62,006 bases of DNA, taken from positions 1 to 62,006 of the forward strand of contig JAFRSF010000030.1 of NCBI GenBank assembly GCA_017427715.1. The letters run 5' to 3'. The notes beneath the pieces were generated by a model. It had not been told where the DNA came from and made no database searches. It worked only from the letters and a program-made list of their open reading frames with translations. This DNA comes from Alphaproteobacteria bacterium. GTDB taxonomy: Bacteria > Pseudomonadota > Alphaproteobacteria > Rs-D84. Positions 1 through 62,006 of the stretch are shown piece after piece (within the stretch, counting starts at the first letter, position 1; the number at the start of each line of letters is the position of its first letter). A program made the position numbers and the translations under genes.

Positions 1-20
1 CACACACACACACACACACA
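1..20. repeat. (CA)10 dinucleotide microsatellite at the window edge
   Basis: Bases 1-20 are a perfect cacaca... repeat, directly readable. Confidence 0.95.
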
Positions 21-510
21 ATTAAGGCGTTGCCTAGCATTTTTATTATTCATTATTATTCCATATAATTCTTTTGCGATTGATGCATGCGCACCAAATG
101 ATACAGTGGCGATTGTGTTGGATGCTTCAAGAAAAGGGGGTTCCTATGATAATTCGTGGAGTTCTTCCAAAGTCACGGTTTATATGCCTTTTGGAACAAT
201 ATATGGCGTAGCAGCATGTCTTGATAGTGATTATGGTGTTCAAGGCGATAATAGTGTGTATACGGATAATAATGGTGTATTGATGTATAATGGTAATGTG
301 GTTGTTGGTGGGGAAAATAACGGTTATTACTGTTGGTGTAGAATAACATATCCGATTATGTCTAATTGGATATTTATTGCTGGACCAACATGGTATCTTG
401 AATCATCGCATAGCCCTTGTGCGTGGCGTTGTAGTGCTGATTGTGGGTACCATCTTGGGAATAACTATAGGAATAGACTCGCGTATTTACTTAATCTTGT
501 GCAAAACTAA
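1..510 (+). CDS. 5'-truncated Cys-rich secreted hypothetical protein
   Basis: Frame 1 is open from base 1 to TAA 508-510. The track ORF starts at GTG 106, but the in-frame upstream peptide ...LRRCLAFLLFIIIPYNSFA/IDACAP looks like a signal peptide. The true start therefore probably lies left of the window, and the (CA)n run would encode HTHTHT. The product has many Cys/Trp/Tyr/Gly. Confidence 0.45.
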   Translation, partial: HTHTHTQLRRCLAFLLFIIIPYNSFAIDACAPNDTVAIVLDASRKGGSYDNSWSSSKVTVYMPFGTIYGVAACLDSDYGVQGDNSVYTDNNGVLMYNGNVVVGGENNGYYCWCRITYPIMSNWIFIAGPTWYLESSHSPCAWRCSADCGYHLGNNYRNRLAYLLNLVQN

Positions 511-603
511 AATTATTACCAAATATTATTTTAATTTTTTTGTATTTTTCGCTTGCTTGCGATTCGGAAATTGTTCTATGATGAAGTAAGGAAGGAAAGG
601 AAT

Positions 604-1884
604 ATGCAGCGTTTTTCTGTATCTTTGTTGGGATGTTTAATATGTTTGAATGCTAATGCAGGCGTGGCTTTGCCGGTTGTTGATGTGTCGAACGGAAATG
701 TGTCGGCGCGGGTCGCATTTGGTGAAGAAATTGTACCGCAAAAAACTGTTGCGGTTGCACCGATGCCAAAACAAACGACAAAAAAAGTTGTCGCACGTCG
801 TGCAACAAAAAGTACAAGTAATAAATCTCAGGTTATGGCAAATAATGATATCTTGAAACCACAACGTCCCAGTTCAGATTTGTGGGCGCGAAGTGAAGCG
901 CCTTTGCGTATGCCACGAATGGATGAAATTGCAGTTGTTCGAACAGATGATTTATTACCAGAAGAAAGTTTAGACGTTAAACCTGTAAGGGTTGCAGCGC
1001 GTCCTGTACAAAAAAATATACATGAACAAAGTGCTGAACATGTTTCACAGCAAGAAATGTTGGCGGAATTGAATTCATTGCGTTCTGAAATTAAACGTTT
1101 GGGTGATTTACAACAACAGACATCTGAAAATATTGCACGCGAACGTGCTGTTATCGCAAGACCAGACGTTTTGGATAAGTTTGATGTGCAGTCAGAACCA
1201 AGATTGGTTGAAAATAATAACGGAATAAATGTTCGCCGCGAAATTGTTCCAATGGAATCTAATCGAGATGTTGTTATACGTTCAGTCGCTAAAAATACCG
1301 CAGAACCAACGGTTGCACGGGTCAGTGATATGGCAAAAATGTCACCAAATGAATTAAAGAAAGCGTTCAAGAAAACGTATTTATCTGAAAATAAACATCT
1401 GTCCACTTATCGTGTAGAAGACAAGTTTGACACGGTTAGTGATATGAATATTAGTGCTGAGGGTTTTACTGCACAACGTGATTTGTCTGAATCAAATGGT
1501 GGTGTTCGTCCTTTGGAAATTAAAATATCTTTCTTGAATGGTGATGCAGGTTTGTCACGTGAAAATTATAATTTGTTAAGCGAATATGCATCAATTGCTG
1601 TAAATAATCCAAAACGTGCGATTCAGGTTGCTATACCAGAATCTGTGACACACAACAAAGATGATAGGAAAATGGCTGCAAAACGTTTGGCAATTGTAGA
1701 ACAGGTTTTGCGTGATGCTGGTGTGGCGGATCAACGTATTGTTCCTGTGTTGTCTCAACGTAATGATGATTCTTTTGTGTTGCGTATAATATCTGGCGAT
1801 ATGTTTGAAACTTTGACACAACAAAAACGCAATCAATTTGGTGACAGTGTGTCCAAGAAAACATACAAAAGTATGTCGTGGTAA
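604..1884 (+). CDS. secreted protein with OmpA/MotB-like C-terminal domain
   Basis: ATG 604 follows an SD (aaggaaaggaat). Signal peptide MQRFSVSLLGCLICLNANAG. A low-complexity charged middle region. The C-terminus (RPLEIKISFLNGDAGLS...KRLAIVEQVLRDAGVADQRI) resembles an OmpA_C-type peptidoglycan-binding fold. Confidence 0.55.
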   Translation: MQRFSVSLLGCLICLNANAGVALPVVDVSNGNVSARVAFGEEIVPQKTVAVAPMPKQTTKKVVARRATKSTSNKSQVMANNDILKPQRPSSDLWARSEAPLRMPRMDEIAVVRTDDLLPEESLDVKPVRVAARPVQKNIHEQSAEHVSQQEMLAELNSLRSEIKRLGDLQQQTSENIARERAVIARPDVLDKFDVQSEPRLVENNNGINVRREIVPMESNRDVVIRSVAKNTAEPTVARVSDMAKMSPNELKKAFKKTYLSENKHLSTYRVEDKFDTVSDMNISAEGFTAQRDLSESNGGVRPLEIKISFLNGDAGLSRENYNLLSEYASIAVNNPKRAIQVAIPESVTHNKDDRKMAAKRLAIVEQVLRDAGVADQRIVPVLSQRNDDSFVLRIISGDMFETLTQQKRNQFGDSVSKKTYKSMSW

Positions 1885-2600
1885 AATTATTTAATCAATT
1901 TTTGAATTTTGTTTTTCCACCAATTTGCCCAATATGTGGTGATGCTGTTGAATCACATGGTTCGTTGTGTGCGAAATGTTGGACGGGTTTTAATTGGATA
2001 TCTAATCCAAAATGTTTTAAATGCGGTTATCCGTTTCCGGCGGATTTAGATTTGGGTCAACATCCAATGTGTCCGCATTGTGCGGCTGGTGAAAATGATC
2101 TAGATTTTATCAGATCTGCATGTGTTTATGATGATGTGTCAAAGAATATAATGTTACCATTCAAGCATGCGTCTGCGTTGAAATATCAAACGATAATGTC
2201 ACGTGCGATGATAAATGTTCTGCGTGATTTGAATCTGGATGTAGATATAGTAATGCCTGTGCCGTTAGCTTGGCGCCGTTTATTTAAACGTGGTTATAAT
2301 CAAGCAACACTTCTTGCACGTCCAATTGCGAAACATTTTAATGCTGTTTTGGATGTAGACAGTGTTTCAAGAAAATATAAACCAGATATGGGACATAAAA
2401 ACGCAAAACAAAGACGTGAAAATGTTCGCGGGGTGTTCAAGATTTTAAATCCTGACAAAATTCGTGGCAAAAAGATTTTGTTGGTTGATGATGTTATGAC
2501 ATCTGGTGCAACATTTTATGAATTAAATCGTATTTTACGCAAAGCCGGAGTTTCTGCCGTATACGCAGTTTCGTTTTGTCGTGTTGTGCATACAATCTAG
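1878..2600 (+). CDS. comF: ComF family protein (amidophosphoribosyltransferase-like, competence)
   Basis: N-terminal Cys4 motif CPICGD...CAKCW...CFKCG...CPHC and PRTase motif KILLVDDVMTSGAT. The GTG start overlaps the upstream stop. Confidence 0.85.
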   Translation: MVKLFNQFLNFVFPPICPICGDAVESHGSLCAKCWTGFNWISNPKCFKCGYPFPADLDLGQHPMCPHCAAGENDLDFIRSACVYDDVSKNIMLPFKHASALKYQTIMSRAMINVLRDLNLDVDIVMPVPLAWRRLFKRGYNQATLLARPIAKHFNAVLDVDSVSRKYKPDMGHKNAKQRRENVRGVFKILNPDKIRGKKILLVDDVMTSGATFYELNRILRKAGVSAVYAVSFCRVVHTI

Positions 2601-2959
2601 ACCGCTGTTTTGCAAAGTGATTGTTGTAAAAAACTTGCCATTTCTAATTCATGATTGGTCATAGTTTGGGCGGTTTCTTGTAAATCAATTTTTTCTTTAC
2701 ACACGTTTATAATGTCTATCATATCTTTTTGATCGTTGGTTAATGGTTTGCTGTTTGTTTCGTCCCAACGTACCGCTAGTATAATTTTTTTGTTTATGGA
2801 TATACTGTAATAATTTGTCGCCCAACCGTCGTTAACTGATAATATTTCTTTATGTTGGTTGTCAAAAACAGTGTATTTATCGCCACTGTTCAATCTTTCG
2901 TGATATAGAATGCTGTTGTGAATAATTTCTTTGATAAGCATTTTCAAAACTTTGTTCAT
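2597..2959 (-). CDS. hypothetical protein
   Basis: ORF 2597..3004. The internal ATG 2959 is preceded by an SD (gaaggattaaat). No recognisable motif. Confidence 0.45.
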   Translation of the reverse strand: MNKVLKMLIKEIIHNSILYHERLNSGDKYTVFDNQHKEILSVNDGWATNYYSISINKKIILAVRWDETNSKPLTNDQKDMIDIINVCKEKIDLQETAQTMTNHELEMASFLQQSLCKTAV

Positions 2960-3096
2960 ATTTAATCCTTCGTTTTTATATAAATAATATGCTTTCAGAA
3001 TCAAGTTTTCACTAGGAATCTTTTATTTTTCAATTACTTGATTTTACGATTTTTATCGTGTAAAATCCGTCTGTTTATAAACTATCGAGGCGAATA

Positions 3097-5496
3097 ATGA
3101 ATATAGATTTAGGTAAAAACATAAATACACGCGATTTAGAAACCAAAATTCAAGCATTTTGGGACGGTAATGATTTCTGGGAAAATGATGTCAATTCTGA
3201 TAAAAAATCGTTCTGTGTTATGATGCCACCACCAAATGTTACAGGCAGTTTGCATATGGGGCATGGTATGCCTTGTATTTTGGAAGATATAGTTTGCCGT
3301 TATAAACGTATGGCTGGTTTTGATGTTTTATGGCAGCCAGGAACAGATCACGCAGCGATTATAACCCAATTGTTGGTTGAACGTGATTTGTCAAAGCGTG
3401 GTATAAATCCACATTCTTTGTCTTTGGATGAAAAATTAGATTACGCATGGAAATGGAAAGCAGACAAAGGTGGTGAAATTATTCAACAAATGCATATTTT
3501 GGGGGTAACACCTGCGTGGAAGCGTGAAAGGTTTACGATGGACGAAGGATTGTCAAATGCAGTTGTTAAATTATTTGTTCGTATGTATAACGAAGGTTTG
3601 ATTTATCGTGATAAACGTCTGGTTAATTGGTGTCCAAAACAACAAACATCAGTGTCTGATTTGGAAATTGAAACACGTGAAGAACATGGTAAATTTTATT
3701 ATTTCAATTATCCACTTGTTGGGGGCGACTTTATTGAAATTGCAACAACGCGTCCTGAAACTTTGTTCGGTGATAAAGCAATTGCAATTCATCCAGAAAA
3801 TGAAAAATTGAAACATTTAATTGGGAAAAAAGCAATTATTCCATTAACAGATATTGAAATACCAATTGTGGCTGATGAACATGCCGATCCTGAAAAGGGT
3901 ACTGGTGCGGTAAAAATTACACCTGCACACGATTTTGATGACTATGAAGTTGGTTTGCGTCATAACTTGGAACCGCTTTGTATTTTGACACCAGATGCAA
4001 AATTAAATAATGAATCTGTGATACCAGAAAAATATCGTGGCATGGACAGATATGTTGCACGTAAAGTCATTGTAGAAGATATAGAAGCAGCTGGTTTAAT
4101 GACAAAAATTGAAGACAAAGTTATCCCAACACCGTATTCAGAACGCGGTGGTGTGCCTGTGGAACCAATGTTAACAACGCAATGGTTTGTTGATGCAAAA
4201 ACATTAGCACAACCTGCAATCAAAGCAGTTGAAGAAGGTAAAGTAAAATTTCTACCGGAACACAGATATAATTTGTTTATGGCATGGATGAAAAATATTC
4301 GTCCATGGACGATTTCTCGTCAATTATGGTGGGGACATCGTATACCTGCTTGGTATGACGAAGAAGGCAATGTTTATGTTGCAGAAACAGAAGATGAAGC
4401 AATCAAGCAATCTGGTGGTAAAAAATTAACCCGGGACCCAGATACACTTGATACTTGGTTTTCATCTGGTTTGTGGCCATTTTCAACACTTGGATGGCCA
4501 GAAAATACACCAGAATTGAAAAAATATTATCCAACAGATTACCTTGGAACTGGAGTTGATATTATATTCTTTTGGGTTGCGCGTATGATAATGTTGGGTA
4601 TCTATGTTATGGGTGACGTTCCATTTAAAACTGTTTATTTACATGGATTAGTTACGGATTCCAAGGGACAAAAGATGTCCAAAAGTAAGGGAAATGGCGT
4701 AAACCCATTAGAAGTGATAGATAAATATGGGTCTGATGCTTTCCGTTATTTTATTGCATCTGCACCAATTGGAACAAATATCAGATACAGTGATGATGAA
4801 ATTAAACGTGGTTCAAAATTGTTAACTAAATTGTGGAACGCATCAAAGTATGTGTTAATGAATTTAACTGATTTTGAACCAAATACAGCAAAAGAAATAT
4901 CTGTAAATGAAAGATTTATCGAAGATAGATGGGTATTATCTGAATTAAATAAAACTGTGGCAGAAGTTCGCAAAAATCTTGATAAATATGACACATACAA
5001 TGCGCGTTGTGCGATTGATACATTTTTCTGGGAAATATTCTGTGATAAATATTTGGAATTTATCAAAGACAGATTCTGGTCACCTGAAAAATATAGTGCC
5101 GAATCAAAATTATCAGCACAATGGACGCTGTACACTGTGTTGCGTGCGATAATCGGTTTGTATGCACCGTTTGTTCCGTTTATTACTGAAGAATTGTGGC
5201 AAAAGATTTACAAGCAATTCGAAGGTGGCGAAACATTGCACTTAACACAATATCCAGATGTTCATGACGAATATAACACAGATGTTGAACAAATGAATAT
5301 TGCGCTGGATATTTTGAAAAATGTTCGTGGTATGCGGACTGAGCGCAAAATTGGTAACGGTGCAAAACTTGAAACTTTGACAATACCAAATGATACACCG
5401 GATGTTTTACATGGTTTGATTAAATCTGCGGCACGTGCAAATGAAATTGTGCTGGGTGATGGTTTAGATTTTGTTGTTGCACAAAATGCGCAATAA
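3097..5496 (+). CDS. valS: valine--tRNA ligase, short form lacking the C-terminal coiled coil
   Basis: Class I motifs PPPNVTGSLHMGHG (HIGH) and KMSKSKGN (KMSKS), plus the WWGHRIPAWY block typical of ValRS. Length 799 aa. Confidence 0.93.
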   Translation: MNIDLGKNINTRDLETKIQAFWDGNDFWENDVNSDKKSFCVMMPPPNVTGSLHMGHGMPCILEDIVCRYKRMAGFDVLWQPGTDHAAIITQLLVERDLSKRGINPHSLSLDEKLDYAWKWKADKGGEIIQQMHILGVTPAWKRERFTMDEGLSNAVVKLFVRMYNEGLIYRDKRLVNWCPKQQTSVSDLEIETREEHGKFYYFNYPLVGGDFIEIATTRPETLFGDKAIAIHPENEKLKHLIGKKAIIPLTDIEIPIVADEHADPEKGTGAVKITPAHDFDDYEVGLRHNLEPLCILTPDAKLNNESVIPEKYRGMDRYVARKVIVEDIEAAGLMTKIEDKVIPTPYSERGGVPVEPMLTTQWFVDAKTLAQPAIKAVEEGKVKFLPEHRYNLFMAWMKNIRPWTISRQLWWGHRIPAWYDEEGNVYVAETEDEAIKQSGGKKLTRDPDTLDTWFSSGLWPFSTLGWPENTPELKKYYPTDYLGTGVDIIFFWVARMIMLGIYVMGDVPFKTVYLHGLVTDSKGQKMSKSKGNGVNPLEVIDKYGSDAFRYFIASAPIGTNIRYSDDEIKRGSKLLTKLWNASKYVLMNLTDFEPNTAKEISVNERFIEDRWVLSELNKTVAEVRKNLDKYDTYNARCAIDTFFWEIFCDKYLEFIKDRFWSPEKYSAESKLSAQWTLYTVLRAIIGLYAPFVPFITEELWQKIYKQFEGGETLHLTQYPDVHDEYNTDVEQMNIALDILKNVRGMRTERKIGNGAKLETLTIPNDTPDVLHGLIKSAARANEIVLGDGLDFVVAQNAQ

Positions 5497-5525
5497 AAAA
5501 ACAATCAAGCAAAGGAGGGCGCGAT

Positions 5526-6248
5526 ATGGTTACTAAATTAACGGAAGAACACATATTAAAAACATATCAATGTGACAGGTATGGTTTTATGCGTCCAATT
5601 ACTTTGATGAATGAACTTCAAGGTTTAGCGGGCAAGCATGCAGATATGTTAGGTGCTGGTCGTCAGTATTGTGATGAACATAATGTTGCATGGGTTGTCA
5701 CTCATTATTTTATAGATATTATTGATATGCCTCGTGCAAATGAAAAATTGGTTTATACAACATGGCCGTCTGTGACTGGTGCGTTACGTTCAGAACGTGA
5801 TTTTGAAATTCGTGGTGCGGATGGTTCATTAAAAGTTCGTGCAATCAGTCAATGGGTTTTGATAGATTTAAATACACGGCGTCCAGTCAGAATCAGCGAA
5901 GTTTTACCAAATTGGCATGGATTGGATGAACGTGTTTGGGAACGAGAATTTGGTAAATGTCCAGATTTTGTACCAACCAGAACATGTGCAATGGCATGTC
6001 GCTTTGATGACATAGATGTTAATCAGCATATAAATAATGCTGTTTATGCAATATGGGCAACTGAATCAGTTGGATTTGATTATCGAAACAGACATAAATT
6101 ACGTGGTATGGAAATATATTTTGAACATGAAATAAACCCAACGACCCCTATGGTCAGAATAGAAGTATTGATGGGTGAATTTGAAACTCGTCACAAAATT
6201 ATGACTGATGAAATTGAGCATGCAAAAGTGATTTGTTATTGGGAATAA
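5526..6248 (+). CDS. acyl-ACP thioesterase family protein
   Basis: 240 aa with double hot-dog pattern. Motifs QCDRYGFMRPITLMNELQ... and DIDVNQHINNAVYAIWATES are characteristic of the FatA/B-like acyl-ACP thioesterase family. Confidence 0.75.
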   Translation: MVTKLTEEHILKTYQCDRYGFMRPITLMNELQGLAGKHADMLGAGRQYCDEHNVAWVVTHYFIDIIDMPRANEKLVYTTWPSVTGALRSERDFEIRGADGSLKVRAISQWVLIDLNTRRPVRISEVLPNWHGLDERVWEREFGKCPDFVPTRTCAMACRFDDIDVNQHINNAVYAIWATESVGFDYRNRHKLRGMEIYFEHEINPTTPMVRIEVLMGEFETRHKIMTDEIEHAKVICYWE

Positions 6249-6252
6249 TTCA

Positions 6253-6278
6253 AACCGGCAACCGCCGGTTTTTTTTTT
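6253..6278 (+). terminator. rho-independent terminator of the thioesterase gene
   Basis: aaccggc-aacc-gccggtt hairpin followed by T8. Confidence 0.85.
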
Positions 6279-6294
6279 AAAACACCATAATAAT

Positions 6295-6335
6295 TCTCCC
6301 CTCGGGGGGAGTACCGGCGAAGCCGGGGAGAGAGG
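6295..6335. other. GC-rich twin stem-loop element between two terminators
   Basis: tcccc-TCGG-gggga (UNCG-type loop) followed by ccggc-GAA-gccgg. The outer tctcccc/ggggaga arms are also complementary. The element is strikingly GC-rich in an AT-rich spacer. Confidence 0.5.
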
Positions 6336-6348
6336 TTAATTCAACACT

Positions 6349-6375
6349 AAAAAAATCGCCGTTCGGCGATTTTTT
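6349..6375 (-). terminator. hairpin terminator downstream of rpmH (A-run/T-run on both sides, potentially bidirectional)
   Basis: aaaaaa-atcgcc-gttc-ggcgat-ttttt. It overlaps the rpmH stop codon. Confidence 0.75.
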
Positions 6376-6526
6376 AATTCTTTGCAGATACGGCCAAACG
6401 TTTACGACCGCATGCGCGACGACGGTTTAAAACCTCACGTCCGCCCTTTGTAGCCATCTTTTCACGAAAACCATGTGTTTTTACACGACGAGTTTTAGAT
6501 GGTTGATATGTTCTTTTTGTTGCCAT
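6374..6526 (-). CDS. rpmH: 50S ribosomal protein L34
   Basis: Hand translation of the minus strand gives [50 protein letters not shown] (50 aa). This is a classic L34 sequence and falls below the 60-aa cutoff of the ORF track. Confidence 0.93.
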
Positions 6527-6582
6527 AATTAAATCCTTTTGCCCCTATATTTAATCATACGTTTTATGAAAACGCAACTATT

Positions 6583-6693
6583 TTATTTACTTTTTACCAA
6601 ACCCAGTTTTTTCAGGCCTTCCAGGAACAAATAATATGCAAATATTGCCCCCATCAAACTCCAAAACGGTAAAAAGATGCCAGATGTTTTCAT
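6583..6693 (-). CDS. possible 36-aa hydrophobic small protein upstream of rpmH
   Basis: Hand translation gives MKTSGIFLPFWSLMGAIFAYYLFLEGLKKLGLVKSK*, which has one TM-like segment. It lies between a strong promoter (6721-6748) and rpmH. No clear SD, so it may simply be 5' UTR. Confidence 0.25.
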   Translation of the reverse strand: MKTSGIFLPFWSLMGAIFAYYLFLEGLKKLGLVKSK

Positions 6694-6720
6694 TTTTGTT
6701 CTTTTTTTTATCACCTGGTT

Positions 6721-6748
6721 ATTATAGTGTATATTGTATTTTTGTCAA
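6721..6748 (-). promoter_or_regulatory. sigma70-type promoter TTGACA-16-TATAAT driving the rpmH region
   Basis: The minus strand reads cTTGACAaaaatacaatatacacTATAATa. Both hexamers match consensus exactly. Confidence 0.7.
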
Positions 6749-6865
6749 GTTTAATCATGCTGCTATTCAGAATGTCTTTTTATCGTATTTTTGTTGCTTT
6801 ATTCCTTGACCAAAACACTAATTTTTTGCTATGTTTCTATTATTGAAAAATAGGGGAAAATAAGT

Positions 6866-9634
6866 ATGTCCGAAATAAACGAAATAAATGAAATCAAAGT
6901 ACCTCAATCACCGATTGAACATGAAATGCGAACCAGTTTCTTGGATTATGCGATGTCTGTTATTGTGGATCGTGCATTGCCAGATGTCAGGGATGGTTGT
7001 AAACCTGTACACAGACGTATTTTATACGTTATGAACGAAGTGGCACCTGCAACAAAATCAACTGTGAAATCTGCGCGTATCGTGGGTGATGTTATGGGGC
7101 GTTATCATCCACATGGGGATTCTTCAATTTATGAAGCAATGGCGCGTATGGCACAAGATTTTTCTATGGGGGAAATGTTGGTTCAGGGGCAAGGTAATTT
7201 TGGTTCGCGTGATGGTGATAAACCTGCGGCCATGCGTTACACAGAAGCACGTCTTTCCAAACTTGGTGCATCATTGATGGAAGATTTAGACAAAGATACC
7301 GTTGATTGGCAACCGAACTTTGATGGAACATTACAAGAACCAATTGTTTTACCAACCAAGTTTCCAAATTTTCTGGTAAACGGGGGCAGTGGTATTGCTG
7401 TGGGTATGGCTACAAATGTTCCGACCTATAATTTAGGTGAAGTGTGTAATGGTATATTGGCAATACTTAACAACAAAGATATTTCAGATGACGAATTATT
7501 TGGTATTATACCTGGACCTGATTTTCCAACCGGTGGTGTAATTATGGGACATGCGGGTGCATACAAAGCACACACAACAGGTCGTGGCTCAATCATAGTT
7601 CGTTCAAAAACACATTTTGAAACAATGCACGATCATCCTGTGATAATTGTTGATGAATTACCATATCAGGTTAACAAGTCGCAGTTGATTATAAAAATTG
7701 CTGAAATGGTCAAAGACAAACGCATAGAAGGTATATCTGATATACGTGATGAATCTTCCAAAGAGGGTTTGCGTGTGGTTATTGAATTAAAACGTGATGC
7801 GATACCTGATGTTGTTTTAAATCATTTGTTCCAAGATACAGAAATGCAATCTAATTTTCCTGTGAATATGATGGCATTAAATCGTGGTCGTCCTATGTTG
7901 TTTACTGTACGTACAGTGTTGGATGCATTTATAGAATTTCGCGAAGAAGTTATTCGCCGTAGAACGATATTTGATTTAAACAAAGCACGCAATCGCGCAC
8001 ATACTTTGTTGGGCCTGTCTGTGGCATGCGGTAATTTGGACGAAGTGATTAAGTTAATCAAAGAATCTGCAAATCCAGATGAAGCACGCACTGCGCTGAT
8101 TTCACGTGGTTGGCCTGCATCTGATATTGAATCTTATATTGCTTTGATTGATGACCCAAATACTGAATACAAAGACGGTATGTTTTATATGTCAGAAGAT
8201 CAAGCAAAAGCGATTTTGGAATTGCAGTTGCACAGGTTGACTGGCTTGGAACGTGATAAAATCCATAATGATTTGACTGAATTGGGTGCAATAATCAAAG
8301 ATTTGTTGGCAATATTGGGCAGTCACGAACGTATAGTTCAAATTATTCGTGAAGAAACATCTGCTGTACGTGATAATTGGTCACAACCACGTAGAACAGA
8401 AATATCTGATGCAGAAATCGATATTGATATTGAAGATTTAATTGCACGTGAAGATATGGTTGTGACTGTATCTAATACGGGATATATTAAACGCGTATCT
8501 TTGGATACGTATCGCGCACAAAAACGTGGTGGAAAGGGTCGCAATGCGATGACAACCAAAGAAGACGATTATGTTGTGAATATGTTTGTTGCAAATACAC
8601 ACACGCCATTGTTGTTCTTCTCTTCTACTGGATTGTGCTATAAATTAAAAACTTATAAATTACCGGAAGCATCTGCGGCGGGCAAAGGGCGCCCATTGTT
8701 AAATCTGTTGCCTTTGACGGAAGGTGAAACAATAACTGCAATTTTACCAGTCCCAGAAGACGAAGTAAAACGTGTGGCAGAATCTGGTATTGACCATTTC
8801 TTGATGTTTGCAACAGCATCTGGAACGGTGCGTCGAAATCGAATGTCTGATTTTGATTCAATTCGCGCAAATGGTAAAATTGCTATGAAATTAGACGAAG
8901 GTGATTCTTTGATTTCTGTATTACCATGTAACGAAGAACAAGATGTATTTTTATCAACTTATCGTGGTCGTTGTATAAGATTCCCTGTACCAGAAATTCG
9001 TATTTTTGCAGGTCGTAATTCAACAGGTGTTCGTGGAATATCTTTGCAGAAAGATGATTATGTAATCGGTATGGCTATGTTAAATCATGGTGAATCTGAT
9101 TCTGTGGTTCGTGCTGCATATGTTAAACAAAGCAGGGCTTTGCGCCGCGCACAAACCGGTATTGAAGAGGAAAGTGATGCTGAAGAAGAAAATACAACAT
9201 TGGTGTTAAATGATGAACAAATGGCGAAAATGGCATTATCAGAACAATTTATTTTGACTGTGTCTGAAAATGGGTTTGGAAAACGTACATCTTCTTATGA
9301 ATATCGTTTAACACATCGTGGTGGTAATGGTTTCACGAATATCAAATTGGGTGGTAAAAATACAGCGGTTGCTGGTTCGTTCCCGGTTACCGATGACCAG
9401 GATATTATGATGGTTACAAACGGTGGAAAAATCATCAGAACACCAGTTGGTGATGTTCGTATTGCGGGTCGTTCAACAGCAGGTGTGACGTTGTTCAGAA
9501 CGGCAGAAAATGAAAAAGTTGTATCTGCAATCGCGATTGCCAAAGAAGACGAAGAAGAAATATCTGTTGCTGAAAATACTGATATAGAAAACGTCTATAT
9601 GGCAGAAACTGTCGCGGATGACGAAAACGCATAA
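6866..9634 (+). CDS. gyrA: DNA gyrase subunit A
   Basis: 922 aa. N-terminal GyrA block with [10 protein letters not shown] (catalytic Tyr), [31 protein letters not shown]-terminal pinwheel repeats and an acidic tail. Confidence 0.97.
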
Positions 9635-9657
9635 TAATAAAAAGATAGTGTGCAGAC

Positions 9658-10035
9658 ATGGAAAATAACGGTGAATATTTTGTACCGATAAATGAAGTTG
9701 TAAAACGTCTTGATGTGCCTGCATACACTTTGCGTTATTGGGAAAAACAATTTGCAGGCGCAATTCGTCCGACAACTGGTTCTGGTGGACGGCGTTATTA
9801 TCGTCAAGACACAATTGAAAAATTACAAACGATAAAGTCCTTGTTGTATGACAAAGGTATGACGATAACTGGTGTTAAAAAGATTTTGCATAATGGTTCT
9901 TTTTGTGATGAAATGGCAGAGGTTAAAAACAAAATAGAACCAATGCAAGCAAAACTGCAAATGTCTGTCCAAAATAAAGATGATTTAGAAGAAGCAATAA
10001 CATTATTGCACCAAGCAAAATCATTGTTGGAATAA
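9658..10035 (+). CDS. MerR family transcriptional regulator
   Basis: HTH segment VVKRLDVPAYTLRYWEKQF...GGRRYYRQDTIEKLQTIKSLLYDKGMTITGVKK. Confidence 0.8.
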   Translation: MENNGEYFVPINEVVKRLDVPAYTLRYWEKQFAGAIRPTTGSGGRRYYRQDTIEKLQTIKSLLYDKGMTITGVKKILHNGSFCDEMAEVKNKIEPMQAKLQMSVQNKDDLEEAITLLHQAKSLLE

Positions 10036-10036
10036 A

Positions 10037-10555
10037 TTATAATAAATATCTAACATCACAAATAGGACTACGATTTTTTTCTGATGTTTTTTCCAGTTTG
10101 TCGTTGATAATTTTCAACTTTTCTAATTTTGCTTTTGTTGGTTCAACGTAATCATTTTTGACGGTTCTGTATGCTTTCAAGACAGTGAAGGGGTTAAAAT
10201 AAAATTTGTATGCAGTTAAAACACAATCGGCACCTTCATGGGTTTTAAGATTTGCAAGTTGTATTCCGTTATCTAGTGTTATTTTGTATGTAGTATATGC
10301 GTGTGCTGTACCCGTTACAAAACGTTCGCGTATTATGGTATCTGGTTTTCCGTTATTATTTATATCTATAAAAAAAGTATCAATTTGTGCAATTCCATAT
10401 TGATTGTCTGATAAATCAAAAGTTTTTGTTTTGTGCGGTGGGGGCAGTCCATCAGAAAACACACCTGTGTATTCGGTTGTTTTTTCACAACCGATACACG
10501 CAAACATAACAAATAAAATTTTATTTAACACTTTCAGCATGACATCTACAACCAT
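10037..10555 (-). CDS. putative lipoprotein, hypothetical
   Basis: Track ORF is 10037..10582. ATG 10555 follows an SD (aaggaagaat). The lipobox-like sequence LFVMFACIGC lies near the N-terminus. The gene overlaps the 3' end of the upstream gene by ~35 nt. Confidence 0.5.
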   Translation of the reverse strand: MVVDVMLKVLNKILFVMFACIGCEKTTEYTGVFSDGLPPPHKTKTFDLSDNQYGIAQIDTFFIDINNNGKPDTIIRERFVTGTAHAYTTYKITLDNGIQLANLKTHEGADCVLTAYKFYFNPFTVLKAYRTVKNDYVEPTKAKLEKLKIINDKLEKTSEKNRSPICDVRYLL

Positions 10556-11126
10556 ATTCTTCCTTTGGTCGTGGTGTATCATACCATGTTCTTATTTTCC
10601 CGTCCAGTACTTCATGTTCTGGTCGAACTTTATCATCGCCAACAGTTACCCAAACGTATGTCTCGTTTTTAGGAACTAAACGTTTTTTACCTGGTATATT
10701 TCCTTCGTGTTTAGCTATCGCTTTGGCCAGTTGTAGTAAATTATCTTTGGAAAGATTATTCATAGGTGTTGAACGTGGAAAACCTGTTTGTCGCTCTATG
10801 GATTGTAAATAATTTTCAACTTTGTTTTCGCTTGGTGGGGCATACCGATTTATTGTTCCTTCAACGGTTAATTTTTGATAAGCATTTGTTGATAACAGAT
10901 TAACCATAGCATTAAAACCTGTTGCAGTATCAGGAAATATAGCGAATCTGCCGTCCGAACCAATTGCACCATTATCACGTGCAAATTTACCATCTTCTAG
11001 GTTGCCAGGATTGTTATTGCGCCACGCTCTGCTTCCGCCAATGGCTTCATAAACGTTTCCATCATTACCAACAAAGATTCTTGTCGTACCAATTCCAGGA
11101 AATGCGGATATATAAGAAGTTTCCAT
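10521..11126 (-). CDS. phage-derived protein with C-terminal MuF/SPP1-gp7-like motif
   Basis: Strong SD (aaaggagaaattaaATG). The C-terminus WVTVGDDKVRPEHEVLDGKI...P...YGCRCH matches the D-x-RVRP-x-H...G...CRC signature of the phage head-morphogenesis MuF/gp7 family. The N-terminal half carries an AWRNNNPGNL motif that I recall (uncertainly) from phage/virion-associated proteins. Confidence 0.6.
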   Translation of the reverse strand: METSYISAFPGIGTTRIFVGNDGNVYEAIGGSRAWRNNNPGNLEDGKFARDNGAIGSDGRFAIFPDTATGFNAMVNLLSTNAYQKLTVEGTINRYAPPSENKVENYLQSIERQTGFPRSTPMNNLSKDNLLQLAKAIAKHEGNIPGKKRLVPKNETYVWVTVGDDKVRPEHEVLDGKIRTWYDTPRPKEEYGCRCHAESVK

Positions 11127-11151
11127 TTAATTTCTCCTTTGGTTATTAAAC

Positions 11152-11174
11152 AAAAAATCCCGCATACGGCGGGA
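11152..11174 (-). terminator. intrinsic terminator (minus sense), proximal to the MuF-like gene
   Basis: The minus strand reads TCCCGCcgtatGCGGGA followed by TTTTTTG. Confidence 0.65.
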
Positions 11175-11180
11175 CAAAAC

Positions 11181-11201
11181 AAAAAAACGGCGAAAAGCCG
11201 T
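11181..11201 (-). terminator. intrinsic terminator (minus sense), distal of a tandem pair
   Basis: The minus strand reads ACGGCttttcGCCGT followed by TTTTTTTG. Confidence 0.65.
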
Positions 11202-11218
11202 CTGGATTCATGCACAAC

Positions 11219-11247
11219 ATTATATCACAAAATCACCTGAAAATCAA
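11219..11247 (-). promoter_or_regulatory. near-consensus sigma70 promoter TTGATT-17-(TGa)TATAAT
   Basis: The minus strand reads aaTTGATTttcaggtgattttgTGaTATAATg: extended -10, 17-nt spacer. Confidence 0.55.
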
Positions 11248-11304
11248 TTTGAAATCATGTAACAAAACGGATACAAACATTATCAACGTGCAATGACGTG
11301 ATGA

Positions 11305-11323
11305 ATGGCAGTCCCAATGGGAA
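11305..11323 (-). repeat. exact 19-nt copy of the tRNA-Glu 3' end (att-like direct repeat)
   Basis: atggcagtcccaatgggaa occurs at 11305-11323 and 11493-11511 (T-stem 3' strand + acceptor 3' strand + CCA + 1 nt). Confidence 0.9.
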
Positions 11324-11453
11324 AGTAAATTCCCAACGTGGTACATAAATGTACCTCGTTGGGTCCCTTTCGGCGCGTAAGGTAAAAACTGCGTAACCTT
11401 GTTTTTACCAACTTTGCACACGAACCCTATGGGTTCTCTTCTGGAACTGGCAG

Positions 11454-11483
11454 ATAAAAATAAAATTCGGAATAAATCCGAAT
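11454..11483 (-). terminator. terminator just downstream of tRNA-Glu
   Basis: The minus strand reads ATTCGGatttattCCGAAT followed by TTTTATTTTTAT. Confidence 0.6.
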
Positions 11484-11493
11484 TTAATTTTTA

Positions 11494-11568
11494 TGGCAGT
11501 CCCAATGGGAATCGAACCCATGTTACCAGAATGAGAATCTGATGTCCTGACCGCTAGACGATGGGACC
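11494..11568 (-). tRNA. tRNA-Glu (anticodon CUC)
   Basis: Hand-folded 75-nt cloverleaf: GGTCCCA TC GTCT AGCGGTCA GGAC A TCAGA TTCTCAT TCTGG TAAC ATGGG TTCGATT CCCAT TGGGACT G CCA. The body resembles bacterial tRNA-Glu, and CCA is encoded. Confidence 0.88.
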
Positions 11569-11728
11569 ATATGCGTACATATTATACAGAAACATTTCTG
11601 TTTTCAATCGTTTTTGAGCAATTTTGTAAAAATTGACAATATCGGCTTGACTTTTTTTTTTTTAGTATATTATTGTGGTGATGGAGAGAAAATATTCTCT
11701 TGAATGTGATACAAAGAAGGAGCAAGAA

Positions 11729-12064
11729 ATGACAAACAAAAGCAATAAAATGCGTTCAGCATCAAACAAACTTAAAGAAAGTAATGATTTGCATACGGTA
11801 TATGGTGATTTAATAGAGATACGCAAATCGTTAGCAGCAGCAGGTTGGAATTATGATTATTATCCAATTTCTGTATGTAACGCCTATATAAATCATATAG
11901 GTATTTTAAAGGATATTAAACTTGCATCACCTGTTTCAAAAATTGCAGAAGAAACCGATAAGTTTTTGTTGAAAGAGGTGTCTTTGTTTATGAAAGATAT
12001 GCAAAAATTGATTGCTGGATATGAAAAATCAAAGATGCTTGGTGATAATGAAAAACAAAGATAA
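11729..12064 (+). CDS. hypothetical protein
   Basis: Track ORF is 11675..12064. ATG 11729 has a strong SD (gaaggagcaagaaATG). A terminator follows. Confidence 0.5.
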   Translation: MTNKSNKMRSASNKLKESNDLHTVYGDLIEIRKSLAAAGWNYDYYPISVCNAYINHIGILKDIKLASPVSKIAEETDKFLLKEVSLFMKDMQKLIAGYEKSKMLGDNEKQR

Positions 12065-12070
12065 AAAAAT

Positions 12071-12097
12071 CCCGCCAAATCGGCGGGTGTTTTTTTA
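12071..12097 (+). terminator. rho-independent terminator
   Basis: cccgcc-aaatc-ggcggg followed by a T-run. Confidence 0.85.
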
Positions 12098-12323
12098 TCT
12101 GTGCTTTTCGTTGGGGGATACTTGTATTTTAAAGGTACGTTTAAAATCAAGTATTTTTTTGCATTTTTTTGTTTTTTCATTTTTCTTTTGTAATCCGCAG
12201 AAAACCGGTGTTTGTAGCCGTTTTTGTATTTTTTGTATTTTACCTTTTTATTGGACTTCCACAAACGTACCTTTGTGTAATAATTTCCTATCAGAGAATT
12301 AACAGTTTAGGAAGGGGAAATTT

Positions 12324-13235
12324 ATGAAAAAAATCATGATATTAGTATCTTGTTTGACATTGTCTGCGTGTGGTGGTGATATAAGTTGGCTTGGTAATTT
12401 ATGGAACGTACCAGAAAATACGACACCAGCAACACAACCATCAATGGATGAGGTTATTGCTATAAATCAAAATGTGACAATGTTGTCCACCCAATTGGAT
12501 GACGGGACCGATATTTCTGATGTTACGTTTATTAATAATGCTTATGAAGGATACAGTTTTTCGTTGGATTCTGATAAACGTATAGAAGGTTTTGTTAGAA
12601 ATTATGATGGTAAACATTATACAAGAGATTCAAATTCAAATGTTTTTATAGATGATGAAAAAGATTATCGTTACGCATTTGAAAGTTTTGATGAAAATCA
12701 TGTTTTATCGTATTCTGATTTTGGCTTGTTTGATTACGAAGACGATTTTGGCAACGATATGTTGTTTGTTGGTGGATATAATTCAAAACGCATTGACAGT
12801 CCAACAGATTTATATGATGGTTCTGACCCACTTTTTGTGGGCAGCGCAGTTGCTAGGATAGAACGCTCACATACAGGTGGTATCATTGCAAAAACCAATG
12901 ATGCCAGTTTAGCTTTTGGAACGACTAGTTATAAATTATCAATGCCTTTTCATTCACAAGGTGCCGGTGGGGACGATTATTACAATGTAACATATCACAG
13001 TGATGGTAATAAACTAGTATTTGATGGTGGTTATACCGGTGATTATAAATGGAAAGAAGATACAGGCAGTGGTGTAAGTATGCCGGTTGGTATGGGGTCT
13101 GGGCCTATGGCTTATGGTGATAATGGTGTAACCAAAGAAATTGTGGGATTTGTAGGAGTAAGTGGGACAGACCAATATGATTCAAGTGTGACATTTGAAG
13201 CAGTATATGGATTAACCAAAACAAATAATAAATAA
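12324..13235 (+). CDS. surface-type lipoprotein with TbpB/fHbp-like C-terminal beta-barrel pattern
   Basis: Lipobox ILVSCLTLSAC-GGD. The C-terminal end YGDNGVTKEIVGFVGVSG...VTFEAVYGLTK resembles the terminal strands (FYG..A.E.aG.f...aFGa.k) of the transferrin-binding-protein-like lipoprotein barrel. Confidence 0.5.
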   Translation: MKKIMILVSCLTLSACGGDISWLGNLWNVPENTTPATQPSMDEVIAINQNVTMLSTQLDDGTDISDVTFINNAYEGYSFSLDSDKRIEGFVRNYDGKHYTRDSNSNVFIDDEKDYRYAFESFDENHVLSYSDFGLFDYEDDFGNDMLFVGGYNSKRIDSPTDLYDGSDPLFVGSAVARIERSHTGGIIAKTNDASLAFGTTSYKLSMPFHSQGAGGDDYYNVTYHSDGNKLVFDGGYTGDYKWKEDTGSGVSMPVGMGSGPMAYGDNGVTKEIVGFVGVSGTDQYDSSVTFEAVYGLTKTNNK

Positions 13236-13270
13236 TAAAAAAATACCCGCCAGTTTGGCGGGTATTTTTT
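13236..13270. terminator. bidirectional terminator between convergent genes
   Basis: aaaaaaa-tacccgcc-agttt-ggcgggta-tttttt. Confidence 0.85.
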
Positions 13271-14027
13271 ATTTTTCTTTATTTTTTTTGTAAATCTTGA
13301 TTGTTAGTGCTTTGTTTAAATCTTCTGGATGAGATTCCAAATGACCTTTGATAATTGGTATAGCAATTTTTTTTAATTCTTTAACCTTTTGGTCACACAC
13401 AGAATGAAACGCAACATGATAAAAATAATTTGATGAATCTTTGGACATATTATAGATTATCTTTTTGTCTGTTTTATCGTGAACATCAATTTTATCAAAT
13501 TTGCCATAATGCATATTATCAACAATTTTTTTGCGATGCGCCAAAGATATGGTGGGGCCTAAACCTGTGGTTAAACCGCTTAGTAATATCAAAATGTTTA
13601 TATATATGTCTTTATCTAAACCTAGTGGTGTCATAATATAATCCCATGCTGCTTTTACTTGGGGGTCAACATGCACAGGGTGGTTTTTGATATATTCTTG
13701 TGCAGCGATATCTGCGGCATCAAAATCTCTGGTTTCTTTTAAAACTTCTTTGTATTTTTTGCGTGATTCAATGCGAACCTGGTCGTTATTGGCGTTCATA
13801 GAAATACCAAAAAGCATAAAATATGTAAACATGCACAAGAAAAACCATGTGATTGGCAAAACATAAGTCAACGCGTTATAATGTGGAATATATTTTTCAT
13901 ATCTGTCTGTGCGTTCTTCTTCTTGTTGCCATTTATATTTTTTTTCAGAATCAGTCGGCCAAACAACAGGGCGCAATTTTGACCATGCTTTGCGTAGTTT
14001 TTTAGCAAGATATTTTGTTATGTTCAT
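13269..14027 (-). CDS. hypothetical membrane protein
   Basis: 252-aa ORF with SD (aaaaggtcaaacATG). Hydrophobic segments LTYVLPITWFFLCMFTYFMLFGI and INILILLSGLTTGLGP. A TTGACA-type promoter lies upstream at ~14083. Confidence 0.55.
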   Translation of the reverse strand: MNITKYLAKKLRKAWSKLRPVVWPTDSEKKYKWQQEEERTDRYEKYIPHYNALTYVLPITWFFLCMFTYFMLFGISMNANNDQVRIESRKKYKEVLKETRDFDAADIAAQEYIKNHPVHVDPQVKAAWDYIMTPLGLDKDIYINILILLSGLTTGLGPTISLAHRKKIVDNMHYGKFDKIDVHDKTDKKIIYNMSKDSSNYFYHVAFHSVCDQKVKELKKIAIPIIKGHLESHPEDLNKALTIKIYKKNKEK

Positions 14028-14106
14028 GTTTGACCTTTTGGTTGGATTATATATTCAGATTAGTATAAAATATATATTTGTCAAGTTTTTTGTTGTGTAT
14101 GACAAC

Positions 14107-14130
14107 AAAAAAGCGACATTGAAATGTCGC
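14107..14130 (-). terminator. terminator of the 14154..14699 gene
   Basis: The minus strand reads GCGACATttcaATGTCGC followed by TTTTTTG. Confidence 0.75.
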
Positions 14131-14153
14131 CTTTGCGTGTTTATATATGTTTT

Positions 14154-14699
14154 TTAATATTGATTTTGATTGATTTCTTCAACTATTTTGCAGACACATT
14201 CGCCAAATGGGTGGGTTTTCTGCCAATCTGCCACATATTTTGTGGTATTTGTATTTGCAGATTCACAGATTTTATTACATGCCTGTAATTCCAATTCTGC
14301 TTGTTCTTTTTCTTTGTGTGGAATAATATTTTGACCGTTGCATAAACATGCATTTTGATTAAATTCGTATTTCGAAGGCATATATGTGCATTTTTTATCG
14401 CGTTGTACAAAAGCACCACCACATGCGTCAAAACATTTCATAGCGTATTTTTGTTTATCTGCGTCATAATAATATTTTTGTGCTTCATTTTTGCGAACTT
14501 CTTTTAATGCATCACGAAAACACACCCTGTCAAAACTGCTTAAATCATCCATGGAATCCATATCTTTGGATAAAATTATTTTTGTTTTTTCTGCTGTGTT
14601 GGATTGTTCGTCCATCGTTGCACAGCCCGATGCCGTCATCATCGCGAAAGTTGCGCCAGAAGCAATCAAATTTTTAAATGTTTCTTTGAAATTTTTCAT
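14154..14699 (-). CDS. Cys-rich putative lipoprotein, hypothetical
   Basis: SD aaggattaaaatATG. Signal/lipobox FAMMTASGC. About 12 Cys in the mature part. TTGACA-16-TATTGT promoter at ~14720-14755. Confidence 0.55.
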   Translation of the reverse strand: MKNFKETFKNLIASGATFAMMTASGCATMDEQSNTAEKTKIILSKDMDSMDDLSSFDRVCFRDALKEVRKNEAQKYYYDADKQKYAMKCFDACGGAFVQRDKKCTYMPSKYEFNQNACLCNGQNIIPHKEKEQAELELQACNKICESANTNTTKYVADWQKTHPFGECVCKIVEEINQNQY

Positions 14700-14781
14700 A
14701 TTTTAATCCTTGGGTTTTGTTCTTATATAACAATAGTATAGAAATCGGATTTGTCAAGAATTAAGATACGTGCCAAATGTT

Positions 14782-15546
14782 TTAGTGTTTTTTTTGCCAT
14801 AATTTACTAAATAACCAAGCGATTTTGCTGGATTGGGTATTTTGTTTAACGGTTTTTGTATTTATATTGCTTTTGATTTTGGGGTCTGGGCGGTCAGATT
14901 GTATCGGGGGGCGTTTTTTCTGTTCTTGTATCAGTTTTGGCGCAGATATTATGTGATTATTTCCATTGTATACAGTTTCATATATTGCACCATTTGTTGT
15001 GCGAGATATTACGTGTATTTCTAAAACAACTTCTGTCATATTTGGTGATTTGGTTTCAATATATTTATTTGGGTCTATTTTTTTGTTTAATAATACTTTG
15101 TAATTTGCATCCATAACGGTTTCGTATACACCGTTTACAGTGTATTTAATTTCTTTGCTGCCAATCAAAATACCATTTTCATAAACACCGCCACCAACAA
15201 AGCGACCAAATTTATCAAATTTTTTATGTGACACAGTTTTATAATTTGAATCCATAATAATTATGTGTCGCGTACCAGCAGAATCAATATCTGTTTCGAT
15301 ATATTGTGCAATTTTTTTGTTTAGATAATTTTTGCCATTTATTAAAACATCATCACGTGAATATTTTTCATCAGACAATATTAATTTGTTTGAATCGTAT
15401 GTCTTTTTGTGATAGTAACCACCTGAAAATATAATCTTTTTTTGATATCCAACCAACCCAATTTCATTATATAATGCAGATACAATAACTTTGTTTATTT
15501 GTTCTGCTGGATAATTATCAGATTCATTTTGTGTCACTGCACACAC
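14782..15546 (-). CDS. hypothetical protein with repeated G-x-Y-E/K-T-V beta-hairpin-like motifs (MORN/YwqK-like?)
   Basis: 254-aa ORF; the start is uncertain (GTG 15546 or GTG 15537). Recurrent motifs: NYKTVSHKKFD, NGVYETVMDANYKVLLNKKID, GAIYETVYNGNN. The tail is basic and Pro-rich. Confidence 0.45.
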   Translation of the reverse strand: MCAVTQNESDNYPAEQINKVIVSALYNEIGLVGYQKKIIFSGGYYHKKTYDSNKLILSDEKYSRDDVLINGKNYLNKKIAQYIETDIDSAGTRHIIIMDSNYKTVSHKKFDKFGRFVGGGVYENGILIGSKEIKYTVNGVYETVMDANYKVLLNKKIDPNKYIETKSPNMTEVVLEIHVISRTTNGAIYETVYNGNNHIISAPKLIQEQKKRPPIQSDRPDPKIKSNINTKTVKQNTQSSKIAWLFSKLWQKKH

Positions 15547-15625
15547 CTTTGCTTCAAAACATTTATAGTATTTTTTCCTATTTTTGCAAGTATTTTGTGA
15601 TACAGACGAAATCCAAATTAAATAT

Positions 15626-16009
15626 TTACCGTGTTTGATTTATGTTATAAATATCAATTGCAGTTTCAAACCAAAAATCGCGAATATTTGTCGTGCATAA
15701 TTGGGTCACAAAAGAATTATAGATTTTTGGATTTATAATTAAAAAATCACAAAAATATATATTTACCAGATTCCATTCTGGCACAATTGATAGCAATTTA
15801 TTAATAAAACCATCTTTGTAATCATTTTGATTCATAAAAAAAGCGCCATCAGATGTAAAGAAATAAATATTTCCAGGTTTATCAATCACGCCAGATTGTG
15901 ATATTAGAAAAAATTGTAAATCTGATATATTTATTTTGTGAAATGTTTGTTCTGTGATTTCCTGAAACCAAACATTTCTTATACAAATAGTATCGTTCTG
16001 GTGTTTCAT
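15626..16009 (-). CDS. hypothetical protein (127 aa)
   Basis: ORF with SD gaaggatattATG, immediately downstream of the terminator of the structured RNA. No recognisable motif. Confidence 0.5.
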   Translation of the reverse strand: MKHQNDTICIRNVWFQEITEQTFHKINISDLQFFLISQSGVIDKPGNIYFFTSDGAFFMNQNDYKDGFINKLLSIVPEWNLVNIYFCDFLIINPKIYNSFVTQLCTTNIRDFWFETAIDIYNINQTR

Positions 16010-16034
16010 AATATCCTTCGCTTTTTTTTATTAA

Positions 16035-16251
16035 AACAAAAGACCACCAAAATTGGTGGTCGGGGAGTTCTCAAATCAGCAAATTAGTGATTTCGCGGTC
16101 TTTCGGTTACCCGTGTTTTATAACCAGCGGCTCCCCGACCTGGGTCAGGGATGATAACGATGCAAAAGCACCGATAACATCAGAATTACGATGCTTTCGC
16201 ACCGAATTTGCTGGGCTTGAGATAGCCCCGAATCCAATTCCAACTGGATTC
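16035..16251 (-). ncRNA. unclassified structured RNA, either a cis-regulatory leader (riboswitch/attenuator-like) or an sRNA
   Basis: GC-rich, non-coding-looking stretch. It is bounded by a TTGCAA-17-TATAAT promoter (16258-16286) and an intrinsic terminator (GACCACCAattTTGGTGGTC + TTTTGTTTT, 16033-16061). A ~25-nt interrupted closing helix pairs 16061-16085 with 16205-16230. There are two near-identical hairpins CGGTGC-GAAA/TTTT-GCATCG and a GTAA tetraloop hairpin. G.U pairs are valid only in minus sense. Confidence 0.6.
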
Positions 16252-16257
16252 ACACCT

Positions 16258-16286
16258 ATTATAAACGTTATTATTCTAAATTGCAA
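16258..16286 (-). promoter_or_regulatory. sigma70 promoter TTGCAA-17-TATAAT for the structured RNA
   Basis: The minus strand reads ttaTTTGCAAtttagaataataacgttTATAATagg. Confidence 0.6.
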
Positions 16287-16490
16287 ATAATGATAAATAT
16301 ACATGCTAAATGTTTTATAAATATAGAGATACAGATGGTTTTGTGTTTTTCTGAATTGTAATTATCTGGTAATATCTGGTAATTTTTCTTGACTTTTTAT
16401 ACCATGTTTGCTTGTTATATTTGCACAAAAAGTATTATAATCTATTCAAACAATCTAGTTTATAAATTAAAACCAAAGGTAATAATAATT

Positions 16491-17144
16491 ATGAAAATTA
16501 GCGAACTTAATTCTGAATATGATAAATTGCAATTACAGTATGGAGCAAAAGAATTGACCGCTATATATAATGGTGGGTGTACTAATAATCCAAATTTTTG
16601 TTTTGTTTTTATGAATCCTACTGGTAAAAATGTTGCATCTAATCCAAATTGGAAAGGAAGAAGATCTCCGTGGATTGGGACTAAAAATATATGGAAATTA
16701 TTTTATAGAATAGGTTTACTTGATGAAAAAATATATATGAATATTATGTCTAAAAAACCACAAGAATGGAACGAAGAGTTTGCAGATTTAGTATATGATG
16801 ATATAGAAAAACATAAATATTTTATAACTAATCTTGGCAAATGTACTCAAATAGATGCTAGAGCATTGCCGGATTTGGTTTTATCTCAATATCTAGATTT
16901 ATTATGCAAAGAGATAGAAATAATAAATCCTAAAACAATCATTACTTTTGGAAATCAAGTTAGTTCTATTGTATTAAATCAAAATATTTCAGTATCACAA
17001 TGTAGAAAACAGAGTTTTTCAAGAATAATTTCTGGCAAGAATTATAATATATATCCGGTTTATTATCCAATAGGAAATGGGATGATGAATATTGGCAAAG
17101 CAATAGAAGATTTGAATTTTATTATAAAAACAAACACTATATGA
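16491..17144 (+). CDS. uracil-DNA glycosylase superfamily protein (SMUG/MUG-like motif)
   Basis: Track ORF is 16389..17144; ATG 16491 follows aaaggtaataataatt. Motif FCFVFMNPTGKN resembles the GMNPG motif 1 of the UDG superfamily. YFITNLGKCTQ resembles the yiTN.vKC block. The C-terminal YYPIGNG sits where the HPS motif normally is. Confidence 0.55.
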   Translation: MKISELNSEYDKLQLQYGAKELTAIYNGGCTNNPNFCFVFMNPTGKNVASNPNWKGRRSPWIGTKNIWKLFYRIGLLDEKIYMNIMSKKPQEWNEEFADLVYDDIEKHKYFITNLGKCTQIDARALPDLVLSQYLDLLCKEIEIINPKTIITFGNQVSSIVLNQNISVSQCRKQSFSRIISGKNYNIYPVYYPIGNGMMNIGKAIEDLNFIIKTNTI

Positions 17145-17276
17145 ATAAATAGATGAATAGTTGCTTGGTATTATATACAGAAAAAGTAATTTTGATAAAA
17201 TGAATGTGATAAATTAAACATGGACAGAATATAATTCTGCGTATAGAATGTGTTACGTAATACAAAGGAATTATCA

Positions 17277-17873
17277 ATGGATAATACACGATTAACCTTG
17301 GACTATTATGATAAAAATGCAGATGCTTATGTCAAAAGTACACAACATGCTGATATGGGTGTTTCTTTAACCAAGTTTTTGAGTTATATCCCAAAAGGTG
17401 GTAAAATCTTAGATCTTGGGTGTGGTTCCGGTAGAGATAGTAAAACTTTTAAAGATGCTGGATTCAAAGTTGTGGCTGTTGATGGTTCAAAAGAATTATG
17501 TAAACAAGCGAGTGAGTTTATAGGTCAAAATGTTATATGTTCTACTTTTCAAGAATATATTCCAAGTGAACAATTTGATGGTATTTGGGCAAATGCATCT
17601 TTACTACATTTGAATGAAAAAGATATGAAATCTGTCATTACCAAATTATCTTTGTATTTAAAAATTTCTGGTTGTTGGTTTATAGCAATCAAATGCGAAG
17701 ATTTTGAAGGTTTTAGAGACAATAGATTTTACAAATCTATGACCAAAGAAACATTTATTGCATTTATGAAACAATTCAAGGATTTACAAATTGATAAAAT
17801 TACAATTACTGTTGATAAACTTGGTCGTGGAAACAGTTGGATAAATGCGTTTGTGTTGAAAAAAGCGAGATAA
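17277..17873 (+). CDS. class I SAM-dependent methyltransferase
   Basis: Motif I ILDLGCGSGRDS, followed by the acidic VVAVDGS post-I motif. ATG 17277 follows aaaggaattatca. Confidence 0.8.
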   Translation: MDNTRLTLDYYDKNADAYVKSTQHADMGVSLTKFLSYIPKGGKILDLGCGSGRDSKTFKDAGFKVVAVDGSKELCKQASEFIGQNVICSTFQEYIPSEQFDGIWANASLLHLNEKDMKSVITKLSLYLKISGCWFIAIKCEDFEGFRDNRFYKSMTKETFIAFMKQFKDLQIDKITITVDKLGRGNSWINAFVLKKAR

Positions 17874-17874
17874 A

Positions 17875-18390
17875 TTAAAGAAATCTATTTACATCAAATT
17901 CAAATTCTGTTTCTGATACATTATCACGTTTTTCGTTTATAAACTCTTTTATTTTTTTACCACCCAATAATTCATATAATTTGCATACTCTACTGCCTGT
18001 TAATGTTCCAGTAGTAAATTTATCTGCACCATCTTGTTTTATACGCTTAGAAAACTCTTTAACCAAACTAAGTGCAAATTTTATATCTCCTATGACAGTG
18101 TCATCGACATAAAGAGCGACAAGTTGCCATATGTTGTTATCATCTTTTCTACCCCATAAATGTCCAACAATCGTATTGTTTTGGGTTGTTATTACAATAT
18201 TTATTTGATTTTTATCACAAATTGTTTTTATTATTTTTTCTCTTCTTGAATCGCTAAGGTATTCAGCCAGTTTTTTATTCAGATATTCTGCAGAATGTAT
18301 ACCAGCAAATGAGCGTTTATAACCAGCGGCACTAATAATTTGTATCGCCTTGGCATCTTCTGGAACAGCATTTCTTATTTGTATATCCAT
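17875..18390 (-). CDS. GNAT family N-acetyltransferase
   Basis: MDIQIRNAVPEDAKAIQ... start, plus a core with VALYVDDTVIGDIKFALSLVKEF...LYELLGG consistent with the GNAT fold. Convergent with the methyltransferase gene, with a 1-nt gap between them. Confidence 0.6.
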   Translation of the reverse strand: MDIQIRNAVPEDAKAIQIISAAGYKRSFAGIHSAEYLNKKLAEYLSDSRREKIIKTICDKNQINIVITTQNNTIVGHLWGRKDDNNIWQLVALYVDDTVIGDIKFALSLVKEFSKRIKQDGADKFTTGTLTGSRVCKLYELLGGKKIKEFINEKRDNVSETEFEFDVNRFL

Positions 18391-18491
18391 TGTTTTTACC
18401 TTTTTCCTAATTTCCACCGTCACATTGTATCATATGTTTTGATTTGTTGTTATTTATTTTTAATTCGAAAGTTTTTTCTAATAAAATTTTA

Positions 18492-18519
18492 TTGACAAAA
18501 ATTAGTATAAATATATAAT
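18492..18519 (+). promoter_or_regulatory. TTGACA-16-TATAAT promoter of tRNA-Gln
   Basis: aTTGACAaaaattagtataaataTATAATagtgctgaaat, followed directly by the tRNA start. Confidence 0.7.
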
Positions 18520-18530
18520 AGTGCTGAAAT

Positions 18531-18604
18531 TGGAGCGTCGTCTAATGGTAGGACAAGAGATTTTGGTTCTCTTTATCATGGTTCGAATCCGTGCGCTCCA
18601 ACCA
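18531..18604 (+). tRNA. tRNA-Gln (anticodon UUG)
   Basis: Hand-folded 74-nt cloverleaf: TGGAGCG TC GTCT AATGGTA GGAC A AGAGA TTTTGGT TCTCT TTAT CATGG TTCGAAT CCGTG CGCTCCA A CCA. The U1-A72 pair is typical of bacterial tRNA-Gln. Confidence 0.9.
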
Positions 18605-18612
18605 ATATTCAA

Positions 18613-18634
18613 ACGCACCCTTGTGGTGCGTTTT
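18613..18634 (+). terminator. terminator after tRNA-Gln (short T-run)
   Basis: acgcacc-cttgt-ggtgcgt followed by tttt. Confidence 0.6.
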
Positions 18635-18778
18635 AATATTGGGTTTGTCGTGCTCGTTTGATTTGAAATCATCGTCCGCCTTTGGCGAGACAGGTTCGAC
18701 TATGAGTAAACGAAAACAAGCCTTGCGCAGTTTGAGTACTAACGAATGCGGCGCAGTGTCGGCATAGCCGACCGAGCC

Positions 18779-18798
18779 AATCCGTGCGCTCCAACCAA
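18779..18798 (+). repeat. exact 20-nt copy of the tRNA-Gln 3' end (att-like direct repeat)
   Basis: aatccgtgcgctccaaccaa occurs at 18586-18605 (inside the tRNA) and again at 18779-18798. Confidence 0.9.
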
Positions 18799-18806
18799 GA
18801 TTTGTG

Positions 18807-18830
18807 CCGGTTTAAGACCGGTTTTTGTTT
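18807..18830 (+). terminator. terminator following the duplicated tRNA-Gln 3' end
   Basis: ccggt-ttaag-accgg followed by tttttgtttt. Confidence 0.65.
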
Positions 18831-18934
18831 TCTTATGATGATTCTTATCCGATTCGATTTTTGATACACAGATTCACCAATAAGGGATATATTTACATAT
18901 ATTATAAATTATTAAATTTTTTAATATTTATCCC

Positions 18935-18962
18935 TTGACTTTATTTTTAATATACATATAAT
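18935..18962 (+). promoter_or_regulatory. TTGACT-16-TATAAT promoter of the marR-efflux operon
   Basis: ccTTGACTttatttttaatatacaTATAATcg. It is flanked by the AT-rich inverted repeat aagggata...tatccctt (18893-18935), a candidate MarR operator. Confidence 0.6.
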
Positions 18963-19013
18963 CGTTAAAGTTTTTAATGATTTAATAATTAAATAATAGC
19001 AAAAGGGGCAATT

Positions 19014-19463
19014 ATGACACACACAGAAGTGACAACATTGATGGCGGAAAATATGCGCCTTATGGGACATTTGGCCAACAGATTGCAGCCATTATTTGAA
19101 GAAACCAGTAAAAATACCAGACAACAAATGTTCATTTTGGTGCGGTTATATTTGACCGGTAAAATCAAGTTAAAAGATTTTGCCTTCATAGAAGTTATGT
19201 CTACGGCTAATTTGTGTAGTGTGTTCAAAAAATTAGAACAAGATAAATTGGTTGTGCGTTCTACAGACCCCAATGATCATCGTGATACGTGGTATGAAGT
19301 GACCAAGGCCGGTAAAAATTTGGCTGAAAAAATCATTGACAAATATATGTCTGCTTTGGAATCTTTATGTCGCGTTTTGCCAGAACAAGATCAAAATACG
19401 CTGACAGAAACAATTAAAACAGCAAACGGTATCTTAAAAAAGATGGAGAAATTAAATGCGTAA
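19014..19463 (+). CDS. MarR family transcriptional regulator
   Basis: Winged-helix segment QQMFILVRLYLTGKIKLKDFAFIEVMSTANLCSVFKKLEQDKLVVRSTDPNDHRDTWYEVTKAGKNL. Confidence 0.8.
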   Translation: MTHTEVTTLMAENMRLMGHLANRLQPLFEETSKNTRQQMFILVRLYLTGKIKLKDFAFIEVMSTANLCSVFKKLEQDKLVVRSTDPNDHRDTWYEVTKAGKNLAEKIIDKYMSALESLCRVLPEQDQNTLTETIKTANGILKKMEKLNA

Positions 19464-20763
19464 TATATGGTATGGTATTTTAACATTAATTGCGATTATG
19501 CCGAATGCATATGCTTTGGATTTATCGTTAAATCAGGCGGTTGAAAAAATAATGTCCCAATCTAATGATGTCAAGAAAGCAGATGCAAATATAAAAAAAG
19601 CCAAAGCACAATTGGATGCAGTTAATGCAAATCGCTGGATGTCCATAGATGGTACTGTATCTTATATGAATTTGGTGAATGTAAAACATCCAACCAGTTC
19701 CCAAGGTGTTGAAATACCATCTGATATCGGTGCGATTTTGGGTAATGTTTTACCGATTAATGATATTCCAGACAATATTTTTTCAGCAGGTGTTCAAATA
19801 ACACAACCGATTTATACTTTCGGTAAAATAGGTCATGCGGTTGATGCAATGCATGATGCCATAGACATATCCAAATCGGCCAAAGATTTAACAACCCGTG
19901 AAGTAAAATATGCGGCTGCAAATCTGTATTGGACCGCAAAAATGACAGAAGAAATCGTAGCAGTCAGTCAACGTAATTTAAATAATGCGCGTTCTGCTAA
20001 GAAAAAATTAACAGATGCGGGTCGTGCAAATCGCAGTAATCTAATTAAAATTGAATCTGATATTGCTACAAAAGAAATTGCTTTGTCTGATGCGATATTT
20101 AATCGTGATACCGCATTCAGAATGTTGAAAATTATGGCGGGTATAGATATTGAAGAAGATTTGGTTCTAACAGATAACTTTCCGGATACATTTGCACCGT
20201 TAAAACAGATTTCGTTGAAATCAAATCCAGAATGGGACATTTATCAAAAACAGATAAAGATGTATGAATCAAACGCGTCTTCTAAGCGTGCGGGGGGATA
20301 TCCTACATTGGCGGCAATTGGTTCGTATTCTTTGTATTCTATGGGACCAGATGCAGGTCACATGTTTGACAAAGAAGGTTCGCAATCTGCTTACTGGGGC
20401 TTGGCACTTCAGGTACCTTTATTTACAGGTGGTTTGCATTCTGCGAACGCGACCATAGAAGCAATGAATGCAGAATCTGTACGTCAAGATTTAGATAAAT
20501 CTAAAAAAATCAAAACAGAAGAATACAACACAGCGGTAAAACAATATAAACATTTGTGCGATAATTTGGGCAAATTAAAAGAAGCATATCTTTTGGCGCA
20601 GAAAGCATACGATGTTTCAGTAAAACGATTTGCGGCAGGTCAAACATCAGCGATTGAATTGTCTGATGTATCATCCGCGTTGTATCAAATGGATATGGCT
20701 TTGTTAAATGCGAAATATAATATATTGATGTCAGAACAAACGGTAAAAAAATTAGGTGAATAA
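19456..20763 (+). CDS. TolC family outer-membrane efflux protein
   Basis: 435 aa with signal peptide. It has the two-fold repeated coiled-coil/beta pattern typical of OEP/TolC proteins and overlaps the marR stop by 8 nt. Confidence 0.8.
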   Translation: MRNIWYGILTLIAIMPNAYALDLSLNQAVEKIMSQSNDVKKADANIKKAKAQLDAVNANRWMSIDGTVSYMNLVNVKHPTSSQGVEIPSDIGAILGNVLPINDIPDNIFSAGVQITQPIYTFGKIGHAVDAMHDAIDISKSAKDLTTREVKYAAANLYWTAKMTEEIVAVSQRNLNNARSAKKKLTDAGRANRSNLIKIESDIATKEIALSDAIFNRDTAFRMLKIMAGIDIEEDLVLTDNFPDTFAPLKQISLKSNPEWDIYQKQIKMYESNASSKRAGGYPTLAAIGSYSLYSMGPDAGHMFDKEGSQSAYWGLALQVPLFTGGLHSANATIEAMNAESVRQDLDKSKKIKTEEYNTAVKQYKHLCDNLGKLKEAYLLAQKAYDVSVKRFAAGQTSAIELSDVSSALYQMDMALLNAKYNILMSEQTVKKLGE

Positions 20764-20764
20764 A

Positions 20765-21379
20765 ATGACCACGGAAAAAATAGAACATTTTGTTAAAAAA
20801 CTGAAAACACGTAAATATAAAAATATTATTTATGTAATATTTATCTGTTTTATAGTTGGGATATTTGCACTTAGATTTTATACTGTTGCTATGGAAAGAA
20901 ATCGTAAAGTATTTAATATAGCACGCAATAATATTGCAAATGGTACACCTGTACATGTTCTTGAAATGCATGAAACTGATGGCGTTTTGTACGAACCATT
21001 AAATATTAAAAATAATCGTGCATATGTATCTGGCGCGCGTGTAAAGATGTTTAATGTCGGACAAAGTTTAGGCGATTGTAAAATAATTTCTGTGTCTAAT
21101 AACATAGATTTAGATTCTGGTATGTATATTATAAAAACGAAAAAATGTTCCGATGGATTAAAATATGCACAAAACAAACAATATGGTTTTTTTGTTCCTT
21201 TGTCAGCAGTATCTGGCAACGCCGTATACGTTGTAAATGCTGGGGTTGCAAATGTTCGTAAAATTGAAATTGTTTCACGTGATTCACAAAATGTTTTGGT
21301 CAAATCTGGACTAGAAAATGGTGATATGGTGATTTTATCAGATGTTAGAAATAATGAAAAAATTCAAATTGTAAAATAA
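20765..21379 (+). CDS. short efflux periplasmic adaptor (MFP) apparently lacking the alpha-hairpin
   Basis: N-terminal TM segment. The C-terminus AVYVVNAGVANVRKIEIVSRDSQNVLVKSGLENGDMVILS matches the beta-barrel/membrane-proximal signature of HlyD/AcrA adaptors. Only ~204 aa. ATG 20765 follows an AGGTGA SD. Confidence 0.6.
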   Translation: MTTEKIEHFVKKLKTRKYKNIIYVIFICFIVGIFALRFYTVAMERNRKVFNIARNNIANGTPVHVLEMHETDGVLYEPLNIKNNRAYVSGARVKMFNVGQSLGDCKIISVSNNIDLDSGMYIIKTKKCSDGLKYAQNKQYGFFVPLSAVSGNAVYVVNAGVANVRKIEIVSRDSQNVLVKSGLENGDMVILSDVRNNEKIQIVK

Positions 21380-21398
21380 TCAAGCAAAGGAAAATAAA

Positions 21399-24300
21399 AT
21401 GTTAAAGTTCTTTATTCGTAAACCTGTCACAACGATAATGTTTGTTTTGTTTTTTGTGATTTTGGGATTAGTGTCTTTTCCAAAAATGAATATAGAACGT
21501 ACACCATCTGTAGATTTTCCATATGTGACGGTGACGTTTGTTTATCCAGGTGCTTCTTCTGCTGAAATAGAAAGTCAGGTTGTAAAGAAAGCCGAAAATG
21601 CCATGTCTGAAATTGCAGGTGTGAAGAAAATCACAGCCCAAGTTTTTGAAAACAGTGCCTATGTTATATCTGAATTTAATTTGGGTGTAAATGTTGATGA
21701 CAAAGCGAACGAAGTCAAAGCGAAAATAGATGGTCTTGCAAATGAATTTCCAACTGATTTGAAACAACCTGTTATTGCAAAACTAAATCCTTTACAACAA
21801 GCAGTTTTGGATATTGTGATTCAGGGCGCAGACCCAAAAGATTTACAAAAATACATAGAAGACGTTTTATCAAATAAAATTACAGCTGTGCGCGGTGTTG
21901 CGTCCGTAAATACGTTTGGTGGTTTAACGCGTGCTGTACGTGTTGCGATGGATCCAGATTTAATGGCTGCACGTGGTATAACTGTAAACGATATAGTAAA
22001 TGCAATTGCTGTACATAATATAAATATTCCCGGTGGCAAAATTGAAACAGATATAAATGCTGAAAATGTTCGCTTTATTGGTGAATTTAACAGTGTTCAA
22101 GAAATTGCAGATTTAGAAATAACAACCGTCGAAGGTGATACTTTTAAATTATCAGAAATCGCAGATGTTCGTGACGCAACACGTGATATAGACAAAGGCG
22201 CAAGATATAATGGCCAAGATGTTGTGATAATGTCCGTGGTCAAAGCATCAGATGGTAATGCAATAAAAATATCACAAGCATTACATAAAAAGATGCCAGA
22301 ATTACAGAATCAATTGCAAACTGTTTTTCCAAATGCCGTCATGCAAATTGTTTCTGATACTTCGGTGACTGTATCTAATGCGACATCGGATACAATAAAT
22401 GGTATTATATTGGGGATTGTATTTACAGTTCTTGTGTTGTTGGGTTTCACACGTAATTGGCGTTCAACTATTATTGCTGGTGTAGTGATACCCGCTTCGT
22501 TGTTATCAGGATTTTTCTTGATGAACGGCAGCGGTTTTACAATTAATACGATGACGTTGTTGGCATATGCAACAGCATTAGGAACATTGGTATCAAACGC
22601 GATTATTTTGATTGAATCAGCATTAACAGAATTGCAATCTGGTAAAACCCCAGACCAAGCAGCAGAAGATGGAACTCGTAAAGTTGCAGTTCCTGTATTG
22701 GCAGGCGTTGGAACAAATGTTGTTGTATTTTTACCTTTGGCATTTATGGGTGGAATTGTAGGTCAATTTATGTTGCAGTTTGGTATGACAGTGGTTTATT
22801 TGACATTGTTATCTTTGTTATTTTCGTTTACTTTGACTCCAATGATGATTGCAAAATTATTAAGATTGCAACATAAAAGCAAGCAAGATATCAAAGAAAC
22901 AAAAGTACGCAACAATTCTTCACGGTTGCATACGTGGTATGAATATCAATCAAAACATCCGTGGATTGTAATTTTGGTTGCAATTTTCGTTTTGATATTT
23001 TCTGCGCGATTAACGGGTTATATTGGTAACGAATTTTCGCCCGCCACAGATGCCAGTGAAATCACAATTACTGCGCGTACACCAATGGGATCGGTTTATG
23101 CGAAATCCGAATCCATAGCCAAAGAAATTGAAAAACGTGTTGCGCAATTTCCAGAAATTAAATCTACTACTGTGAAGATAGGCGACAAAGGTTTACAAAA
23201 TATTAATATAAAATTATCGCTGGTTGATGTGGATAAACGCAAAATGTCGGATAAACAACTTGCACAAAAAATATTACCAGCATTATCTGATATCGCAGAT
23301 GCCGAAATACAAATTCGAGCGGGTGAAAATATGTCTAGTGCAGGTATCAGTTCTGATATGGTGTTAAATGTATTTGGTGAAGATGATGCAAAGCGTATTT
23401 CATATGCAAATCAAATTATTGAACATGTGAATAATATAGAAGCAGTGCAAAGTGCAGTTCTGGCACAGCAAAATCCGGCTAATGAAATCAGATTTATTCC
23501 AAACAATGAACAAATGAATTTTTGGGGTGTAAAGAATGCCACTGCTGGTTCAACATTGCGTACGGCATTATTTGGAAATGATACGTATAAATACAAAGAA
23601 AACGGGGACGAATATCCAATCATATTGGAATTTGATAAACATTTTAAAAGTCAATCTATGTTTGATAATGTATATGTTAATTCAAAAAAGGGTATGGTTG
23701 CATTGTCACAATTGGGGAATATAGAAAATGTTCCTGCTACGTCAAATATTTACCGTCTTGATAAAAATAGAATTACAGAAATAGATATCAATATTGGTAA
23801 ATCAACAATTGGTCCTGTGCAAGCAGAAATCCAACAATATCTGGATACACTAGATTGGGAACCGGGTTACAGTGCATCTTTTGCGGGTATGTCTGAAATT
23901 CAGGCAGAAAGTACAAGTGAAATTGCGCAAGCATTCTTGTTGGCTACAATTTTGACATTTATGTTGTTGGCTGCGATTATGAATTCTTTTGTACATCCGT
24001 TTACAATTGCAACTTCTATTATCACCAGTTTTGCAGGTGTGTTTGTCGTATTGTTTTTATCAGGTGCATCATTAAATGTTGGTGCTATGTTGGCATTTAT
24101 TATGTTGGTTGGTTTGGTTGTGAATAATAATATTTTGGTTTTGGAACCTACTGTGGCACGTGTACAAAATGGTGAAGATGCACATACTGCATTATGGTCA
24201 GAATTGATGGATAAAAAGCGTATGATTTGGATGACAACAATTGCGGTTGTTGCTGGAATGGTACCACAATTATGGTCCAATGATGGATTAAAAGTTGCGA

Positions 24301-24416
24301 TGGGTGCAGTAATGATTGGTGGTATGTGTGCATCTTTGGTGTGGACATTTTGTTTGACACCTGCATTATTCTTTGTCATGGAAAAATTGCGTATAAAATT
24401 CAAGAAATCAAAATAA
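21399..24416 (+). CDS. RND family efflux transporter (AcrB/AcrD/AcrF type)
   Basis: 1005 aa with 12-TM and two-large-loop architecture. The N-terminus MLKFFIRKPVTTIMFVLFFVILGLVSF is typical of HAE1 pumps. Confidence 0.92.
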   Translation: MLKFFIRKPVTTIMFVLFFVILGLVSFPKMNIERTPSVDFPYVTVTFVYPGASSAEIESQVVKKAENAMSEIAGVKKITAQVFENSAYVISEFNLGVNVDDKANEVKAKIDGLANEFPTDLKQPVIAKLNPLQQAVLDIVIQGADPKDLQKYIEDVLSNKITAVRGVASVNTFGGLTRAVRVAMDPDLMAARGITVNDIVNAIAVHNINIPGGKIETDINAENVRFIGEFNSVQEIADLEITTVEGDTFKLSEIADVRDATRDIDKGARYNGQDVVIMSVVKASDGNAIKISQALHKKMPELQNQLQTVFPNAVMQIVSDTSVTVSNATSDTINGIILGIVFTVLVLLGFTRNWRSTIIAGVVIPASLLSGFFLMNGSGFTINTMTLLAYATALGTLVSNAIILIESALTELQSGKTPDQAAEDGTRKVAVPVLAGVGTNVVVFLPLAFMGGIVGQFMLQFGMTVVYLTLLSLLFSFTLTPMMIAKLLRLQHKSKQDIKETKVRNNSSRLHTWYEYQSKHPWIVILVAIFVLIFSARLTGYIGNEFSPATDASEITITARTPMGSVYAKSESIAKEIEKRVAQFPEIKSTTVKIGDKGLQNINIKLSLVDVDKRKMSDKQLAQKILPALSDIADAEIQIRAGENMSSAGISSDMVLNVFGEDDAKRISYANQIIEHVNNIEAVQSAVLAQQNPANEIRFIPNNEQMNFWGVKNATAGSTLRTALFGNDTYKYKENGDEYPIILEFDKHFKSQSMFDNVYVNSKKGMVALSQLGNIENVPATSNIYRLDKNRITEIDINIGKSTIGPVQAEIQQYLDTLDWEPGYSASFAGMSEIQAESTSEIAQAFLLATILTFMLLAAIMNSFVHPFTIATSIITSFAGVFVVLFLSGASLNVGAMLAFIMLVGLVVNNNILVLEPTVARVQNGEDAHTALWSELMDKKRMIWMTTIAVVAGMVPQLWSNDGLKVAMGAVMIGGMCASLVWTFCLTPALFFVMEKLRIKFKKSK

Positions 24417-24489
24417 GTTTGATATGGGAATGTTTTGATGTTATAATGGCGACACTTGTAAATAATAACACAAACAAGAGAATAAAAAA

Positions 24490-25092
24490 ATGTTGAAAAA
24501 AGTAGATGTCGTTGTATTTGATTTTGATGGAACATTATCTGCGGGGGATTCTAATATTGATTTTGGTAAATATTGTTTCAAACATTCAATCAGACCTTGG
24601 GTGTGTGTACCATCTATGATATTTGCGCTGATTGTAAAAGTTTTTAATCCGGGTGGGGCATGGTGGCGTCAGAAGATGCACGGGTTTTTAACACCAAAAA
24701 TGGTGCGTGATTTTGCGCCGGTATTTATTAAACAACATAAACAGAAAAGATTTGGCTGGGCCAAAGAACAAGTTGCCAAAGAACGTACCAAAGGAAACAA
24801 AGTCGTTTTAATTTCAGCAAGTCCAGATTATTTGGTTCCCAAATTGGTTTCAGATATAAAATTTGATGCAGTGTTAACATCTAAAATGCACAAAGATAAA
24901 CCATGGAAATATAATTTTGTGTGCTGGGGTAAAAACAAAGTTGTTGCGCTAGATAATTGGGCAAAAGAAAATAAAATTATTCCGAATGTTGTGCGTTCGT
25001 ATTCAGACAGTTATTCTGATATGCCGTTGATGAACATTGCCAAAGAACGTGTCTGGATAGACAACAAGACAGGTCTGCGCACAGACAAATAA
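24490..25092 (+). CDS. HAD-IB family hydrolase
   Basis: Motif I VVVFDFDGTLS, motif II LISASP, motif III/IV K...SYSDSYSDMPLM. Confidence 0.75.
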   Translation: MLKKVDVVVFDFDGTLSAGDSNIDFGKYCFKHSIRPWVCVPSMIFALIVKVFNPGGAWWRQKMHGFLTPKMVRDFAPVFIKQHKQKRFGWAKEQVAKERTKGNKVVLISASPDYLVPKLVSDIKFDAVLTSKMHKDKPWKYNFVCWGKNKVVALDNWAKENKIIPNVVRSYSDSYSDMPLMNIAKERVWIDNKTGLRTDK

Positions 25093-25095
25093 AAA

Positions 25096-25135
25096 CAACA
25101 AAAAATGCCGGCAAATACTGGCATTTTTTTGTTGT
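25096..25135. terminator. long palindromic terminator
   Basis: caacaaaaaatgcc-ggcaaatact-ggcatttttttgttg. Confidence 0.8.
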
Positions 25136-25166
25136 TTGGTAAAAGATTTTATGATAAAATATCTAC

Positions 25167-26153
25167 ATGCTAAAAGGGATGGGAATTATAAAAATCACAA
25201 AAAAATATCTGGTATCTTTAATATTTATGTTTGGCACAGTGTTTAATATATACGCTGATGATGCAGATTTGATTCGCAAGGCAGAAGAAATTTATGAGGC
25301 AATGCGTATAACATGTTCAGGTATATCTGATGAAATCAGCAAAGTTTCCAATATTTCAAAGGCGAATACTGCTGTGACAGCGGTTGGAACGGTTGCTGCG
25401 ACTGGTGCTTTGGCGGCAGGTATTAAAAAATCAGAAGAAGAAAAAGAAATTGAAGTTTTGATAGAAAAAATGTGTGCAGCTGGTGGTTGCACAGCCGAAG
25501 GCGTTGAAAAAATGTCTGATGCAGATTTCTTTAACAATGTGTTGATGCCGATGGCAGATATTGCAGAATTACAAAAGAAAATAAACAAATCAAAAACATT
25601 GGGTAATTGGCGTACTGGTTTGATGGCTGGTACAATTGGAACAAATTTGGCATCTGCGATAATGTCTGGATTGAATATCAAACAATCAGATTTGGTTCAG
25701 CATATCACTGCGTGTAATACAATGGTGGAAAGTTTACAAGATTTGGATATCGAAATGCGTAAAGCTGGTATAGACCCCAGAGAAGCCCAAGTTATGAATA
25801 AAATTAACAGCGCTAAAACATGGTGTAATAAATTAAGCACCAAAGATATAGAAAAAATAGAAAACAGAATGAAAGGTGTTTTGGGAACATCGGTTGTTGG
25901 TAGTGCGATTGGTGTGGTTGGCGTTGGGACTAGTGCTGCCGCGAACAGTGATACATACATGAAACTTGAAAACAAAGTGAAATTGACAGAAGATCAAAAG
26001 AAAACAGAACATGCGTTAAATACGACTGCGAATGTAATGGCTGGTGCGAACATAGCAACTGGTATAGTAGAAACAGGTTTAAATATATCACTGATAACAT
26101 TGACTAAAAAATTGATGCAACAGGCGCAACATTGTGAAGGAAACTTGAAATGA
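25167..26153 (+). CDS. secreted/membrane hypothetical protein with four Gly/Ala-zipper hydrophobic segments
   Basis: Signal peptide ...LIFMFGTVFNIYADD. Hydrophobic segments: TAVTAVGTVAATGALAAGI, GLMAGTIGTNLASAIMSGL, VLGTSVVGSAIGVVGVGTSAAA, ANVMAGANIATGIVETGL. The stop overlaps the next start (ATGA). Confidence 0.55.
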   Translation: MLKGMGIIKITKKYLVSLIFMFGTVFNIYADDADLIRKAEEIYEAMRITCSGISDEISKVSNISKANTAVTAVGTVAATGALAAGIKKSEEEKEIEVLIEKMCAAGGCTAEGVEKMSDADFFNNVLMPMADIAELQKKINKSKTLGNWRTGLMAGTIGTNLASAIMSGLNIKQSDLVQHITACNTMVESLQDLDIEMRKAGIDPREAQVMNKINSAKTWCNKLSTKDIEKIENRMKGVLGTSVVGSAIGVVGVGTSAAANSDTYMKLENKVKLTEDQKKTEHALNTTANVMAGANIATGIVETGLNISLITLTKKLMQQAQHCEGNLK

Positions 26154-27247
26154 TGAAACGACTTTTGTGTTTTTTGTTGTTTACGCTTACACCAATTATG
26201 GCGATTGCTGATGATGTCCCGTTCCAGATATTTTTTGAGATGCGGACAGCAAACGATTTTGCTAAAGGAATAGCTAATAGTGACACTTCTTCGCATTTTA
26301 AGGATTTTAATACGGATAGATGTACAGAAAATGGCAGATATAAAAATGAATATACAATTGATAGGCGCTGTTACATAACAGATGAGCAAAAACAAATGTT
26401 TCCGTACAATACTGTTGTAGAAATAACAAACGTATGTGGTCATTGTACAGGGGTTATTGTAAAAGATAAATATGATGGGAATTTATATGTATATTCTGCT
26501 GGACATTGTGTCTATTGTCATTCTATTGGAAATTCTAATATCACATTACAAGATGGCAAAAAATTTGAATTAAAACACATGCTTTCAAAACTAAATTCTT
26601 TTGGGGATTTTGCTGTGTTTGCAATACCAAAATCAGAACAATCTGGGGTACCTTATACAGAAATTGGTAGTTTAACATATACAGATGTTGATAATGTTGG
26701 ATATGGTAGTTTGCCGATTCTTAACGATAAACAGATTCATGAAGCAAAAAAACAATGGGCAGAATTTGTAAGAAAGTATGGACAAGAAGGGATTGGCAAG
26801 TACGGTGTGGCTGGTTTGGAATCTAAGGGCGGTTTTACAGCGGCTTTTGCAATGTCATCTATTTGGAAAAGTGAACAGAACGCATTAAAAGCTTCGTTTA
26901 ATTGTGACGTTGTAGAAGAATATCAGCATGAAAGTCCAAGCACAAATAAACGTGCTTGTCAGGGATTCCACGGTAATTCTGGTGGACCATTTTTTAATCG
27001 TGAAGGTAAAGTAGTTGCCATTGTAAGCAAAGGGGATGATAATTCTGCAACAAACAAATATTATGAATATCCACGCGGGTTAGAACAAAAAGCATCAAGT
27101 GTCCAATATGCACTTAGACAACACAATTTGGAACCATACAATCAACAAATGGGTCAGAAAATGATGAATATAGCGGAAAGAAATCTTCGCAAAATCGAAT
27201 TTCAAGAAATCAAAAACAATCAAAGAATGTTGAATAAACAATATTAA
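26150..27247 (+). CDS. secreted trypsin-like (S1 family) serine protease
   Basis: Signal peptide MMKRLLCFLLFTLTPIMAIADD. Catalytic triad context: YSAGHCVY (His), FGDFAVFAI (Asp), GFHGNSGGPFF (Ser). Confidence 0.8.
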   Translation: MMKRLLCFLLFTLTPIMAIADDVPFQIFFEMRTANDFAKGIANSDTSSHFKDFNTDRCTENGRYKNEYTIDRRCYITDEQKQMFPYNTVVEITNVCGHCTGVIVKDKYDGNLYVYSAGHCVYCHSIGNSNITLQDGKKFELKHMLSKLNSFGDFAVFAIPKSEQSGVPYTEIGSLTYTDVDNVGYGSLPILNDKQIHEAKKQWAEFVRKYGQEGIGKYGVAGLESKGGFTAAFAMSSIWKSEQNALKASFNCDVVEEYQHESPSTNKRACQGFHGNSGGPFFNREGKVVAIVSKGDDNSATNKYYEYPRGLEQKASSVQYALRQHNLEPYNQQMGQKMMNIAERNLRKIEFQEIKNNQRMLNKQY

Positions 27248-27401
27248 ACCGCCGTTGATTTGGTGTTTTTTTAGTTTTCTTTAACAGGATAAGTAATATA
27301 TAATCAAAAACAATAACAGAAATCATGAAACCCACAGACCTTTATAGACATATAATTAAGGTAGTGCATGGTACGTTCTTCTATAACCAAATGATTTTAT
27401 T

Positions 27402-28280
27402 TTAATCTTCCCCAAAATCCATATCACGCAGTTTTTCTGCACGTGGGGTTATTTTTGAAACCGATGTTTGAATTTGTTCTATGTCACCAGTTGTCTGTGC
27501 AAAATGCTTTTGCAGGTTATCTGTGCGGTCACTTAAACGCGATAAATCGGTCAACAATAAATCCAGTTCACGTTTAATTTTTGTTGCGACACGTTTAATT
27601 TTTATATCTGACAACACCGCACGAATTGTATTTAATGTTGCCCATAATGTAGCGGGTGAAACAATAAATACTTTCTTTCTTGCGGCATATTCAACGGTAT
27701 CAGGAAATTGTTTATGCAATTCTTCAAATATAGATTCAGATGCGATAAACATCATTGCAGATTCAGCCGTTACACCCGCAATTATATATTTTTCAGCAAT
27801 TGCATCAATGTGTTTGCGAACGTCAATTTCAAATTGCTTTTTATAACCAATATTGTTTTTATCTGTTAAAATGCGATTATAACTTTCCAGTGGAAATTTG
27901 CTGTCGATAATCATATCACCTGGTGGATATGGTAATCTAATAATACAATCAGGACGAACCCCAGTCGATAAAACACTTTGAAATGCATAACTTTCAGGTG
28001 GCATAATATCTGCAACTAAATCTTCCAGTTGTCTTTCGCCAAATGAACCACGTGCCTGTTTGTTGCCCATTAGAATATCTTTGAAATTGGCGATATCTGC
28101 ACTAATATTTTTTAATTCAATCGCATTTTGAGACAGCATGCCCAATCTTTCAGCCAATCTTTCGCGCAATCTGGTGTTGTCTTCGCGCAGGGCAGATATA
28201 TCAAAGCTTTGTTTTCGAAAGACCAATATTAACAGCAACACTATGATAACAATCAGCATAGATAAAATATAAGTTGTCAT
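27402..28280 (-). CDS. rmuC: DNA recombination protein RmuC
   Basis: N-terminal TM, coiled coil, then a conserved RmuC nuclease-like core (GSFGERQLEDLV...PDCIIRLP...IIDSKFPLESY...FIASESIF). Confidence 0.85.
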   Translation of the reverse strand: MTTYILSMLIVIIVLLLILVFRKQSFDISALREDNTRLRERLAERLGMLSQNAIELKNISADIANFKDILMGNKQARGSFGERQLEDLVADIMPPESYAFQSVLSTGVRPDCIIRLPYPPGDMIIDSKFPLESYNRILTDKNNIGYKKQFEIDVRKHIDAIAEKYIIAGVTAESAMMFIASESIFEELHKQFPDTVEYAARKKVFIVSPATLWATLNTIRAVLSDIKIKRVATKIKRELDLLLTDLSRLSDRTDNLQKHFAQTTGDIEQIQTSVSKITPRAEKLRDMDFGED

Positions 28281-28333
28281 TTGAAAATCCTTTGATACAA
28301 TTCAATTATAATGATTATAAAAGGGTTTTATAA

Positions 28334-28837
28334 ATGTTGCAAATGAAACTTTGTGGTGATTTGATTTTGCGGGAAAAATGCGAACCTGTATCGGATATTA
28401 CACCGGACATTTTAAATACCATGGATGAAATGGTAAAAATGATGTCTGCCCAGAACGGGGTTGGATTGGCAGCACCCCAAGTTGGTATTACAAAACGTTT
28501 TTTGGTTATGATGGATCCAGACACCAATGTAATATATCGTATGATAAACCCAAAAATCGTATGTAAAAGTGATAAAACCTGTGTTATGGAAGAAGGTTGT
28601 TTGTCTGTTCTCGGATCAGATGGGTTGCCTGTGTATGCGAATGTGACGCGTCCTGAATCTGTAGATGTTGAATGGACAGATGAGAACGGTAAATCAATGA
28701 AAGCAAAAATGTCTGGAACGCCGGCTAGAATAGTACAACACGAAACAGATCATTTAGATGGGATTTTATTCATAGATTATTTGTCTGGTATAAAACGCGA
28801 AATGTTAATGCGCAAAGTAAATAGGAAACATGCATGA
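28334..28837 (+). CDS. def: peptide deformylase
   Basis: Motifs GVGLAAPQVG, EGCLSV, HETDHLDG. Confidence 0.95.
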   Translation: MLQMKLCGDLILREKCEPVSDITPDILNTMDEMVKMMSAQNGVGLAAPQVGITKRFLVMMDPDTNVIYRMINPKIVCKSDKTCVMEEGCLSVLGSDGLPVYANVTRPESVDVEWTDENGKSMKAKMSGTPARIVQHETDHLDGILFIDYLSGIKREMLMRKVNRKHA

Positions 28838-29646
28838 AACTGATACTTATGGGGACAAGTGATTTTGTTGTTCCTGTGTTTGATGATTTAGCAAATAAAC
28901 ACGAAATAATCGGTGTTTTTACGCGCGCACCAAAACCAATGGGACGTAAACACATTTTGACACCGTCTCCTGTGCATGCTTGGGCGGATAAACGTGGTTT
29001 GATAGTTCATACATCTATCAAAGATTTTGATTCCATAGATGAAAAACCAGATATGATAATTGTCATGTCTTATGGTGTAATATTGCGTGATAATGTTTTA
29101 AATGCATCAAAATGTGTAAATATACATCCCAGTTCATTACCTAAATATCGTGGACCATCACCAATCAGAACCGCATTGTTAAATGGTGATACAGATATGG
29201 ATGTTTGTTTAATGGATATGGTGGCTGAAATGGATGCAGGTGATGTCTATATGCGTAGAAATATTACAATAGATATAAATGATAGAAACACAGATATTGA
29301 AAACAAAGTATCTGTCACAGCAGTTAAAATGCTGGACGAATACCTTGCAAATCCGGAATCTTTTATTGCTGTACCACAAATGGGCAAACCAACATTAACG
29401 CGCAAGTTTACTGGTGATGATGAAATAATTAACTGGAACAATGCGCCATTTCAAATTCATAATCAAATACGTGCGCTGGGATGTGGCAGAACAAAAATCA
29501 ATGGTATAGATGTCAAAATTATAGAAACGCGTTTTGAAAATGGCGAATTAAAAATTGTAAAGATTCAACCTGCTGGAAAAAGTGCTATGGATTGGAAAAG
29601 TTTTATAAATGGTCTGCATGGTGCAGATATAAAATATGGAATGTAA
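28834..29646 (+). CDS. fmt: methionyl-tRNA formyltransferase
   Basis: Motifs VNIHPSSLPKYRGPSPI and MDAGDVY. Coupled to def by an ATGA overlap. Confidence 0.9.
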   Translation: MKLILMGTSDFVVPVFDDLANKHEIIGVFTRAPKPMGRKHILTPSPVHAWADKRGLIVHTSIKDFDSIDEKPDMIIVMSYGVILRDNVLNASKCVNIHPSSLPKYRGPSPIRTALLNGDTDMDVCLMDMVAEMDAGDVYMRRNITIDINDRNTDIENKVSVTAVKMLDEYLANPESFIAVPQMGKPTLTRKFTGDDEIINWNNAPFQIHNQIRALGCGRTKINGIDVKIIETRFENGELKIVKIQPAGKSAMDWKSFINGLHGADIKYGM

Positions 29647-29651
29647 TACAT

Positions 29652-30401
29652 ATGACACGATATAAAATAGAAGTTGAATATGACGGGACTGATTTAATTG
29701 GTTGGCAGGAAAATCGCCAAGGTTCATCTGTACAATCTTTGTTGCAAGACGCGATAAAAAGTTTTTGTAGCGAACCCGTGACTGTTTTTTCAGCAGGTCG
29801 TACAGATGCCGGTGTTAATGCAATTGCAATGCCTGTGCATTTTGATTTAGAACGCGATTGGGATTGTGATACGGTTATGCGCGCAATCAATTTTTATTTG
29901 GTGAACAAGCCAGTTTCTGTTTTAAATTGTGTAAAAGTAAATGATGATTTTCATGCACGATTTAATTGTGTCCAAAGAAAATATAAATATGTCGTTATAA
30001 ATCGTTCTGCACCAGTTGTGTTGAATAAAAATCGTGCCTGGTGGGTGCCACAAAAATTAAACGTACAATTAATGCAAGAACAAGCAAAAAAATTACTGGG
30101 TAAACATGATTTTACATCATTTCGTGCTGCCCAGTGTCAGGCAAAAAGCCCAATAAAAACTTTGGATTCATGTAAAATTACGCAAAACGGTGATGAAATA
30201 ATATTTGAATTTTCTGCGCGTTCTTTTCTGCATCATCAGGTAAGAAATATGGTTGGCACTTTGGTTGATATTGGATCTGGTAAACCATATGATATTGATG
30301 AAATATTTGCACAACAAAAACGTGGTGCGGCTGGTGTTAATGCACCTGCGTGTGGTCTGTATTTTGTCAAAGGCCTTTATGCCACGGACGATTTCCATTA
30401 A
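29652..30401 (+). CDS. truA: tRNA pseudouridine(38-40) synthase
   Basis: MTRYKIEVEYDGTDLIGWQ start and catalytic-Asp motif SAGRTDAGVNA. The track ORF begins earlier, at 29592. Confidence 0.92.
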   Translation: MTRYKIEVEYDGTDLIGWQENRQGSSVQSLLQDAIKSFCSEPVTVFSAGRTDAGVNAIAMPVHFDLERDWDCDTVMRAINFYLVNKPVSVLNCVKVNDDFHARFNCVQRKYKYVVINRSAPVVLNKNRAWWVPQKLNVQLMQEQAKKLLGKHDFTSFRAAQCQAKSPIKTLDSCKITQNGDEIIFEFSARSFLHHQVRNMVGTLVDIGSGKPYDIDEIFAQQKRGAAGVNAPACGLYFVKGLYATDDFH

Positions 30402-32364
30402 TCCTTTTAATTTTACCGTTTGGATAAATGACCATACCACCACGTAATATTTTTGCATGACAATTTGGTGCTTTGATTTCCAGTGGTGTTACAATGAAAT
30501 CAACAGATTTATCACGACATACAGTATTTATGTTATCTATCACAGTTTTTATTGTTTGCATATAAATCAAATTCCAATTTGGGGTTTTAAAAACACATAA
30601 ACCTTTTTCGCATTTCTTGCGATTATTTTTATCGGATAATTCTTCATTATTAAATGCCTTCCAACTGTTAAATGCATGATAATGTTTTGAAGATTTAGAT
30701 TTGTTAAATTGTAATTTTCCATTTTCAACAAAACCAACCAGTTCATTATCAAATGCAGAATAAAACAAAGGTTTACTTTTGGTGTTTTGTATTATTATTG
30801 CTGTTAAAATAAATATCATGCCAATGATGTAATTTATATTTTTTTTAAAATAATTTTTTGAATCAGATTTTACAATTAATGTAATGCACAACAATCCAAT
30901 AATACACAAAATTAAAACAGTATTAGACATGTTGTTTATGTGTATATTGGCAAATGGTAAATCAGATATATACGTTGCAATGTTCAAAGCAAAATTATAG
31001 ATATTATCTGCAACGTTCAAAAGAAAATGATTTCCAAACAAAACAAAAATCGTTCCGACCATAATCAAAGGCATAATAGCAAAAGAAAATATTGGCAATA
31101 TAATAATGTTTCCGATAATGGTGTACAAAGGAATATAACCAAAATGCGCAATTATAAATGGCAAAGTGAAAATGCCTGCTATGAATGCGGTCATCAAAGC
31201 GCTATATAACCAAAATCCAATGCGTTTAATAGATGTTCTTTTATGATAGATTGTGTCTTGGTAAAACCACAATAAACCAAATATAGCAGCAAAAGATAAT
31301 TGAAATCCAACATGCATAACATAGAACGGATTTATCAGAAAAATAATCATAAACACCAAAGACGCGTTACGCAACGATAATACATTGCGATTGAATATGC
31401 ACGCTGCAAATATCAAAGTAGTCATTAAAAATGCACGAATTGTTGCAACACCTAAACCAGAAATACATAGATAAAATATCAAACCAATCCATGCGCAAAA
31501 CATAGCAGGATATTTTGCAGGTATGCGTTTTGTTATTGACGGTATACACCTGAATAATAAATAAAACAAAGCAAACAACCACCCACCAACCAAAGTCATG
31601 TGAAAACCGCTAATAGACCAAACATGTCCGACACCCACAGATTGCCAAATATCGCTTTCTGATTTAGGAATAATTTGTTTGTATCCTAACACCAAAGAAT
31701 CTGTTAATTTAGATTGTGCTGTTTGATGTATCGTGTCACGTACAGAACCAACAGTCGTATTTGAAGATATAATTTTGTAATCAATCAAGAAACCGTTTCC
31801 AGACAATTTATTAAAATATGACCACCGTGCATAATCAAAAGAATCAGGAACATACTGGGATGAAGGATGAAATATTCGTGCGTGGCCTGTGATAATATCA
31901 TTTATGTTTGGAATTTTTGCTTGGTTATCTAATGTTAGACGTATATTTGTATGCTTATTGGGCGATATTTGTGAATCAATTTGATTTGCCGGCACGTTTA
32001 ATAAAATGCGTACTGATTTGTCAGTATAATCTATATCTGCAATATTTCCTGAAATAAAAGTTTTATCAAAAGATTGGTGTATTTGTGGTGTTTTTATTAT
32101 TTGTGTAAAAGACATAGAATAAAAGAATCCAAAGAAAAACAAAGCAACAACTGTAATAACAATATTTTTATGTTTGTATATTATCAACCCCAATAAAATT
32201 GTAATCAGAATCGGAAACCGAAAATATGGTTCGGTATACAGTGAAAAATACAGCGCCGCCCCAAAAGCAATTACAAACGGTAACCATAGAAACATATTTT
32301 TATATTGATTTGCCAAGAATGTTTTCATGTTTGGATTATAGGATTTTATTCGCTTGCACTGCAA
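30367..32364 (-). CDS. comEC: ComEC/Rec2 family DNA internalisation channel protein
   Basis: Polytopic membrane protein with competence-domain motif VWSISGFHMTLVGG. The start is uncertain (TTG 32364 or ATG 32328). No obvious metallo-beta-lactamase motifs in the C-terminal part. Confidence 0.8.
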   Translation of the reverse strand: MQCKRIKSYNPNMKTFLANQYKNMFLWLPFVIAFGAALYFSLYTEPYFRFPILITILLGLIIYKHKNIVITVVALFFFGFFYSMSFTQIIKTPQIHQSFDKTFISGNIADIDYTDKSVRILLNVPANQIDSQISPNKHTNIRLTLDNQAKIPNINDIITGHARIFHPSSQYVPDSFDYARWSYFNKLSGNGFLIDYKIISSNTTVGSVRDTIHQTAQSKLTDSLVLGYKQIIPKSESDIWQSVGVGHVWSISGFHMTLVGGWLFALFYLLFRCIPSITKRIPAKYPAMFCAWIGLIFYLCISGLGVATIRAFLMTTLIFAACIFNRNVLSLRNASLVFMIIFLINPFYVMHVGFQLSFAAIFGLLWFYQDTIYHKRTSIKRIGFWLYSALMTAFIAGIFTLPFIIAHFGYIPLYTIIGNIIILPIFSFAIMPLIMVGTIFVLFGNHFLLNVADNIYNFALNIATYISDLPFANIHINNMSNTVLILCIIGLLCITLIVKSDSKNYFKKNINYIIGMIFILTAIIIQNTKSKPLFYSAFDNELVGFVENGKLQFNKSKSSKHYHAFNSWKAFNNEELSDKNNRKKCEKGLCVFKTPNWNLIYMQTIKTVIDNINTVCRDKSVDFIVTPLEIKAPNCHAKILRGGMVIYPNGKIKRINGNRPWHKGL

Positions 32365-32408
32365 TCAATATTTTTTTAATATAACCAGAAAAATAAGGAG
32401 AAAAAACT

Positions 32409-33977
32409 ATGTCAAAATATATCTTTGTTACCGGTGGTGTTGTATCCAGTTTAGGCAAGGGCGTTTCAGCGGCATCGTTGGGCGCCCTTCTTCAATCGCG
32501 GGGTTATACTGTTCATGTTCGCAAATTTGACCCATATTTAAATGTCGATCCGGGAACAATGTCACCATTACAACATGGTGAAGTTTACGTCACAAATGAT
32601 GGTTTTGAAACTGATTTGGATTTGGGATATTATGAAAGATTTCTGGGGGTAAAATTGTCCAGAACAGATTCGGTTTCTGGTGGGCGTATTTATTGGGATG
32701 TTTTAAATGCAGAAAGACATGGTGATTATTTGGGGGCGACTGTTCAACTGATTCCGCATGTATCTAATAAGATTAAAGAATATATTGGTCGTCCTACTGA
32801 TACCGATTTTGTGATTTGTGAAATCGGTGGTACCGTGGGTGACATAGAAGGTAAAATATTCCTTGAATCTATACGTCAATTTGCAAATGATGTGGGACGG
32901 CGAAATGTTATGTTTGCGCATTTAACCTTGGCGCCTTATTTGGAACAGAGTGGCGAATTAAAAACTAAACCAACACAAATGTCTGTTCGCAGGTTGCTGG
33001 AGAATGGTATTCAGGCGGATGTTTTATTTGTTCGTTCGCCACGTATGTTGACCCCAGATGAACAGGCAAAGATAGGTATGTTCTGTAATTTACCTGCTAA
33101 AAATGTTATAACCAGTATGAACGTTGATAATATTTACAAGATTCCATTGGTTTATGAAGCACAACACGTATTCGATATTATGGCAGAGCATTTTGGATTG
33201 CCAATGGCGGCTGGTGATATGGAAAAATTCCATAAAATAGAAAATTATTTGGCGGCGGATTTGCCAACTTGTACAATTGGTATGGTTGGAAAATATTTTG
33301 ACGTACCAGATGCCTATAAATCTTTGAACGAAGCATTATTTCATGCAGGTATTCAAAACAATGTACATGTGAAAATCAAAAAAATAGATGCAGAACATTT
33401 TAATCCGGAAGATTGTAAAGACGTTGATGCGATTTTGGTTCCTGGCGGTTTTGGCGCACGTGGTGTTGATGGAAAAATAGCGGCAGCAGGTTATGCGCGT
33501 GAAAACAATGTGCCATATATGGGAATATGTTTAGGAATGCAGGTTGCAGTTATTGAATATATGCGTAATGTAGTTGGCGATAAAAACGCTAATTCAACAG
33601 AGTTTGCAAAAAATTGCACCCCTGTGATTGGTATTATGGCAGATTGCAACAAAGATGATATGGGTGGAACATTGCGTTTGGGGGCGTATCCTTGCAATAT
33701 AAAACCGAATACTTTGGCAGCAAAGATTTATGGTGCAGATACAATATCTGAACGTCATCGCCACAGATATGAAATGGACATTAAATGCCAAGAAATTTTA
33801 GAGAAAAATGGTATGATTATATCTGGTCTTTCACCAGATGGTAAATTGCCAGAAATTGTAGAAATCCCATCGCATAAGTTTTTCATAGCGGGTCAATTTC
33901 ATCCGGAATTTCAAAGCAATCCATATACCGGTCATCCATTGTTCAATGCCTTTATCGCAGCAGCAATGAAAAAGTGA
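32409..33977 (+). CDS. pyrG: CTP synthase
   Basis: MSKYIFVTGGVVSSLGKG P-loop-like start and glutaminase motif GICLGMQ...HRHRYE. Confidence 0.97.
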   Translation: MSKYIFVTGGVVSSLGKGVSAASLGALLQSRGYTVHVRKFDPYLNVDPGTMSPLQHGEVYVTNDGFETDLDLGYYERFLGVKLSRTDSVSGGRIYWDVLNAERHGDYLGATVQLIPHVSNKIKEYIGRPTDTDFVICEIGGTVGDIEGKIFLESIRQFANDVGRRNVMFAHLTLAPYLEQSGELKTKPTQMSVRRLLENGIQADVLFVRSPRMLTPDEQAKIGMFCNLPAKNVITSMNVDNIYKIPLVYEAQHVFDIMAEHFGLPMAAGDMEKFHKIENYLAADLPTCTIGMVGKYFDVPDAYKSLNEALFHAGIQNNVHVKIKKIDAEHFNPEDCKDVDAILVPGGFGARGVDGKIAAAGYARENNVPYMGICLGMQVAVIEYMRNVVGDKNANSTEFAKNCTPVIGIMADCNKDDMGGTLRLGAYPCNIKPNTLAAKIYGADTISERHRHRYEMDIKCQEILEKNGMIISGLSPDGKLPEIVEIPSHKFFIAGQFHPEFQSNPYTGHPLFNAFIAAAMKK

Positions 33978-33980
33978 AAC

Positions 33981-34009
33981 AAAAAAACCTGTAATTTACA
34001 GGTTTTTTT
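33981..34009. terminator. bidirectional terminator
   Basis: aaaaaaa-cctgtaa-ttt-acagg-ttttttt. Confidence 0.85.
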
Positions 34010-34024
34010 GTTTATGTAAATATT

Positions 34025-34234
34025 CTACTTTGCAAGAGATTTTTTTGCGGTTAAAACAACATTAACCAAATCAGCAATAAATTTTTTCAACATGCTAAAT
34101 GATGTTGCTTTTGCACATGGTTCTGATTTTATTTCAGCAAGTGCATTTAACCCATTTTGTTTAAAATCGTTGCACTTTTTACTGTTGCGGTTAAATACAC
34201 TGTCGTCACTCCAATTATCATTCCATTCTGCCAT
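34025..34234 (-). CDS. hypothetical small protein (69 aa)
   Basis: ORF with SD aaaaggattaaatATG. No recognisable motif. Confidence 0.4.
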   Translation of the reverse strand: MAEWNDNWSDDSVFNRNSKKCNDFKQNGLNALAEIKSEPCAKATSFSMLKKFIADLVNVVLTAKKSLAK

Positions 34235-34314
34235 ATTTAATCCTTTTGTTTAAATCAGTTAATTTGTATCATAAAAAAAAACAAATGTCAATTTTTTGGT
34301 CAAACAACAAGCGA

Positions 34315-34629
34315 TTATTTCCCGAAAATAAAATCTTGATTTGATGATACGGATATAATTGTATTAACATCGTCATCAGGTGCGGAATGTTGCCGAATTA
34401 TTTTACCACATTTTTCACATTTATGTGTAATTATAAAACCATCTGTTGTTGTTTCTATAGATATGGGTTTCATCATGCCACCACATGTTGATAATCTGTC
34501 GCCTGGATTGTTATCAACATGTTTGGAATATAAACATTTTGGGCAATGGTTTGTATATCCATTGCCCACAACACGTGTGCCACAGTTGGCACAAATAAAA
34601 TCTTCAATTTTCTTTGTGAATTTTTTCAT
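34315..34629 (-). CDS. RNHCP domain-containing zinc-ribbon protein
   Basis: FICANCGTRVVGNGYTNHCPKCLYSKHVDNNPGDRLSTCGGMMKP matches the RNHCP-domain signature (C..CG...RNHCP.CL.S.HvD..PGDR..C.G.M.P). The start abuts the gapR stop (TAAATG). Confidence 0.7.
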   Translation of the reverse strand: MKKFTKKIEDFICANCGTRVVGNGYTNHCPKCLYSKHVDNNPGDRLSTCGGMMKPISIETTTDGFIITHKCEKCGKIIRQHSAPDDDVNTIISVSSNQDFIFGK

Positions 34630-34878
34630 TTATAAACCCAAAGCATCACGATACATCTTTGTTAGTTCGTCTGCCTCATCCAATTCGTCTGGATCCATTT
34701 TTCTTAGACGTATCATTTGACGGATATACTTCGGATCATATCCTGCGGATTTTGCTTCGCTAAAAACTTCTTTGATATCAGCAGCAACAGCAGCAGCATC
34801 TTCATTTAATTTTTCGATACGTTCAATAATACTGGTTAATTGAGCGTTATCTATGGAACCATGGTTTGCGTTTTTCAT
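34630..34878 (-). CDS. gapR: GapR / DUF2312 (UPF0335) nucleoid-associated protein
   Basis: The 82-aa sequence LTSIIERIEKLNEDAAAVAADIKEVFSEAKSAGYDPKYIRQMIRLRKMDPDEL is the conserved alphaproteobacterial DUF2312 pattern. SD gaggaaggat. Confidence 0.85.
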   Translation of the reverse strand: MKNANHGSIDNAQLTSIIERIEKLNEDAAAVAADIKEVFSEAKSAGYDPKYIRQMIRLRKMDPDELDEADELTKMYRDALGL

Positions 34879-34969
34879 ATCCTTCCTCTTGTTTTTTACA
34901 TGTAATATATGATAAACTATAGATTATAAAAATCAAATATTTTTAATGTTTGTGGACAGGGGGCAAACT

Positions 34970-36340
34970 ATGACCAGATTTACCAAGATAACCGCATCTA
35001 TTGGCCCGAAATGTGAAGATGTTGATACTTTGACCCGTATGATAAAGGCGGGTGTCAGTGTATGTCGTCTGAATTTCAGTCATGATACTGGAGACATTCA
35101 GGGCGATAAAATAGATATGATACGTTCTGTTGCAAAAAATGTCGGTGTGCCTGTGGCAATAATGGTCGATATTCAGGGACCTAAACACAGAATTGGAGAT
35201 TTTGAATCTGACAAGCATTATCCTTTAAAAATCGGTCAGAAATTTATTTTGGATTCTGATTCAACACCTGGCGATGAAAATCGTGTTCAATTGCCTGATA
35301 TGGATGTAATTCATTCATTAAACATTGGTGACAGGGTATTGTTAAATGATGGTAAAATTGAATTACGTGTTGATGCAGTATTTGATGATTCTGTGGAAAC
35401 CACTGTTGTGCGGGGCGATGAAATTTGGTCAAGACGTGGTTTTAATCTGCCGGATACCGATATAGATACAGATATTTTAACCACCAAAGACAAAGCAGAT
35501 TTAGAATATGCAATAACCAAAAATCCAGATTATATCGCCGTGTCTTTTGTGCAACGCGCCGAAGATATTTCAAACGTTCGTGATTTTATAACTGAACGAA
35601 CAGCACATCCAATAAAAATAATCGCAAAAATTGAACGTCCGAATGCAGTTAAACGTATTGTTGATATTGCAAATGCAGCAGATGCTATTATGATTGCGCG
35701 CGGTGATTTGGCTGTGGAATTACCCTTTGAACAGGTGCCAGCAGTATCACGTTATATTTTGCGTGAATGCAGAAAATTAAATAAACCGGTGATTATGGCA
35801 ACACAAATGTTATCTTCGATGGTTTATTCAGAATTTCCAACACGTGCCGAAATTTCAGATGTTGCAAATGCGGCATATTTACGTGCGGATTCTACAATGA
35901 CATCAGAAGAAACGACAATTGGCGATAATCCAGTTAATGTTATTGAAACTATGCAAAAGATTTTGTCTTTTTCAGATCAAGATACAATTGATAATCCATA
36001 TGATTGGTCGCGTATGGATCATGTACCTGAAAATGATTGGTCGCGTTCTGTATCGTCTATGGCGTTTTTAAACAAAGCATCTGCCATAGTTGTTTTTGCG
36101 CGTAACACAGATGCAACAATTCAAATTTCTTGTCGGCGGCCAGATATTCCAATTATCGCTGTGTGTAACGAACAAGTAATCGCAAATCAGTTGTGTTTAT
36201 CACGTGGTGTGTTGCCAATATGTGATATATCTTTGTTTGGACAACGTGATGCATTTGCTGCTGCAGAATTATTCGGTATTAGAACTGGCAGATTGGTCAT
36301 TGTAGACGAAGAAAAAATCAGTTTGCGCACTTTGGATTAA
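34970..36340 (+). CDS. pyk: pyruvate kinase
   Basis: Motifs TKITASIGP, CRLNFSH, MVDIQGPKHRIG, MIARGDLAVE, ATQMLSSM. ATG 34970 follows a GGGGG SD. Confidence 0.93.
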   Translation: MTRFTKITASIGPKCEDVDTLTRMIKAGVSVCRLNFSHDTGDIQGDKIDMIRSVAKNVGVPVAIMVDIQGPKHRIGDFESDKHYPLKIGQKFILDSDSTPGDENRVQLPDMDVIHSLNIGDRVLLNDGKIELRVDAVFDDSVETTVVRGDEIWSRRGFNLPDTDIDTDILTTKDKADLEYAITKNPDYIAVSFVQRAEDISNVRDFITERTAHPIKIIAKIERPNAVKRIVDIANAADAIMIARGDLAVELPFEQVPAVSRYILRECRKLNKPVIMATQMLSSMVYSEFPTRAEISDVANAAYLRADSTMTSEETTIGDNPVNVIETMQKILSFSDQDTIDNPYDWSRMDHVPENDWSRSVSSMAFLNKASAIVVFARNTDATIQISCRRPDIPIIAVCNEQVIANQLCLSRGVLPICDISLFGQRDAFAAAELFGIRTGRLVIVDEEKISLRTLD

Positions 36341-36403
36341 AATAAAAAAATGATGTTTTTTGTATTGACCAAATTATAGTATTTTTACTATGATTTTACA
36401 GTG

Positions 36404-37555
36404 ATGAGGAAGTTTTTATCTTACATTGTTATTGTATTACTGTACTTTGGTAATGCCTTTGCCAAAGATTACAGGGCTGTATTGGTCGCAGATATTGATT
36501 CTGGACGTGTTTTATATCAAGAAAGCGCAAATGAATTAAATTATCCAGCCAGTTTAACAAAGATTATGACATTATATTTGACATTTGATGCGCTGGAACA
36601 TAAGCGTTTGCAGTTGGACGATTATTTAATCGTTTCACAATCTGCTGCAAATGCTCAACCTGTTAAATTAGGATTAAGTGCAGGTAGCAAAATCAAGGTT
36701 GAAGATGCAATTAAGGCGGTGGCTGTTCATTCTGCAAACGATGTTGCGCGTGTGTTGGCTGAAAATCTTCAGGGCGGGAAAGAAGGCAACTTTGCGACAT
36801 TAATGACACGTGTTGCGAACGAAATTGGTTTGCAACAAACTAACTTTGAAAACTCTTCAGGATTACCAAATGATGACCATTTATCGACTGCGCGTGATAT
36901 TGCTTTGTTGTCTATGGCGGTGTATAAACATTTTCCGCAATATTGGAAATATTTTGGAATAAAATCTTGGACTTATAACGGTAAAACTTACACAAACGGG
37001 AACAGGTTATTAACGACATATCCGGGTTGTGATGGTATGAAAACAGGGTTTACTAATAAATCAAAATATTCTTTGGTTGCGACTGCAAAACGTGATAGCA
37101 AACATTTAATTGCGGTTGTGTTGGGGGCTGATAACAAAGATGTGCGTGCCAGTGTCGCAACAGAAATGCTAGACCTTGGATTTTCTAAAATCGGAAAATC
37201 GACAACAAATTATGATTATCAAAATAATACGCATGTTGTATCAGCCAATCAAAATAATCCAGTTGCAAAATATGCACAAGATGCGCAACAATATAAACCT
37301 ATACAAAAAACACAGCAACATACTGTAAAATATTCTAGTGGTGGGGCAGGTGTTCAATTTGGCGCGTTTTCATCATATGAATCTGCAAAGAATCAGGTTA
37401 AACGTGTTAAAAATGCAACTGGTTTAAATGCAACCATAGAACAAAACGATGGTGGTTTATATCGTGTGCGTGTAAATGGTTTGACTGATGGCGATGCACA
37501 AAAAATAAAAAATACTGCATCTGCAAATGGTATAGATTGTTATATATTTCACTAG
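36404..37555 (+). CDS. dacA: D-alanyl-D-alanine carboxypeptidase (PBP5/6 class) with C-terminal SPOR domain
   Basis: SLTKIM (SxxK), SANDVA (SxN), KTGFT (KTG). The C-terminal GVQFGAFSSYESAKNQVKRV...GLYRVRVNGL...A...GIDCYIF is a SPOR pattern. Confidence 0.88.
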   Translation: MRKFLSYIVIVLLYFGNAFAKDYRAVLVADIDSGRVLYQESANELNYPASLTKIMTLYLTFDALEHKRLQLDDYLIVSQSAANAQPVKLGLSAGSKIKVEDAIKAVAVHSANDVARVLAENLQGGKEGNFATLMTRVANEIGLQQTNFENSSGLPNDDHLSTARDIALLSMAVYKHFPQYWKYFGIKSWTYNGKTYTNGNRLLTTYPGCDGMKTGFTNKSKYSLVATAKRDSKHLIAVVLGADNKDVRASVATEMLDLGFSKIGKSTTNYDYQNNTHVVSANQNNPVAKYAQDAQQYKPIQKTQQHTVKYSSGGAGVQFGAFSSYESAKNQVKRVKNATGLNATIEQNDGGLYRVRVNGLTDGDAQKIKNTASANGIDCYIFH

Positions 37556-37568
37556 GAATTAAATAAAC

Positions 37569-38159
37569 ATGAATCCGAAAATAGAAAGATTAATAAAACA
37601 ATTTGCAAAATTACCACGTGTTGGAACACGGGCGGCTACGCGTATAGTTTTTGAATTATTACAAAACAAAACAGGCAAAGCGCAAAATCTTGCTAGTGCA
37701 TTATTAGATGCATCAGAAACAATACATCCGTGTCCAATATGTGGTGTTTTAACAGAAAACACAGTTTGTGAATATTGTTCTGATGTGGCGCGTCAAAATG
37801 GTTGTTTATGTATTGTTCGTGATATTTCAGATGTATATGTTTTGGAAAAAGCGGGCATATTTCATGGGCGTTATCATGTGTTGGGTGGTAATTTATCCGG
37901 TGTTTCCGGAATTACACCTGCAGATTTAAATATTGCAAATATTGCAGACAGAATCAAAAATGAAAATGTATCAGAAATTATATTCGCATTACCAAACACA
38001 GTTGAAGGAAAAACAACACAACAGTACATAATGTCAACTGTTGCGATGCCTGACGTTGTGTTTTCTGAATTGGCATCAGGTGTTCCGTTGGGTGGGGATT
38101 TAGATTATATTGATGATGGGACATTGATGTTGGCATTTGGGGACAGAAAAAAATTATGA
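37569..38159 (+). CDS. recR: recombination protein RecR
   Basis: HhH N-terminus KLPRVGTRAATRI, Cys4 finger CPICGVLTENTVCEYC, and a Toprim segment. Confidence 0.95.
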   Translation: MNPKIERLIKQFAKLPRVGTRAATRIVFELLQNKTGKAQNLASALLDASETIHPCPICGVLTENTVCEYCSDVARQNGCLCIVRDISDVYVLEKAGIFHGRYHVLGGNLSGVSGITPADLNIANIADRIKNENVSEIIFALPNTVEGKTTQQYIMSTVAMPDVVFSELASGVPLGGDLDYIDDGTLMLAFGDRKKL

Positions 38160-38983
38160 CAGATAAAATTGAATCTTTACCACCAGTGGCAGAAATGATG
38201 CGTATGTCTGGTCTTGAACCAAAAAAACAGTTTGGTCAGAACTTTTTATTTGATTTGAATTTAACTGGAAAAATTGCACGTGCTGTACCTGATATTCAGA
38301 AAAATATTGTTGTAGAAATTGGACCTGGACCAGGCGGGTTGACACGTGCATTATTGATGGCCGGTGCTAAACAGGTTATTGCGATTGAAAAAGACAAAAC
38401 AACAGAACCAATTTTGAATCAGATTATAAATAAATCTGATGGTAAATTACAGGTTATCTTTGGCGATGCATTAAAAACAGATTTAAATCATTTGGACACT
38501 TATGCAGTATGTGCCAATTTACCATATAATGTTGGTACTGAATTGTTGATAAATTGGTTGCATCAAATTGCAGGTGGGCAAAAAATAAAATCTTTGACTT
38601 TGATGTTTCAAAAAGAAGTTGCACAACGTATTGTCGCAATGCCAAATACCAAACAATATGGGCGATTATCAGTGTTGGCTAATTTAATTGCAGATACGAG
38701 AATATTATTTGATGTGCCAAATACGGCCTTTGTTCCACGTCCCAAAGTACAATCTGCAGTGGTACAAATAATTCCAAATAAAAACAAAATAAAAATGATT
38801 GATGATATTACAAAATTGGAAAAATTAACTGCAAAATTATTCGGGCAAAGACGAAAAATGATACGTGGAATTATAAAAACAGATTGGGAAAAATACGGTT
38901 TGTTTGGTACAGAACGTGCGGAAGAATTGTCACCAGAAATATTTCTAGAAATATCAAGAAATATACCGATTAATCTGTTATAA
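38156..38983 (+). CDS. rsmA: 16S rRNA (adenine1518/1519-N6)-dimethyltransferase
   Basis: KKQFGQNFL start motif and SAM motif VVEIGPGPGGLT, plus NLPYNV. ATGA overlap with recR. Confidence 0.95.
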   Translation: MTDKIESLPPVAEMMRMSGLEPKKQFGQNFLFDLNLTGKIARAVPDIQKNIVVEIGPGPGGLTRALLMAGAKQVIAIEKDKTTEPILNQIINKSDGKLQVIFGDALKTDLNHLDTYAVCANLPYNVGTELLINWLHQIAGGQKIKSLTLMFQKEVAQRIVAMPNTKQYGRLSVLANLIADTRILFDVPNTAFVPRPKVQSAVVQIIPNKNKIKMIDDITKLEKLTAKLFGQRRKMIRGIIKTDWEKYGLFGTERAEELSPEIFLEISRNIPINLL

Positions 38984-39006
38984 TAAAAAAATAAATGGGG
39001 GGAATT

Positions 39007-40707
39007 ATGCCTTTGTCAACATTAATATTTTTTATTTTAGCTTTTGCAACGGTGTTTTTTATGCGTTTATTTAAAATGGGGACACTGTTAGCATTTTTAT
39101 TAACTGGTATTTTAGCGGGTCAACACGTATTTGGTTTGTTTGAATTATCTGGTGCTTGGACTTTTCTGGGTGATTTGGGTATAATGTTTTTGTGGTTCAA
39201 TATCGGTCTGCAAATAAATATGAAACGTTTGTGGCAATTACGCAGAACGATTTTCGGGCTTGGTGCATCCCAAGTTTTGATGGTCGCAGTAATGTTATTT
39301 CCAGTATTGGTTGGTGTGACATCTTGGTCTTTGATGGGAACTATAATGATGGCTTTGATTTTGGCTATGTCCAGTACTTCGGAAGATTTACAGATTTTAA
39401 TTGAAAAAAATCAATTACAAACCACGATGGGACGTCAGACATTTTCGATTTTATTATTTCAAGATTTATTATCAATTCCGTTGCTTGCCATGTTGCCTGT
39501 AATGACTGGAAAATCAATTAATCTGGGTGCTACGGTAATTGATATTTTGGTTATGTCCATCGGATTAATAGCGGGTGTTTTGATTGTGTCAAAGTTTTTA
39601 ATTAATCCTTTGATGCATGTTGTCGCAAAAAGTAAATCCCAGGAAGTTCTGGTTTTGGCGGTCATGGTGAACATAGTTGTTTGGGCGTTTGTGTTGGGTA
39701 AACTGGGTTTGCCAGCTGCATTGGGCGCGTTTTTGGCGGGTATGTTAATGTCAGAAACTGTTTATAGACATCAAATCAGTGCATCTGTTGAACCGTATTC
39801 AATATTATTTATGTCGTTTTTCTTCATAGTTTTGGGTATGGGCATAGATATTCCGTTTTTAAGAAATCATTTATTGTTTGTTTTGGTGGGTGTTGTTGCA
39901 TTAGTGTTGATAAAGTTTTTTGCATTATACATTGTCGCGCGCGTTAGAAATGTTTCAAACAAAGATGCTACGTTAATGTCTTTGATTTTGGCACAGGGTG
40001 GCGAATTTGGTTTATTGATTTTACAAACAATGAAAACACATAATATCAATGCAATTCCAGTTGAACATCAGGAGATTTTAATAGCAATCATCATAGTATC
40101 TATTATGGTTACACCGATATTGTTGTTTGTATATGACCAATTGTTAAAACATGGAAAAATATTCAAAGATGCCAAAAAAACTTTATCCGAACCGCTTACA
40201 GAAACAGCACCAACGGTTATAATATCTGGATTTGGTCGTATGGGACAAATAGTGGCTCAAATGTTAGAATCTGAAAATATACCATACGTTGCCATAGATT
40301 CAAATGTTGATGAAGTAGTGTTAGCACGAGAATACGGATATAATGTTATTTACGGGGATTCCAAAAAGAAAGCGATTTTGTTAGCGGCTGGTTTCAAACC
40401 CAGCAAAACACGTGCAGTAGTTATCGCATTAAATAATGAATATGTTGCGCGTGATATTGTGCAAACTTTGCGCACAATGTCCCCAAGAATAAAGATTTTT
40501 GCACGCGCACACAATTTACAATCTGCCAAAGATTTGATGACAATGGGTGTAAAGACAGCTATGCCAGAAATTATAGAATCGTCTTTTATTTTAGGTGCGC
40601 AATTGTTATATGGATTGGGATTGTCAAAAGTGAAAATCAATTCTTTGATGGAAAAATTGCGCACAGATAATTATGCAAATGTCAGAAAACCCATTGACAA
40701 TAAATAG
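39007..40707 (+). CDS. CPA2 family cation:proton antiporter with TrkA-N domain (KefB/KefC-like)
   Basis: About 13 TM segments, then Rossmann motif VIISGFGRMGQIVAQML. ATG 39007 follows a GGGGGGA SD. Confidence 0.85.
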   Translation: MPLSTLIFFILAFATVFFMRLFKMGTLLAFLLTGILAGQHVFGLFELSGAWTFLGDLGIMFLWFNIGLQINMKRLWQLRRTIFGLGASQVLMVAVMLFPVLVGVTSWSLMGTIMMALILAMSSTSEDLQILIEKNQLQTTMGRQTFSILLFQDLLSIPLLAMLPVMTGKSINLGATVIDILVMSIGLIAGVLIVSKFLINPLMHVVAKSKSQEVLVLAVMVNIVVWAFVLGKLGLPAALGAFLAGMLMSETVYRHQISASVEPYSILFMSFFFIVLGMGIDIPFLRNHLLFVLVGVVALVLIKFFALYIVARVRNVSNKDATLMSLILAQGGEFGLLILQTMKTHNINAIPVEHQEILIAIIIVSIMVTPILLFVYDQLLKHGKIFKDAKKTLSEPLTETAPTVIISGFGRMGQIVAQMLESENIPYVAIDSNVDEVVLAREYGYNVIYGDSKKKAILLAAGFKPSKTRAVVIALNNEYVARDIVQTLRTMSPRIKIFARAHNLQSAKDLMTMGVKTAMPEIIESSFILGAQLLYGLGLSKVKINSLMEKLRTDNYANVRKPIDNK

Positions 40708-40768
40708 ATATTATATTTGCTTTTGTAATACATAATTGCTATATTACCAAAAACCAAGGAAAACAAAA

Positions 40769-41338
40769 ATGAAGAAGTTTTTGAAATATATAGCAATTAT
40801 TGGTATTGCTTTTGTGGCAGATTTTTTTTCTAAAACGGCATTGTTGGGATTTCTGGCGGCGAAATATGGTAATATGGTTTATGATGCCAATAAAATATGC
40901 GCCAAATGTGACATAGAAGGTATTTTTGTATCATGGAAATATATTTTAGGTGGCGATACTTGGTTGTCTAATTTGTTTAATATACAATTTGTATGGAATC
41001 ATGGAATATCTTTTTCTGCATTGAATTCAATAATGCCCATAGTATTGATACTGTTTGGTGCAATTATAATTTCGTATTTGTTTTATTATTTGTTTTTCAA
41101 AGCAGCTCGTTATGAAAAATTAGCGATTTCGATGATAATTGGTGGTGCATTGGGTAATCTGGTGGACAGAATTCGTTTTGGCGCTGTGGCTGATTTTATT
41201 CAATGGCATATTGGTGGTTTATGGACATTTCCTGCAATTTTTAATGTTGGGGATATGTTTATCACTTTTGGTGTGATTATATATTTAATAAATCTGTTTA
41301 GAAACAGAAAGTGTTGTATGTGTAATTGTAAAAAATAA
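40769..41338 (+). CDS. lspA: lipoprotein signal peptidase II
   Basis: Motifs FVWNHGISFS and GGALGNLVDRIRFGAVADF. There is an unusual Cys-rich tail NRKCCMCNCKK. Confidence 0.88.
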   Translation: MKKFLKYIAIIGIAFVADFFSKTALLGFLAAKYGNMVYDANKICAKCDIEGIFVSWKYILGGDTWLSNLFNIQFVWNHGISFSALNSIMPIVLILFGAIIISYLFYYLFFKAARYEKLAISMIIGGALGNLVDRIRFGAVADFIQWHIGGLWTFPAIFNVGDMFITFGVIIYLINLFRNRKCCMCNCKK

Positions 41339-41349
41339 AGGAATGTTTT

Positions 41350-42909
41350 ATGGTAAAATATCTTGATAATAATTCTGGCTTTAATCAATGGAACGCGATG
41401 AATGCAAACAAAGCACGACAAAAAAAGCCCGGTTTTTTAAGTTGGATTTTGATGTTCTTGTTGGCTTGGTGGTTGGTTGGTTTGCTGTTTCCACAGAAAA
41501 ACACAGCCACAGAACCGCTGCAACCTATTGCCATAGAACAATCGTCTGCCGCTGTTCGTAAAATAGATTCAGACAAAATATCTATCGGGGTTCAAGGGTT
41601 GCGTATTGCCAATATATCTTTGAAAGATTTTCATAAATCATCCAAGATATCAGAACCAGTTTCTTTGTTAGACGGTGAAAATAATTTTATAGAAATTGGC
41701 TTTTTATCCGGTGATACCCAGGTGCCAAACATAAATACAAAATGGAATATTGATGCAAATAATTCTGATATGATTTGGAATAATAATTCCAGAATTAAAT
41801 TCAACAGAAATATATCTATTGAAAATTATGTAATCAGAATATCTGATACAATTAAAAATAATTCAACCAAAGAAATCAGCGTTGCACCATACGCACGCGT
41901 AATTCATCCAGGCGGCACGAAATCTTCTGCGGCAGTTGAAACAGGTGGATTGGTTTATGCTAATTCAGATTTAAATTATGCAAATTGGATAAAATTAAAT
42001 AAAAAATCTTTTGCATATTCTACTGTGCGGGGATATTTTGGTTTTGCCCAGCAATATTGGGAAACCATTATTTCAATAGATGCAAACGATCAAACAATTA
42101 GTTTAAAGAAAAACGGTGATATGTATCTAGCAGATGGTAATGTTGCGCCGGTAAAAATTGGGGCAGGACAGACACAAACCATAGATACCTACGTTTTTGC
42201 TGGACCACGCATCGGTCAGGTATTGGATAATGCCGCTGAAAATATTCCGAATATAAATAAAACAATGGATTACGGTTGGTTCTGGTTTTTTGCTCAGCCA
42301 ATGTTGTGGATGATAAATTGGTTATTTAATATGGTCGGCAATTATGGTTTGGCAATTATATTAATGACTTTGATTCTAAGATTGCTGATGTGGCCATTAA
42401 CACGTAAATCGTATACATCAACAATGATGATGCAAAAAATGCAGCCAGAATTACAGCGTATTCAAAAATTATATGTAAATGACAAAGCACGTTTGCAAAT
42501 GGAAATGATGAAAGTGTATCAAGCGCATAAAACTTCGCCAATGGCGGGCTGTTTGCCAATGTTGGTTCAGATTCCAATATTTTTTGCATTATACAAAGCA
42601 TTGTTAATTTCTGTTCCAATGCGCAGCGCCCAATTTTTATGGATATCAGATTTGGCTGCTATGGATCCTTATTTCATATTGCCAATTTTAATGGGTGCAA
42701 CAATGATGCTGCAACAGTATCTGCAAAGTCCTAAAATATCCAAAGATGATAATAATCCTGTGGCGGCCAGCCAACGTGCTATGAAATGGATGCCAATATT
42801 ATTTACGATAATGTTTGCATGGATGCCTGCTGGGTTGGTTTTATATTGGACTATTTCCAATGTGTTCAGTATATTCCAAATGTATATAATCAAGAAAACA
42901 AATAAATAA
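41350..42909 (+). CDS. yidC: membrane protein insertase YidC
   Basis: Large periplasmic P1 domain, then the conserved C-terminal core GLAIILMTLILRLLMWPL...MQPELQRIQKLY...GCLPMLVQIPIFFALY. Confidence 0.93.
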   Translation: MVKYLDNNSGFNQWNAMNANKARQKKPGFLSWILMFLLAWWLVGLLFPQKNTATEPLQPIAIEQSSAAVRKIDSDKISIGVQGLRIANISLKDFHKSSKISEPVSLLDGENNFIEIGFLSGDTQVPNINTKWNIDANNSDMIWNNNSRIKFNRNISIENYVIRISDTIKNNSTKEISVAPYARVIHPGGTKSSAAVETGGLVYANSDLNYANWIKLNKKSFAYSTVRGYFGFAQQYWETIISIDANDQTISLKKNGDMYLADGNVAPVKIGAGQTQTIDTYVFAGPRIGQVLDNAAENIPNINKTMDYGWFWFFAQPMLWMINWLFNMVGNYGLAIILMTLILRLLMWPLTRKSYTSTMMMQKMQPELQRIQKLYVNDKARLQMEMMKVYQAHKTSPMAGCLPMLVQIPIFFALYKALLISVPMRSAQFLWISDLAAMDPYFILPILMGATMMLQQYLQSPKISKDDNNPVAASQRAMKWMPILFTIMFAWMPAGLVLYWTISNVFSIFQMYIIKKTNK

Positions 42910-42929
42910 AAAAGCCCATTTGGGCCTTT

Positions 42930-43274
42930 TTATTTATGATTTATATATCTAAATAATGCATCAGGTGTTTGTATTGCTATATTTTTAATCCCGCACGCGC
43001 GTTTTGTAAATTGTACACAAGTTATAGGTTTTGTTTTTATTGCGTATTTCGGGGTAAATGGGCCGTTGTATTTAATGAATTTCCAGCCGAATGTTTCTAA
43101 TATTTTTAAATCTTTGTGCTTAATAGTAATCAAAGATATGTTGTTTGGTGCAATGAATTGATAAATAATACATTTATTTTTGTTTACTAGAACTGGTGCA
43201 ACATGACGAAAATGTCTACATAAAATACGTGCGTATAATCTATGAGTTCGTGTTGAAAATCCGATGTATAACAT
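42930..43274 (-). CDS. hypothetical protein (His...Cys order reminiscent of permuted NlpC/P60-like hydrolases)
   Basis: 114-aa ORF. FRHVAPV...TCVQFTKRACGI gives a His-then-Cys arrangement. The assignment is speculative. Confidence 0.35.
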   Translation of the reverse strand: MLYIGFSTRTHRLYARILCRHFRHVAPVLVNKNKCIIYQFIAPNNISLITIKHKDLKILETFGWKFIKYNGPFTPKYAIKTKPITCVQFTKRACGIKNIAIQTPDALFRYINHK

Positions 43275-43348
43275 TTTTATATTCCGTTTGTATTGTCGTG
43301 TTCTGATTTATTTCTCTCGTTATGCCCAATAAATCAGAATAATTGTTT

Positions 43349-43699
43349 TTAATCTATCAACCAACCTTTTTTGTTCGCCGCATCTTTCAAAGTATCCATA
43401 GCGTTTTTCCACAACATAGCGGCTTTGTTTTCTGAATAAATATATTGGTGTGGCGCACGTCTTTTGTCACCAAATTTTTTCATGATTTTTAATTGTTCAT
43501 CAGACAATTTGCCAGACAAATATAATTTTGTAATCAAAGTTTCTACATCTAATAATTCACAAGGTCTTTTGGTATTGGCACAGTGATGAATAAATCCGTT
43601 TTGTGCAGATTTAGAATACACAAACCAAAACCACAATTGTTCAGCATTCTGAAACCGTTCTGTGACATTTATATTATTATCAGCCAACATTTTTAACAT
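43349..43699 (-). CDS. hypothetical protein (116 aa)
   Basis: Strong SD aaaggagaaaaaaATG. W-rich N-terminus (QLWFWFVY) and an RPCELLD motif. No confident family assignment. Confidence 0.5.
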   Translation of the reverse strand: MLKMLADNNINVTERFQNAEQLWFWFVYSKSAQNGFIHHCANTKRPCELLDVETLITKLYLSGKLSDEQLKIMKKFGDKRRAPHQYIYSENKAAMLWKNAMDTLKDAANKKGWLID

Positions 43700-43885
43700 T
43701 TTTTTCTCCTTTGTTTTTATATACGTTGGTTATTTATTTTGCATTTCTTTTAATGCAATAAAACCTAGAATAAAAATTGAATTATGTAAAATGATACAAC
43801 TGTAGATAGAAATGCGAATCGGAAAATCGATTCGTTATTTGTTTTGATGTTTTCTGATTCGAATCGGCAAAATGGAAGATTTAAG

Positions 43886-43911
43886 AAAAAATCCGCATTT
43901 GCGGATTTTTT
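43886..43911. terminator. terminator immediately downstream of virB10
   Basis: aaaaaa-tccgca-ttt-gcgga-tttttt. Confidence 0.85.
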
Positions 43912-46329
43912 CTATTCTACCGTAATCGGCGGGAAACAATCGCCACCAGAATCAGGGCAACAATTAAAACCTTGTTCGCCCATATCTGTATATGTTTCAC
44001 CCGTGCAACAACCATTAGCATCAGGTGCAGAACCATCATCACATGTCAGAACTTCTTCTTCTGGTGCCTGATTTGCAGGTTTAGCAAAAGGATTTAATAT
44101 TGTTTCTCCATCATCTGCATATTTTAATCCCAGAATGTCTTCATTGTATGCCTTTGTTTTTTCTGGATCTCTGTCTTTTGCGGTTCCATATTTTTCTTGG
44201 AATTTACTTACTTCTTGTTTTGAATACGCTTCGTTTCGTAAATTGTTCTTTGCAACATAGTTTTTAGATTCGCAATATACCAATATCGTTCTGTAATCAT
44301 AACCATATGTGTTCTCAGCCCAATTCGTTCCGATTGTCCATTTTTTATCTTTGTCTTGGTCGCAATATTGATCCAGAGACCAAGATCTAACCTGACCCAC
44401 CCATGAAGCGTCACTTTTATCAACCGATACTTTCTTTAATTCAGACCATTTACGACGTGAAGTTGTATCATATTCTTCAAAAGCGCATTTTTTACCAGCC
44501 GCATCTTCACCTTGACCACAAGTGACAACCAAATCCACTGGTGAATATACATTTATACGTGTTCCAGCCGGTATAGAAAATGGTGGAACGGTATTACTGA
44601 TTGCATCAACAACCAATTTGTTTGTTATTCTATTCCATGTGTTTATAATGTCTTGCTTTGCCATCTCAGAAGACCGCATAGTTCCTGATTGAACAACTGT
44701 ATTATTATCAAGATTTATTTGATTTACAAAAGTATCAGCAATCGGTGCAATCATATTAACAGCAGCAGGAACCATAGCAGTCAAAATAGGAATAACCATT
44801 TGTTCTACATAGTCAGTGCTGCCACGACCAGGTACACCAACACGTCCCTGGGCATCACCAGAATAAGGGTCTGTATTAGTGTTTGGAAAATTAAATTCTA
44901 CCCCATCAGGACGAATAAATTGATACCATCTGATATTCATACGGCCAAATGACTGGTACGGTCCGGGCAGTTTGCCTTCTAGATATCCCATTAACAGTGT
45001 TCCTGTTGGAACAATAATTGTACGTCCATCATCAGAATAAACGTTTCTGTCAACTGTTGCACGTACAGGAATACTGTGATTTTTTTCTGCTGAACATTCG
45101 CCCTCTGTTACAGAATCACATCCATAAACACTGGGGTCGGCGCGTACTTCTGATACAATAGTTGCAGGAATAGGTTTAAATTGACGCAATATAAATGTTC
45201 TGTCGTATGGACGTGAAGACACGATACGTTCTTCTGCAGCAGCAGAACCCTTGTATTTTTCTTCTTCGTATTTATTCCATTTTCCTTCTTCACTGAAAAT
45301 CTTCATACCACCACCGCTACTCCATACAGCACTGTCATCAAATGTGCCGTTTGGTAATTGCAAAGATGCTGTTGACGGTGCAGACAAAGATGGCAAAGTC
45401 AAACCACGATTTTGAACATGACGATAACCAATATGTTCTGCATCTGTCCCAATTTTTGAACCATCTTTTAACGAAGTAATAATACCGGTAGTCCAATCGT
45501 ATTTTCCTGTGGGATTGTTACAATCTTTGTCAGAAAATGGGTGAAAATAATTTGCACCTTTGGTTGGTTTTATCCAACCAATTTGTGTACCAGATTGATT
45601 ATAACCAGGAATTGCAAAATCAGAACATTTTTCAGACGGTAAAACTATATCTGGTTCAGGGTCTGGTTCTACAAAAGGTTTTTCCGGTGCAATCATACTG
45701 ATTTCTTCCTTGATATCCGGTATTTCTGGTTTTTCTTCAATAACGGGTTCAGGTTCGGGTTCTGGCACCACAACAGGTTCTGGTTTTGGCTCAGTTTTTT
45801 CCACAACAACTGGTTCAGGTTTTGGAACTTCTTTGACGATTTCATTCGCGCTGAAAATCACTGGTATTTCTTTGCTTTCAGAATCTTCGTTATCTGGTAA
45901 ATGATATTTAATTGATAAACTAGTTGCTGTTTGTTGTCTTTTCGAACTGGGCGCATAAATCACGGTCATTTCGCAATAGTTATCAATTTTTTTATCGCAA
46001 TCACCTGTGATTTTCCAATCGTTTTCAGATTCTGCATCATTAATTTTTGTGCTTTCTATAAATACAATATCGTTAACAGTGATTTCTAATGTTTGCTGTT
46101 TTTTATCGCCAACATTAACATTTTTGAAATCTAAACTGGTTGGCTTAAACAACCATTCAATCGTTTTTTCTTCTGGTACAATTTCTTTTTTATTTTTACC
46201 AGTAAAATTACGTATTAACAATGTCAACAAAATAAGAACCACAATAAATGCAGCAACTAATAGCAACCACTGAATATGTTTCGGGGTAGTTGTTCGAAAT
46301 TCTATAAACTGTTGTTTTACACTTTTCAT
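43912..46329 (-). CDS. virB10: VirB10/TrbI family type IV secretion protein, greatly expanded (805 aa)
   Basis: N-terminal TM (WLLLVAAFIVVLILLTLLI). Pro-rich region VPKPEPVVVEKTEPKPEPVVVPEPEPEPV. TrbI core: IPATIVSEVRADPS...VRATVDRNVYSDDGRTIIVPTGTLLMGY...GRMNIRWYQFIRPDGVEF...DAQGRVGVPG. Extra domains lie before and after the core. Confidence 0.85.
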   Translation of the reverse strand: MKSVKQQFIEFRTTTPKHIQWLLLVAAFIVVLILLTLLIRNFTGKNKKEIVPEEKTIEWLFKPTSLDFKNVNVGDKKQQTLEITVNDIVFIESTKINDAESENDWKITGDCDKKIDNYCEMTVIYAPSSKRQQTATSLSIKYHLPDNEDSESKEIPVIFSANEIVKEVPKPEPVVVEKTEPKPEPVVVPEPEPEPVIEEKPEIPDIKEEISMIAPEKPFVEPDPEPDIVLPSEKCSDFAIPGYNQSGTQIGWIKPTKGANYFHPFSDKDCNNPTGKYDWTTGIITSLKDGSKIGTDAEHIGYRHVQNRGLTLPSLSAPSTASLQLPNGTFDDSAVWSSGGGMKIFSEEGKWNKYEEEKYKGSAAAEERIVSSRPYDRTFILRQFKPIPATIVSEVRADPSVYGCDSVTEGECSAEKNHSIPVRATVDRNVYSDDGRTIIVPTGTLLMGYLEGKLPGPYQSFGRMNIRWYQFIRPDGVEFNFPNTNTDPYSGDAQGRVGVPGRGSTDYVEQMVIPILTAMVPAAVNMIAPIADTFVNQINLDNNTVVQSGTMRSSEMAKQDIINTWNRITNKLVVDAISNTVPPFSIPAGTRINVYSPVDLVVTCGQGEDAAGKKCAFEEYDTTSRRKWSELKKVSVDKSDASWVGQVRSWSLDQYCDQDKDKKWTIGTNWAENTYGYDYRTILVYCESKNYVAKNNLRNEAYSKQEVSKFQEKYGTAKDRDPEKTKAYNEDILGLKYADDGETILNPFAKPANQAPEEEVLTCDDGSAPDANGCCTGETYTDMGEQGFNCCPDSGGDCFPPITVE

Positions 46330-46332
46330 TTT

Positions 46333-47832
46333 TTACTGTATTCTAACCACATGGCAACTTGCGCCACTAAACTTTAATAACTGGTCACATAATTTCTGAG
46401 CTGTATCTATATCAGCCAAAGGACCAATCCGCAAACGATACAAACGCGCCGATGTAGAATCTGCACCTAAATCACCGACACCTTGTTCGTCTACTGCAAA
46501 AAACACGCTGTTTTTATAAGGTGTTAATAAACCGACACCATCATCACCACTGAATTTAGCCAACAAATCAGTCCAATAATCGTTTAATGCTTTGACCGAA
46601 GTATCAGATTTTAATTCGACTGCGACACCGGTTTGATTGCTGGCAATCAAAGGTATATTTGTTTGCGGCAAATATGAACCAGCTGTGGTTCTAGACGTTG
46701 GAATCGCACCATTTATGCCTGTGTTTCCGCCAGATACTGTTGTGTTAACCATTTGATTGCCGTAAATTACATTAGGTTGATTATAAATCATTGTTGGACT
46801 GGCCGTGTAATCGTTATATCCAGCATTTATTGCATACATGTCGTCATTGTATGCGATTGCGTTCAAAGATTGGTTAGCAGCTAAAGATTGTGCAACATTC
46901 GCTTCGGCCAAAGCCATTACAGATGCTGTATCCGCAATCAAGAAAGGTTTTTCACGTTTTTTGATACAAACAATCCTTTGACCACTGCGCAAAATCATAT
47001 CGCCAACCGCTTCTACAATTAACAAACGACCATCTTCGCCGTCTGTGCGAAATCCCACAGGACTTTCGCCCCCTTCGACTAGTAAAGACACCACGGGACG
47101 CTGTGTCATAGAAATTACTTTGTCACCAAAATCGATATATGTAAATATTCTGTCGCGCCATACACGTTCTGGTGCAATCACGTAATCATCAGGATTTGGT
47201 ACAAATATGTCTAAATCAAAACGGAATTCAGACGGGTCAATTTTCATAGTTTTTATCCAACCATAATCTTCGCCATCAACACCAATTGTTGATACACTTT
47301 GAGATTTTGCGTTAAATATAGAACCCATAGAACCGCCAGCCATAGACGTTTTTGCAGTATTTGCAATATTACCCCCGCTACCCAAAGAAATATCAACTTG
47401 GGAATAAGAAATTTCGCTTGAATTCACGGGATACGCGCGCAAATAAAATATGTATTTATTCCCAGATTTGCCAGTCACAATTAAATTAGTATCATTACCG
47501 TTATTACCTTCGGTTGGTTGAATATACATAGATTGTTGTCCTTGAGCGGTTTTAACATCAAACAAACCTTCGGAACCAACCACCACGTCAGATATCGCTT
47601 CGCCGGCAGGCAATGTCACCAAAGTCGCCATTCCTGCACGCGTTTTAATCGGCAAAACAGTCCCTGTTGACCATACAAGATTTGCATAACCTGGCTGACT
47701 GGATCCGACTGCCATGTTTGCGTTTGGATTATCCCAAGCTGCCTGAAAATCAGCCATCGCAGGAAACACACAACACATCATTGCCAACAAAGAAATATTC
47801 AGTTTATATGTTTTTACGCACGTCATAATCAC
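46333..47832 (-). CDS. virB9: VirB9/TrbG/CagX family protein fused to a C-terminal SPOR domain
   Basis: Signal peptide. N-domain LPIKTRAGMATLVTLPAGEAISDVVVGSEGLFDV...TNLIVTGKSGNKYIFYLRA. C-domain APERVWRDRIFTYIDFG...RPVVSLLVEGGESPVGFR. The terminal LYRLRIGPLADIDTAQKLCDQLLKFSGASCHVVRI is a SPOR pattern. Confidence 0.8.
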   Translation of the reverse strand: MIMTCVKTYKLNISLLAMMCCVFPAMADFQAAWDNPNANMAVGSSQPGYANLVWSTGTVLPIKTRAGMATLVTLPAGEAISDVVVGSEGLFDVKTAQGQQSMYIQPTEGNNGNDTNLIVTGKSGNKYIFYLRAYPVNSSEISYSQVDISLGSGGNIANTAKTSMAGGSMGSIFNAKSQSVSTIGVDGEDYGWIKTMKIDPSEFRFDLDIFVPNPDDYVIAPERVWRDRIFTYIDFGDKVISMTQRPVVSLLVEGGESPVGFRTDGEDGRLLIVEAVGDMILRSGQRIVCIKKREKPFLIADTASVMALAEANVAQSLAANQSLNAIAYNDDMYAINAGYNDYTASPTMIYNQPNVIYGNQMVNTTVSGGNTGINGAIPTSRTTAGSYLPQTNIPLIASNQTGVAVELKSDTSVKALNDYWTDLLAKFSGDDGVGLLTPYKNSVFFAVDEQGVGDLGADSTSARLYRLRIGPLADIDTAQKLCDQLLKFSGASCHVVRIQ

Positions 47833-48521
47833 AATCCTTCGTTATAAAAATCTGGTTCCAAATCTGACAAAGGGTCAACACCTTTGTTATTCGTAACTGT
47901 ATATTCTGTAATCTGAATACCCAGCGGATTATCCCGCAATTCTTCCAGATTATTCAATACGGTATCTGATTCATTATCAAGATATGATTGTATTGCTATT
48001 TGTATCATATAACTTTTGGGTTCGCTCTGTCCACCACTATTTTGATTTTTGCAAATTCGTGTAAAAGGCACCCTGTAAACACCACCGGTGTGTGGAATAT
48101 TACTTTGGTCAAAATAAACCTGACAAGACACATTTTGTAATCGATATTTTTCAATGTCTTTATATGTGCTTGTGTCTTTGAATTTTTTGTACACAGCATT
48201 TGAAGACCAAGGTTTCACGATTGTATTCCATCTGGCCATGGTTGTTGTTGGCGATGGGTCAATAGTATTTCTTGCAATTATATATGTCCTGATAAAACCT
48301 TCGATGTATTTTTTGTGAAAATCACGTTCAGTCGGATTAGGTTGTTCCAACACATAATTTATATTGCGACTTTGGTTTTGCAGAAAAAATACTTCTGGTC
48401 TGGTCAAAGGTGCCATTTTGGTCAAAGTAAACACCAATACGGCCAATACAACAGCCGATGCAGCCAACACAAACGTCAGCGTTCTTGACATTAAAACCGG
48501 TGGTTCAACGACCTTCGCCAC
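47829..48521 (-). CDS. virB8: VirB8 family type IV secretion protein
   Basis: N-terminal TM plus an NTF2-like periplasmic domain ending in the hallmark NPLGIQITEYTV. GTG 48521 is preceded by SD AGGGGA. The stop overlaps the virB9 start. Confidence 0.8.
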   Translation of the reverse strand: MAKVVEPPVLMSRTLTFVLAASAVVLAVLVFTLTKMAPLTRPEVFFLQNQSRNINYVLEQPNPTERDFHKKYIEGFIRTYIIARNTIDPSPTTTMARWNTIVKPWSSNAVYKKFKDTSTYKDIEKYRLQNVSCQVYFDQSNIPHTGGVYRVPFTRICKNQNSGGQSEPKSYMIQIAIQSYLDNESDTVLNNLEELRDNPLGIQITEYTVTNNKGVDPLSDLEPDFYNEGL

Positions 48522-48547
48522 AATATTCCCCTACATTATTTAAACAG

Positions 48548-48577
48548 ATTGTAGACAATTTTATTTATTCTGTGCAA
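48548..48577 (-). promoter_or_regulatory. candidate virB8 operon promoter TTGCAC-18-TACAAT
   Basis: The minus strand reads gcTTGCACagaataaataaaattgtcTACAATctg. Confidence 0.45.
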
Positions 48578-48652
48578 GCAAAAAAATAACAAAATAGTGT
48601 TTTTATATATTAAAATGTGTTTTTATGGTTACAACGTGCCATATTTTTTCGC

Positions 48653-48681
48653 TTGCGATAATTTTTTTTAAACGTTATAAT
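48653..48681 (+). promoter_or_regulatory. TTGCGA-17-TATAAT promoter upstream of tRNA-Trp/secE
   Basis: cTTGCGAtaattttttttaaacgtTATAATa. Confidence 0.55.
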
Positions 48682-48792
48682 ATTTCCGCTTGATTTTTAA
48701 TATTGGTGTGCTATGCTTGCACCGATTATCGGTATACGTAACGAAAAAAACTGGGGTGTTTATGGGGATTTGTACGCGAAGATTATAGAGAT

Positions 48793-48866
48793 AGGGGCTT
48801 AGTTCAACGGTAGAATATCGGTCTCCAAAACCGCGGATGAGGGTTCGATTCCTTCAGCCCCTGCCA
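48793..48866 (+). tRNA. tRNA-Trp (anticodon CCA)
   Basis: Hand-folded 74-nt cloverleaf: AGGGGCT TA GTTC AACGGTA GAAT A TCGGT CTCCAAA ACCGC GGAT GAGGG TTCGATT CCTTC AGCCCCT G CCA. It sits in the conserved position upstream of secE. Confidence 0.9.
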
Positions 48867-48911
48867 GAAGCAAAGTGTATCAATAAAAACAAGACAAATC
48901 GGAAAGTTTTT

Positions 48912-49091
48912 ATGAAAAAAATATTAGAGTTTATTAAATCAGTGCGTTCAGAATGGTTCAAAATTGTTTGGCCTTCACGTGATAATGTTATCAAAACAAC
49001 CATAATGATATTGGTTTTTTCTGGGTTGGCGGCTTTGTTTTTTTTCATTGTTGACGGGATTTTGAATGCGTTGGTTGGTTGGATTTTCTAA
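48912..49091 (+). CDS. secE: preprotein translocase subunit SecE
   Basis: 59 aa: MKKILEFIKSVRSEWFKIVWPSRDNVIKTTIMILVFSGLAALFFFIVDGIL. The track ORF starts inside the tRNA. Confidence 0.9.
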   Translation: MKKILEFIKSVRSEWFKIVWPSRDNVIKTTIMILVFSGLAALFFFIVDGILNALVGWIF

Positions 49092-49110
49092 GATTACAAA
49101 GGAATAGGGT

Positions 49111-49656
49111 ATGGAAGAAAAAATGCAGTGGTTTGTCGTAAATGTTCATACAGGCAGCGAAGATAAGGTTGCTAGAGAATTGCGTGAGCAAATTGATAAA
49201 CGTAAATTAAATGCTTATTTTGGTGAAATTTTAGTTCCGACACGTGAAGTTTCCGAAATCAAAGCGGGAAAACGTGTTAAAACAGAAAAAAAGTTTTTTC
49301 CAGGATACATTGTTGTTCAGATGGTTATGAATAACGAAACTTTTTCTTTGGTCAGATTGTTGCCCCAAGTTGTTATGTTTTTGGGTCAGAAAGTCAAAGG
49401 TCAACCAAAACCTATTGCTATCAGTGAAGCAGAGGCCCGTCGTTTATTGAAACAGGTTGAAGAAGGTTCTGTTGTCACAGAAGATACTGTATATGAAGAA
49501 GGTCAAGAAGTTCATGTGATTGATGGACCTTTTGCGAATTTCAATGGTGTTGCATCCAATGTTGATAATGTGAAACAAAAAATGACCGTGACTATTTTGG
49601 TGTTTGGTCGTGAAACCAGTGTTGAATTGGATTTTACACAAGTAGAAAAGATTTAG
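49111..49656 (+). CDS. nusG: transcription termination/antitermination factor NusG
   Basis: NGN domain WFVVNVHTGSEDKV and KOW motif GQEVHVIDGPFANFNGV. Confidence 0.95.
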   Translation: MEEKMQWFVVNVHTGSEDKVARELREQIDKRKLNAYFGEILVPTREVSEIKAGKRVKTEKKFFPGYIVVQMVMNNETFSLVRLLPQVVMFLGQKVKGQPKPIAISEAEARRLLKQVEEGSVVTEDTVYEEGQEVHVIDGPFANFNGVASNVDNVKQKMTVTILVFGRETSVELDFTQVEKI

Positions 49657-49747
49657 TCCTGTGGACTGAATAAACGTGGAAGATGTGCCACATCGAACCA
49701 CGACACTAACCAGATGTTAGAAACATCGTAAAAAACGGAGTGAAAAA

Positions 49748-50179
49748 ATGGCAAAAAAAGAATTAAAAGGGATTGTTAAATTAGTGGTCCCTGCAAAACA
49801 GGCAAATCCTGCGCCTCCTATTGGACCTGCGTTAGGTGCTGCTGGTGTTAATATCGCAGAGTTTTGTAAACAGTTTAATGACAAAACAGCGGACAAAGAA
49901 CCGGGAATGCCAATTCCTTGTATTATCACTGTTTATACAGATCGCAGTTTCGAATTTATTATGAAATTGCCGCCTGTGTCGTATTACATAAAAAAAGCAC
50001 TGAAATTAAAATCGGGTTCTAAAAAACCAGGTCGTGATTTCGTTGGAACTATTTCCAAAACACAAATTGAAGAAATAGCAAAGAATAAAATGCCTGACTT
50101 GAATTGCTCTACAATCGAAGCGGCATGCAATATTGTCGCAGGTCAATGTCGTTCTATGGGCGTAAAGGTGGAGGAATAA
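49748..50179 (+). CDS. rplK: 50S ribosomal protein L11
   Basis: VKLVVPAKQANPAPPIGPALGAAGVNIAEFCKQFN. Confidence 0.97.
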   Translation: MAKKELKGIVKLVVPAKQANPAPPIGPALGAAGVNIAEFCKQFNDKTADKEPGMPIPCIITVYTDRSFEFIMKLPPVSYYIKKALKLKSGSKKPGRDFVGTISKTQIEEIAKNKMPDLNCSTIEAACNIVAGQCRSMGVKVEE

Positions 50180-50182
50180 GTC

Positions 50183-50857
50183 ATGAAAGTTACAAAAAGA
50201 AAACAAACTTGGGCATCTTTGGATTCGAAGAAAGTATATTCTTTGAAAGATGCAATTGAAACGTTGCGTGGTTTTTGTTCTTCTAAATTCGATGAAAGTT
50301 TGGAAATTGCTGTTAAGTTAGGAATCGATGTTGCCAAAGCAGATCAAAATATTCGCGGAATGGTGACTTTACCAAATGGTACAGGCAAGAAAGTTCGCGT
50401 TGCAGTGTTTACTGTTAATAACCAAGAAGATGCCAAAAAAGCTGGTGCAGATGTTATCGGTGGTGAAGAATTGGTTGACAAAGTTGCAAATGGCTTTTTG
50501 GATTTTGATAGGGTTATTGCAACACCTGATATGATGCCAAAAATGTCAAAAGTGGCACGCGTTTTAGGACCAAAGGGCTTGATGCCAAACCCAAAATTGG
50601 GAACAGTTACTACCAACATAGCAGAAGCGGTTGCCAGTGCAAAGGCCGGTCAGATTGAATATCGTGCTGAAAAGAATGGTATTATTCATGCTGGTATTGG
50701 CAAAATGTCTTTTGCTACAGAAAAATTGGTTGAAAATGCAAATGCATTGATTGAACAATTGAAGAAAGTTAAACCTGCATCTTCCAAAGGTCAATATATT
50801 CTGGGGGTATCTGTTGCGACAACCCAGGGACCAGGCCTGAAAGTTGATGTAAAATAA
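50183..50857 (+). CDS. rplA: 50S ribosomal protein L1
   Basis: FDESLEIAVKLGID...NIRGMVTLPNGTGK...PKGLMPNPKLGTVT. Confidence 0.97.
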   Translation: MKVTKRKQTWASLDSKKVYSLKDAIETLRGFCSSKFDESLEIAVKLGIDVAKADQNIRGMVTLPNGTGKKVRVAVFTVNNQEDAKKAGADVIGGEELVDKVANGFLDFDRVIATPDMMPKMSKVARVLGPKGLMPNPKLGTVTTNIAEAVASAKAGQIEYRAEKNGIIHAGIGKMSFATEKLVENANALIEQLKKVKPASSKGQYILGVSVATTQGPGLKVDVK

Positions 50858-51037
50858 TTTATGGCGGATAAAGCCACCATAAAAACAGATTTCTGTCCGT
50901 GACTGATGGTGTGAACATATTCACTTAATTTCCATCATAGACAAAGAATAATTCTTTGGGGCAGGAACACAAAGCCCCACCGGTGGGAAACCACAGATGG
51001 AAAGATTAACAAAAGAAGCTTAAAAGGATATACAAAG
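50858..51037 (+). promoter_or_regulatory. structured rplJ (L10) leader region
   Basis: 180-nt untranslated spacer with paired segments (tatggcgg/gccaccata; cccaccggtggg). It occupies the position of the L10-L12 autoregulatory leader known in other bacteria. The family was not verified. Confidence 0.4.
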
Positions 51038-51517
51038 ATGAGACGCGAAGAAAAATCAGATTTGATTTCAGCGTTGCAGTCGTCCTTGAAAGAAGCAGAC
51101 GGTGTTTTCGTTGTTGAAAACCATGGTTTGACGGTGAAAGAAATGGAAATTTTGCGTAATGAATTGCGCGACAAAGTTTCTTTGTTCAAAGTCGTTAAAA
51201 ACCGTTTGATGAAATTAGCATTGAAAGATACTAGTTTCGAAGTTGTATCTAATTTGATGAAACGTCCAACTGCGGTTGCGATTGCAACAGATGCGTTGGC
51301 GGTAACAAAAGTATTAGCAAAATTTGCTGATGAACATCAAAATTTGACCATCGTTGGTGGTAAAATGGATGCAGAACTTCTGGATGTGAACGGCATAGTG
51401 CAATTATCCAAGCTTCCGTCCCTGTTGGAGATCCGTTCAACTATCGCACGTATTTTGATAGAACCGGCATCACGTCTTGCACGTGTTTCAGCAGAGTATG
51501 GAAAGAAACAAAATTAA
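51038..51517 (+). CDS. rplJ: 50S ribosomal protein L10
   Basis: Position between rplA and rplL, and an L10-like sequence ([21 protein letters not shown]...). Confidence 0.93.
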
Positions 51518-51539
51518 AAACTCAACAAGGAGTATTAAA

Positions 51540-51908
51540 ATGGCAGATATTCAAAAAATAGTTGAAGAATTGTCAAAATTGACTGTTCAAGAAGCAGTTG
51601 AATTGTCCAAAGCACTAGAAGAAACTTGGGGCGTTAGCGCTGCTGCTGCTGTTGCAGTTGCTGCTGGTCCAACAAGTGGTGCTGCAGCTGAAGAAAAAAC
51701 AGAATTTGACGTTGTATTGGCGGATGCTGGTGCAAACAAATTGGCTGTTATCAAAGCTGTTAAAGACATCACAGGTTTGGGTTTAGGCGAAGCAAAAGCT
51801 TTGGTTGAATCCGCACCAAAAGCTATAAAAGAAGCAGTTGCAAAAGATGAAGCTGAAAAAATGAAAGCAACATTAGAAGCAGCTGGTGCAAAAGTAGAAA
51901 TGAAATAA
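51540..51908 (+). CDS. rplL: 50S ribosomal protein L7/L12
   Basis: [32 protein letters not shown], an Ala-rich hinge, and [22 protein letters not shown] 51540 follows a GGAG SD. Confidence 0.97.
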
Positions 51909-51966
51909 TTTCTATAAATACAAGAATCGCAAGATTCTAATATAATTGCAGAAATGCAATTTTGCC

Positions 51967-51996
51967 GCCCACCAGGGATTTAAATCCTTGGTGGGC
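51967..51996 (+). promoter_or_regulatory. 14-bp hairpin in the rplL-rpoB spacer (attenuator/processing site candidate)
   Basis: gcccaccagggatt-ta-aatccttggtgggc. It is preceded by two smaller hairpins (agaatc-gcaa-gattct; attgca-gaa-tgcaat). Confidence 0.55.
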
Positions 51997-52072
51997 AGAC
52001 AGGCATAAAAAACATAGACGAATTTTTTCGTTTGCAAAATACAGAAGAGAATAAATAAAAAGGATTCAGAAA

Positions 52073-55000
52073 ATGGCAATTATCCAGAAACTTAGAAAAT
52101 CTTTTGGTAAAAGTTTTTTGCAAACTCCGCTTCCTGATTTAGTTGAAATTCAGTATAATTCTTACAAAGATTTCTTACAGGCAGATGTTGCCCCAGAAAA
52201 CAGAAAAAATGTGGGGTTGCAGAGTGTGTTCAAATCCATGTTTCCAATTAAAGATTATGCGGGAATCGCAGATTTGGAATTTATTGAATATACTTTGGAT
52301 AAACCTGTGTATAATGTTCAAGAATGTATGCTGCGAGATATGACGTATTCCAGCAAACTGAAATTGAAGCTGAGATTGATTTTGTGGGATATCGCAGAAG
52401 ATGGTAAAAAATCTTTGCGTGATATCAAAGAACAAGAAATATTTATGGGTGAAGTTCCATTGATGACAGAACGCGGCAGTTTTATTGCTGCTGGGGTTGA
52501 ACGTGTTGTGGTATCTCAGATGCACCGCGCCCAAGGTGTCGTTTTCGGAACAACAAAAGAAGCGAAAATTGCCGGAAATCCAGAAACTTATACAGGTCGT
52601 ATAATCCCAGAACATGGTTCTTGGATTGATTTTGAAGAATCCAAAGGTGTTATATATGTTCGTATAGACCGCAGACGTAAAATCCCTGCAACAGTGCTTT
52701 TGCGTTGCTTGCCGTGTGCGGCTGATGAAAAGAAATTTATGGCTGACCCACACAAACCAACAATTGTTGGTATGGATAATGAAGAAATATTGGATTATTT
52801 CTATAAGAAGATTCCTTTGTCTTTTGATGGAAAATTGTGGATTGGGGACACCAGTGTTTTTGAAGGTTTGGATAAATATCGTTTGAATTACGATTTAATA
52901 AATCCAAAAAATAAAGAAAAATTGGCTAACAAGGGTGATCGTTTAAATGCTAAACGTTTTGCAAAGATTAAATCTGCATCAAAAACGTTTGGTATTGAAT
53001 CCGATGCTTTGATTGGTGAATATTTGTTCAGTGCTGTGAAAAACGGCGAAGAAGTGCTGTTCCAAGAAGGTACAGAAATCACAGAAGAAGTGTTAAACGA
53101 ATTAGAGAAATTAGGTGTTAAAAATATTTCTTTGATTGCGATTGACGGTACAACAGTTGGTGCGCATATGCGTAATACTTTGATGGCTGATAAAACAACG
53201 TCTCGCGAAGAAGCATTAGTTGCAATTTACGATGTTGTTCGTCCGGGTGAACGTCCAACACTGGAAGCGGCTATTAATTTATTCTTGCGTCAAGGTTTTG
53301 ATTCAGCATATTACGATTTATCACCGGTTGGTCGTTTCAAAATGAATAAACGTTTGAAAATTGATTCCGGCAAAAAACCAGAAGATGAACGTACTTTGAC
53401 GAAATCAGATTTCTTGGCGGTGTTAAAAACATTGGCAAATATTATTGACAAGAAAGACACAATTGATGATATTGATAATTTGTCTAACCGTCGTATTCGT
53501 GCGGTTGGTGAATTATTTGAACAAACTTTCCGTACAGGTATGTTGCGCATTGAAAGATTAGTTCGCGAAAGTTTGACATCTCCGAATATTGCAACAATGC
53601 AGCCCCAAGATGTAATCAATGCAAAACCTTTGATGTCATTGATAGCGGAATTTTTGGGAACATCTCAGTTGTCTCAGTTTATGGATTCTTATAATCCATT
53701 GGCAGAAGTAGAACATAAACGTTTGGTATCTGCTTTGGGACCTGGGGGATTGAATCGTGAACGTGCTGGTATTGGTGTCCGTGACGTACATCCAACGCAC
53801 TATGGCAGATTATGCCCAATTCAAAGTCCAGAAGGTCCAAACATTGGTTTGATTACTCACTTGGCATCTTATGCACGTGTGAATCCTTATGGATTTATTG
53901 AAACACCTTATTATGTTGTTAAAAACAGCAAAATCACAGATGAGATGGTGTATTTAACAGCTGATGAAGAATTGGGACACAAAATTGCACAGGGTAATAC
54001 CCCGACAACATCTGCTGGTGTTTTATCAGAAGATATGGTTACAGCACGTGTTGATGGCGATTTTACAATGGTTCCAAAAGAAGAAATTGATTTAATTGAC
54101 GTGGCACCACGTCAGGTTGTATCTATTGCAGCAGGTTTGATTCCATTTGTTGCAAATGACGACTCGCACCGTGCTTTGATGGGTTCTAACATGCAACGTC
54201 AAGGTGTACCACTAATGCGTGTAGAAGCACCATTGGTTGGAACAGGTATTGAACGTGAAGTGGCACGTGATTCACGCACTGGTAAAGTTGCGAAACATAG
54301 CGGTGTTGTTGAATCAGTGGATGCTAATCGTATCGTTGTTAAATGTATGAATTCGCGTAATGTTGTGACAGGTGTAGATATTTATAACCTGGAAAAATTT
54401 GGTCGTTCAAATGGTGAAACAGTTATTCATCAAAAACCATTGGTTCACGTTGGTGACAGAATATCCACGGGCGATATTATCGCGGACGGTTCTTCTATGA
54501 ATTATGGTGAATTGGCGTTGGGACGGAATGTTTTGGTTGCCTTTATGCCATGGCGTGGTTATAACTATGAAGACGGTATCGTGATTTCTGAACGTATTTC
54601 TCGTGATGATGTATTTACGTCAATCAAGATTGTGGAAAAAGAAATCAAATTGCGTGATACACAATTGGGACCAGAAAGTTTTACACGTGATATTCCAAAT
54701 GTAGGTGAAGAAGCACTGAAGAATTTGGATGAATCCGGTATTATTTATGTTGGTGCAAATGTGAAACAGGGTGATATTTTGGTTGGTCGTGTTTCTCCTA
54801 AATCTGAAACGTTACTAACTCCAGAAGAGGCCTTGTTGCGTAACATTTTCGGTGAAAAAGCATTAAACGTTAAAGATTCTTCATTAAAGGTTGGACCAAA
54901 CGAAGAAGGAACTGTTATTGGTGTTAATGTTTTGACACGTCATGGTGTCAAAAAAGATGACAGAACACAAATGATTGAATTGCAGAAAATCGAAAAAATC

Positions 55001-56209
55001 AACAAAAATCGTGATGAAGAAACAGCGATTATTGAAGACGGTTTTGCTGATCAGATTTTCCAATTGGCTGAAAATGCTGTTATTTCCGCTGGTTCAGGCA
55101 GTTTGAAACCATTTATTGGTAAAAAATTGACAGCAGAAGTATTTGAAGGTATCAAACCATCAGACATGAAAAAATTGGTGATTGATAACAAAGAAATACA
55201 GGCAAAAATTGATGAATTACGCGAACAACATGTTCTGAAATTAAAGGAATTGAATGAACGTGCTGATGCTGAAATTCAAAAAGCCACAGAAAGCAATTCT
55301 TTGGGTGCTGGTGTTTTGAAGGAAGTCAAAGTATATATTGCACACAAAATGAAATTACAACCTGGTGACAAGATGGCTGGTCGTCATGGAAACAAAGGTA
55401 TTGTGTCTATAGTCGTGCCGATTGAAGACATGCCACACATGGAAGATGGAACACCTGTGGATATCGTTTTAAATCCTTTGGGTGTACCAAGCCGTATGAA
55501 CATTGGTCAGTTGTTTGAAACACACCTTGGTATGGCTGCCCGCAGTTTAGGACAACAAATTGGCGAAATACTAGACGAAGTAAAACAAAAACGTGCAGTG
55601 ACAGATGATTTGCGTTCAATTATGGGCAAGATTTATGGTAAAAATGTTGCTGAAAAACTAGAAAAAATGACCGATACAGACGTTCGTGCAGAAGCAGCGC
55701 TGTTAAAAGATGGTGTTCCAATGGCAACACCGACATTTGACGGTGCAACACCAGAAGAAATCAAATCGATGTTGAAATTGGCTAAATTACCAGAATCAGG
55801 TCAATTTACATTGTATGATGGTGTAACCGGTGAAAAGTTTGCTCGTCCAGTGACTGTTGGTGTTATGTACATGATGAAATTGCATCATTTGGTTGATGAA
55901 AAGATTCATGCACGTTCAACAGGCAGTTATTCTTTGGTCACACAACAGCCTTTGTCTGGTAAAGCACACATGGGTGGTCAGCGACTTGGAGAAATGGAAG
56001 TTTGGGCGTTAGAGGCACACGGTGCGGCGCATCTGTTGCGTGAAATGTTGACTGTTAAATCTGACGATATTGTTGGCAGAAATAAGATGTACGAAGCAAT
56101 TATTTCTGGAAACAACGATATTCAAACAGGTACCCCAGAGGCATTCAACGTGCTTGTACGTGAATTGCGCGGGTTAGGTCTGGCATTAACAGCGAAAAAA
56201 ATTGACTAG
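52073..56209 (+). CDS. rpoB: DNA-directed RNA polymerase subunit beta
   Basis: 1378 aa with conserved blocks, e.g. GPGGLNRERAG, NMQRQGVPL, GDKMAGRHGNKGIVS, MNIGQLFETHLG. Confidence 0.98.
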   Translation: MAIIQKLRKSFGKSFLQTPLPDLVEIQYNSYKDFLQADVAPENRKNVGLQSVFKSMFPIKDYAGIADLEFIEYTLDKPVYNVQECMLRDMTYSSKLKLKLRLILWDIAEDGKKSLRDIKEQEIFMGEVPLMTERGSFIAAGVERVVVSQMHRAQGVVFGTTKEAKIAGNPETYTGRIIPEHGSWIDFEESKGVIYVRIDRRRKIPATVLLRCLPCAADEKKFMADPHKPTIVGMDNEEILDYFYKKIPLSFDGKLWIGDTSVFEGLDKYRLNYDLINPKNKEKLANKGDRLNAKRFAKIKSASKTFGIESDALIGEYLFSAVKNGEEVLFQEGTEITEEVLNELEKLGVKNISLIAIDGTTVGAHMRNTLMADKTTSREEALVAIYDVVRPGERPTLEAAINLFLRQGFDSAYYDLSPVGRFKMNKRLKIDSGKKPEDERTLTKSDFLAVLKTLANIIDKKDTIDDIDNLSNRRIRAVGELFEQTFRTGMLRIERLVRESLTSPNIATMQPQDVINAKPLMSLIAEFLGTSQLSQFMDSYNPLAEVEHKRLVSALGPGGLNRERAGIGVRDVHPTHYGRLCPIQSPEGPNIGLITHLASYARVNPYGFIETPYYVVKNSKITDEMVYLTADEELGHKIAQGNTPTTSAGVLSEDMVTARVDGDFTMVPKEEIDLIDVAPRQVVSIAAGLIPFVANDDSHRALMGSNMQRQGVPLMRVEAPLVGTGIEREVARDSRTGKVAKHSGVVESVDANRIVVKCMNSRNVVTGVDIYNLEKFGRSNGETVIHQKPLVHVGDRISTGDIIADGSSMNYGELALGRNVLVAFMPWRGYNYEDGIVISERISRDDVFTSIKIVEKEIKLRDTQLGPESFTRDIPNVGEEALKNLDESGIIYVGANVKQGDILVGRVSPKSETLLTPEEALLRNIFGEKALNVKDSSLKVGPNEEGTVIGVNVLTRHGVKKDDRTQMIELQKIEKINKNRDEETAIIEDGFADQIFQLAENAVISAGSGSLKPFIGKKLTAEVFEGIKPSDMKKLVIDNKEIQAKIDELREQHVLKLKELNERADAEIQKATESNSLGAGVLKEVKVYIAHKMKLQPGDKMAGRHGNKGIVSIVVPIEDMPHMEDGTPVDIVLNPLGVPSRMNIGQLFETHLGMAARSLGQQIGEILDEVKQKRAVTDDLRSIMGKIYGKNVAEKLEKMTDTDVRAEAALLKDGVPMATPTFDGATPEEIKSMLKLAKLPESGQFTLYDGVTGEKFARPVTVGVMYMMKLHHLVDEKIHARSTGSYSLVTQQPLSGKAHMGGQRLGEMEVWALEAHGAAHLLREMLTVKSDDIVGRNKMYEAIISGNNDIQTGTPEAFNVLVRELRGLGLALTAKKID

Positions 56210-56269
56210 TGGCCGGGCCACAGACGATGAAAGTCGTCTGCCGGCCACAAGGCACTTTTAGTGACTTAA

Positions 56270-60387
<4,118 letters not shown>

Positions 60388-60528
60388 TATAAAACAGAAT
60401 ATGCCCGATGTTTGCGCTATGGTAAATGTCGGGCCTATTCATGCAGTGAGATAAATACGTATATTTTTTTACTTGCAAATGGACAATAATAGAATAAAAT
60501 AGACAATTGTAAATAAAAGGATTGTAAA

Positions 60529-60678
60529 ATGGCAACTCCAAAAAGTAAAACAAGTAAAGCACGTTCTGCACAACGTCGTTCACATGATGCGTTGTCAGTG
60601 ATGCCGGTTTCTGTATGCAAAAAATGTGGTGAAAAGAAACGTCCACATCACGTTTGCCCTGCATGCGGTTCAAAATAA
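60529..60678 (+). CDS. rpmF: 50S ribosomal protein L32
   Basis: Hand translation gives MATPKSKTSKARSAQRRSHDALSVMPVSVCKKCGEKKRPHHVCPACGSK* (49 aa). It is below the track cutoff and sits in the conserved position upstream of plsX. Confidence 0.92.
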   Translation: MATPKSKTSKARSAQRRSHDALSVMPVSVCKKCGEKKRPHHVCPACGSK

Positions 60679-60741
60679 TCGTATAAGATAACCAAGAATA
60701 GGGCGCGGATTGCAATTCCGAATGCCCTTTTTTGTACCAAA

Positions 60742-61815
60742 ATGACAGAAAGCAAAAGAGTTATTTCCATAGATGCCATGGGTGGCGACCATGCCCCAAA
60801 TGCTGTTTTGGGTGGCATAAATCAATTTTTATATCAATATGGAGAAGATGTGGCTTTCTTTCGTTTGTTTGGCAAAGAACAGATTTTGCGTTCTATGTTG
60901 AAAAAGTTTCCACGTGTTGCGCGTAACTGTGAAATAGTGAACGCAGATGACGTTGTTTCTGCTACAGACAAAGTACGCGATGTTATACGTCATGCCCAAG
61001 AAACATCTATGTACAAAGCAATAATGGATGTTCGTGATGGTAATTCTTCTGCGGTAGTATCTGCTGGGAATACTGGTGTATTGATGGCTTTGTCTAAATT
61101 GGCGTTGAAAACAGTTGATGGAATATCCAGACCTGCAATAACAACAATGTTGCCATCTGGAAACGGCGATTCACGTGTTGTTGGCTTGGATTTGGGTGCA
61201 AATGTTCAGTGTGATGAAGAAATATTATTTGATTTTGCAATATTGGGCAGTGTATATGCAGAAATCATTGGTGGTATGAAACGTCCAAAGGTTGGCATTT
61301 TAAATATCGGTGAAGAAGAAACCAAAGGCAGTGAAACACTGCAACGATTAAACAAGATTTTAACGGAACATAGTGAAGAATTGCCGTATAAATACATCGG
61401 GTTTGTAGAGGGTACAGATATTTCTGCTGGAAATGTTCAGGTTGTCGTCACAGATGGTTTTACGGGCAATGTAATGTTAAAAACGGTCGAAGGTACCGCA
61501 AAAATGATTTCGCGTGTTGTCAAAGAAAATTACAAGAAATCATGGCTTGCAATACTTGGAACGTTTTTCTTGATACATTTGTTCAAAAGATTAAAACACA
61601 AAATTGACCCACGTTCGTATGCAGGTGCTGTATTTTTGGGTTTAAACGGATTTTCGATAAAAACACATGGGAACAGCGATGCATTGGCATGGTCGCATGC
61701 GCTGGAATATGCTGCTAATTTATCTAAATCAGATTTTTATGGTAAAATCCGCGAAAGAACAAATGCATTATCTGCGATAAAAAATAAAATCAAAGATTTA
61801 AATAACGTGGAATAA
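60742..61815 (+). CDS. plsX: phosphate acyltransferase PlsX
   Basis: ISIDAMGGDHAP, GNTG, and VVTDGFTGNVMLKT motifs. Confidence 0.95.
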   Translation: MTESKRVISIDAMGGDHAPNAVLGGINQFLYQYGEDVAFFRLFGKEQILRSMLKKFPRVARNCEIVNADDVVSATDKVRDVIRHAQETSMYKAIMDVRDGNSSAVVSAGNTGVLMALSKLALKTVDGISRPAITTMLPSGNGDSRVVGLDLGANVQCDEEILFDFAILGSVYAEIIGGMKRPKVGILNIGEEETKGSETLQRLNKILTEHSEELPYKYIGFVEGTDISAGNVQVVVTDGFTGNVMLKTVEGTAKMISRVVKENYKKSWLAILGTFFLIHLFKRLKHKIDPRSYAGAVFLGLNGFSIKTHGNSDALAWSHALEYAANLSKSDFYGKIRERTNALSAIKNKIKDLNNVE

Positions 61816-61838
61816 TATTCACTTTGTTTTCTCTGTAA

Positions 61839-62006
61839 ATATCATATTTTGAATTATATTTTGGCTCGGGCAGTACCATCCCACGCCAATTAACAAAGGT
61901 TGAATGTAAAACTTGTCCATGGGTGGATTGTGCTGGTGTTGTTGATGAAACTAGTGCAGATAGTTATTCTTGTGGCATTGCATATACAGACACAGACACT
62001 ATACAA
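61839..62006 (+). other. coding-like open frame running off the right edge without a usable start (gene fragment or pseudogene?)
   Basis: Frame 3 is open from 61839 to the window end: ...GSGSTIPRQLTKVECKTCPWVDCAGVVDETSADSYSCGIAYTDTDTIQ. Composition is protein-like and Cys-rich. There is no in-frame ATG/GTG/TTG near its beginning. It ends in an acagac/acagac repeat. Confidence 0.3.

Follow-up and report, generated by a model that had tools for sequence, protein, structure and literature searches.

We identified a structured RNA leader on the minus strand of a 62,006-nt stretch of alphaproteobacterial DNA (hereafter the window, meaning the whole stretch analysed), which, judged from its sequence, is likely (probability about 0.8) a cis-acting transcription-attenuation element built as a bistable terminator/antiterminator switch. 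It is best read as a new class of cis-acting antitermination switch, that is, an orphan riboswitch-like leader. The leader is ~220 nt long and stands in front of a gene for a 127-aa protein (Table 1), and we collected more than 150 homologues of it, which form two sequence subfamilies and occur in several copies per genome.

In the proposed mechanism, transcription would start at about 16251, as predicted from the promoter position, and the nascent 5′ UTR would fold into one of two states. In the OFF state, segment 1 would sequester segment 2 in hairpin P4, segment 3 would then be available to pair with segment 4 as the intrinsic terminator, halting RNA polymerase 15–25 nt ahead of the SD. In the ON state, segments 2 and 3 would form a 10-bp antiterminator (AT) that closes a three-way junction with P5 and P6; because the antiterminator would withdraw GACC from the terminator stem, read-through into the 127-aa gene would follow. 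Two long-range helices, P1b (the P1L loop with the strand beside segment 3) and P2 (the strand after P1L with the P6 loop), would link the 5′ and 3′ domains and presumably govern the ON/OFF balance; they may sit in the OFF rod, in the ON pseudoknotted fold, or in both. We infer that OFF is the default state, because nearest-neighbour energies favour it by 8–16 kcal/mol when pseudoknots are ignored, and that a trans factor stabilising the ON fold throws the switch. This factor is about equally likely to be a small-molecule ligand or a dedicated RNA-binding protein or RNA.

Table 1 Features of the leader and of the genes behind it in the window, in the direction of transcription.
Feature	Position	Strand	Description
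Whole structured leader	16033-16286	(-)	Order: promoter, structured RNA, intrinsic terminator, SD, ATG
Promoter	16258..16286	(-)	-35 TTGCAA 16286-16281, 17-nt spacer, -10 TATAAT 16263-16258; consensus scan
P0, 5′-terminal hairpin	16230..16251	(-)	GAAUCCA-GUUGGAAU-UGGAUUC
P1L, local hairpin	16213..16229	(-)	GGGCU/AGCCC; RNAalifold
c (CAGCAAAUU), 5′ strand of P2	16205..16213	(-)	Partner c′, 16077-16085
P3, conserved hairpin	16189..16204	(-)	CGGUGC-GAAA-GCAUCG; conserved G-U pair
P3b, optional extended hairpin	16150..16181	(-)	GAUGUUAUCGGUGC-UUUU-GCAUCGUUAUCAUC
Segment 1, d (CCCUGACC)	16143..16150	(-)	With segment 2 = P4, predicted anti-antiterminator; MFE fold
Segment 2, e (GGUCGGGGAG), SD-like	16131..16140	(-)	Partner d (P4) or e′ (antiterminator, AT)
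P5	16093..16130	(-)	CCG-C-UGGU with ACCG-CGA; encloses P5a and an A/U-rich loop
P5a, optional hairpin	16104-16113	(-)	CGG-GUAA-CCG; inside P5
P6, hairpin	16074..16092	(-)	AAUCA/UGAUU, 16088-16092 with 16074-16078; RNAalifold
b′ (UUGAGA), 3′ strand of P1b	16069..16074	(-)	Partner: P1L loop
Segment 3, e′ (CUCCCCGACC), anti-SD-like	16058..16067	(-)	Partner e, or GACC given to terminator stem
Intrinsic terminator (segments 3:4)	16033..16061	(-)	GACCACCA-AUUU-UGGUGGUC, then UUUUGUUUU; terminator scan positive
Downstream gene and SD	15626..16018	(-)	SD AAGGA 16018-16014; ATG 16009; 127-aa ORF 16009-15626
254-aa ORF	15546-14782	(-)	Next after the 127-aa ORF, same strand

Organisation of the locus

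All the elements listed by the first-pass annotation were found in place or a few bases away, and its guess of an alphaproteobacterial source was correct. A consensus scan recovered the near-consensus promoter that it had read upstream of the leader RNA, a promoter of the sigma-70 type, and the GC enrichment that it had noted amounted to ~50% in the leader against ~27% in the flanks. The intrinsic terminator it had placed before the 127-aa gene (arms GACCACCA/TGGTGGTC, followed by the U-run UUUUGUUUU) was likewise detected, as were the SD and start codon that it had assigned to this gene; the gap between U-tract and SD is too short for a separate promoter. The MFE of the leader was −97.6 kcal/mol, compared with −60.9 ± 4.6 for shuffles (z = −8.0), and none of 200 shuffles folded as well.

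Across the family, every parsed homologue had a TAnnnT box at a median of 33–34 nt upstream of P1L (main subfamily, 33/33; subfamily 2, 87/87), and this −10 box was TG-extended in 46 of the 87 subfamily-2 copies. A hairpin followed by a U-tract was found in 35/38 main-subfamily and 88/113 subfamily-2 copies, and three pairs of the terminator stem showed double changes across homologues.

The 127-aa protein had no match in Pfam, NCBIfam or PADLOC. Foldseek on its confident AlphaFold model (pLDDT 90) revealed neither a PDB fold neighbour nor a recognisable RNA-binding fold, the best PDB match having E = 0.6. Given these results, we rejected the idea that the protein is an RNA-binding regulator or an enzyme of a recognisable kind. 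Its homologues have the same leader in front of them in four unrelated genomic contexts.

Competing helices and covariation

Covariation across the homologues lends overwhelming support to the predicted fold. Segments 2 and 3 form a perfect 10-nt complement in the window, a pairing that the first-pass annotation had already picked out, and both pairings of segment 2 covary, that of d with e at pair 170:183 (GC 18, GU 6, AU 5) and that of e with e′ at pair 188:273 (AU 24, UA 11, UG 1). The antiterminator and terminator helices are mutually exclusive, both using the GACC of e′, and both co-vary. When the two conformers were scored, 92.6% and 96.5% of cells were paired and 25 and 17 pairs showed double changes; none of 500 shuffles reached the observed values, and no slid register came close. 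Since the search patterns fixed e, e′ and part of d, the invariance of e, e′ and d within each subfamily is partly by construction; the covarying positions cited here were left free.

Between the subfamilies, d, e, e′ and the 3′ arm of the terminator shift together. The set reads CCCUGACC, GGUCGGGGAG, CUCCCCGACC and ..GGUC in the main subfamily and CUCCAAC, GGUUGGAGGG, CCUCCAACC and ..GGUU in subfamily 2, where the terminator stem is AACC..GGUU. Because GGUCGGGGAG has its own upstream partner, CCCUGACC, the competition forms a four-segment chain, and in its predicted structure the leader is a 1:2 / 2:3 / 3:4 attenuator. The terminator/antiterminator logic suggested by the first-pass annotation is borne out to this extent: the competing helices are conserved among the homologous loci with strong covariation, rather than lacking either. 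Among the three partners that it had assigned to CUCCCCGACC, the internal complement and the terminator stem are supported by covariation, and the 5′ GGGG is not. The terminator conformer was the MFE structure in all nine members folded, and helix energies were roughly balanced after P1b and P2 had been added to the ON state. The upstream partner of GGUCGGGGAG, namely CCCUGACC at 16143-16150 (P4), had been missed in the first-pass annotation, as had the local hairpins P1L and P6.

The 5′ and 3′ domains are likewise compensated. The 5′ hairpin proposed earlier, P0, had 96.8% of cells paired and double changes in five of its eight pairs. P1L is also present in subfamily 2, covaries at pairs 35:46 (GC 31, AU 4) and 36:45 (CG 31, UG 3, UA 2), and carries in its loop (AUCUCA, 6 nt, 16218-16223) the 5′ strand, b, of P1b. 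P1b was paired in 100% of cells in 36/36 sequences, with 13 distinct core triplets, each complementary, and three positions showing double changes in 16–22 sequences; in one conspecific contig, this helix carried a triple compensatory change relative to the window. In subfamily 2, the loop held a perfect complement of b′ in 108/113 copies, versus 9.5 in the control, with 24 different 5-mers. P2, whose 3′ strand c′ (AAUUUGCUG, 16077-16085) lies in the P6 loop, formed at least seven contiguous base pairs with its own 3′ partner in all 32 homologues, compared with a mean of 3.5 with the partners of other sequences. P6 itself covaries in subfamily 2 (pair 69:86, AU 30, UA 15; pair 67:88, AU 28, GU 16).

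P3 had 97% of cells paired and three pairs with double changes, and its pair 61:74 is G-U in 32/36 sequences. P5 had 94% of cells paired, with pair 197:236 occurring as UA 20, UG 4, CG 3, AU 2 and GC 2. Both near-duplicate CGGUGC hairpins and the CGG-GUAA-CCG hairpin described earlier occur in the window, but the second of the duplicates (P3b) and the tetraloop hairpin (P5a) proved to be optional and absent from many homologues: P3b is missing from five loci and replaced in two others by an insert of ~330 nt, and P5a is swapped for GUAUAUAU in about half of the homologues. In the main subfamily, the unpaired stretches CGUAAUC, AGCCGUUGGU and AAAGACCGCGGAAUCA are highly conserved across hosts. 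The strands of the AT/P5/P6 junction measure 0, 0 and 6 nt.

The long closing helix of the first-pass annotation holds in part. Pairing between 16205-16231 and 16060-16085 is present, but the outermost 4–5 bp (GGGG/CCCC) lack covariation, the only claimed helix of which this is so. We excluded an outer helix of 5′ GGGG and 3′ CCCC from the conserved fold: besides lacking covariation, it is broken in four homologues, and these four instead show compensation in the local hairpin GGGCU/AGCCC. A possible kissing of the P0 loop (GGGA) with segment 1 (UCCC), noticed by eye, was inconsistent across members and was also set aside.

The pairs of P2 comprised 226 Watson-Crick, 6 G-U and 0 A-C, and G-U pairs are frequent in P0, P1L, AT and P6. 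That G-U pairs occur while A-C is absent indicates selection on the RNA of this strand. This bears on whether the element is instead a DNA-level repeat (a MITE, an invertible promoter segment or an attC-like site) whose inverted repeats only mimic helices, which we consider highly improbable. Such a repeat would explain why copies are dispersed and multicopy, lie beside contingency-type genes (surface proteins, glycosyltransferases, DNA methylases), contain long-range inverted repeats and differ in presence or absence at a locus between strains. However, the G-U/A-C asymmetry fits only a transcript of this strand; the helices are hypervariable yet compensated, unlike repeats recognised by a transposase or recombinase; there are no tandem repeats; and orientation relative to promoter, terminator and gene is fixed in all copies, including nine conspecific carrier contigs. 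Moreover, in four further conspecific contigs the leader is deleted at a GGTG microhomology and not at the ends of the element.

Distribution, downstream genes and candidate trans factors

All homologues came from Alphaproteobacteria MAGs and metagenomes of gut and rumen. The carriers are tiny-genome Candidatus Enterousia of the order Rs-D84, which have genomes of <1 Mb and lack a respiratory chain (PMC12306168). The two subfamilies are co-resident, with a common architecture and little likeness in the primary sequence of their junctions. Of 138 assessable copies, 126 (~91%) had behind them a co-oriented ORF at least 60 aa long, nearly always with an SD, and the ORF start lay at a median of 51 nt after e′, ~15–30 nt past the U-tract. 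At least 63% of these ORFs begin with a signal peptide; the remainder include GT2 glycosyltransferases, DNA methylases, XRE regulators and the 127-aa family of the window, the last not seen downstream of subfamily-2 copies. The leader thus fronts unrelated gene families and behaves as a portable module. No conserved regulator gene, and no gene for a cognate antitermination protein, was found next to the leaders.

This arrangement argues against an independent trans-acting sRNA family, in which the ~220-nt terminated transcript would be the product and the neighbouring gene incidental. The sRNA reading, offered as an alternative by the first-pass annotation, would suit an element that has both a promoter of its own and a strong terminator, a multicopy distribution like that of some alphaproteobacterial sRNA families and a terminated form predicted to be the most stable. 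We nevertheless regard it as improbable: the 126 close co-oriented ORFs with their SD leave no space for another promoter, and the selected e:e′ pairing would be purposeless in a stand-alone sRNA. The sRNA and leader roles can coexist.

Because one leader fronts many genes per genome, most of them for secreted or surface proteins, the antitermination switch probably serves to co-ordinate a regulon of ‘surfaceome’ and accessory genes. Most of the variable, host-facing genes of the organism appear to be gated by a single RNA module of 200 nt, which offers a handle on gene regulation in a never-cultured lineage. Being neither metabolic nor concerned with transport, the genes behind the leader do not point to any ligand.

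As for the trans factor, one sub-case of the antitermination switch, which we hold only tentatively, is a true small-molecule riboswitch. The AT/P5/P6 junction with the docked 5′ domain would be its candidate aptamer, and a metabolite or second messenger (possibly c-di-GMP-like, given the surface-protein regulon) would stabilise the antiterminator, giving a pbuE-type ON switch. The large size, many junctions and highly conserved unpaired stretches of the main subfamily, the tight three-way junction closed by the antiterminator and the missing regulator gene are all consistent with a riboswitch, as are the many copies per genome, a feature shared with the regulons of c-di-GMP riboswitches. Yet no known class in Rfam 15 matches, the downstream genes show no metabolic logic, and the junction sequences differ between co-resident subfamilies, which would be unusual for one shared small-molecule pocket.

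The other sub-case is antitermination mediated by a protein or RNA, which we likewise rate as possible at less than even odds. Here, segment 2 would be freed for the antiterminator by a dedicated RNA-binding protein of the LicT/BglG, ANTAR, HutP or PyrR kind or by an RNA acting in trans, whose binding site could for instance be segment 1, P4 or the P0/P3 domain, and the two subfamilies would represent two regulons with co-evolved specificity. The architecture is kept while primary sequence differs between co-resident subfamilies, P3 is conserved in sequence together with its G-U pair, an accessory/surface regulon is typical of dedicated regulators, and the thermodynamic default is OFF. Against this, the paired hexaloop hairpins of ANTAR targets and RAT elements are absent, and the 127-aa protein, besides having no recognisable RNA-binding fold, does not accompany subfamily 2.

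A broader reading, which we consider doubtful, sees the leader as an undescribed riboswitch class or a self-contained bistable toggle that would respond to a signal derived from the host, the community or a second messenger and would switch the full set of surface proteins, surface-glycan enzymes and DNA methylases. The hairpin-loop/strand architecture of the leader is symmetric, and in a toggle the ON state would be doubly pseudoknotted, with two hairpin loops each pairing with the strand after the other hairpin. If true, the toggle would be an RNA-based counterpart of phase-variation regulons, in many dispersed copies within a genome of <1 Mb.

Relation to known RNA classes

The first-pass annotation had failed to match the leader by eye to known RNAs, and searches against Rfam 15 (4227 models, including riboswitches, T-box, 6S, SRP, tmRNA, RNase P and alphaproteobacterial sRNAs) agreed. 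At gathering thresholds, the whole window gave three tRNAs only and 14 homologous loci gave tRNAs only; at E ≤ 10, the leader region gave only noise of 6–17 bits. We rejected a T-box leader, since RF00230 matched neither the window at gathering thresholds nor the region at E ≤ 10 and the downstream genes encode surface proteins, GT2 enzymes, methylases and the like. The deletion of the leader in some conspecific strains shows that it is not a housekeeping RNA; 6S, SRP, RNase P and tmRNA were rejected on this ground, on the multicopy state per MAG and on the lack of any tmRNA by ARAGORN. A type III toxin-antitoxin (ToxI-like) RNA was rejected given the lack of tandem repeats and the diverse downstream genes, and this or a retron-like RNA given the lack of any toxin or reverse-transcriptase domain downstream. 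A phage or plasmid origin was discarded: blastn of the leader RNA against phage and plasmid collections returned no match, and a 17-mer scan of viral contigs gave seven hits, all of them chance matches in contigs of 59–72% GC with no further similarity. Within the literature collection searched, no paper joined Enterousia or Rs-D84 with a riboswitch or terminator, and the leader family is apparently undescribed.

With >150 examples, two subfamilies and an unusually clear terminator/antiterminator chain, the leader constitutes a well-supported new structured-RNA family, which recommends it for ligand hunting, as an orphan-riboswitch candidate, and for addition to Rfam. Applied to metagenomes of gut and rumen, a covariance model built from it would annotate hundreds of intergenic regions that are now blank and mark genes regulated together in these bacteria. 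Orphan RNA motifs reported before (PMC6429828, PMC8632094, PMC5737381) resemble it as GC-rich islands in AT-rich intergenic regions, with extensive covariation, a 3′ terminator and no function assigned; the leader differs in lying outside the curated families of Rfam 15 and in occurring so far only in uncultured gut/rumen Alphaproteobacteria (Rs-D84), an order apparently outside those surveys, as far as can be told.

Among characterised systems, transcriptional ON riboswitches with a three-way-junction aptamer, such as the pbuE/ydhL adenine riboswitch, likewise lie in the 5′ UTR behind a promoter of their own and have a terminator directly before the SD; the 3′ strand of the helix that closes their junction doubles as part of the terminator 5′ arm, and long-range loop contacts organise the junction. 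The leader, in contrast, is about three times larger, lacks sequence or covariance-model similarity to any Rfam class, adds the anti-antiterminator P4 and a 5′ domain tied by two hypervariable helices, and would regulate non-metabolic genes. Its likeness to c-di-GMP-I/II regulons, which in Clostridioides difficile (PMC11477304) also place many copies before adhesin/surface-protein genes under termination control, is at the level of the regulon only, the architecture being unrelated with no RF01051 or RF01786 match at E ≤ 10. LicT/BglG RAT, ANTAR, PyrR and HutP leaders share the terminator/antiterminator choice, the OFF default and the shared-leader regulon, but RAT, paired hexaloop hairpins, the PyrR-binding loop and UAG repeats are all absent here.

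The trp/his/phe attenuators have the same topology, with a 1:2 anti-antiterminator, 2:3 antiterminator and 3:4 terminator; they differ from the leader, in which ~65 nt of structured RNA lie between segments 2 and 3 and a leader peptide ORF is not conserved. The window leader does contain an 11-codon ORF ending at a UGA inside segment 1, which is not conserved in the family. Such ORFs differ in position, frame and length across members and are lacking in four of them, and leader-peptide attenuation was rejected accordingly. What the family does share with attenuating leaders in general is a compensated structure, a terminator and antiterminator that share a strand, and, in nearly all assessable copies, a 5′ UTR position directly before a co-oriented ORF.

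A structured leader upstream of the 127-aa gene

The leader RNA, a ~220-nt structured element preceding the 127-aa gene, occupies a GC island that runs from its promoter to its terminator (45–51% GC vs 20–28% in the flanks). Its minimum free energy is −97.6 kcal/mol, against −60.9 ± 4.6 kcal/mol for dinucleotide shuffles (z = −8.0). A scan found a promoter, an intrinsic terminator and then, in direct succession, the Shine–Dalgarno sequence (SD) and ATG of the gene, where the first-pass annotation had placed them. A repeat finder likewise recovered the pairings which that annotation had proposed: the 5′ hairpin, the long-range pairs joining 16205–16231 to 16060–16085, two near-duplicate hairpins, the perfect 10-nt internal complement of the 3′ segment and the terminator hairpin.

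Features of the leader and its downstream gene in window coordinates, with the subfamily 2 counterparts of the switching segments
Feature	Position	Strand	Sequence in the window	Subfamily 2
Promoter	16286–16258	minus	TTGCAA-17-TATAAT	
P0 hairpin	16251–16230	minus		
P1L hairpin	16229–16213	minus	GGGCU / AGCCC	
Loop b of P1L	16223–16218	minus		
Strand c	16213–16205	minus		
P3 hairpin	16204–16189	minus		
P3b (optional)	16181–16150	minus		
Segment 1, d	16150–16143	minus	CCCUGACC	CUCCAAC
Segment 2, e	16140–16131	minus	GGUCGGGGAG	GGUUGGAGGG
P5, with optional P5a	16130–16093	minus		
P6 hairpin	16092–16074	minus	AAUCA / UGAUU	
Loop c′ of P6	16085–16077	minus		
Strand b′	16074–16069	minus		
Segment 3, e′	16067–16058	minus	CUCCCCGACC	CCUCCAACC
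Intrinsic terminator	16061–16033	minus	GACCACCA-AUUU-UGGUGGUC + UUUUGUUUU; arms GACC...GGUC	arms AACC...GGUU
Segment 4, terminator 3′ arm + U-tract	16049–16033	minus		
SD	16018–16014	minus	AAGGA	
ATG of the 127-aa ORF (15626–16009)	16009	minus		

The RNA had been assigned to no known class, and Rfam 15 returned no match to it: at gathering thresholds the window yielded three tRNAs only, the leader region gave only noise at E ≤ 10, and fourteen homologous loci gave tRNAs only. ARAGORN found no tmRNA, blastn of the RNA against phage and plasmid collections found no match, and a 17-mer scan of viral contigs produced chance matches only, in GC-rich contigs. A leader-peptide attenuator was rejected for want of a conserved leader peptide and a ToxI-like antitoxin because tandem repeats are absent; the four downstream genes had no toxin, reverse-transcriptase or defence-family matches. 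In the literature searched, no paper connected Enterousia or Rs-D84 to riboswitches or terminators, although absence there and from Rfam does not prove that the RNA is undescribed. We regard the leader as representing a known type of regulator but a new family within it, one whose architecture and regulon are both unusual.

Relatives of the leader and their hosts

Of the same-species contigs that encode either an identical copy of the 127-aa protein or the UDG-like protein next to it, most carry an identical RNA. In one conspecific variant (L009, 97% identical), a helix shows a triple compensatory change (5′ UCUCAA to UAGAAA, 3′ UUGAGA to UUUCUA). At the conspecific loci L010–L013 (e.g., L010:2311–2840, corresponding to 16010–16260), the RNA body has been deleted at a GGTG microhomology; its place is taken by an XRE-type HTH gene (80 aa), which is oriented divergently to a 92%-identical copy of the 127-aa gene. 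Because these loci lost the RNA body, the leader is dispensable, and a housekeeping RNA was rejected. The GGTG junction lies between P3 and the terminator 3′ arm, and the promoter and a 20-nt ORF stub are retained.

Twenty-six homologues of the 127-aa protein share 54–69% identity with it; none has a Pfam domain, and their genomic contexts all differ (gyrB/type II secretion; PDDEXK helicase/exonuclease; YebC/SecB; DUF1523/GcrA). In each context, an RNA homologue with its own promoter and terminator lies directly upstream, except at L029–L031, where a divergent HTH gene stands instead and the HTH-plus-gene module contains a ~55%-identical paralogue. Since L010–L013 and L029–L031 both carry this kind of module, the 127-aa gene family has two interchangeable front ends, the structured leader and the divergent HTH gene.

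Among 185,579 species-representative genomes, a pattern based on the conserved 3′ half of the leader matched 32 loci, every one from gut or rumen Alphaproteobacteria MAGs, with several copies per MAG. They are labelled Candidatus Enterousia, “Rickettsiales bacterium” or uncultured Alphaproteobacteria, and their hosts are human, horse, buffalo, deer and sheep. Ca. Enterousia, a member of the uncultured order Rs-D84, has genomes that are mostly <1 Mb and fermentative, without a TCA cycle and respiratory chain (PMC12306168). A covariance model built from 36 sequences uncovered additional copies in the same contigs that had diverged further; this subfamily 2 shares the architecture of the main subfamily, the window-type leaders, but has different core sequences. 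Its pattern matched at least 120 rumen and gut loci in JGI metagenomes, with 113 distinct full-length sequences among the matches listed. In two rumen MAGs (L056:1738–2246, minus; L060:4597–5107, plus), a main-subfamily leader carries a ~330-nt insertion at P3b, across which the P1b and P2 complementarity is kept.

Covariation and competing folds

P1b, the helix between b and b′, is paired in 36/36 aligned sequences, and its three central positions have changed on both sides in 16–22 of them; the 32 parsed sequences hold 13 different core triplets, all Watson–Crick complementary. In subfamily 2, the 5-mer before e′ (at least 24 different ones) perfectly complements the P1L loop in 108/113 sequences among the matches listed, against 9.5 when another sequence's 5-mer is used. 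P2, between c and c′, has at least seven contiguous pairs in 32/32 sequences (mean 3.5 with non-cognate partners), comprising 226 Watson–Crick, 6 G–U and 0 A–C pairs. The P1L local hairpin also covaries, as does P6 in subfamily 2 (pair 69:86, AU 30/UA 15 among the matches listed). DNA inverted repeats were rejected because the abundance of G–U and absence of A–C show that selection acts on the minus-strand transcript.

Both conformers are well paired, the terminator-on state in 92.6% of cells with 25 doubly changed pairs and the antiterminator state in 96.5% with 17; 0/500 shuffles and no slid register approach these values. In P4, formed by segments 1 and 2, pair 170:183 occurs as GC 18/GU 6/AU 5. 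In the antiterminator, formed by segments 2 and 3, pair 188:273, a position left free in the search pattern, occurs as AU 24/UA 11/UG 1; as this position is unpaired in the terminator-on fold, only e:e′ explains its covariation. Segments d, e, e′ and the terminator arms change in concert between the subfamilies, and this four-segment covariation is the strongest evidence that the helices 1:2, 2:3 and 3:4 each exist and compete with one another. The first-pass interpretation is largely right and the feature real. Of the three partners it gave the 3′ segment, the internal complement and the terminator covary across relatives, whereas the outer 5′ GGGG:3′ CCCC helix never does and is broken in four sequences in which P1L is compensated.

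The antiterminator abuts P5 (0 nt between) and P5 abuts P6, making it the closing helix of a three-way junction. In nearest-neighbour calculations that ignore pseudoknots, the terminator-on fold lies 8–16 kcal/mol below a forced e:e′ fold in 9/9 members; the two states come close once the duplex energies of P1b and P2 (−4.9 and −8.9 kcal/mol) are included. We infer a doubly pseudoknotted ON fold, in which the loops of P1L and P6 would each pair with the strand 3′ of the opposite hairpin, so that all covarying helices except P4 and the terminator could coexist.

Every homologue has an SD-like GGAG in segment 2 (GGAGG in subfamily 2) and anti-SD-like CUCC/CCUCC in segments 1 and 3. The subfamily 2 ACCUCC presumably resembles the anti-SD at the 16S rRNA 3′ end. 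The downstream gene's real SD might in addition be masked by segment 3 or 1, which would provide translational control as a further layer.

Regulatory role, downstream genes and genomic surroundings

Every parsed member has a −10 box upstream at a constant distance, and under a strict test a hairpin and U-tract follow e′ in 35/38 main-subfamily and, among the matches listed, 88/113 subfamily 2 sequences. Among those listed with enough downstream sequence, 126/138 copies precede an ORF of ≥60 aa in the same orientation, which starts a median of 51 nt after e′ and ~15–30 nt past the U-tract and nearly always has an SD. In the window, a promoter scan listed none between terminator and ATG. As there is no room for another promoter, the downstream gene can be transcribed only by read-through, a strong reason to favour conditional antitermination over a stand-alone sRNA. 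We have high confidence in the fold and logic of a cis-acting terminator/antiterminator switch. Its effector may be a small molecule, as the size, the junction complexity and the strongly conserved unpaired stretches of the main subfamily suggest for a riboswitch; it may equally be a protein or RNA, given the little junction sequence common to the two co-resident subfamilies and a regulon without a metabolic theme.

At least 80 of the 126 downstream ORFs have a signal-peptide-like start. Among 102 distinct downstream proteins outside the 127-aa family, Pfam identified 22 with Listeria-Bacteroides repeats, three GT2 glycosyltransferases, three DNA methylases, two UvrD-type helicases and two to three XRE-type regulators, the majority having no Pfam domain (all counts among the matches listed). 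The kinds of gene are common to both subfamilies, and the predicted regulon spans the functions of host-facing “contingency” genes. In place of surface proteins, the genes downstream at five loci encode UvrD-type helicases or stand-alone DNA methylases of the EcoRI-methylase and N6_N4 types (L051:1209–3293, minus; L164:723–1667, L145:376–1386, L178:258–1292 and L043:3143–4363, plus); the switch may also gate restriction-modification or defence-type genes.

The AlphaFold model of the 127-aa protein is confident (pLDDT 90.3, pTM 0.85), and the invariant positions include S39, C87, D88, P94 and W113. Foldseek found no neighbour in the PDB (best E = 0.6), and Pfam, NCBIfam and PADLOC gave no match; the modelled fold may be undescribed.

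The gene lies in a segment (~11570–18530) of ~27% GC, against 36% for the window, between tRNA-Glu (11494–11568, minus) and tRNA-Gln (18531–18604, plus). It holds hypothetical genes without Pfam hits (303, 252, 181, 254 and 127 aa), a UDG-superfamily gene, a SAM methyltransferase and an acetyltransferase-like gene, and may be a low-GC accessory island with tRNA genes as its boundaries. The 3′-most 19 nt of tRNA-Gln (AATCCGTGCGCTCCAACCA, 18586–18604) recur ~195 nt downstream at 18780–18798 (region 18531–18835), with a terminator-like hairpin after each copy. The intervening sequence is GC-rich (0.46–0.54), has a folding z of −4.2 and gave no Rfam match. This repeat region looks like an att-type duplication that an integrated element left behind, or else a tRNA-linked small RNA.
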